Of a stretch of DNA of 32,000 nt, positions 1-32,000 are shown in pieces; position 1 is the first letter of the stretch, and every line of letters starts with the position of its first letter. This DNA comes from Candidatus Omnitrophota bacterium. Lineage in GTDB: Bacteria; Omnitrophota; Gorgyraeia; Zapsychrales; JANLHA01. The DNA is taken from assembly GCA_963662715.1 (NCBI GenBank), contig OY759724.1, positions 1,650,001 to 1,682,000 of the forward strand, given 5' to 3'. The notes beneath the pieces were generated by a model. It saw only the letters and a list, made by a program, of their open reading frames with translations, was not told where the DNA came from and ran no database searches. The position numbers were made by a program, and so were the translations under genes.

Positions 1-2
1 CT

Positions 3-1124
3 TATAGTTTTTTTGCCTTCTTTATCGCGGTTTACTGTTATTGGCTCAGCAGCCTTTACCCGCTTATTATCCTGGAGAAAGCAGCTGTGTGGTCGGTTTT
101 TCTGTTAAGTGTTCTTATCATCAACCTGATTATCTGGGTCGGATATCTGTCCATTAGTTTGCTGGTCTATGTCTCGTATTTTCTTCTGCTCGTGATTTCC
201 TGGCAGACGTTTAACCTGGTTATCCTCATTACCGAACAGGCGCATTGGCAGCTTGCCCTGGCTCTGGCGAGTGTGGCTTTGCTTCTGCTGCTCGCTTGGC
301 GAATGACGGTCTTAAATGAGGACAAGTTTGAATACGGCTATATTATTTCCTGGCCGCATAAGGAATTCCTCCACAATCAAATCAAAGCCGGAGAACTTTA
401 TGTCCGGGCGATACATTTTATTAAAAGCCGGCTCGGGCTTAAGCCCCGCAGAGTTGCCGTTCCTCCTTATCCGAGAGAGGCGGCCCTTTGGCGGAGGGCG
501 TACCATTGGCATTATTTGGATTTGGCTGAATTGAAAAGTATTTGGATTCTGCTTGTGGTTTTGACGCCGGTCTATGTTTACCGCATCCCTGGGATGTCTT
601 TTTTTCATGACTTTTACAGGGATCCTTACAGTAATTTTTTGCTTTATGCCATTGCCCCTGTCCTGATCGTTTTATGCTCGAATTATCGTAACATGAGCAC
701 CTGGCCGCATGATCTTCTGAAACCGGTCCGAAAAAAAGACTTTATTAAAGAGCAGGGGGCGGGACTTTTGGCGGGGCTGGGGCTGTACTGGCTGTTGTTT
801 GTGATGTACTTGGTCTTTATCCCGCATTGCGTGCTTCAACCCGCTGCCTTGTTGAGCAGCCGGTTCTGGGGATATTTGGCTTTGTCAGGAAGTTTTGCCT
901 TCTTGACATTGTCCTGGGTCATTTTTATGAGCACTTATTCATCCCGGCCCTGGTTTGTCCTGGCTAACGGAAGCGTTCTTGTGGGGCTGGCGCAGTTGTT
1001 GTTTGTGGTGGCCGGGAAACAGCCTTTCATGATCAATATGTTGAATAGTGCTCTGTGTTGGGTAGGCATTTATTTATTTTTGAAATGGGGTTACCGGAAA
1101 TGGTGTCAGGCTGAGACAGCCTAG
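3..1124 (+). CDS. Polytopic integral membrane protein of unrecognised family; the 5' end probably lies upstream of the window
   Basis: The frame is open from nt 3, with no stop before the first listed start at 87. The extra 28 codons are hydrophobic (YSFFAFFIAVYCYWLSS...). The protein has many hydrophobic segments throughout. Its stop, TAG 1122-1124, sits within the AGGAGGG Shine-Dalgarno of the next gene, so the two are probably co-transcribed. Confidence 0.6.
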   Translation, partial: YSFFAFFIAVYCYWLSSLYPLIILEKAAVWSVFLLSVLIINLIIWVGYLSISLLVYVSYFLLLVISWQTFNLVILITEQAHWQLALALASVALLLLLAWRMTVLNEDKFEYGYIISWPHKEFLHNQIKAGELYVRAIHFIKSRLGLKPRRVAVPPYPREAALWRRAYHWHYLDLAELKSIWILLVVLTPVYVYRIPGMSFFHDFYRDPYSNFLLYAIAPVLIVLCSNYRNMSTWPHDLLKPVRKKDFIKEQGAGLLAGLGLYWLLFVMYLVFIPHCVLQPAALLSSRFWGYLALSGSFAFLTLSWVIFMSTYSSRPWFVLANGSVLVGLAQLLFVVAGKQPFMINMLNSALCWVGIYLFLKWGYRKWCQAETA

Positions 1125-1135
1125 GAGGGTTTGAT

Positions 1136-2578
1136 ATGAAAGTCAAAATGATTTTACCCGCGTTGTCTGAAGCCAAGAGTATATACTGGCGGCCTTTGAA
1201 ATATTCTTTGTTCCCGCCTTTGGGTTTAGCGACTTTAGCCGGTTTTCTTTCCGCTGAGGATGATATCGAAATCCGGGATGAACATGTTGAAGATTTATTC
1301 CTGGATGACGATCCTGACCTCGTTGCGATCCAGGTTTATATTACAGCCGCCCACCGGGCTTATGAAATAGCCGATCATTACTGCCGGAAAGGCGTTTACG
1401 TTGTTTTAGGCGGTTTACACGTAACCTCTCTGCCGCAGGAAGCCGCTCTTCATGCCGACACGATTTTTTTAGGTCCGGGCGAAGATACCTGGCCGCAATT
1501 TTTGCATGATTTTAGGCATGCGCGTCCCCGCAAAATTTACTCATCAACCCATCGTTCCCTGACCGGCATCCCGCCTTTGCGGCGGGATCTTATTAAACGG
1601 CATTTGTATCTGGTGCCTAATTCTTTGCTTGTGTCCCGGGGCTGCCCGCACAGATGTGATTTTTGTTATAAAGAATCTTTTTTCCAGGGGGGCAGATCTT
1701 TTTATACCCAGACGGTCGATGATGCGCTTCATGAGATCCGCCGTCTCCCGGGGAAGCATCTTTTTTTTCTTGATGACCATCTCTTCGCTGATGAACGCTT
1801 TGCCTTGTCGTTGTTTGACGGAATGAAAGGAATGAAACGGGTCTGGCAGGCTGCCGGGACAGTGGCTTCCGTATTAAGGCCTCGTTTAATTGAGAAAGCC
1901 GTTGATTGCGGATTGAAAAGCCTGTTTGTCGGGTTTGAAAGCGTTAGGTCGGATACCCTCGCGGCATACAATAAACAGCATAACAGCAGAAGCGATTATG
2001 ATGATGCCATCAGAAAGCTGCATGATTTGGGTGTCATGATCAACGGGAGTTTTGTCTTTGGCTGGGATGAGGACGGCCCGGATGTTTTTGACCGGACGGT
2101 CGAATGGGCCATAAGTCACGGGATTGAAACAGCTACCTTTCATGTCCTGACGCCGTATCCCGGAACCGCGCTTTTTAAACGCTTATTATTTCAGAAACGT
2201 CTGCTAAAAAAGAATTGGGACCTGTATGATACCCGGCATGCGGTCTTTGCTCCGGCACAAATGTCGGCTGAAGATTTGGAGAAAGGATATGGGAGGGCGT
2301 ATCGTGATTTTTATAAGTGGGGATCAATCTTTCAGGGGGCGGGGAATCATGCCTCAGGAAAAGATGCTTTGCGGCACCTGGCTTATGCCGGGGCCTGGAA
2401 AAAGTGTGAGCCATTATGGAATTTTATTATCAAGATTCGGCAGATTCAGAAAATGCGTCCTTTCCTGGAAGCGGTCCTTTCCGGGGGGCGGCGGGAGGAA
2501 GGGCGGATTCTTCCCGCCGTAAAAGACAGGGGGGTGCTGCAAAAGGAACGGATGTCATTTAAAACCGCCGGACCGTGA
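1136..2578 (+). CDS. Cobalamin (B12)-binding-domain radical SAM enzyme (class B type, DUF4070-like C-terminal region)
   Basis: CxxxCxxC radical SAM cluster motif in SRGCPHRCDFCYKE. The N-terminal Rossmann-like block (LPALSEAKSIYWRPLKYSLFPPLGLATLAGFL ... VVLGGLHVTSLP) is typical of B12-binding rSAM proteins. AGGAGGG Shine-Dalgarno 7 nt upstream of the ATG. Confidence 0.85.
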   Translation: MKVKMILPALSEAKSIYWRPLKYSLFPPLGLATLAGFLSAEDDIEIRDEHVEDLFLDDDPDLVAIQVYITAAHRAYEIADHYCRKGVYVVLGGLHVTSLPQEAALHADTIFLGPGEDTWPQFLHDFRHARPRKIYSSTHRSLTGIPPLRRDLIKRHLYLVPNSLLVSRGCPHRCDFCYKESFFQGGRSFYTQTVDDALHEIRRLPGKHLFFLDDHLFADERFALSLFDGMKGMKRVWQAAGTVASVLRPRLIEKAVDCGLKSLFVGFESVRSDTLAAYNKQHNSRSDYDDAIRKLHDLGVMINGSFVFGWDEDGPDVFDRTVEWAISHGIETATFHVLTPYPGTALFKRLLFQKRLLKKNWDLYDTRHAVFAPAQMSAEDLEKGYGRAYRDFYKWGSIFQGAGNHASGKDALRHLAYAGAWKKCEPLWNFIIKIRQIQKMRPFLEAVLSGGRREEGRILPAVKDRGVLQKERMSFKTAGP

Positions 2579-2646
2579 ATGTCCCAGCATATCCGTTGAG
2601 CGCTCAGGCGGGGTTCAGAACATCATAAAAGAAAGGAGGGAGGATT

Positions 2647-2856
2647 ATGACACCGGAAGCCATCAGAAGTTTATGCAAAGCGGCATCTCTGGTTTCGGTT
2701 GTGGCAGGAGCATACGGAATGGTCTTGTGCGTGCCGTTTATTGCAAGCCCCCACGTGACAGTTATTGCGGCGGCCAGCCTGCCCTTTATTGCCGGAGCTG
2801 TTTTGATTGCCGGAGGATTGGTGAGCTACACGATGCTCATTCGCAAGGAAGCATGA
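2647..2856 (+). CDS. Small (69 aa) two-TM membrane protein, unknown function
   Basis: Strong Shine-Dalgarno (AAAGGAGGGAGG) a few nt upstream of the ATG. Two hydrophobic helices (LVSVVAGAYGMVLCVPFIA and LPFIAGAVLIAGGLVSYTML). Followed by the GC palindrome GGCGGCGCCGCC at 2869-2880. Confidence 0.55.
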   Translation: MTPEAIRSLCKAASLVSVVAGAYGMVLCVPFIASPHVTVIAAASLPFIAGAVLIAGGLVSYTMLIRKEA

Positions 2857-2941
2857 GTTTGACCCTTAGGCGGCGCCGCCTATTATAAAAAGATGATATG
2901 CTTTTGCGATTGTGCCGCAGGCATAAAAAAGGACGCTCCTC

Positions 2942-3884
2942 ATGAGAAAGAGTCTTATCCCATTGCTGCTTGTCGTAATGGTCTTTTATTCCTGTTCTTG
3001 CGAAGAAAGGCCTGGCAGAGAAGATCCTGTTGCTTTCCGAGATAACAAACTGACTTTCAAGCTGGAAAACGTTCCTCTAGCCGAGGAGCCTTTGGAAGAG
3101 ACGGATTATGCAACAGTCATAAAGAACATTTCTTACGAATTGCTTGAGCCTCAAGACGGTCATTTTATAACGGATGAGCAGATAGCCAAAGTTAAACTTG
3201 AAGCCAGCGGATTCAAAAGGAAAGAAATCATTTCTTCCCATAACCATCCTTTTATAAGTGCGCTGACATATTCATTCAATGATCATCGCCCGTTAATCCT
3301 CTCCCCGGATATGATATGGCTTTTGATTTGTCAGGGGTTCGGGGAACATGTTAATGCCAACGCTGAAGAGCTAAGAGACAGATTTGTCGATCATCCCGGC
3401 CAAAAAACACTCGTTGTTAAAAGGCATGATTTTGTTAAAGGTCATGAGGCGAATCCCTGGCCCGAAGTTTTTCCGTTATTTTCAAAACAAATAAAGAAAT
3501 ACTCTAATAATGATTTGTATGACATCCTGGTTGCAAACTATTCTACAACCACGCAAGCCGAAAAAACCGCATATGAAATGACATTTATGTACACCAATAA
3601 ATTTTATTTTGCCTATAGATTCGAAACCTGGTGCGGAATTCCGAGCATTACTTTAGAAGGGACGAAAGAGGACTGGGAAAAGATTCTTTAAAAGAAAGCT
3701 TGAGTTCGGGGATTTTCCGTCCGGCATATATATTGCACCCCTGGAATGGTGTTATTTGGGTGAGACTTTCGATATGAAATTAGTGGCGGGCTTTGTAGGC
3801 ATGACCCAGGATAAAGATACCAAAGCCGTACGCCCGGAAATAAACTGGATCATATACGATGTTACTGATGTTTCGGAAAAATAG
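2942..3884 (+). pseudogene. Disrupted DUF4419-like lipoprotein gene: an N-terminal 249 codons, then a C-terminal remnant in another frame
   Basis: The ORF 2942-3691 begins with a lipoprotein-like signal (MRKSLIPLLLVVMVFYSC). It carries blocks I recall from DUF4419 (HPFISALTYSFNDHRPLILSPDMIWLLICQGFGEHVNANAEELRDRFV; CGIPSITLEGTKEDWEKI) and then stops. A different frame, open over 3657-3884, encodes ...FGDFPSGIYIAPLEWCYLGETFDMKLVAGFVGMTQDKDTKAVRPEINWIIYD*. That looks like the family's C-terminal end, but it has no start codon of its own. Confidence 0.55.
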
Positions 3885-3890
3885 TGACCT

Positions 3891-4685
3891 ATGAAATCAA
3901 ATTTGTCTCATAACGTATTGAAATTGACTCTTCTGTTTTCGGGCGTCTCTACTTTGGGCCTGTTTATAGCCATGGCGATACATGAATTGGGTCATATCAT
4001 TGTTGTCCTTTATTACGGGGGGCGGGTGACAAATCTTCATTTGCAGCCGTTTTCCCGTTCTGTCGTATCGTATTCCGTCCCGGCATCAGCGTCACAGTTA
4101 TGGATCGCCTCCGGGGGCATTGTTTTCAGCATGATCATGGGCGGACTCGCTTTTTTGCTCGCACGTAAAATACGGTCTCCATACGGGTTGCCGGTCATTA
4201 TGACAGGAGTCGCGGCTTTCATCGGGAATGGTTTTTATTTTGTTTTTGGTGCAATCATGTACGGCGGCTTCGGTGATCCGGCAAAGTTAATGGCTTCGGG
4301 GTGCCCGGCCTATGGCCTTGTGATTTGGGGCGGTGTCCTTTTTATTCTTGGCTGCCTAGCTTTCCTTGCGAATCTTCCTTTGCTCGGGATCGGTCCGGAA
4401 GATTCCTGGGGACGAAGATCTGTCATCTTTGCCGGAGGTATTGCGCCTTATTTGATATGCGTGATGGTTTATAACGCTGTTTTTGATGAGACGCGCATTC
4501 CGCATTATTTTACTTTTATTGTTGGAACTATTTTTATGCTGTTGGCCGGGGCTTTTATGACCAGGTTTTTGTCTGAGCGTTTGAGATGGCTCCAAAGACC
4601 TGCTGTAAGAGTTTGTTGGAAGCATGCATGGTTTGCTGTATACTTAAGTGTGCTTGTGATTACGATAGAGCTGGTTTCTTTTTAG
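3891..4685 (+). CDS. Polytopic membrane protein with an HExxH motif (M50B / site-2-protease-like putative metalloprotease)
   Basis: HELGH lies inside the first hydrophobic segment (GLFIAMAIHELGHIIVVLYYGG). About 6-7 further TM segments follow. A later GFGDPAKL segment could supply the third metal ligand. Confidence 0.6.
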   Translation: MKSNLSHNVLKLTLLFSGVSTLGLFIAMAIHELGHIIVVLYYGGRVTNLHLQPFSRSVVSYSVPASASQLWIASGGIVFSMIMGGLAFLLARKIRSPYGLPVIMTGVAAFIGNGFYFVFGAIMYGGFGDPAKLMASGCPAYGLVIWGGVLFILGCLAFLANLPLLGIGPEDSWGRRSVIFAGGIAPYLICVMVYNAVFDETRIPHYFTFIVGTIFMLLAGAFMTRFLSERLRWLQRPAVRVCWKHAWFAVYLSVLVITIELVSF

Positions 4686-4767
4686 CGGAGCCTGCCGTAA
4701 AGCCGTCAAACTAAACGAAAGAAAACCGGATGACCGTGTTTATTTCATAATTTTTTAAAAGTGTTCT

Positions 4768-5478
4768 ATGCAGATTTTATTTTCATTTTTTCTGGCCGTA
4801 TTGCCGGCTTTGCTTTTAGTCCGGTATTTTTACAAAGCTAATCCGGCCCCCAAAGCCCTGATCATTAAGCTGTTTCTTCTGGGGATTATATATACTCTTC
4901 CGGTTTATATTTTAGAAGAGATTTTGGCCCGCTTTAATGTGTATACGGAAGGCTCTTTTATCCTGTATTATTTTTTTGAAGCCTTTATCGTTGCCGGGCT
5001 GTGCGAAGAATACATCAAGTTAAGAGTCGTTAAGAAATACGGATATAATTCCCCGTATCTGCAGGGAGAAGGCGACGGGATCATCCTTACTGTTGTGGCC
5101 AGTATGGGTTTTGCCTGTATGGAAAATATTTTGTATGTTATCAATAATTCCTGGTATATGGCTTTAGCCCGGGGGTTTACGGCGGTTCCCATGCATGCGA
5201 TTTGTTCCGGAGTCATGGGATATTATCTGGGGCTCGCCAAACGCGCCCGGATAGCCCAAGAACCGCAGACAGAAAAATATCTTATTAATAAAGGATTATG
5301 GCAGGCCATTTTAATCCACGGGTTATATGACTTTTTCTTGTTCATTTCTCCTATCCTGGGTTCAGTTTTTGCGACATTCACCGTTCCCCTTATGCTTTGG
5401 TATTATTTTTCCTTGAAAAGAACAATTCATAATGCTGTAGAGGATAGACTGCGGTTTTTTAAGGAGGGACAGGCATGA
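4768..5478 (+). CDS. prsW: PrsW-family intramembrane protease
   Basis: Ordered motifs of the PrsW/CPBP-like fold in TM helices: LPALLLVRYFY near the N-terminus, EEYIK (CEEYIKLRV), FACMEN, HAICSG, HGLYDF. Confidence 0.8.
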   Translation: MQILFSFFLAVLPALLLVRYFYKANPAPKALIIKLFLLGIIYTLPVYILEEILARFNVYTEGSFILYYFFEAFIVAGLCEEYIKLRVVKKYGYNSPYLQGEGDGIILTVVASMGFACMENILYVINNSWYMALARGFTAVPMHAICSGVMGYYLGLAKRARIAQEPQTEKYLINKGLWQAILIHGLYDFFLFISPILGSVFATFTVPLMLWYYFSLKRTIHNAVEDRLRFFKEGQA

Positions 5479-5921
5479 GTTTTATTTATGCTGTTTTTGC
5501 TTATCCCGCTGCGCAAATGGCGGCCTTTTTCTGGGGGGCAGAGCTTCAGTGGCTGAAAGGAGAGGAAATTCGGATATTGATCTCTCCGCAGCCTATTCAA
5601 GTCACAGCTTCCTGCAGCGGTTTTGGATTTTTTTCTTTATTTTATATTTATATTGTCTTTTATGTGGTACGGTATTGTCAAAGATCCCGGATGTGGGCTG
5701 CGGTCCTGATTCCTTTGCCGGCCGTTTATTTAGCTACCGTTGTAACTAACGCAGCCAGGATGATTTGCGCTTATCATATTGCCCGTGTCAGCGGGGCCTG
5801 GTTGCCGTCTTTTTTTCAGCCCATTATTCATATGGGGGTCGGGGTGGCTTTCTTTCTCGGTGTTTTTATCGTAAGCACTTTATTGTTGGAGAGAATATTG
5901 CCTTATGGAAGACAATCATAA
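5475..5921 (+). CDS. Minimal (148 aa) exosortase/archaeosortase-family protein
   Basis: All-TM protein carrying, in order, VTASCSGFGFFSL (Cys), VVTNAARMICAY (Asn-x-x-Arg) and IIHMGVGVAFF (His). This is the order and context of the exosortase catalytic residues. AAGGAGGG lies 6 nt upstream of the ATG, and the ATG overlaps the prsW stop (ATGA, 5475-5478). Confidence 0.7.
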   Translation: MSFIYAVFAYPAAQMAAFFWGAELQWLKGEEIRILISPQPIQVTASCSGFGFFSLFYIYIVFYVVRYCQRSRMWAAVLIPLPAVYLATVVTNAARMICAYHIARVSGAWLPSFFQPIIHMGVGVAFFLGVFIVSTLLLERILPYGRQS

Positions 5922-8900
5922 AATGACGATCCTGCCGGTCTCTGTGAAGAGCCGCATTCTTGTCTTTTGGGTTTTTATCCTGCCTCAATTTGTCCTTTTC
6001 CTTTTGAATGTTTTTTCGTTCTGGATTATCCGGGAGGACATGGCCGCTTCCCATCTTTACAAAGTCTTTACGATAGCCGGCTGTGAGATTTTTCTTCTGC
6101 TTATCATGTGCGTCCTGTGGATGTCCTGGAAGCGTGCGGGGCTAAATTCCATTCCCTGGAAATGGAACTGGTTTTTTCTCCTGATGCATATGGCGTATCT
6201 CTGGTACGTGAGCTATGAGATTCCCGCCGTCATTCCTGCGGGAACCGAAGCCTGGATTCTTGACCGGGGCCAGGTTATTTTATCCCAGTATGCTTTCATG
6301 ATGCCGGCTTTGTTTTATTCGGCCTTGCGCTTAGCGTGTTTTGAGACGCGTTTAACCCGGGGGGCGGATATCGGACGCAGCCTCCTGGTTGCGGTCGGCA
6401 TGCCGATGCTCTGGTATACAGCTATGCTGGGGCTGTCAACCTTTTACCGCTGGACCTGGATGTGGTTCCCGACGGCCATCGGAATGGTGTTCTTTGTCGG
6501 AAGCAGCGTCATCACACTCATAGCCCTTATCCGCCTAAGCGTTTTGATTTATAGCTGGTATCAGGGCCGGGATGCCTGGACTCACAATACCGTTATTGCT
6601 CTGGTCGCTTTGGTTGGGCCTTTGGCCGGGTTGCTTTTAAACCGGAACATCCCTTTCCCGGCTGACTTTCAGTCAGAAATCATTTATGGGCTGGCCGTCG
6701 TTAACGGGCTTATCCTGCTTGTCCCTTCGATCTTTAGAATGAAATATCAGCGCGTACGGCTGTTTTTGCGTGCATGGGCGTATCCTTTTACCCTTTATTT
6801 CTTTCTCGTGTTTTTACCTTTTCTCCCTTTATCCCTGCTCGCCATTTGTGCCTTGGGATTGGGATTCCTTTTTTTGATCCCGGTGCTTTTGTTTTTACTT
6901 CATACGAAAATACTTATTGAAGATTATCAGTCCTGCGCGCAGCAAGGTAGCCGTATGACCGCTGTTGCCCTTATCTTGTCGGCATGCCTTGTTTTGCCCG
7001 GTGCTTTTGTCGCTGAGACGCTTTGCGATAAAACCGCCGTAGAGCAGGCTCTCGATTATGTCTACGCATCTGATTATGAACAACCTCAATGGTATCCCGG
7101 GTCTGCAAGAGCTGTTGAGCGGACTTTAATAAAAATGCGGCAGGCTAAAGACGGGGCCCAATTGCCGTACCTTTCTGCGCTTTACAACCGGATTGTTTTT
7201 CACGGTATGGTTCTGCCTAATTCCAAAATGGAGTATATGTTCCGGCTTTTTACCGGAAAGTCTTTAAACGATGTTTATGAAAAATCGGCCGGCTGGCGCA
7301 GCCGTATCCGAGGGAGAGATGGTGCCATGTCCGCGGGCCGGCGCAGAAGGCCTGAACGGGACCGGAATGTTGTTCTTTTTTCAACGACCAAGACCAGCCG
7401 GAATGAGGGGGTTTCAACCGTAACGAAAATGGTGTTTTATTTTATAAATATCGGTCATGATAATGCGGCGGAATTTTTCAGGGAATGCACGCTTCCCCCG
7501 GGCGTTCTGATTACCGATTTTCGTTTGCAGCTTAATAACGAACTGGTGCCGGGGCAAATATTCGAACAGAAAACGGCCACATGGGTTTATCATATGATCC
7601 GGGACTGGACCCGGCGGGATCCCGGCCTCATTGTCTATAAGTCTCCGCAAGTGTTTGAGCTCAGCATTTTTCCTTTTCGCACGAGAGAAACCCGCTATGC
7701 CGAAATTGAATTTACCTATCCGCGTGATGCGGCACCGGTCATCTATATCGGCAGAAAAGGGATTGCTTTGCGTTCCCGGGATGAGGGCCCGCCCAGCCCG
7801 CCTGTCCCGTTAACGGGCCAGGACGCTTCAGGGAACAATTATTCGCTGGTTTTCCCCGAAATGTTGGAGTCTCTGGCAAAGATTAAAAGAAAGCCTTATT
7901 TGCATTTTATTCTGGATTTTTCCCTGGGAGAGGATCCGTCCCAATATGCGCAACAGATGATGGATGTTGCCGCTGAGTTCCCGGATATCCATAAGGGGAA
8001 AATCAGTGCGGCCAATTTTGAAGTTGAATCTTTGACCCGGGATTTTATAGATTTCAGAAACAGCGATTTAATAAAACAACATCTGCAACAGGTCCGGCTC
8101 CCGTCCCGCGGGGCTCTGGAGCTTTCCAGAGTTTTTAAGCACGAATTGACGATGTATCAATCCCGTCTTGAAAGCGAGGATTTTGCCTCATGGTCCGAGT
8201 ATCCTGTCTTTGTTGTTTTATCGCAGAAAAAAGATAACGTCATATCCCCGGAAGACATGTCGTATTTTCAATTCCTGACTCCGGAAAATGACAGTTATTA
8301 TATCAAAACGCCGGATCAGCCGGCGCAGAAACATCCGCTTTTCCGGGCGGTTCTAGACCCTTACCTGCCGGAAGATGTGGTTGTCTTCAGGAGAGGCCCT
8401 TATGTGTCATTCGCTCCCGGACCGAGATGGGAGAGATGGCAATGGCATGTTCTTATAAACCAGGGAAAGGGGAAGCAGCAGCCTTTGGAGGTTTATGATC
8501 CCAATCAAAAATATTTTGTCCCGATTTTATACGAAAGGATTCCCGGGGGCTCTTTTTACGGGCAAGCCCTGGGGCTGTACGTGAAGAATTATAAGGACAT
8601 TCTGAACCCTTCTAAACTTAAGCGGTCGCTGCCGGCACTCGTGCAGCAGAGCAAGTCCTTGGGGGTTTTGATCCCGGCCACAGCTCATATTATTGTCGAA
8701 CGCAGTTCCCAGTGGAAAACTCTTCAGTTGAGAGAATTTCAGCGGTTGCATAGTCAGCAGGGCCTGGAGTTTGAAGAGGACTTTGAAACACCTGCCCCGC
8801 CTTTCTGGCTGCTCGCGATAGCGTGCTTTTTGTGGCTCCGGAGCAGACGGGCGGGCGCAAAACATCCCATGATACCCTTCCCGGTTAGCGATTGTTGTTC

Positions 8901-8931
8901 GTCCTCCACGAAGAAAGCTGAAAAAGAATAG
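5905..8931 (+). CDS. Giant membrane protein with MSEP-CTERM-like architecture: ~11-TM N-terminal domain, VIT-like and degenerate vWA-like ectodomain, and a PEP-CTERM-type C-terminal sorting signal
   Basis: Residues 1 to about 365 are almost entirely hydrophobic helices. A VIT-like block spans roughly nt 7380-7740 (VFYFINIGHDNAAEFFRECTLPPGVLITDFRLQLNNELVPGQIFEQKTATWVYHMI ... FELSIFPFRTRETRYAEIEFTYP). LHFILDFSLGED resembles a degenerate vWA MIDAS strand. The C-terminal part reads ETP-APPFWLLAIACFLWL-RSRR (nt 8785-8850). The start is ATG 5905 (17-nt overlap with the upstream gene) or ATG 5923 (1 nt after its stop). Confidence 0.7.
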   Translation: MEDNHKMTILPVSVKSRILVFWVFILPQFVLFLLNVFSFWIIREDMAASHLYKVFTIAGCEIFLLLIMCVLWMSWKRAGLNSIPWKWNWFFLLMHMAYLWYVSYEIPAVIPAGTEAWILDRGQVILSQYAFMMPALFYSALRLACFETRLTRGADIGRSLLVAVGMPMLWYTAMLGLSTFYRWTWMWFPTAIGMVFFVGSSVITLIALIRLSVLIYSWYQGRDAWTHNTVIALVALVGPLAGLLLNRNIPFPADFQSEIIYGLAVVNGLILLVPSIFRMKYQRVRLFLRAWAYPFTLYFFLVFLPFLPLSLLAICALGLGFLFLIPVLLFLLHTKILIEDYQSCAQQGSRMTAVALILSACLVLPGAFVAETLCDKTAVEQALDYVYASDYEQPQWYPGSARAVERTLIKMRQAKDGAQLPYLSALYNRIVFHGMVLPNSKMEYMFRLFTGKSLNDVYEKSAGWRSRIRGRDGAMSAGRRRRPERDRNVVLFSTTKTSRNEGVSTVTKMVFYFINIGHDNAAEFFRECTLPPGVLITDFRLQLNNELVPGQIFEQKTATWVYHMIRDWTRRDPGLIVYKSPQVFELSIFPFRTRETRYAEIEFTYPRDAAPVIYIGRKGIALRSRDEGPPSPPVPLTGQDASGNNYSLVFPEMLESLAKIKRKPYLHFILDFSLGEDPSQYAQQMMDVAAEFPDIHKGKISAANFEVESLTRDFIDFRNSDLIKQHLQQVRLPSRGALELSRVFKHELTMYQSRLESEDFASWSEYPVFVVLSQKKDNVISPEDMSYFQFLTPENDSYYIKTPDQPAQKHPLFRAVLDPYLPEDVVVFRRGPYVSFAPGPRWERWQWHVLINQGKGKQQPLEVYDPNQKYFVPILYERIPGGSFYGQALGLYVKNYKDILNPSKLKRSLPALVQQSKSLGVLIPATAHIIVERSSQWKTLQLREFQRLHSQQGLEFEEDFETPAPPFWLLAIACFLWLRSRRAGAKHPMIPFPVSDCCSSSTKKAEKE

Positions 8932-8981
8932 CGTGTGGTTTTTCATAGAAAAGTGGTTTTATTTCTGTTAAGATAAACGCC

Positions 8982-9752
8982 ATGAACAGATTATTTTTAA
9001 TCCGCAAAATCATGTTCGTCGGATTTTGTCTGACGTTTTTGCTGGGTTTCTCGGATATTAAATTGCAGGATATCGAAACAGCTGTGATTGAAAAAGATTA
9101 TGAAACGGCCAGGAATCTTGCCCAGACATTCCTCGCCTCCAATCCCGGCCGCGCCCAGAAGAATGAAGCTTCTTATTATCTGGGGTTAAGTGAATTGTTT
9201 TTGGGTGAGCCGGAGAAAGCCAGACAGATATTTGTGAAGATTATTGAAAGTGACCCGGATGCCCCGCTGAAGGGGAAAGCCTATATCGGCGAAGTTGACG
9301 CTTACTTTTTTCTGGAGAAGTACGAGGTCGCTTTGCATAAAGCAGAGGCTTTGCTGAATAAACGGGCGGGCCGGGGATTCTCGGGGTTAATCTATCTGAA
9401 AATGGCCCGTGCCCATCTGAAGCTTGGCCGTTGGGACGAGGCCCGGAAGTATTTAAATAAAATTATCTCTTATGCCCCGGACAGTGTGGAAGCTCACCGG
9501 GCAAGGCAGCTTCTCCAGGAGCGGCAGTTTTTTTCCGTGCAGTGCGGTTCCTTCCTGCACCGTTCTCATGCCGAGAATCTGGTGGAAGAATTGAAAGGCC
9601 GGGGGGAATATGCCTATATCGTTGAGACCGTCGATAAAGACGGTACGGGATTTTACCGGGTGCGGGTCGGTCAATTGTCAACCCTTATTGAGGCCAAAAA
9701 TTTAAAAAAGAAATTAGCTGATTTAGGTTATCCTGCCTTGATTTATCCTTAG
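8982..9752 (+). CDS. TPR-repeat plus SPOR-domain envelope protein
   Basis: N-terminal signal/anchor (IMFVGFCLTFLLGF). TPR-like repeats (YYLGLSELFLGEPEKARQIF; YLKMARAHLKLGRWDEARKYL). C-terminal SPOR fold signature (FFSVQCGSFLHRSHAENLVEELKGRG ... GFYRVRVGQLSTLIEAKNLKKKL). Confidence 0.8.
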   Translation: MNRLFLIRKIMFVGFCLTFLLGFSDIKLQDIETAVIEKDYETARNLAQTFLASNPGRAQKNEASYYLGLSELFLGEPEKARQIFVKIIESDPDAPLKGKAYIGEVDAYFFLEKYEVALHKAEALLNKRAGRGFSGLIYLKMARAHLKLGRWDEARKYLNKIISYAPDSVEAHRARQLLQERQFFSVQCGSFLHRSHAENLVEELKGRGEYAYIVETVDKDGTGFYRVRVGQLSTLIEAKNLKKKLADLGYPALIYP

Positions 9753-9753
9753 T

Positions 9754-10677
9754 ATGCATCATAATAAAATTATTTTCATCGTCGGCCCGACAGCCGTCGG
9801 CAAAACAGAAGTGGCTTTTCGTTTGGCTCAGCAGATGCAGGCGGAAATTGTTTCCTGTGACGCTATGCAGGTTTATCGGGAGGTTTCCATCGCCACGAAC
9901 ACCCCTTTGCCGGAGATGCTCCGCTCCGTGCCGCATCATTGTGTTCATGTTGTTGAGCCTTCCCGGGAATTTGATGTCGCGGCGTATAACGATATGGCGC
10001 TGCAGGCTGTCCGGGATATCTTTCAAAGACAGAAGACAGTGGTGATCACTGGCGGCAGCGGATTGTATATGCAGGTTTTGCTGGACGGCATTTTTCAGGG
10101 AGCGCCCAAAGAACGCTATATCAGGGATGAGTTGTGGCAGAGATTTGAAGCAGAAGGCCGTGAAGCGCTTATCCGTGAATTAAAGGCCCGGGATCCCATG
10201 GCCGCTCAACGCATTCATCCTCATGATACCCGGAGGATTATCCGGGCCCTGGAGGTCTGTTTGGCGACGGATCAGCCTTTTTCCAAGCTGCAAAAGGAAC
10301 GGCAAGGGCTTTGGGGAAAATATGAGATAAGTCTTTATGCCTTGACGCGGGAGCGGGAGGACTTATATGATCGGATTAACCGGAGGGTTGATCAGATGTT
10401 TGAGCAAGGGCTTATGGAGGAGATCGGCCGTCTCCGGCAAAGGTCTTTGAGCCTTACGGCTCGGCGCATTATCGGTTTCAGGGAGGTTTCGGGGTGTTTG
10501 GATCATGAATATGATGAAAGCCGGGCCCGGTATCTTATGAAACTGCATACCCGGCATTATGCCAAAAGGCAGCTGACCTGGTTTAGAAAAGACAATCGTA
10601 TTCAATGGATTTTCCTGCGGCGGGATGCGGGGGCGGCAGAGCCGCTGGCGGCCCTTGCCAAAGCGGAACATTTGTGA
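9754..10677 (+). CDS. miaA: tRNA dimethylallyltransferase
   Basis: P-loop IIFIVGPTAVGKT followed by SCDAMQVYREVSIATN and GGSGLYMQVLL, the canonical MiaA blocks. Confidence 0.92.
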   Translation: MHHNKIIFIVGPTAVGKTEVAFRLAQQMQAEIVSCDAMQVYREVSIATNTPLPEMLRSVPHHCVHVVEPSREFDVAAYNDMALQAVRDIFQRQKTVVITGGSGLYMQVLLDGIFQGAPKERYIRDELWQRFEAEGREALIRELKARDPMAAQRIHPHDTRRIIRALEVCLATDQPFSKLQKERQGLWGKYEISLYALTREREDLYDRINRRVDQMFEQGLMEEIGRLRQRSLSLTARRIIGFREVSGCLDHEYDESRARYLMKLHTRHYAKRQLTWFRKDNRIQWIFLRRDAGAAEPLAALAKAEHL

Positions 10678-10698
10678 ATTTTAAAAGGATTGAATATT

Positions 10699-11970
10699 AT
10701 GAAGTCTGAGAAAGAAATTGTCTTTATTGTTGTGATTGATTATGACCTTAAACGGGGCTGGCACGTGGACGATCTGGCGAAAGAAATGCAGGAACTGGTC
10801 GTGGCCTGCTATGGAGAAGTGATTGATACGCATATCTGCCGTCTTGAGAAACCCAGCGCGGCCTGCTTTCTGGGGCAAGGTAAAGTGCAGGAATTGGCCG
10901 TGCTGTGCTCTCAGCTTCGAGTCAATACTGTTGTTTTTAGTCATGATTTGAAAGGGAGTCAGCAGCGCAACCTGGAAGAGATATTAAAAGTTAAAACGAT
11001 TGACCGCACACAGCTTATCCTGGACATTTTTGCCCGTCACGCCACAAGTCAGGAAGGGAAGATGCAAGTTGAATTAGCCCAATTGGAATATTTGCTTCCC
11101 CGTTTGGTTGGGAAAGGCATTGCTCTTTCCAGGCTGGGTGGAGGTATCGGCACCTTGGGGCCTGGGGAAACGAAATTAGAAGTTGACCGGAGGCGCATCG
11201 GGCAAAAAATTGCTAAGCTGAAAAGAAGTTTGAAAGATGTCTCTTCGAACCGGGCGATTAAGAGAAAAAAAAGGCAGGAGCAAGCTGTCCCTTTGCTGTC
11301 GCTTGTCGGATATACGAACGCGGGTAAATCAACTTTGCTGAACAGGCTGACGGGAGCGGAACAATTGACGCGGGACGGGCTTTTTACAACACTGGATTCT
11401 CTTGCCCGGCAGTGCGTCCTGCCAAACAGGCAGAAGATGGTTGTTTCGGATACCGTCGGTTTTATGCAGAATCTCCCGCATGACTTGATCGAATCTTTTA
11501 AGGCCACTTTGGAGGAAGTGATTTTTTCCGATATCCTTTTGCTGGTGCTGGATGTCAGTGACCTGAATTTCAGGAACAGACACAATGCCGTTTTGGATGT
11601 ATTAAAGGAGCTGGGAGCAGAGCAAAAATCGATTATAACGGTGTTAAATAAAATTGATCTTATTCAAGACAGAACGTGGCTCAGTGACCTTAAGAGCGTG
11701 TGCCAGCATCCGGTTCCTGTTTCGGCTAAAACAGGAGAAAATATAGAAGAACTGCTGCTGAAGATTCAGGAGATGCTGTCCGCCCTGATCGTGGATGTTG
11801 AAGTGAGTCTGCCGATCAGCCGGATGGACCTTGTTAATCTTGCCTATTCGGAAGGGCAGGTCTATGCCGTGAAGTATTATAACGATACAATTTATCTCCG
11901 AGCTTCTCTTCCTACCAGAATTTCCGGAATATATTTAAAAAATCAGATATTCCCGGAGCGTCATAGTTAA
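10699..11970 (+). CDS. hflX: GTPase HflX
   Basis: HflX N-domain (GPGETKLEVDRRRI) and G-domain (VGYTNAGKSTLLNRLTG, DTVGF, NKID). I prefer ATG 10699 (AAGGA upstream) over the listed TTG 10690. Confidence 0.92.
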   Translation: MKSEKEIVFIVVIDYDLKRGWHVDDLAKEMQELVVACYGEVIDTHICRLEKPSAACFLGQGKVQELAVLCSQLRVNTVVFSHDLKGSQQRNLEEILKVKTIDRTQLILDIFARHATSQEGKMQVELAQLEYLLPRLVGKGIALSRLGGGIGTLGPGETKLEVDRRRIGQKIAKLKRSLKDVSSNRAIKRKKRQEQAVPLLSLVGYTNAGKSTLLNRLTGAEQLTRDGLFTTLDSLARQCVLPNRQKMVVSDTVGFMQNLPHDLIESFKATLEEVIFSDILLLVLDVSDLNFRNRHNAVLDVLKELGAEQKSIITVLNKIDLIQDRTWLSDLKSVCQHPVPVSAKTGENIEELLLKIQEMLSALIVDVEVSLPISRMDLVNLAYSEGQVYAVKYYNDTIYLRASLPTRISGIYLKNQIFPERHS

Positions 11971-12055
11971 TTTTAGATATTTGTTATGAATTTGGCCATG
12001 GTGTTAAGCCTTAAGTTTATGTATATGAAATGCTTGCAAACACAATCCTTGTGCG

Positions 12056-12083
12056 GTTAGAAAATCTAACTGTATTTGTTAGA
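12056..12083 (+). promoter_or_regulatory. Operator-like half-site array GTTAGA-N3-TCTAAC-N7-GTTAGA abutting the -35 box
   Basis: Three perfect hexamers are read directly: 12056-12061 GTTAGA, 12065-12070 TCTAAC and 12078-12083 GTTAGA. They form two overlapping perfect inverted repeats 5 nt upstream of the TTGACA. Confidence 0.35.
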
Positions 12084-12088
12084 ATTTC

Positions 12089-12117
12089 TTGACACAGGCA
12101 TTATTTTGTGCTAAATT
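12089..12117 (+). promoter_or_regulatory. Sigma-70-type promoter of the MerR-like / hsp20 / clpB unit
   Basis: TTGACA (12089-12094), a 17-nt spacer, then TAAATT (12112-12117), about 28 nt upstream of the ATG at 12145. Confidence 0.5.
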
Positions 12118-12144
12118 TTTAGTGAGCATAAAAAGGTGACGAAT

Positions 12145-12423
12145 ATGGATGACATGTCTTTTGAAGATTTTGATGTCGAGATTAATCCTTTGGAGCCATT
12201 GTTTATTATCAGCGTCGTCAGTGAAATGGTGCATATCCCTATCTGGACATTGAGAAAGCTGGATGAAAAAGGGATCGTCTGTCCCCAAAGGATTGGCAAG
12301 AAAACCCGGTGCTATTCCAAGCAGCAAATTAAGAAGCTGAATTATATTCATTACTTGATTTTTGAAAAGGGCGTAAATATCAGCGGGATCAAAATTATTC
12401 TGGAAATAGAGGGGAATGGCTGA
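12145..12423 (+). CDS. Small MerR-family HTH regulator, HspR-like by context
   Basis: MerR-type HTH (FIISVVSEMVHIPIWTLRKLDEKGIVCPQRIGKKTRCYSKQQIKKLNYIHYL). It sits directly upstream of hsp20 and clpB. ATG 12145 with AAGGTG upstream is preferred over the listed GTG 12136. Confidence 0.75.
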   Translation: MDDMSFEDFDVEINPLEPLFIISVVSEMVHIPIWTLRKLDEKGIVCPQRIGKKTRCYSKQQIKKLNYIHYLIFEKGVNISGIKIILEIEGNG

Positions 12424-12441
12424 AATTTTTTTGAGCAAAAA

Positions 12442-12468
12442 ATAGCACTCAAGCATGCAGAGTGCCAG
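12442..12468 (+). promoter_or_regulatory. CIRCE-like inverted repeat upstream of hsp20
   Basis: aTAGCACTC-N9-GAGTGCcAg, compared with the CIRCE consensus TTAGCACTC-N9-GAGTGCTAA. The core GCACTC-N9-GAGTGC is perfect. Confidence 0.6.
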
Positions 12469-12507
12469 TTAACAGGAAAAACTGTTAAGCAAAAAAGGAG
12501 GTTTAAC

Positions 12508-12963
12508 ATGACATTAATTAAATGGAGAAAACAACAGCCGGACGTATGGGATGATTTGTTTGCCTGGGGGCATCCTCTGTTGGGGTTGTCGCTTTTTCCT
12601 CCCGTCACGGAGAAAACAGAAAAAACAAAACCGGTCTATATCCCGTCTTTGGATGTTGTTGAAAAAAAGAATCAAATCATTGTTAAGGCGGATTTGCCGG
12701 GATTGCAGAAGGAAGACATCGAAGTTTTGTTAGACCGCAACAGGCTTACGATCCGCGGTGAAAGAAAAGCCGAACAGGAAGAGAAAGACGGGAATTGCCG
12801 CAGGGTTGAACGTTTTCATGGCCTGTTTGAGCGCAGCATACAACTGGGGTCGGATATTATCCTTTCTGACGTTAAGGCAAAGTATAAGAATGGAGAACTT
12901 GAATTAATTATACCGAAGAAAGAAATTCCGCAGGTAAAGACGATAAAAATTCAGGAGGGATAA
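12508..12963 (+). CDS. Hsp20 / alpha-crystallin small heat-shock protein
   Basis: Alpha-crystallin domain (PSLDVVEKKNQIIVKADLPGLQKEDIEVLLDRNRLTIRGERK ... ERFHGLFERSIQL ... AKYKNGELELIIPK). AGGAGG Shine-Dalgarno. Confidence 0.92.
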   Translation: MTLIKWRKQQPDVWDDLFAWGHPLLGLSLFPPVTEKTEKTKPVYIPSLDVVEKKNQIIVKADLPGLQKEDIEVLLDRNRLTIRGERKAEQEEKDGNCRRVERFHGLFERSIQLGSDIILSDVKAKYKNGELELIIPKKEIPQVKTIKIQEG

Positions 12964-12995
12964 TAAAAATTGTCCCTGTAGCATATCCTGGCGCA

Positions 12996-13032
12996 CCGGG
13001 CGGAAGGGAAGATGCGTGTCCTCACCGCCCGG
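12996..13032 (+). other. Intercistronic stem-loop between hsp20 and clpB
   Basis: CCGGGCGG (12996-13003) and CCGCCCGG (13025-13032) are perfect complements separated by a 21-nt loop. The structure lies about 34 nt upstream of the clpB ATG and has no U-tract. Confidence 0.4.
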
Positions 13033-13065
13033 GGAGCCCAAGCCAAGGAAGAGAGGGCGGGAAAA

Positions 13066-15645
13066 ATGTTGCCTTTAAATAAATTCACATTAAAGAGCCA
13101 GGAGGCTCTGCAGAAATCCCTTGAACTGGCCGAGGAGTTGCATCATCAGCAGATTGAGCCCGAACATTTCATCACAGCACTTCTGCATGATAAAGAAGGC
13201 GTGTTCCCCGCCATGCTGGAGCGTTTGAATCTTCCTCTGGCTTCCCTTGCGCAGAGCTGTGAACAGATGCTGGGAAACAAAGCTAAGGTTGAAGGGCAGG
13301 CTCCGTTCTTGTCCCATCAGCTGCATAAAATATTGACCCAGGCCCATAAGACCGCCTTGAAAATGAAAGATGATTATGCGTCCCAGGAGCATATTCTTCT
13401 GGCTTTGGTTCATGACGGGAACAATGCTTTGAGCCGGGAATTGCAGAAACATGGTCTCGGGGAAGAGGATGTCCTTCGTGTTCTGAAGGATATCCGGGGA
13501 GGTCAGCGCGTGAAAGATATGAATCCGGAAGATAAATATCAGGCTTTGGACCGTTATGGCCGGGATTTAACGGCTTTGGCGCAGGCGGGGAGCCTGGACC
13601 CGGTGATCGGGCGGGATACGGAAATCCGGCGTGTCATTCAGGTCCTGTCCCGCAGGACCAAGAACAATCCGGTTCTAATCGGAGAGCCCGGCGTGGGGAA
13701 GACAGCCATTGCCGAAGGTTTGGCTCAGAGAATTTTTTCCGGGGACGTTCCGGAGGGCTTAAAGAACAAGAAGGTCGTCACTCTCGATATGGGGGCGCTT
13801 ATCGCCGGGGCGAAATACCGGGGAGAGTTTGAGGACCGTCTTAAAGCTGTTTTAAAAGAGATTGAGACCCGTAACGGGGAAATCATTCTGTTCATTGATG
13901 AACTGCACACGATTGTCGGGACCGGGAAAGCCGAAGGGGCGATTGATGCTTCTAATTTGCTGAAGCCGGCTTTGGCCCGCGGGTCCTTGCGCTGTGTCGG
14001 GGCAACGACCCTGGACGAATACCGGAAATATATTGAAAAAGATGCCGCCTTGGAACGCCGTTTTCAGCCGGTTATCGTGAATGAACCCGGCGTGGAAGAC
14101 ACGATCGCCATTCTCAGAGGCCTTAAGGAAAGATATGAGGTCCATCACGGCGTCCGGATCCAGGACAGGGCACTTATCGCCGCTGCGACAATGTCTCAGC
14201 GGTATATTACCGACCGGTTCCTGCCGGACAAAGCCATTGATCTTATCGATGAGGCGGCTTCCCGTCTGCGTATTGAAATTGACAGCATGCCGCAGGAGCT
14301 GGATATCAATGAGCGGCGTATCCGGCAGCTGGAAATTGAAAAGCAGGCCCTGAAGAAGGAAAAAGATGATGCTTCCAAGAAACGGCTGGGTGATCTGGAG
14401 GCTGAACTGGAAGAGTTGAAGGAGCAGAATAAAAAGCTGCGTTTGCGCTGGGAGGCGGAGAAACAGTCGATTGATAGGATTCGCAATATTAAAGCGCAGA
14501 TAGAAGATCAAAAAAGCGAGGAGGTCCGCGCAGAAAAAGAGGGGAATCTCGGCAAGGTTGCCGAAATACGTTACGGGATTCTCGTGAACCTGGAAAAGGA
14601 ATTGCAGAAGGAGAACAATGTCCTTGCTGAATCTCAGAACAAAGGTTCTCTTCTAAAGGAGGAGGTCGATGACCAGGATATCGCTGAAATCGTGTCTCAT
14701 TGGACCAAGATCCCTTTGTCCAAATTAATGGAAGGGGAGACAGAGAAATTGATTCATATCGAGGAAAGTCTTAAATCCCGCGTTGTCGGACAGGATGAAG
14801 CGATTGATCTGGTTTCCTCGGCTATAAGGCGTTCCAGGACGGGACTGAGCGACCCTAACCGTCCGATAGGCTCGTTTATTTTTATCGGGCCGACCGGAGT
14901 GGGGAAGACCGAACTGGCAAAGTCATTGGCGTGGTTTTTGTTCGATGATCCCGAGGCGCTGATACGTATTGATATGAGTGAATATATGGAAAAGCACAGC
15001 GTGTCCCGACTGATCGGGGCTCCCCCGGGATATGTCGGGTATGATGAGGGCGGGCAGCTGACAGAAGCCGTCCGGAGACGTCCTTATGCCGTTATTTTGT
15101 TTGACGAGATAGAAAAGGCCCATCGGGATGTGTTCAATGCTTTATTGCAGATCCTGGATGACGGCCGGCTTACGGACGGACAGGGACGCGTCGTCAATTT
15201 TCGGAATACGATTATTATCATGACCTCCAATATCGGTTCTGATGTTATTGCCGATGTCGATGACCGCAGGGAGATGGAACGCCGTATGGCAGAAGCCTTG
15301 AAGACTTGCTTCCGTCCGGAATTCTTAAACCGGGTGGATGAGAAAATCATATTTAACCGTTTAAGAAAGGATGATATCCGTAAGATTGTCGATATCCAGA
15401 TCCGTATTCTTAAGGGCCGTTTGGGGGAAAAGGGGATAGGTCTGGATGTGGGTGCGGACGCTTTGGCTTGGTTAGGGGAAAAAGGTTATGACCCGGTTTT
15501 CGGGGCCAGGCCGTTGAAACGGGTTGTACAGAAGTACGTCCAGGACCCGATCGCCCTGATGATACTCCAGGGAAAGATTAAGGAGCAGCAGACGGTTGAA
15601 GTGTGTGTGGATTCAGAAAAAGATAATCTTATTATAAAGAAATAA
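13066..15645 (+). CDS. clpB: Chaperone disaggregase ClpB
   Basis: Two AAA+ modules ([10 protein letters not shown] and [12 protein letters not shown] Walker A motifs) flank a long coiled-coil middle domain. The N-terminus [15 protein letters not shown] matches usual ClpB starts, so ATG 13066 (GAGAGGG upstream) is preferred over the listed 13012. Confidence 0.95.
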
Positions 15646-15711
15646 GAAATATTAATAAAATATATAATATTGTTAAATTTAAGTAATCTGTTAAAATAGA
15701 AATACTTATCA

Positions 15712-15840
15712 GAAGGCTTGCTTTGAAAAAGGTGGAGACTTCGCTATGGCAGGCACTTCCGCAAGAGCGTGGTGAGCGGGCTTGGCGTAATACGGCGGGA
15801 AAGTGGCAGTCCGGGGCAGTGCCTGGTCGTCGGCACATGA
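15712..15840 (+). ncRNA. Candidate structured leader or small RNA (GC-rich island in an AT-rich spacer); class not recognised
   Basis: Composition switches abruptly from a very AT-rich stretch (15646-15711) to a GC-rich one. There is a perfect 8-bp long-range helix, CAGGCACT (15750-15757) with AGTGCCTG (15818-15825). Competing pairings are GGCACTTCC (15752-15760) with GGGAAAGTGGC (15797-15807), and GTGCC (15819-15823) with GGCAC (15832-15836). No credible ORF. Confidence 0.3.
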
Positions 15841-15862
15841 TTTAATTTGTCAATTTAGGAGC

Positions 15863-16528
15863 ATGATGGGAAATTTTATTTTTCTGCTTATCATAGGCCT
15901 TGTCGCATTTATTTTTATTAAAAAAGATGTCAATAAACCGTCAACGGCGAAAAGGTATATGAAAGCCATGGCGAAATTCCTGGGGTACAAGAACCCGGAA
16001 GGAGATAAGGATGCTTTGCCGAATAGAATTGAGTTTACCTACGAGGGGCATCCTTTTGTCTACGAGCATATTGAAGAAAGTGTTTCCCGGGGGAAAGTTC
16101 TGCACCGGGGGTGTTTGAAAGCCAAAACTTCGTTAAATTTGACTATAAATTTTACTGAGCGCAGCCGGCAGAGTATCCGTGTGAATTTGGATACACTTCT
16201 GGATGCCTCGACCCCCTCGACCCCGGGACAGATCCCCCTGCCGAAGATTTTTGAGGACTTTGAACTTATTACGAATGACAGAATAAAAGCGATAGAATTA
16301 TTCAGTGATAATCAGATGTTGAAGATGTTTCAGAAATTCAAGAACCGGGATTCTGTCGGGCATCCTGTTATGTCCTTGGAGATTGTGGAAGGTTTTGTTG
16401 TCCTGCATTTTCATCCCCCGGGAGGGCTTAAACCCAGCTTGATGAACCTGCAATTGAATGTGACATCCATTGAAGAGTATATCCGCACGATTCTCCCGCT
16501 TGTTAAAAAACTGAACGATATGAATTAA
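15863..16528 (+). CDS. Hypothetical N-terminally anchored membrane protein
   Basis: AGGAG immediately upstream of the tandem ATGs at 15863/15866. N-terminal TM helix (FIFLLIIGLVAFIFI). No family recognised. The listed GTG 15803 start would run into the structured GC island. Confidence 0.6.
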   Translation: MMGNFIFLLIIGLVAFIFIKKDVNKPSTAKRYMKAMAKFLGYKNPEGDKDALPNRIEFTYEGHPFVYEHIEESVSRGKVLHRGCLKAKTSLNLTINFTERSRQSIRVNLDTLLDASTPSTPGQIPLPKIFEDFELITNDRIKAIELFSDNQMLKMFQKFKNRDSVGHPVMSLEIVEGFVVLHFHPPGGLKPSLMNLQLNVTSIEEYIRTILPLVKKLNDMN

Positions 16529-16544
16529 TATTGACGGGGCGGTT

Positions 16545-17165
16545 ATGATATCCAAATTAAAGATATTTTTTAAAACATCTGTCATCGGCGGCCTGACGGT
16601 TATTCTGCCGGTTGTCATCCTTGTGGCCGTCTTCAGCTGGCTTTTTACCTTTATTACGGGCTTGATACAACCGTTAACGAAGCTGCTTGTTGCTCATTCT
16701 ACCCTTAAGGAATTTATCGCGGATTTTTTGGTCTTGCTGATCATTGTCTTATTATGTTTTTTTGTGGGTGTTGTCGTCCGTACAGGATTTGGACGATTGG
16801 TCCATTCTCTTATTGAGGAGAAATTCTTTAAAATTGCGCCAGGATATAATCTGATCAAGGAAACGGTCCTGCAGCTTCTCGGCGGTCATAAGCGTTCTTT
16901 TTCCAAAGTGGCTCTTGTGAATATTTTCGGGACGGATTCTTTGATGACGGCTTTTATTACAGATGAACATCAAGACGGCAGTTATACCGTTTTTGTCCCT
17001 ACTGGTCCTAACCCGACAAGCGGTCTGATTTATCATCTTCCGGCAAAAGATGTGACTTTGGTTAATGTGTCGGTGGAAGAAGCCATGCGTTCCATTATCA
17101 GTTGCGGAGCGGGATCCAATCTTTTGATAGATGAGTACTGCAAGTCCCGAAACAAGGTTTCATGA
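16545..17165 (+). CDS. DUF502-family membrane protein
   Basis: Two N-terminal TM helices followed by the conserved C-terminal block (VFVPTGPNPTSGLIYHLPAKDVTLVNVSVEEAMRSIISCG) that I recall as DUF502. Confidence 0.8.
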   Translation: MISKLKIFFKTSVIGGLTVILPVVILVAVFSWLFTFITGLIQPLTKLLVAHSTLKEFIADFLVLLIIVLLCFFVGVVVRTGFGRLVHSLIEEKFFKIAPGYNLIKETVLQLLGGHKRSFSKVALVNIFGTDSLMTAFITDEHQDGSYTVFVPTGPNPTSGLIYHLPAKDVTLVNVSVEEAMRSIISCGAGSNLLIDEYCKSRNKVS

Positions 17166-17239
17166 ATAGTCGCGGTGGTCCCTCTTTTTTCTGAGATAAA
17201 TATCCTATATTCGGGGTTGTGAATAGCCGAAAAACGATA

Positions 17240-17267
17240 TTGACAAGGAAATTAATTTTGTTATAAT
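17240..17267 (+). promoter_or_regulatory. Sigma-70-type promoter of the hrcA-grpE-dnaK-dnaJ operon
   Basis: TTGACA (17240-17245), a 16-nt spacer, then TATAAT (17262-17267), immediately followed by CIRCE. Confidence 0.6.
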
Positions 17268-17273
17268 AGCGCT

Positions 17274-17300
17274 TTAGCAATCAAAGGCATTGAGTGCTAA
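17274..17300 (+). promoter_or_regulatory. CIRCE operator (HrcA binding site)
   Basis: TTAGCAaTC-N9-GAGTGCTAA, one mismatch to the consensus TTAGCACTC-N9-GAGTGCTAA. It lies between the -10 box and hrcA. Confidence 0.85.
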
Positions 17301-17351
17301 AATGTTGAATTTAAACAGTATCAAATAGTTACAATTATATGGGTGAAAACC

Positions 17352-18092
17352 ATGACAGCAAAAAATATTGACTATCAACTGCGCAAAGAAAGAGTTCTTG
17401 GGATTGTGGTGAATGAGTATGTTAAGACCATTACCCCGGTGAGTTCTTCTCTCATCGTGCAGGAGTATTTGCCGGACTTGAGTTCCGCAACGATAAGAAA
17501 TATTTTGGCTGAATTGGAAGCTGAGGGGTATCTCACTCATCCGCATGTTTCGGCGGGCCGTATTCCCACACAGGAAGGCTATCGTTATTATGTGGACAAT
17601 CTTATGGCCGAAATAAAACTTTTGGAAGAGGAAAAGGCCAGGATCAGACAGGAATATGAGCGTGAAGTCAAAGATTTGGAACATTTACTGGAAAAGACTT
17701 CGGAAGTCCTTTCTGATGTTACGCAATATACAAGCATTGTGTCTGTCGACTGCTGGGAGGGGCGCCTTTTTTGCCGGGGTACGAAATATATCGTGACTTA
17801 CCCGGAATATCAGGATATTCAGAAAATCAGGGATATTCTTATTATGCTGGAGGAAAAAGAACGGATTTTGTCTATTCTTAACCAGGAATTGGAAAAAAAG
17901 GTGAAGATCCTGATCGGACAGGAGATCTCTTGTGAAATGATTTCCGATTCATGCTCCTTGGCCGTATCGGAATTTAAGACCTCTTTGGGGGCGCATGGGC
18001 GTATTGCTGTTCTGGGCCCCACCCGCATGAATTACGCCCGGGTCGTTTCTACGTTGAATTATTTTAAAAGCGTCATTGAAGAAATTATTTAA
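17352..18092 (+). CDS. hrcA: Heat-inducible transcription repressor HrcA (short form)
   Basis: N-terminal winged helix (RKERVLGIVVNEYVKTITPVSSSLIV ... SSATIRNILAELEAEGYLTHPHVSAGRIPT) and the conserved C-terminal GRIAVLGPTRMNYARV. The start is ATG 17352 or GTG 17343. Confidence 0.85.
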   Translation: MTAKNIDYQLRKERVLGIVVNEYVKTITPVSSSLIVQEYLPDLSSATIRNILAELEAEGYLTHPHVSAGRIPTQEGYRYYVDNLMAEIKLLEEEKARIRQEYEREVKDLEHLLEKTSEVLSDVTQYTSIVSVDCWEGRLFCRGTKYIVTYPEYQDIQKIRDILIMLEEKERILSILNQELEKKVKILIGQEISCEMISDSCSLAVSEFKTSLGAHGRIAVLGPTRMNYARVVSTLNYFKSVIEEII

Positions 18093-18113
18093 TATATTGG
18101 GATAAAAAGAGAT

Positions 18114-18791
18114 ATGAACGAAAAAAACCGCAAAACCACAGCATCAGAAAGTAAGCCGCAAGAGCAAGATGCGTCTCTGGAGAACGAAACTCTGCAAAAT
18201 AATAAAGAAACAAATTCCGGGAGACCTCCGGAGGAAAAAGAAAACCTGCAGAATCAGGTTCAGGAGTATAAGGATAAATATATACGCCTTTGTGCCGAGT
18301 TTGACAATGTCCGCAAGCGTTATGAAAGAGAGAAGACGGAATATTTAAAATATGCTAACGAACGCCTGCTGGTCGATTTCCTGTCCATCATGGATGATTT
18401 GGACCGTTCTGTTGCCGTAGCCCGCGCCCAGCATCAGGATTATGCTGCTTTCTTAAAGGGGATTGAAATGGTTATGGCCAGAGTGAGAGACATCCTGAAG
18501 ACTTATCAGGTTAAGCCGATTGAGGCTGTCGGTCAGAAATTTAATCCTCATTTTCATGAGATCCTCATGCAGGTCGAGAGTGAAGATGTGGACGGGGTGA
18601 AAGTCATCGAGGAGTTTCAGAAAGGCTATTATATGGCTGACCGGGTGATCCGCACGGCCAAAGTCAAGGTCGCCGTGGAGAAATCTTCCCCGGGAGCTTC
18701 TTCAGACCCGGCGGCACAGGACACGTCTGTCGAAGAAAGTGATGATCCGGAAAATATTATTCATAAGGAAAATTCTCAAGAAAACAAATGA
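18114..18791 (+). CDS. grpE: Nucleotide exchange factor GrpE
   Basis: YIRLCAEFDNVRKRYEREK, then the GrpE beta-domain (FNPHFHEILMQVES ... GYYMADRVIRTAKVKV). Confidence 0.93.
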   Translation: MNEKNRKTTASESKPQEQDASLENETLQNNKETNSGRPPEEKENLQNQVQEYKDKYIRLCAEFDNVRKRYEREKTEYLKYANERLLVDFLSIMDDLDRSVAVARAQHQDYAAFLKGIEMVMARVRDILKTYQVKPIEAVGQKFNPHFHEILMQVESEDVDGVKVIEEFQKGYYMADRVIRTAKVKVAVEKSSPGASSDPAAQDTSVEESDDPENIIHKENSQENK

Positions 18792-18818
18792 TTTATTTAA
18801 AGATGGAGGACAAATCAT

Positions 18819-20753
18819 ATGGCAAAAGCAATAGGTATTGATTTAGGTACATCTAACTCGGCCGCTGCTGTTATGGAAGGCGGCCGGCCGGTGATTATCC
18901 CTTCTGCGGAAGGAGCCGGAGTGGCTTCCGGGAAAGCCTTCCCTTCGTTTGTCGCGTTTACAAAAGAAGGAGAACGTTTGGTCGGAGAGCCTGCCCGTCG
19001 GCAAGCTCCGATCAATTCCGAGGGAACGGTCTATGCGGCAAAACGGAAGATGGGCACGAGTCATAAATTTAAAGTGTGGGACAAGGAGTTTACGGCTCAA
19101 CAGATCAGTGCGTTTATCCTGCAGAAAATTAAAGCCGACGCCGAAAAATATCTTGGGGAAACGGTCTCGGAAGCCGTGATCACCGTCCCGGCATATTTTA
19201 ACGATAATCAGCGCCAGGCGACGAAAGATGCCGGGGAAATTGCCGGACTTAAAGTTTTACGGATTATTAATGAGCCCACGGCGGCCTGTCTGGCTTACGG
19301 TCTGGACAAGGCCGGCAAGGAACAGAAGATCATGGTCTTTGACTTCGGCGGGGGGACCCTGGATGTCACGGTCCTGGAAATGGGCTGGGATGAGGAGAGC
19401 AAAGCCGCGACATTTGAAGTCCTCTCAACGAGCGGAGACAACAACCTCGGCGGAACGGATATGGACAACCTTCTGATCGATTATATTACTGAGGAATTTA
19501 AAAAGGAGTCCGGGGTTGATCTGAAAAACGACAAGATGGCTTTTCAGCGCCTCAGGGAAGCCGCCGAAAAGGCCAAGGTGGAATTGTCCAGCACGATTTC
19601 GACAGACATCAATTTGCCTTTTATTACCGCGGATCAATCCGGGCCCAAGCATCTTAATATGACCATAGAGCGGGCCAAATTGGAAAGTTTAATCAGCGGA
19701 ATCGTTGACCGCTGCCGGGGCCCTATTCTTCAGGCGTTAAAAGACGCCAGCGGGAAACTGGGCGAGCAGGTGAAGATCGACCGGATTATTCTCGTGGGCG
19801 GGCCGACCCGTATGCCGATCGTACAGCAATTTGTCGAGAAGGAGGTCGGGCAGAAGATTGAACGGGGTATCGATCCGATGGAATGTGTGGCCATGGGCGC
19901 GTCTATCCAGGCGGGTATCGTCAGAGGAGAGGCCAAGGAAGTGCTCTTGCTGGACGTCACTCCGCTGTCTTTGGGGATCGAAACTCTCGGCGGGGTCTGT
20001 ACGAAGTTGATCGAAAGAAACACAACCATCCCGACGAAGAAGAGCCAGGTTTTTTCAACGGCGGAGGATAATCAGCCGGCTGTGACGATCCGGGTCCTGC
20101 AGGGGGAACGCCAGATGGCTAATGATAATACGGAATTAGGCCGTTTTGATTTGGTCGGAATCCCTCCGGCTCCGCGGGGTGTCCCGCAGATTGAAGTGGC
20201 TTTTGATATTGATACCGACGGTATCGTTCACGTTTCGGCCAAGGATAAAGGGACCGGGAAAGAGCAGTCTATCCGGATTACCGCTCCGACAAAGTTATCC
20301 GATGATGATATTGACCGCATGGTTAAAGAAGCGGAAAAATATGCGGAAGACGATAAGAAGAAAAAAGAGGAAGTCGAGGTCGTTAACCAGGCGAACAGCT
20401 TTGTTTATTCCACGGAGAAATCCCTGAAGGATTATGGGGATAAAATTTCAGCCGGGGACAAGGACAACATTGAAAAAGAATTGAATAACCTCAAAGAGGC
20501 TGTTAAGAACAAAGATCTGGACAAGATTAAAGCCGGCATGGAATCACTGCAAAAAGTGAGCCACAAACTGGCTGAAGAAATATACAAATCCACAGCGTCT
20601 CAACAGGCGGCACAACAGGGAGCGGGGGGGGCTCAGGCTCAAGCGGAGCCGGAACAGCCGCAGGGGCCGACACCTTCTTCGGATAAAAAAGACACAGGTC
20701 CGAAAGAAGATATTATCGACGCTGATTTTAAAGCAGAGGATGATAAGAAATAG
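18819..20753 (+). CDS. dnaK: Chaperone DnaK (Hsp70)
   Basis: [34 protein letters not shown] and an acidic C-terminal tail. GGAGG Shine-Dalgarno. Confidence 0.98.
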
Positions 20754-20858
20754 AAGATCATCAGAAGGGGTTCTGCTGTTTAAATCCAGGCAAACGGTGA
20801 AAGTTTGGGAGAGCCAAGCGCCCATTTTAGGAATTTAATTTTTTAACTGATTATTCTT

Positions 20859-22010
20859 ATGAAAAAAGATTATTATGAAATTTTAGGCGTACCCAAAGAC
20901 GCGAGTGCGCAGCAGATCAAAAAGGCTTACCGGTCTTTAGCATTGCGCAACCATCCGGACCGTGTCCCTGATGAAAAAAAGAAAGAGGCGGAAGAAAAGT
21001 TTAAAGAGATTTCCGAGGCATACGGCGTTTTGTCTGATGCCCAAAAGCGTCAGATGTACGATCAGTTCGGTCATGCGGGTATTGATCAAAGATACACCAC
21101 GGAAGATATTTTCCGGGGGGCGGACTTCAGCAGTATTTTCGGGGAAGCCGGTCTGGGAGATATCTTCAGCCAGTTTTTCGGGGAATCTCTTTTCGGGGAC
21201 ATTTTTGGCGGGGCGGCAGCCGGGGGACGCCGGGCCCGGGCCCGCCGGGGAAGGGATATCCAGTATGAACTGGTTGTTGCTTTGGAGGAAGCCTTTTCCG
21301 GTGCGCATAAGAAGATTAAAGTTCCCCGGGACGAGTTATGCACTCATTGCGGAGGCAGCGGAGCCCAGCCCGGGACACAGCCCAAGACTTGTCCGACCTG
21401 CCAGGGCCAAGGGCAGGTTTTTATGACCAGCGGGTTTTTCCGTATGGCCCAGACTTGTTCGACCTGCCGCGGACAGGGAAAGGTTATTGAACATCCCTGC
21501 CCGAAGTGTCAGGGCCGAACCATGGTTCGGGTCACGCGGAATATTGATGTCAATATCCCGGCCGGTGTTGATAATGATACGCGTTTGAGAATCCGGGGGG
21601 AGGGGGAAATCGGCAGTGCCGGTGCGGGGGACCTGTATCTGTATATCGCCGTTAGGCCCCACAAGTCGTTCGAACGTAAGGGAAAGGATATTTATTGCCA
21701 GTTGCCGGTCAGTTTTGTCGTTGCCGCCCTGGGCGGGGAAGAACCAGTCCCGACCTTAAACGGCCAGGTGACGATGAAGGTGCCCTCCGGGACTCAGAGC
21801 GGAAAAGTTTTTCGCTTGCGGGGCAAAGGCATGCCGGATCTGCACGGCGGATCCCCGGGAGACCAGTTTGTGAGCGTGATGCTTCAGGTTCCCACGCGAT
21901 TAACGTCTGAACAGCGAAGGCTTTTAGAAGAATATGCCAAAGTCAGCGGTCAGGATATCTCTAAAGGCGCTGATTCCATAAAGGATAAGATTAAAAGCGT
22001 TTTTAAATGA
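20859..22010 (+). CDS. dnaJ: Co-chaperone DnaJ
   Basis: J-domain with HPD (DYYEILGV ... ALRNHPDR), a G/F-rich linker, and four CxxCxGxG zinc-finger repeats ([32 protein letters not shown]). Confidence 0.97.
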
Positions 22011-22100
22011 AGCCTTAAAGCCTCCTTGCCCGGGAAGGCGGATATTAAGGGGTTTCTTCAGAAATTTTAGAAAATATATCAGGGAAGAGGTGAGAACAAA

Positions 22101-22385
22101 ATGCCGACATATCAGTATGAGTGTGAATCTTGTGGTTATCATATGGAGAAGATGCAGTCTATCAAGGATGAAAAAATAACCCAGTGTCCTAATTGCCATC
22201 AAGAGACTCTCCATCGTCTCATCGGAACCGGAAGCGGGATCATTTTCAAAGGCAACGGTTTCTTTGAGACCGATTATAAAAGAAAGCCTGCCAAGGCAAA
22301 TGCGCCGCAAAGCTGTCCTGTGGCTGAAGGCAAGACAAATTCCTGTCCGTGCCCCTGCGACGGATCTTCGAAATCTGACGGATAA
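22101..22385 (+). CDS. FmdB-family (CxxC_CxxC_SSSS) zinc-ribbon protein
   Basis: MPTYQYECESCGYHMEKMQSIKDEKITQCPNCHQ is the signature start of this family. Cys-rich tail. Confidence 0.8.
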   Translation: MPTYQYECESCGYHMEKMQSIKDEKITQCPNCHQETLHRLIGTGSGIIFKGNGFFETDYKRKPAKANAPQSCPVAEGKTNSCPCPCDGSSKSDG

Positions 22386-22451
22386 ATGGGGGGATTTTAA
22401 GGCAGAAACAGGTTCCCCTTATATGATTTTTGCCGATCATGCTTTCTGTAT

Positions 22452-22485
22452 GCCCGGGCCGGCATCGGCTGTAAGGGCTTTTTTT
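22452..22485 (+). terminator. Rho-independent terminator closing the dnaK operon unit
   Basis: GCCC gg GCCG gcat CGGC tgtaa GGGC, followed by seven T residues (22479-22485). Confidence 0.6.
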
Positions 22486-22726
22486 ATAAATTTTTATTAG
22501 TATTATTTGTAGGCAGGGAAACGTAATCCTTAACGGTTGGCCTTTGCCCTGAGACGCTTTGTCAATACTGGGGGAGTTTTGATAAATTTCAGAGAAATCA
22601 ATTCCCAGATTGACTTAATTTTGCTATCATGGCATATTGATCTGATAATATTCCCGTATCCCTGATTGGTGAAAAAGGCAGGAAGATCGAGTCTTTTATT
22701 CTATATATGCGGAGGTCCGGAAAAAA

Positions 22727-23992
22727 ATGAGTGAAATAAAACCGTTTAAGGCTGTTTATTATAACAAGGAAAAGCTGGGTAACCTAAACAAGGTCGTTTG
22801 TCCTCCTTATGACGTGATTACGAAGGAGCAGCAGACGGATTACTATAATCAAAGCGAATATAATTTTGTCCGCATTATGCTCGGCAAAGAGTACCCGGAT
22901 GACGACAGAACGCATAATAAGTATTCCCGGGCGAAGGATCTTTACCAGCAATGGCAAAAGGACGGGATCTTTATCGAGGATGACCAGCCGAGTATATATT
23001 ATTATAAACAGGATTATAAAGTCATGGGAGAGAAACACAGCCGTTTGGGTTTTATTTCTCTTATGAAGATTCATGATGATCAGGCTGCCAAGATTTTCCC
23101 CCACGAAAATACGCACCTTCATGCGAAAGAGGACCGGTTAAAACTTTGGAAGACTTTGTCGGCAAACCTCAGCCCCATTTTTGTCTGCTTTTCCGATAAA
23201 ACAAAACGCGTCCAGAAAACTTTTCAGGAACATGTCATTCAAACGGAGCCGATCATTCTGGTCAAGGACGATGACGGCGTACAGCATACTGTCTGGCGTC
23301 TCAGCGACCCGGCCCTTATTCAAAAGATCATTGAGTCTTTGTCCGATCAGCAATTGTTTATCGCGGACGGGCATCACCGTTACGAAGTCGCAAGAGAACT
23401 GCGCCGTATTTTAAAGGAAAAAAGTTCTCATTATTCCGGGGAAGAATCTTTTAATTATCTGATGACCTATTTCACTGATATTAATTCCCGTGATTTGAAG
23501 ATTTTCCCTATGCACAGGATTGTCAAAAAGATTTCTTTAGAAGCGGAATTGCTGGAAGAGTTGTTCAGAATTGATAAATTCAAATCAAAAGAAGACCTGG
23601 TCCTTCGCCTGGCGAAGGCAGGGAAGAATGAACACGCTTTTGGTCTGTATACGGCAGATGGCGTCAGATTGCTGCGCTTAAAGAATAAAGCCCTGATTGA
23701 TAAATATGTCCAGGAAGGATCGGATGAATTCAGGCGTTTGGATGCGACGATATTAAAATATTTTGTCTTTGACCGTGTCGGAGTGGCCTCGGAAGATATT
23801 ACCTATACGAATGATTTGGCGCGCGCAACCCGGGACGTTGATCTTGGGTTGGCGGAAGCCTGTTTTATTATGAATCCGGTGAAGATCCAGCAGCTCAAGG
23901 CCATTGCTCTCAAAGGAGAGCGGATGCCCCCCAAAACAACATATTTTTATCCCAAAGTATTGTCCGGTCTAACCATTCATCAAATAAATTAA
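22727..23992 (+). CDS. DUF1015-family protein
   Basis: IKPFKAVYYN ... VVCPPYDVI at the N-terminus, FIADGHHRYE, and C-terminal MPPKTTYFYPKVLSGL. These are the blocks I recall for DUF1015. Confidence 0.85.
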   Translation: MSEIKPFKAVYYNKEKLGNLNKVVCPPYDVITKEQQTDYYNQSEYNFVRIMLGKEYPDDDRTHNKYSRAKDLYQQWQKDGIFIEDDQPSIYYYKQDYKVMGEKHSRLGFISLMKIHDDQAAKIFPHENTHLHAKEDRLKLWKTLSANLSPIFVCFSDKTKRVQKTFQEHVIQTEPIILVKDDDGVQHTVWRLSDPALIQKIIESLSDQQLFIADGHHRYEVARELRRILKEKSSHYSGEESFNYLMTYFTDINSRDLKIFPMHRIVKKISLEAELLEELFRIDKFKSKEDLVLRLAKAGKNEHAFGLYTADGVRLLRLKNKALIDKYVQEGSDEFRRLDATILKYFVFDRVGVASEDITYTNDLARATRDVDLGLAEACFIMNPVKIQQLKAIALKGERMPPKTTYFYPKVLSGLTIHQIN

Positions 23993-24001
23993 GCATAAAG
24001 G

Positions 24002-24865
24002 ATGTCAGCCCTTACGATGTCGTTATTTGGCAAGAAAAAATATACGTTAATTAGTGTTAAGAAAAAGAACATCCCGGAGGGTATCTGGTCAAAATGCCCG
24101 GAATGCCAGTCTCCGACCTATGTCAAAGCCTTAAATGACAACTTGAATGTTTGTCCGAAATGCGAACACCATTTTCCGCTGACGGCCCAGGAGCGGATAG
24201 ATTTATTGATTGATAAAGACACTTTTGAAGAGTTTGATGCCGGGTTGCTGTCAAAAGACCCGTTGGAATTTAAGGGGCCTAAAACATATGTTGAAAAATT
24301 GACGAGCGACCAGAAAAGGACCGGTTTGCTGGATGCCGTCATCACCGGGAAAGGAAAGCTTTGCAGCCGCCCGGTTGCTTTTGCCGTGACCGATTCCCGT
24401 TTTATCATGGGGTCGATGGGGTCGGTGGTCGGAGAAAGGATAACGCGGTGCATCGAGTATGCGACCCGGGAAAGATTGCCGGTCGTGATTGTGTCCGGAT
24501 CCGGCGGCGGCGCCAGGATGTACGAGGGTTTGTTTTCTCTTATGCAAATGGCTAAAACATGCGCGGCGCTGGCCAAGCATCATGAAGCCGGCTTGTTGCA
24601 TGTGTCGGTCTTGACGAACCCGACCATGGCGGGGATTATGGCCTCTTTCGCCGGAATCGGTGATGTCATTATGGCCGAACCCAAAGCCCTGATAGGTTTT
24701 ACCGGCCCGAGGGTCATTGAGCAGACCATTCGGCAGAAGTTGCCGGAAGGTTTTCAGCGTTCGGAATTCTTGTTGGAACATGGGCTGATTGATATGATTA
24801 CGCAGCGAAAAGACATGAAACAAACTTTAAATCATCTGATGGAATACAGTCAGCAGGATTCCTAA
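24002..24865 (+). CDS. accD: Acetyl-CoA carboxylase carboxyltransferase beta subunit
   Basis: N-terminal zinc ribbon (CPECQSPTYVKALNDNLNVCPKCEHH) and the carboxyltransferase core (GSMGSVVGE ... SGGARMYEG ... GFTGPRVIEQT). Confidence 0.93.
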   Translation: MSALTMSLFGKKKYTLISVKKKNIPEGIWSKCPECQSPTYVKALNDNLNVCPKCEHHFPLTAQERIDLLIDKDTFEEFDAGLLSKDPLEFKGPKTYVEKLTSDQKRTGLLDAVITGKGKLCSRPVAFAVTDSRFIMGSMGSVVGERITRCIEYATRERLPVVIVSGSGGGARMYEGLFSLMQMAKTCAALAKHHEAGLLHVSVLTNPTMAGIMASFAGIGDVIMAEPKALIGFTGPRVIEQTIRQKLPEGFQRSEFLLEHGLIDMITQRKDMKQTLNHLMEYSQQDS

Positions 24866-24946
24866 GTGCTTTTAAATAAGAAGTTTGCGGAAATGCGAAT
24901 TCCTTATTAGAATTTAGGGGATATTTTTTTACAAGAGGGTTGAATT

Positions 24947-26050
24947 CTGGCGCAAATCAGCATTAAAAATGTCAGTAAGATATATAAAGGCGGAGTCCGC
25001 GCCGTAGATAATGTGTCTCTTGGGGTGGAAAACAAAGAGTTCCTCGTTCTGGTCGGACCATCCGGCTGCGGGAAATCAACGACACTTCGCATGATCGCCG
25101 GTTTGGAAGAGATATCCGAAGGGAATATCTGGATCGGAGACCGGGTTGTCAATGATGTCCCGGCCAAGGACCGCAACATTGCGATGGTCTTTCAGAATTA
25201 CGCTCTTTATCCGCATATGACGGTATTCGAGAATATGGCGTTCGGCCTGAGGTTGCGGAAATATCCTAAGGCCGAAATTTCCCGCCGTGTTCATGAAGCG
25301 GCGGAAATCTTGGGTATCAAAAATTACCTGGACCGTAAGCCGCGGCAGTTGTCTGGCGGGGAAAGGCAGCGCGTCGCATTGGGACGCGCTATTGTCCGCA
25401 AGCCGGAAGTCTTTTTGTTCGATGAGCCTTTGAGCAACCTGGACGCCAAGATGAGAGTCCTCATGCGAACGGAAATTCATAAGCTGCGTATGCGTTTGCA
25501 GACGACATTTGTTTATGTGACGCATGACCAGACGGAAGCTATGACGTTGGGTGACCGTATTGCCGTTATGCGCGGCGGAAAGATTCAGCAGTGCGATGAT
25601 CCGATAACCATTTATGACCGGCCGGCGAACAAATTCGTCGCAAGTTTTATCGGTTCCCCTCCCATTAATCTTATGGAAGGGCGGATTATCAAAAATGACC
25701 GGAAGTATTATTTTGATGAGGGAAAAATCCGGGTTAAAATTGTCGAGGAAATGTTTAAGCCCATAGCTCCTTATCAGGGGAAAGATGTCATTCTCGGAAT
25801 ACGGGCGGAAGATATTTATGATAAACTTTTTGTTTCCGAGGCTTCTCCGGAAAACACGATTAAAGCCACGTGTGAAGTTGTAGAGCCTATGGGGTCCGAG
25901 GTTTATTTATACCTCAATACCGGGAAGAACACTTTCCTGGCCCGGGTGGGAGCTCATGACCGGCCGGAAGTCAATCGTGACATGGACCTTGTTTTTGATA
26001 TGAGTAAGGTGCACTTTTTTGATAAGGAAACTGAAGAGACAATTATTTAA
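24947..26050 (+). CDS. MalK/UgpC/MsmX-like sugar-type ABC transporter ATPase; orphan, with a non-canonical start
   Basis: Walker A GPSGCGKST, signature LSGGERQRVALGRA, Walker B VFLFDEPLSNLD, and a C-terminal regulatory/TOBE-like domain. The conserved N-terminal strand (AQISIKNVSKIYKGGVRAVDNVSL) lies upstream of the listed GTG 25013. Between the in-frame TGA at 24941-24943 and that block only ATT 24944 and CTG 24947 are available. GAGGG lies 7 nt upstream of the CTG. Confidence 0.88.
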   Translation: MAQISIKNVSKIYKGGVRAVDNVSLGVENKEFLVLVGPSGCGKSTTLRMIAGLEEISEGNIWIGDRVVNDVPAKDRNIAMVFQNYALYPHMTVFENMAFGLRLRKYPKAEISRRVHEAAEILGIKNYLDRKPRQLSGGERQRVALGRAIVRKPEVFLFDEPLSNLDAKMRVLMRTEIHKLRMRLQTTFVYVTHDQTEAMTLGDRIAVMRGGKIQQCDDPITIYDRPANKFVASFIGSPPINLMEGRIIKNDRKYYFDEGKIRVKIVEEMFKPIAPYQGKDVILGIRAEDIYDKLFVSEASPENTIKATCEVVEPMGSEVYLYLNTGKNTFLARVGAHDRPEVNRDMDLVFDMSKVHFFDKETEETII

Positions 26051-27314
26051 TCAAAGGCTTTCTTCTCTCGTCTTCCTCTCTCTATTGCTTGTAGGTTTTT
26101 TTCTCTATTCCTACCTATTTAATTCTATCTATTTTTATCTCATTGCCTCTGGAATACTGCTGAGCTTGTGTTACCTTGTTTATATTCATATTGATATCAC
26201 CAGGCAAAAGGCTGCTTTGGAACTGGAAAAGCAGGATTTGACGGAAAAGTCTAATATTATTGAAGTCGAAATGAACCAGGAATGGAAAAGCATCGAATCT
26301 TACTGCAAAAAGATCCTGAATTATTCCCAGTTAAAAGGCCTGACAGAAAAGTTGTGCACAAGTTTTACCCTGCAGGACACGTCCGCTGTCCTTTCTGCCG
26401 AAGTGAATAAATTTTTTGGCGATAAAGAAGTCACAGTTATTTTGTATTTGTTTCATTCCCGGACAGGCGAACTGGGGTTGTCTTCCTCCCAGAAGGGGGA
26501 AATGCGTATTAATATTGAAGCGAAAAACGGGGATATTTATGATCAATGGGTCGTTAAAACGATGAAACCCCTGCTCATTGAGGACAGCCGGACGGATTTC
26601 CGGTTTGACGTTGAGAAACTGGAACATGCACGCTCTAAAGCTGTCCGGTCTCTTATGAGCGTCCCGATTGCCTTAGACTCAAAAGCCATTGGTATTCTGA
26701 GAGTTGACAGTTCAAAGGAAGGGTATTTCTCCACGGAGGATATCCGTTTGTTGAATACCATTGCCGACCTGGGGGCCATGGCTATTGAAAATGCCCAATT
26801 GTATGAGCGCGTAGAGGATCTTGCTGTGCGGGACAGCCTGACCGGCTTGTTTTTAAGGAGACATTTTTTGGAGCGCGTTACCATGGAAATGGCCCATCAT
26901 CTCAAATACAACAAGCCTCTTTCTTTTCTTATGATTGATCTGGATGAGTTCAAGCAATACAATGACCGTTACGGACATCCTGCGGGAGACATTGTGCTGA
27001 AAACCATAGGGACTCTTTTGCAAAAGATATTCGATGACCCGCTGCATTGTATCTGCCGGTACGGGGGGGAGGAGTTCGCGGTTCTTCTCCCGGAATGTCC
27101 CAAGGCCAAGGCTTTAAGTTTTGCAGAGCAATTGCGTCAAAATATTGAGAAGCAGTCCATTGTTCTTCGCCGGGAGAAAACATTCGTTACCGTTTCTATC
27201 GGTGTCGCGACATTTCCGCAGGATGCTCAACTCAAAGAGGAACTGGTGGGCAAGGCGGATTTCGCCATGTATAAAGCAAAGGAAAGCGGGCGGAATCAGG
27301 TGTGCAGTGCATAA
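26019..27314 (+). CDS. Membrane-anchored GAF-GGDEF diguanylate cyclase (no I-site)
   Basis: Two N-terminal TM helices, a GAF-like domain (LRVDSSKEGYFSTEDIRLLNTIADLGAMAIENAQLY), then DSLTGL ... RYGGEEFAVLLP. The start is probably TTG 26019 (AAGGTG 8 nt upstream), which overlaps the ABC gene by 32 nt. There is no in-frame ATG before the TM helices. Confidence 0.85.
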   Translation: MIRKLKRQLFNQRLSSLVFLSLLLVGFFLYSYLFNSIYFYLIASGILLSLCYLVYIHIDITRQKAALELEKQDLTEKSNIIEVEMNQEWKSIESYCKKILNYSQLKGLTEKLCTSFTLQDTSAVLSAEVNKFFGDKEVTVILYLFHSRTGELGLSSSQKGEMRINIEAKNGDIYDQWVVKTMKPLLIEDSRTDFRFDVEKLEHARSKAVRSLMSVPIALDSKAIGILRVDSSKEGYFSTEDIRLLNTIADLGAMAIENAQLYERVEDLAVRDSLTGLFLRRHFLERVTMEMAHHLKYNKPLSFLMIDLDEFKQYNDRYGHPAGDIVLKTIGTLLQKIFDDPLHCICRYGGEEFAVLLPECPKAKALSFAEQLRQNIEKQSIVLRREKTFVTVSIGVATFPQDAQLKEELVGKADFAMYKAKESGRNQVCSA

Positions 27315-27347
27315 GACAGAAGCATACTATCAAGGGCGTGTTTTGTG

Positions 27348-28385
27348 ATGGAATTTACCAATATTGAACTTCTGGCCGGAGGCGGTTATTTTTCCTGTGT
27401 TTTGTGGATTTTGAATTCTATTCACAGGTCTTATATCCGGCAGTATGCCCGGGAAGCGAAGGATGCCAAGAGGTTGTTCCGGTCTTTGCAGCAGAAGAAA
27501 ATAGAAATCGATGAGGAAAAAGTGAATTTTGCGGAGGAGGCACAGGAAATATTCACGTTATACGACATGACGAAAGAAATCACGAAAAATTTCAGCGAAG
27601 AGGATTCTGTGCGTATTTTTAAAAGCAAATTGTCCGAGAGTGTTTATTGTGAGGACTGCCAGTTTATCCTCCCGGATACGGAGGAGGTAGAAGTATATGC
27701 TCATAAAAAAGGCTTTTCTGTGGTTCCGCTTATAGCCCAGAAACAAATATTAGGTTATTTGATCATTAAAGGGTGTTCTCCGGAAGACCTGGAAAAAGTC
27801 TCTATCTTGGCCCATCAGCTGGCCTTGGTGCTCCGCAGGGACCGTTTATATAAACAGGTTGAATCTTTAGCCATAACTGATAGCTTGACGGGAGTTTACA
27901 CTCGAAGATATATTATGGAACGTTTTAAGGATGAACTGGCCCGCGCCCGGACACAAAATATCCCGATATCATTTCTTATGGTAGACGTGGATTATTTTAA
28001 GCATTTTAACGATCAGTACGGTCATTTAACGGGAGACCAGATATTAAGAAAAGTTGCGCATCTCATACGGGAAAATATCCGGGAAATTGATATTATCGGT
28101 CGCTATGGGGGAGAAGAATTTTCTGTTGTTTTGCCTGATGCTGACGGCAGCGGAGCCCAATATGTGGCAGAACGTATGCGGTTGGCGGTTGCAAAATCGG
28201 TCGTAAAAGCATATGATACAAAGGTTCGATTAACAATAAGTATCGGGATATCATGCTTTCCTGCGGACGGAAAGCATCTGGCGGAGCTGATTGACAAGGC
28301 TGACTGGGCCTTGTATCGTGCCAAAAAGATGGGCCGAAATAAAGTGTGTGTCTTTGGCATTTATGATGAGGATGAAAAACATTGA
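27348..28385 (+). CDS. Membrane-anchored GGDEF diguanylate cyclase with a short GAF-like region (I-site present)
   Basis: DSLTGV ... REIDIIGRYGGEEFSVVLP, i.e. RxxD five residues before GGEEF. N-terminal hydrophobic segment. ATG 27348 is preferred to the adjacent GTG 27345. Confidence 0.85.
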   Translation: MEFTNIELLAGGGYFSCVLWILNSIHRSYIRQYAREAKDAKRLFRSLQQKKIEIDEEKVNFAEEAQEIFTLYDMTKEITKNFSEEDSVRIFKSKLSESVYCEDCQFILPDTEEVEVYAHKKGFSVVPLIAQKQILGYLIIKGCSPEDLEKVSILAHQLALVLRRDRLYKQVESLAITDSLTGVYTRRYIMERFKDELARARTQNIPISFLMVDVDYFKHFNDQYGHLTGDQILRKVAHLIRENIREIDIIGRYGGEEFSVVLPDADGSGAQYVAERMRLAVAKSVVKAYDTKVRLTISIGISCFPADGKHLAELIDKADWALYRAKKMGRNKVCVFGIYDEDEKH

Positions 28386-28573
28386 GATGTTGAGGAGCCG
28401 GAGCACAGCAGTATTCTGTCCTTCCTCTTTAAGTATGTCTTTTTAAAAGGTTTGAATAATATAGCAGAGTGATCCCCTGATCATATCTCACAGAGTTCCC
28501 TGCTTTTTCGTCTTGAATCCCCGGGGAAATTCAGGTAGAATGAAGGCAATTTTTATTAAATAAATATACTATT

Positions 28574-29521
28574 ATGAATAAGATTACTATTGGGATTGAT
28601 GTCGGTGGGACCAACACGAAATGCGGTCTGATTGACTTTAAAGGGCGCATCCTTGTCCGGAGCCGTTTTGAAACGAAAAAATATCTTTCTCAACGGAAGA
28701 AACTCGTTGATGCTATTGTAGAAGCCTCTTTAAGATTAATGGATCAATATCAAGGCCCCCTTAAAGACATTCAAGGTGTCGGTATCGGCCTCCCCGGCTT
28801 GATTGATACTCAGCAGGGCCTCGTTAAATTTCTTCCGAATATCCCTGGGTGGAAAAATGTTCCTTTGAAAAAGATACTGGAACAACGTTTGGGCCTCAGG
28901 ACCGCTGTTGAGAATGATGTCAACCTCATTACGCTCGGAGAATGGAAATTTGGGGCCGGCCGGGGTTTTAAAAATATTATTTGCGTTACCTTGGGGACCG
29001 GTGTCGGAGGAGGTCTTATTCTGGATGACCGTCTTTACCGCGGAGAGGGGTTTGCCGCGGGGGAAGTCGGGCATATGCCCCTTTTCCGCAAGGGGGCTCG
29101 CTGTAATTGCGGGGGAACAGGATGCCTGGAAAGGTCGGTAGGCAATAAATATCTTTTGCAGCGTGCCGTAAAATTATTCAGAGACAACATGATAACTTTG
29201 GAAGATGTTTTTGCCCGTGCCTCCCGGGGAGATCCTCGGGCATTACGATTTTGGGAAGAAGTATCCGAACTCATCGGAGACGGGCTGATAGGTGTCGTTA
29301 ACCTTCTGAACCCCAGACTTATTATTATCGGCGGCGGGGTTGCGAAAAGCCATCGCTTTATGTTTCAGACGATAACGAAAGTTATTAAATCCAGAGCCAT
29401 GATGGTTCAGGGGGCTATGTTTAAAATTAGAAAGGCAAGATTGGGGGATGATGCCGGTCTTGCGGGAGCGCGTGTTTTGGTTGACGAATTGAATCAAAAC
29501 CGTTTGAACGAGATGTCATGA
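28574..29521 (+). CDS. ROK-family sugar kinase (glucokinase-like)
   Basis: IGIDVGGTNTK ATP-binding start, and the ROK zinc motif GHMPL...CNCGGTGCLE. Confidence 0.88.
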   Translation: MNKITIGIDVGGTNTKCGLIDFKGRILVRSRFETKKYLSQRKKLVDAIVEASLRLMDQYQGPLKDIQGVGIGLPGLIDTQQGLVKFLPNIPGWKNVPLKKILEQRLGLRTAVENDVNLITLGEWKFGAGRGFKNIICVTLGTGVGGGLILDDRLYRGEGFAAGEVGHMPLFRKGARCNCGGTGCLERSVGNKYLLQRAVKLFRDNMITLEDVFARASRGDPRALRFWEEVSELIGDGLIGVVNLLNPRLIIIGGGVAKSHRFMFQTITKVIKSRAMMVQGAMFKIRKARLGDDAGLAGARVLVDELNQNRLNEMS

Positions 29522-31662
29522 ACAGGAGAATCTATAAAAAAAAATTTCTATGGAGCACCTTCCTGATCCCCTGGGCCTGTCTGGGAGTGACGTGCTGGTT
29601 CAGTCTATCCCTTTTGATGTCTGCGGGAGCGCAAGAGGACGTCGCCCCGGTGGAAATTAACGGCGATCAGGTTGAGTACCTCATCAATGAAAACAAGGTC
29701 ATTGCCCAGGGGCAGGTGTCCGTTAAGAAAGAGAACGTTACGTTATTGTGTGACAAAATGGAATTTTCCAACCAATCCAATATGGCTTTGGCTGAGGGGA
29801 ATGTCGTTCTCATTCAAGGGGATCAGCGGCTCACGGGGGATAAACTGGAGTTTAATTTTTTCACGATGAAAGGCCACTTTCTGGATACGGCTATGATGGC
29901 CAAACCTTTTTTCGGAGCCGGGGAGAAAGTGTCTAAGATCGGAGATGATCATATGGTTCTTGACCGGGGGTTTATCACAACCTGCGATCATGACAAGCCG
30001 CACTTTCGTTTTGTGGCTAAGAGGGTTGATATTTATCCGGGAGACAAAGCCGTGGCCCGGAACGTAAAACTGAAAATAGGCGAAGTGCCTATTTTGTATA
30101 TTCCAAAATATACCCAGGATTTGACGGGAAAAGAGCCGGCGTTTCTGATAACCCCGGGATATGACAATGACTGGGGGGCTTTTTTCCTGACCCGCTGGCG
30201 GTATGAACTTGTTCCGGAGGTTAAAGGGACTGTTCATCTGGATTACCGGCAGAAAAAGGATTTGGCCTGGGGGATTGATACAGATTATGATACAAAGCGT
30301 TTCGGGTACGGTCTCATCCGTACTTACTATATGAATGAGCGGGATGTTTCGGCAGACCATTTTTTTGATGAACGGACACCCCCGACAGTTGAACAGGAAA
30401 GATTCAAGGTCGAATGGCGGCACAAGTGGAAAATTTCTGACGACACGGACGCGATTCTGCAGTATTACAAGCTTAGCGACAGCAATTTTCTTAAAGATTA
30501 TTTTGAGCGGGAACACGAACAATCGTCCTCTCCGCCCACGTATTTTTTGCTGACCAGAAACCTTCCGGTCGGGACTTTGAGCTTTCAGACCGACGCGCGT
30601 GTTAACCGTTTTGTCAGCACGGTCGAGCGTTTGCCGGAAATAAGCTATGACCTGCCCAGCAGGAGGATTGCCGACACGGGATTTTATTTTAAGGATACGG
30701 CCACATATTCTAATTTGAGCCTGAAACCGGCCAGCCCCTCGGACAGTTCGGCCAAAACGATGAGGGTGGACACGGATCATGAATTGTCTTATCCATTGAA
30801 GGTCGGGTTTGTTGAGATGAAGCCGTTTGCCGGGGGAAAGCACACCTATTATAGCCGGACGATCGATCCGGACAATTATCATTCCATCCGCGGCATTTTC
30901 CGTACGGGAGCTGATTTAAGCACCAAGTTTTATAAGATATATGATACCCACACGGACCGGTGGGGCCTGAATATCAACCGCCTGCGCCATGTCGTGACGC
31001 CGTCTATCTCCTATCTGTACCGCCATGATCCCACGGTCGACAACGAGGAGCTCAACCAGTTTGATGCTATTGATTCGCAAAACAGAGCCCACTCTATTAA
31101 TTTTAACCTGGAGAACAAGTTGCAGACCAAGCGGGACGGGAACAGTGTTGATGTCGCCCGTATTATCCTTGGGTCGGCTTTTTTATTAAAAGAAGATCCT
31201 GGGAAGGGGGGATTCAACAACGTCTCCGGGGATTTTGAAGTGCATCCTTATGACTGGTGGTCGCTTCACTTTGACACCAATTACGATACGATAGATGAGC
31301 ATTTGAGCACGGCTAACGTTGACCTGTACATCAATGAGGTAAGCGACAGGTGGTACGGCCGGTTTGGTAAAAGATATAACCGGGAGGTGGACGATCAAAT
31401 CACCACGGAAATGGGATACCGGTTGAACCAAAAATGGAGTTTTAATGTTTATCAACGGTATGATATCGATTCCGGGACGTTAAAAGAACAGCAATACGGT
31501 TTTAAACGGGATCTGCACGCATGGACCATGGACCTGACATTTAACCAGACGCGGGGGGAGGGCAGCGAAGTATGGGTCGTCATGACGATGAAGTCCTTCC
31601 CGGATATAGGATTTGACTTCGGGACGAGTTTTAACCGGAGGAAAGCAGGTTCGCAGAATTAA
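29518..31662 (+). CDS. lptD: LPS-assembly outer-membrane protein LptD (OstA family)
   Basis: Signal peptide, then an OstA-like N-domain (INGDQVEYLINENKVIAQGQVSVKKENVTLLCDKMEF ... LAEGNVVLIQGDQRLTGDKLEFN). A long Tyr/Asp/Arg-rich beta-barrel-like region follows. The start overlaps the ROK stop (ATGA). Confidence 0.8.
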   Translation: MNRRIYKKKFLWSTFLIPWACLGVTCWFSLSLLMSAGAQEDVAPVEINGDQVEYLINENKVIAQGQVSVKKENVTLLCDKMEFSNQSNMALAEGNVVLIQGDQRLTGDKLEFNFFTMKGHFLDTAMMAKPFFGAGEKVSKIGDDHMVLDRGFITTCDHDKPHFRFVAKRVDIYPGDKAVARNVKLKIGEVPILYIPKYTQDLTGKEPAFLITPGYDNDWGAFFLTRWRYELVPEVKGTVHLDYRQKKDLAWGIDTDYDTKRFGYGLIRTYYMNERDVSADHFFDERTPPTVEQERFKVEWRHKWKISDDTDAILQYYKLSDSNFLKDYFEREHEQSSSPPTYFLLTRNLPVGTLSFQTDARVNRFVSTVERLPEISYDLPSRRIADTGFYFKDTATYSNLSLKPASPSDSSAKTMRVDTDHELSYPLKVGFVEMKPFAGGKHTYYSRTIDPDNYHSIRGIFRTGADLSTKFYKIYDTHTDRWGLNINRLRHVVTPSISYLYRHDPTVDNEELNQFDAIDSQNRAHSINFNLENKLQTKRDGNSVDVARIILGSAFLLKEDPGKGGFNNVSGDFEVHPYDWWSLHFDTNYDTIDEHLSTANVDLYINEVSDRWYGRFGKRYNREVDDQITTEMGYRLNQKWSFNVYQRYDIDSGTLKEQQYGFKRDLHAWTMDLTFNQTRGEGSEVWVVMTMKSFPDIGFDFGTSFNRRKAGSQN

Positions 31663-31701
31663 AAAGGAGAAAATAAGGAAGAAACAACAAAAGGATGTCG
31701 C

Positions 31702-32000
31702 ATGAAAATTTCAATTATCGGATGTGGTTATGTGGGTTTGGTTACGGGGGTGTGTCTAGCATCCATAGGACATCATGTCCTTTGCATTGATAATGATTTG
31801 GAAAAAATCAAAAAACTGAGGTCCGGGAAAGTTACGATTTATGAACCCGGTCTGCAAGAATTGATGAAGAACGCTATCAAGAAAAAGTATTTGAGTTTCA
31901 GCAGTTCAGTGCGGGAAGCAACAAGAAAGACCGACGTTATTTTTATCGCTGTCGGGACGCCTTCCAAGAAAAACGGAGAGGCGGATTTGACCTATGTGGA
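31702..32000 (+). CDS. ugd: UDP-glucose 6-dehydrogenase-like nucleotide-sugar dehydrogenase (3' end beyond the window)
   Basis: MKISIIGCGYVGLVTGVCLASIGHHVLCIDND ... IYEPGL ... DVIFIAVGTP is the Rossmann N-domain typical of this family. The ORF is absent from the ORF track because it runs off the window. Confidence 0.75.
   Translation, partial: MKISIIGCGYVGLVTGVCLASIGHHVLCIDNDLEKIKKLRSGKVTIYEPGLQELMKNAIKKKYLSFSSSVREATRKTDVIFIAVGTPSKKNGEADLTYV

Follow-up and report, generated by a model that had tools for sequence, protein, structure and literature searches.

The window analysed here is a 32,000-nt stretch of an Omnitrophota bacterium (GCA_963662715.1, contig OY759724.1, 1,650,001-1,682,000); positions are numbered within it, and all features described below lie on its plus strand. 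Four ORFs from the ORF list make up the locus: an M50-like ORF (264 aa; 3891-4685), a PrsW-family ORF (236 aa; 4768-5478), a sortase ORF (148 aa; 5475-5921) and an ORF of the MSEP-CTERM family (1008 aa; 5905-8931). Reading the sequence confirmed the junctions of the original prediction: the PrsW stop and the sortase start overlap in ATGA (5475-5478), a Shine-Dalgarno-like AAGGAGGG (5461-5468) lies 6 nt 5' of the sortase ATG, and the sortase ends with TAA at 5919-5921, with ATG codons at 5905 and 5923. The ATGA overlap is specific to the window, five relatives having a gap of 13-15 nt instead. The unrelated window genes ROK and LptD likewise overlap by 4 nt, and all genes of the window (27/27) lie on one strand. 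Among the window genes scanned there was no sigma or anti-sigma gene, as had been stated previously.

Its sequence places the 148-aa protein in the exosortase family, as had been predicted: it passes the family model TIGR04178 with 32.2 bits (cutoff 23). Its best specific exosortase match is XrtK (TIGR04287) at 38.2 bits, below the cutoff of 55, while no XrtN match was obtained in the profile search. The XrtK model scored all seven non-Bacteroidota partners tested at 30-44 bits, compared to 133-151 bits for Bacteroidota proteins. Candidate catalytic residues are Cys47 (nt 5613-5615, in SCSGFG), Arg95 (nt 5757-5759, in TNAAR) and His119 (nt 5829-5831, in IIHMGVG), and the proposed exosortase order of Cys, Arg and His was borne out by homologues. 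Cys47, Asn92 and Arg95 are invariant (76/76 homologues) and both His119 and Gly123 occur in 75/76, at a mean column identity of only 23% across seven phyla. An AF2 model built on just 4 sequences (pLDDT 82, pTM 0.73) predicts four transmembrane helices and a short periplasmic beta-hairpin; helix order and loop charges place Cys47, Arg95 and His119 on one membrane face in this model, and we found no solved exosortase structure with which to compare it. At the N-terminus, other XrtK-like proteins have about 30 additional residues (roughly one helix) that this protein lacks. Based on TIGR04178, TIGR04287, residue conservation and the AF2 model, it was annotated as an XrtK-like minimal exosortase.

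The 1008-aa protein is, by profile score, a clear member of the MSEP-CTERM family (NCBIfam TIGR04286; 378 bits, cutoff 150), for which a profile search returned 854 representatives at E<=1e-30. Omnitrophota relatives are already labelled "MSEP-CTERM sorting domain-containing protein" by NCBI, as are relatives in several other phyla. The AlphaFold model (pLDDT 84, pTM 0.83) contains a membrane domain of 11 helices (aa 18-387; nt 5956-7065), followed by a VIT-like beta-sandwich (aa 489-621, nt 7369-7767), an alpha/beta domain of degenerate vWA type (aa about 636-880, nt 7810-8544) and a C-terminal helix that stands apart (residues 967-985), in agreement with the roughly 11 helices and the VIT-like and vWA-like blocks recognized originally. 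The top Foldseek match was inter-alpha-inhibitor heavy chain 1 (ITIH1, 6fpy; E 1.5e-10), which itself combines VIT and vWA domains, followed by further matches to vWA domains. The MIDAS position of the vWA-like domain reads DxSxG, with D671 and S673 conserved. Within the membrane domain, aa 226-397 also give a weak match to TIGR04477, the target family of XrtN (E 2.9e-7), and membership in that family was rejected at 29 bits (cutoff 250).

Sequence comparison supports a conserved PEP-CTERM-type tripartite tail in this protein. The putative signal (nt 8788-8850), located by alignment and the AF2 model, consists of T962-P-A-P965, the hydrophobic helix PFWLLAIACFLWL and RSRR (979-982), and is followed by 26 residues that are not conserved among homologues and form a longer tail than in classic PEP-CTERM signals. 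In 187 homologues the consensus is x-[PS]-[EA]-P, then a helix, then a basic cluster; MSEP (48), TPAP (35), APAP (21) and TPEP (16) are the motif counts, and the last proline is kept in 180/187. The tripartite layout of the original prediction thus stood, conserved in homologues and with RSRR followed by 26 residues, but its "ETP" signature was one position out of register, the motif homologous to PEP and MSEP being TPAP by alignment. The Glu of PEP/MSEP is replaced by Ala in the window, and residues 960-966 form a low-confidence linker in the AF2 model. Nor did the idea of a known design with a different signature hold, since the protein falls within TIGR04286 and TPAP aligns column for column with MSEP, TPEP and VPEP.

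Of 80 MSEP-CTERM loci, which come from at least seven phyla (Omnitrophota, Verrucomicrobiota, Lentisphaerota, Kiritimatiellota, Planctomycetota, Gammaproteobacteria and Bacteroidota), 75 yielded a sortase homologue. Its position was mapped at 71 loci, and at nearly all of these its gene lies immediately 5' of the target gene or overlaps it, which agrees with the adjacent, dedicated pair outside Bacteroidota proposed earlier. We consider it very likely that the window pair is an Omnitrophota member of the already catalogued, dedicated XrtK/MSEP-CTERM sorting system.

The surroundings of the pair point to an older operon. A 69-aa membrane protein, orf69 (2647-2856), apparently two-helix by sequence and without a Pfam or NCBIfam match, accompanies Xrt-MSEP in Omnitrophota; identity is 81-91% throughout the window's six-member clade (the window, L001-L003, L090 and L091) and 38-51% in L005, L007, L009 and L012, where it adjoins Xrt/MSEP. 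At the window edge, positions 3-1124 hold the 3' 371 codons of TM460, a gene for a polytopic membrane protein of roughly 462 aa, as residues 90-460 of its L001 and L090 orthologues align to window positions 3-1115 in tblastn. A cassette of GntR, ABC ATPase and TM460 genes, with PmtR/PmtA-like GntR and ABC proteins, lies 5' of Xrt-MSEP in L001-L003, L090 and L091 as well as in L005, L007, L009 and L012. The latter four have the order GntR-ABC-TM460-(orf69)-Xrt-MSEP and neither a PrsW nor an M50-like gene, which in the six-genome clade sit between orf69 and Xrt.

The 236-aa protein is assigned to the PrsW family of glutamic-type intramembrane proteases by PF13367 (108.9 bits, cutoff 23.5), carries the motifs EEYIK, FACMEN, H143 and HGxYD, and scores 111.6 bits with NF033739, below its cutoff of 225. 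The 264-aa protein resembles polytopic site-2 (M50/M50B-like) HExxH proteases through conserved residues and profile matches below the Pfam cutoffs (PF02163, 23.6 bits; PF13398, 23.7 bits). H31, E32, H35 and D129 are invariant in four aligned orthologues, and its sole PDB sequence match, the M. jannaschii S2P 3b4r (E 0.012), covers the HExxH helix.

For the pair itself, the following mechanism is proposed. The 11 N-terminal helices of the target would insert in the inner membrane, with the VIT and vWA-like (inter-alpha-inhibitor-like) ectodomain in the periplasm and the C-terminus held by a twelfth helix that leaves RSRR in the cytoplasm. The sortase would cross the membrane four times, presenting Cys47, Arg95 and His119 at the helix ends that face the periplasm, at the height of the TPAP that abuts the last helix of the target. 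By analogy to ArtA and exosortases, Cys47 may attack at or beside TPAP and remove the helix, basic cluster and tail, after which the new C-terminus could be released or passed to an acceptor. Family membership, conservation of residues, adjacency of the genes and predicted folds are what the analysis shows; that the target is cut, where, and what becomes of the products is inferred by analogy, because we found no paper with an experimental study of any XrtK or MSEP-CTERM protein.

This same silence of the literature would suit an unprocessed target, whose C-terminal helix is simply a twelfth anchor and whose 148-aa neighbour is a non-catalytic partner or chaperone, as would a motif without the Glu of PEP and a sortase truncated relative to its family. 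We regard this as the most improbable reading, given essentially invariant Cys, Arg and His residues at such low overall identity, a nearly invariant motif proline, and a tripartite layout that holds while the tail varies freely. Counting against the XrtK/MSEP-CTERM assignment are the 38 bits of the sortase against the XrtK cutoff of 55, its missing N-terminal residues, Ala in place of the motif Glu, the long tail, and the small set of 4 sequences behind the sortase model. A larger unit was proposed originally, in which the M50-like, PrsW, sortase and target genes form one dedicated maturation module. PrsW, the M50-like protease or both would then act on the 1008-aa protein or dispose of the peptide, helix plus tail, that the sortase sets free, much as in a site-1/site-2 cascade or as site-2 proteases clear signal peptides. 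The four genes are co-directional and close, with the ATGA overlap and strong Shine-Dalgarno sequence in the window; none of the six clade genomes departs from their order or from the tight PrsW-Xrt spacing, loss of the N-terminal helix of the sortase coincides with PrsW adjacency in this clade, and EpsH-CAAX fusions offer a precedent for combining an exosortase with an intramembrane protease. However, the synteny of these genomes with the window extends to about 16 genes, MiaA, HflX and ClpB among them, so their adjacency is not independent evidence of coupling. In the neighbourhood survey, loci outside the clade had no PrsW or M50-like homologue, no protease neighbour was recurrent at other Xrt-MSEP loci, and no CPBP, rhomboid or M50 family reached two members among 124 nearest upstream neighbours. 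PrsW orthologues at 39-53% identity adjoin unrelated genes (carB, rSAM-SPASM, alkaline phosphatase, Lnb, YitT), and PrsW is conserved like housekeeping genes within the clade (70-78%, as measured against L001-L003 and L090), compared to 40-53% for Xrt, MSEP and the M50-like protein (40-44% for the last). The single-strand arrangement of the window, the ROK/LptD overlap and the lack of a sigma or anti-sigma gene among the genes scanned also argue against such a module, which we consider unlikely.

An even less probable arrangement, though slightly ahead of an unprocessed target, is a separate membrane-peptide maturation cassette abutting the sortase pair, made up of the M50-like and PrsW genes with orf69 and the B12-radical-SAM gene upstream of them. 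In the window, L090 and L091 the rSAM, orf69, M50-like and PrsW genes follow one another without interruption, orf69 shows very high conservation, and a single NCBIfam model matched the M50-like protein, that for the daptide biosynthesis HExxH intramembrane metalloprotease (E 3.4e-4). This match reaches 19.9 bits, far below the cutoff of 300, and L001-L003 carry orf69, M50-like and PrsW genes without rSAM. Moreover, orf69 adjoins Xrt/MSEP in L005, L007, L009 and L012 without rSAM or proteases and so goes with the sortase pair rather than with the proteases. Overall, the PrsW and M50-like genes are most likely lineage-specific insertions into the older operon GntR-ABC-TM460-orf69-Xrt-MSEP, and their products are probably general membrane or envelope proteases. 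Of the neighbourhood conservation at issue in the original prediction, that of Xrt and MSEP was upheld, whereas that of PrsW and the M50-like gene was limited to one clade of six syntenic genomes, which does not fit a module hard-wired to PrsW with an M50 partner. A role of these proteases with the sortase is hypothetical; the conserved PrsW-Xrt spacing may leave room for a functional link.

Several known systems resemble parts of the locus. After losing a propeptide at the C-terminus, heavy chains of the inter-alpha-trypsin inhibitor are linked to a glycan by way of the newly exposed C-terminus. They provide the best structural match for the ectodomain fold (6fpy, about 600 aligned columns), at about 10% sequence identity; the window protein differs in its degenerate MIDAS and as a bacterial polytopic membrane protein, for which any C-terminal transfer is putative. 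In B. subtilis, PrsW (site-1) and RasP (site-2) cleave the anti-sigma factor RsiW. PrsW-family and M50-like HExxH genes both occur in the window, but without a sigma or anti-sigma gene among those scanned, and the two are not a conserved pair elsewhere. Four fusions of EpsH to a CAAX protease were described by Haft 2006 (PMC1569441); CPBP/CAAX proteases are distant relatives of PrsW (PMC3482391, PMC5874806). Both the fusions (whose CAAX protease is PF02517) and the window link an exosortase to a member of the CPBP/PrsW/APH-1 superfamily of intramembrane proteases; the window differs in having separate genes, a protease of the PrsW branch, a link seen in six genomes and a coupling that is putative.

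XrtA/EpsH-PEP-CTERM and ArtA-PGF-CTERM also rely on membrane-embedded Cys/Arg/His enzymes and on a tripartite C-terminal signal whose motif abuts a helix that is presumably removed (Haft 2006, PMC1569441; Haft 2023, bioRxiv 10.1101/2023.06.07.544157). Those enzymes of 260-500 aa serve many targets per genome, while the window has one four-helix, minimal enzyme and one adjacent target. Unlike in those systems, the target is itself polytopic, and C-terminal cleavage would therefore not release it. The XrtN/VIT system (TIGR04476/TIGR04477) shares a dedicated exosortase and a VIT-domain membrane target, but XrtN has about 400 aa and the window sortase 148. The XrtK/MSEP-CTERM system (TIGR04287/TIGR04286) was defined on Bacteroidota; the window differs from it in its Omnitrophota host, in TPAP instead of MSEP, in a sortase that scores below the XrtK cutoff without its first 30 or so residues, and in clade-specific neighbours (orf69, M50-like, PrsW). 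Common to both are the target family, a small sortase directly 5' of or overlapping one target of roughly 950-1000 aa, the Cys/Asn-x-x-Arg/His-x-x-x-Gly signature, and a target composed of a membrane domain, a VIT domain, a vWA-like domain and a tripartite tail.

The locus is an already catalogued, presumably dedicated sortase/target pair, MSEP-CTERM/XrtK, found here in Omnitrophota, and this copy carries a common motif variant, TPAP, together with a shortened sortase. The four open reading frames originally predicted and their junctions, re-read from the sequence, were all confirmed as real and lie on the + strand: the gene of a 264-aa HExxH protein (3891-4685), a PrsW gene (4768-5478; 236 aa), the gene of the 148-aa sortase (5475-5921) and that of its 1008-aa target (5905-8931). 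The PrsW and sortase genes share ATGA at 5475-5478, with AAGGAGGG upstream at 5461-5468. The sortase stop codon TAA occupies 5919-5921 and the target gene has candidate starts at 5905 and 5923; we took 5905 as the start because GGAG stands ~11 nt before it and the corresponding genes overlap by 7-19 nt in relatives. With this start, the sortase and target genes of the window overlap by 17 nt.

The target matched TIGR04286, the model of MSEP-CTERM sorting domain-containing proteins, with 378 bits (E 8.7e-113; cutoff 150) over residues 19-977 and profile positions 8-908 of 920, while it reached 29 bits with the VIT model of the XrtN system, far under the cutoff of 250. Its closest relatives (52-54% identity) come from MAGs of Candidatus Omnitrophota. 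Several are already named MSEP-CTERM sorting domain-containing proteins by NCBI, as are relatives in Chthoniobacterales, Kiritimatiellota, Gammaproteobacteria and Bacteroidota. A profile built from 31 homologues retrieved 854 representatives (50% identity clusters) at E<=1e-30. Helix counts were taken from AF2 models, and the target model (pLDDT 84, pTM 0.83) shows 11 helices in residues 18-387, a helical linker, a beta-sandwich (489-621), an alpha/beta region (~636-880), helices at 884-948, a low-confidence linker (960-966) and a lone helix (967-985). The top Foldseek match in the PDB was inter-alpha-inhibitor heavy chain 1 (ITIH1, VIT + vWA; E 1.5e-10, probability 1.00), followed by isolated vWA domains, and the MIDAS position reads DxSxG (D671, S673); both agree with the VIT-like and degenerate vWA-like blocks proposed from sequence. 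PF08487 (VIT) scored 22.9 bits on the window protein, below its cutoff of 26.5, and is carried by most homologues. A VIT plus vWA architecture is thus predicted through structural equivalence, the vWA part from structure only.

The C-terminal tail of the target is kept in all relatives. The original prediction had read its sorting signature as ETP, which proved to be in a different register: the homologous motif is T962-P-A-P965, in the same columns as TPEP, VPEP and SPEP of PVC phyla and MSEP of Bacteroidota. Among 187 full-length homologues, these four columns read MSEP in 48, TPAP in 35, APAP in 21 and TPEP in 16, and more rarely SPEP (11), SPAP (9) or VPEP (7); the last proline is present in 180. 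From these counts we define the motif as x-[PS]-[EA]-P, a PEP variant with the hydrophobic helix directly after it and then a basic cluster, a tripartite pattern that fits 169 of the 187 tails. The 26 residues past RSRR are unconserved and modelled with low confidence. An upstream count of 11 helices would put the ectodomain in the periplasm and RSRR in the cytoplasm, the topology proposed at the outset.

We also confirmed that the 148-aa protein belongs to the exosortase family, as had been suggested from its Cys, Arg and His residues. It passes TIGR04178, the exosortase/archaeosortase signature (32.2 bits, cutoff 23), a Pfam scan of it returned no match, and in an alignment of 76 homologues Cys47, Asn92 and Arg95 are invariant and His119 and Gly123 occur in 75. 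The best specific match was exosortase K, TIGR04287, at 38.2 bits (cutoff 55), and it spans profile positions 33-159 only of a model of ~163 positions that includes an N-terminal helix. At 147-148 aa, the window sortase and its nearest relatives do not have the ~30 N-terminal residues, about one helix, of other members; the reading frame of the window sortase cannot be extended upstream, as an in-frame stop precedes the ATG with no other start between them. Bacteroidota partners of MSEP-CTERM proteins scored 133-151 bits with TIGR04287 and all seven non-Bacteroidota partners tested scored 30-44 bits, so that either the model or its 55-bit cutoff looks too narrow, and the window protein accordingly falls outside strict TIGR04287 membership. 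Its orthology to XrtK is clear by gene context. The same seven partners are thereby left under the generic name "exosortase/archaeosortase family protein". The ENA record of the Omnitrophota genome L090 has a frame error between the PrsW and MSEP-CTERM genes: it calls a 166-aa gene (6555-7055) where the sortase is actually encoded at 6568-7014 (148 aa, TTG start).

Mean column identity in a 60-sequence alignment of the sortases is only 23%. Queried with the 148-aa protein, a word-index search for homologues returned the query alone, and a 60-sequence profile search added only three further proteins; owing to these few matches, its AF2 model rests on 4 sequences (pLDDT 82, pTM 0.73). The model consists of a helix (2-20), a beta-hairpin (23-43) and helices at 50-67, 70-105 and 114-141. 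The predicted orientation has the R-rich loop (66-72) and the C-terminus on the cytoplasmic side; Cys47, Arg95 and His119 would then lie on the periplasmic side, at the ends of three helices. In a Foldseek comparison with the PDB, the model had no match under E = 1, and a PDB sequence search gave chance matches only, with no solved exosortase found.

Pairing of the two genes was judged by adjacency in the 32-kb window and in loci of up to ~23 kb. Scanning 185,579 species genomes gave 233 relatives; the 80 loci that we kept span Omnitrophota, Verrucomicrobiota, Lentisphaerota, Kiritimatiellota, Planctomycetota, Gammaproteobacteria and Bacteroidota. With an iterated HMM built on the 148-aa protein, a sortase homologue turned up in 75 of them, and in nearly all of the 71 position-mapped loci the sortase gene lies directly upstream of the target gene and usually overlaps it. 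Across phyla, this pair is the sole common element. Verrucomicrobiota (L013, L022, L038, L045) and Bacteroidota (L074, L075, L078) loci have recurrent upstream genes of their own, namely a 210-230-aa membrane protein gene that matches no family, followed by an ArsR/HTH_34-type winged-helix regulator; the Verrucomicrobiota loci add one or two proteins of ~400-500 aa, some with weak Ldi-like matches.

Within Omnitrophota, the probable older surroundings of the pair can be read from four remoter loci (L005, L007, L009, L012), in which genes for a GntR regulator, a PmtA-like ABC ATPase and a ~460-aa membrane protein stand directly upstream of the sortase and target genes. The window holds the 3' two-thirds of the last of these (3-1124, +; ~462-aa polytopic protein, cut by the window edge), and the association of this GntR-ABC-membrane protein set with the pair is broader than that of PrsW. 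The ~462-aa protein gene follows GntR (PmtR-like) and the PmtA-like ATPase and precedes the pair in ten Omnitrophota loci (461-3121 in L090). A 69-aa protein gene (2647-2856, +), apparently encoding two TM helices as judged from sequence and matching no family, is also found beside the pair in the four remoter loci (38-51% identity) and, in Omnitrophota, may genuinely belong to the system as a third component. It is the best-conserved gene of the neighbourhood among the six clade genomes, i.e. the window and its five closest relatives (L001-L003, L090, L091), at 81-91% identity. In this clade, the HExxH protein and PrsW genes stand between the 69-aa protein gene and the sortase gene; as they are missing at this place in the remoter loci, the simplest reading is that they were inserted into an older operon. 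Such an insertion would coincide with the loss of the first sortase helix.

Other neighbours vary or lie outside the system. A B12-binding radical SAM gene (1136-2578, +) between the ~462-aa and 69-aa protein genes is found in the window, L090 and L091 and not in L001-L003; its best profile matches are far under the HpnR, HpnJ and BchE cutoffs. A broken DUF4419 gene (2942-3884, +), whose reading frame 2942-3691 covers profile positions 1-146 of 303, is present in the window and in none of the five relatives, and is therefore likely a pseudogene or the remnant of a recent insertion; a 42-codon fragment in another frame (3756-3884) is possibly its C-terminal remnant. Directly downstream of the target gene, all six clade genomes carry the gene of a TPR + SPOR-domain (peptidoglycan-binding) protein (8982-9752, +), which has a homologue in only 6 of the 80 genome loci and is thus no general partner of the pair. 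Further downstream lie a MerR-Hsp20-ClpB cluster and an HrcA-GrpE-DnaK-DnaJ heat-shock cluster, and beyond them AccD, two GGDEF proteins, ROK and LptD. The GC skew is positive over the whole window (1-32000), and tRNA and Rfam scans of it found none.

The two protease genes had been proposed as parts of a module hard-wired to the sortase, a claim that found no support beyond one syntenic clade. Assignment of the 236-aa protein to the PrsW family is solid (PF13367, 108.9 bits, cutoff 23.5), with EEYIK, FACMEN, H143 and HGLYD invariant among four aligned orthologues, and it missed the cutoff of the equivalog model NF033739 (111.6 bits, cutoff 225). The HExxH protein can be called M50-like only: it stayed under both Pfam cutoffs (PF02163, 23.6 against 27.2; PF13398, 23.7 against 26) and its sole PDB sequence match was a weak one to the M. 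jannaschii S2P (E 0.012), with HELGH (31-35) and the GFGDP aspartate (D129) invariant in four aligned orthologues. Iterated HMMs placed the two genes in just three of the 80 loci, L001-L003. A PrsW search of metagenomes re-found two of these with the full module (L081 = L001, L082 = L002; both from activated sludge), and L090 and L091 bring the total to six genomes. Seven remoter PrsW orthologues (39-53% identity) have no sortase, MSEP-CTERM or M50-like gene nearby and, where their neighbours were scanned, stand alongside carB, rSAM-SPASM, alkaline phosphatase, Lnb and YitT genes. The L083 locus had suggested an ancestral PrsW-MiaA-HflX arrangement, which we rejected as the neighbours concerned are rSAM-SPASM and alkaline phosphatase genes. 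When the 124 genes nearest upstream of all sortase-target pairs were scanned with Pfam, PrsW appeared three times, in members of this same clade, and no CPBP, rhomboid or M50 family had two or more members. Overall, the pair does not generally come with either protease gene.

That the genes are neighbours throughout this clade says little about a common function, because the region is syntenic and tightly packed. Synteny of L002 and L003 with the window runs from the ~462-aa protein gene through MiaA, HflX, MerR, Hsp20, ClpB, HrcA and GrpE (in L002 also the start of DnaK), and L001 is syntenic to the end of its contig. All 27 window genes are on the + strand, with equally tight junctions between unrelated genes (ROK/LptD, 4-nt overlap; TPR-SPOR/MiaA, 1-nt gap; MiaA/HflX, 12-nt gap), and the ATGA overlap occurs in the window alone, the five relatives having gaps of 13-15 nt. 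PrsW is conserved like housekeeping proteins (70-78% identity in the clade; MiaA 65%, HflX and ClpB 77-80%), and the sortase (47-51%), target (52-53%) and M50-like protein (40-44%) evolve faster. A functional link between PrsW and the sortase is nonetheless conceivable, since fusions of exosortase with a CAAX protease (EpsH-CAAX) exist (Haft 2006, PMC1569441) and PrsW and the CPBP/CAAX proteases are distant relatives (PMC3482391, PMC5874806). That PrsW and a site-2-protease-like enzyme were recruited to an XrtK-type sortase system in one Omnitrophota clade is, on balance, improbable. If so recruited, the proteases might degrade the helix-plus-tail peptide remaining in the membrane after sortase cleavage; alternatively, they might act in sequence with the sortase on the giant VIT/vWA protein. 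The arrangement would then resemble the known EpsH-CAAX-protease fusions, with the parts encoded by separate genes, and the loss of the first sortase helix in exactly this clade would mirror a physical PrsW-sortase complex. Our literature search found no paper on PrsW-exosortase coupling. We regard the PrsW and M50-like neighbours as a weak lead, not a finding.

Overall, the XrtK/MSEP-CTERM pair ranges past Bacteroidota into Omnitrophota, PVC phyla, Gammaproteobacteria and others, with a redefined motif and a curated sortase model that misses every non-Bacteroidota partner tested. To our knowledge, the system has been catalogued and never studied experimentally; literature searches found no paper on XrtK or MSEP-CTERM and no relevant one on an exosortase with VIT. 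These results can help annotation and guide the choice among culturable carriers, such as Hymenobacter, Flavobacterium or Opitutaceae/Coraliomargarita (L030, L031, L078), for work on how a minimal four- or five-helix exosortase acts on a target that remains membrane-anchored. In a PrsW/RasP anti-sigma cascade, an ECF sigma factor gene would be expected close by, together with an anti-sigma substrate in the membrane; the scanned window genes contain no sigma or anti-sigma Pfam domain, in line with the original prediction. The pairing of sortase and target matches the pattern described by Haft as a "dedicated system", in which one enzyme serves one adjacent target (bioRxiv 10.1101/2023.06.07.544157).
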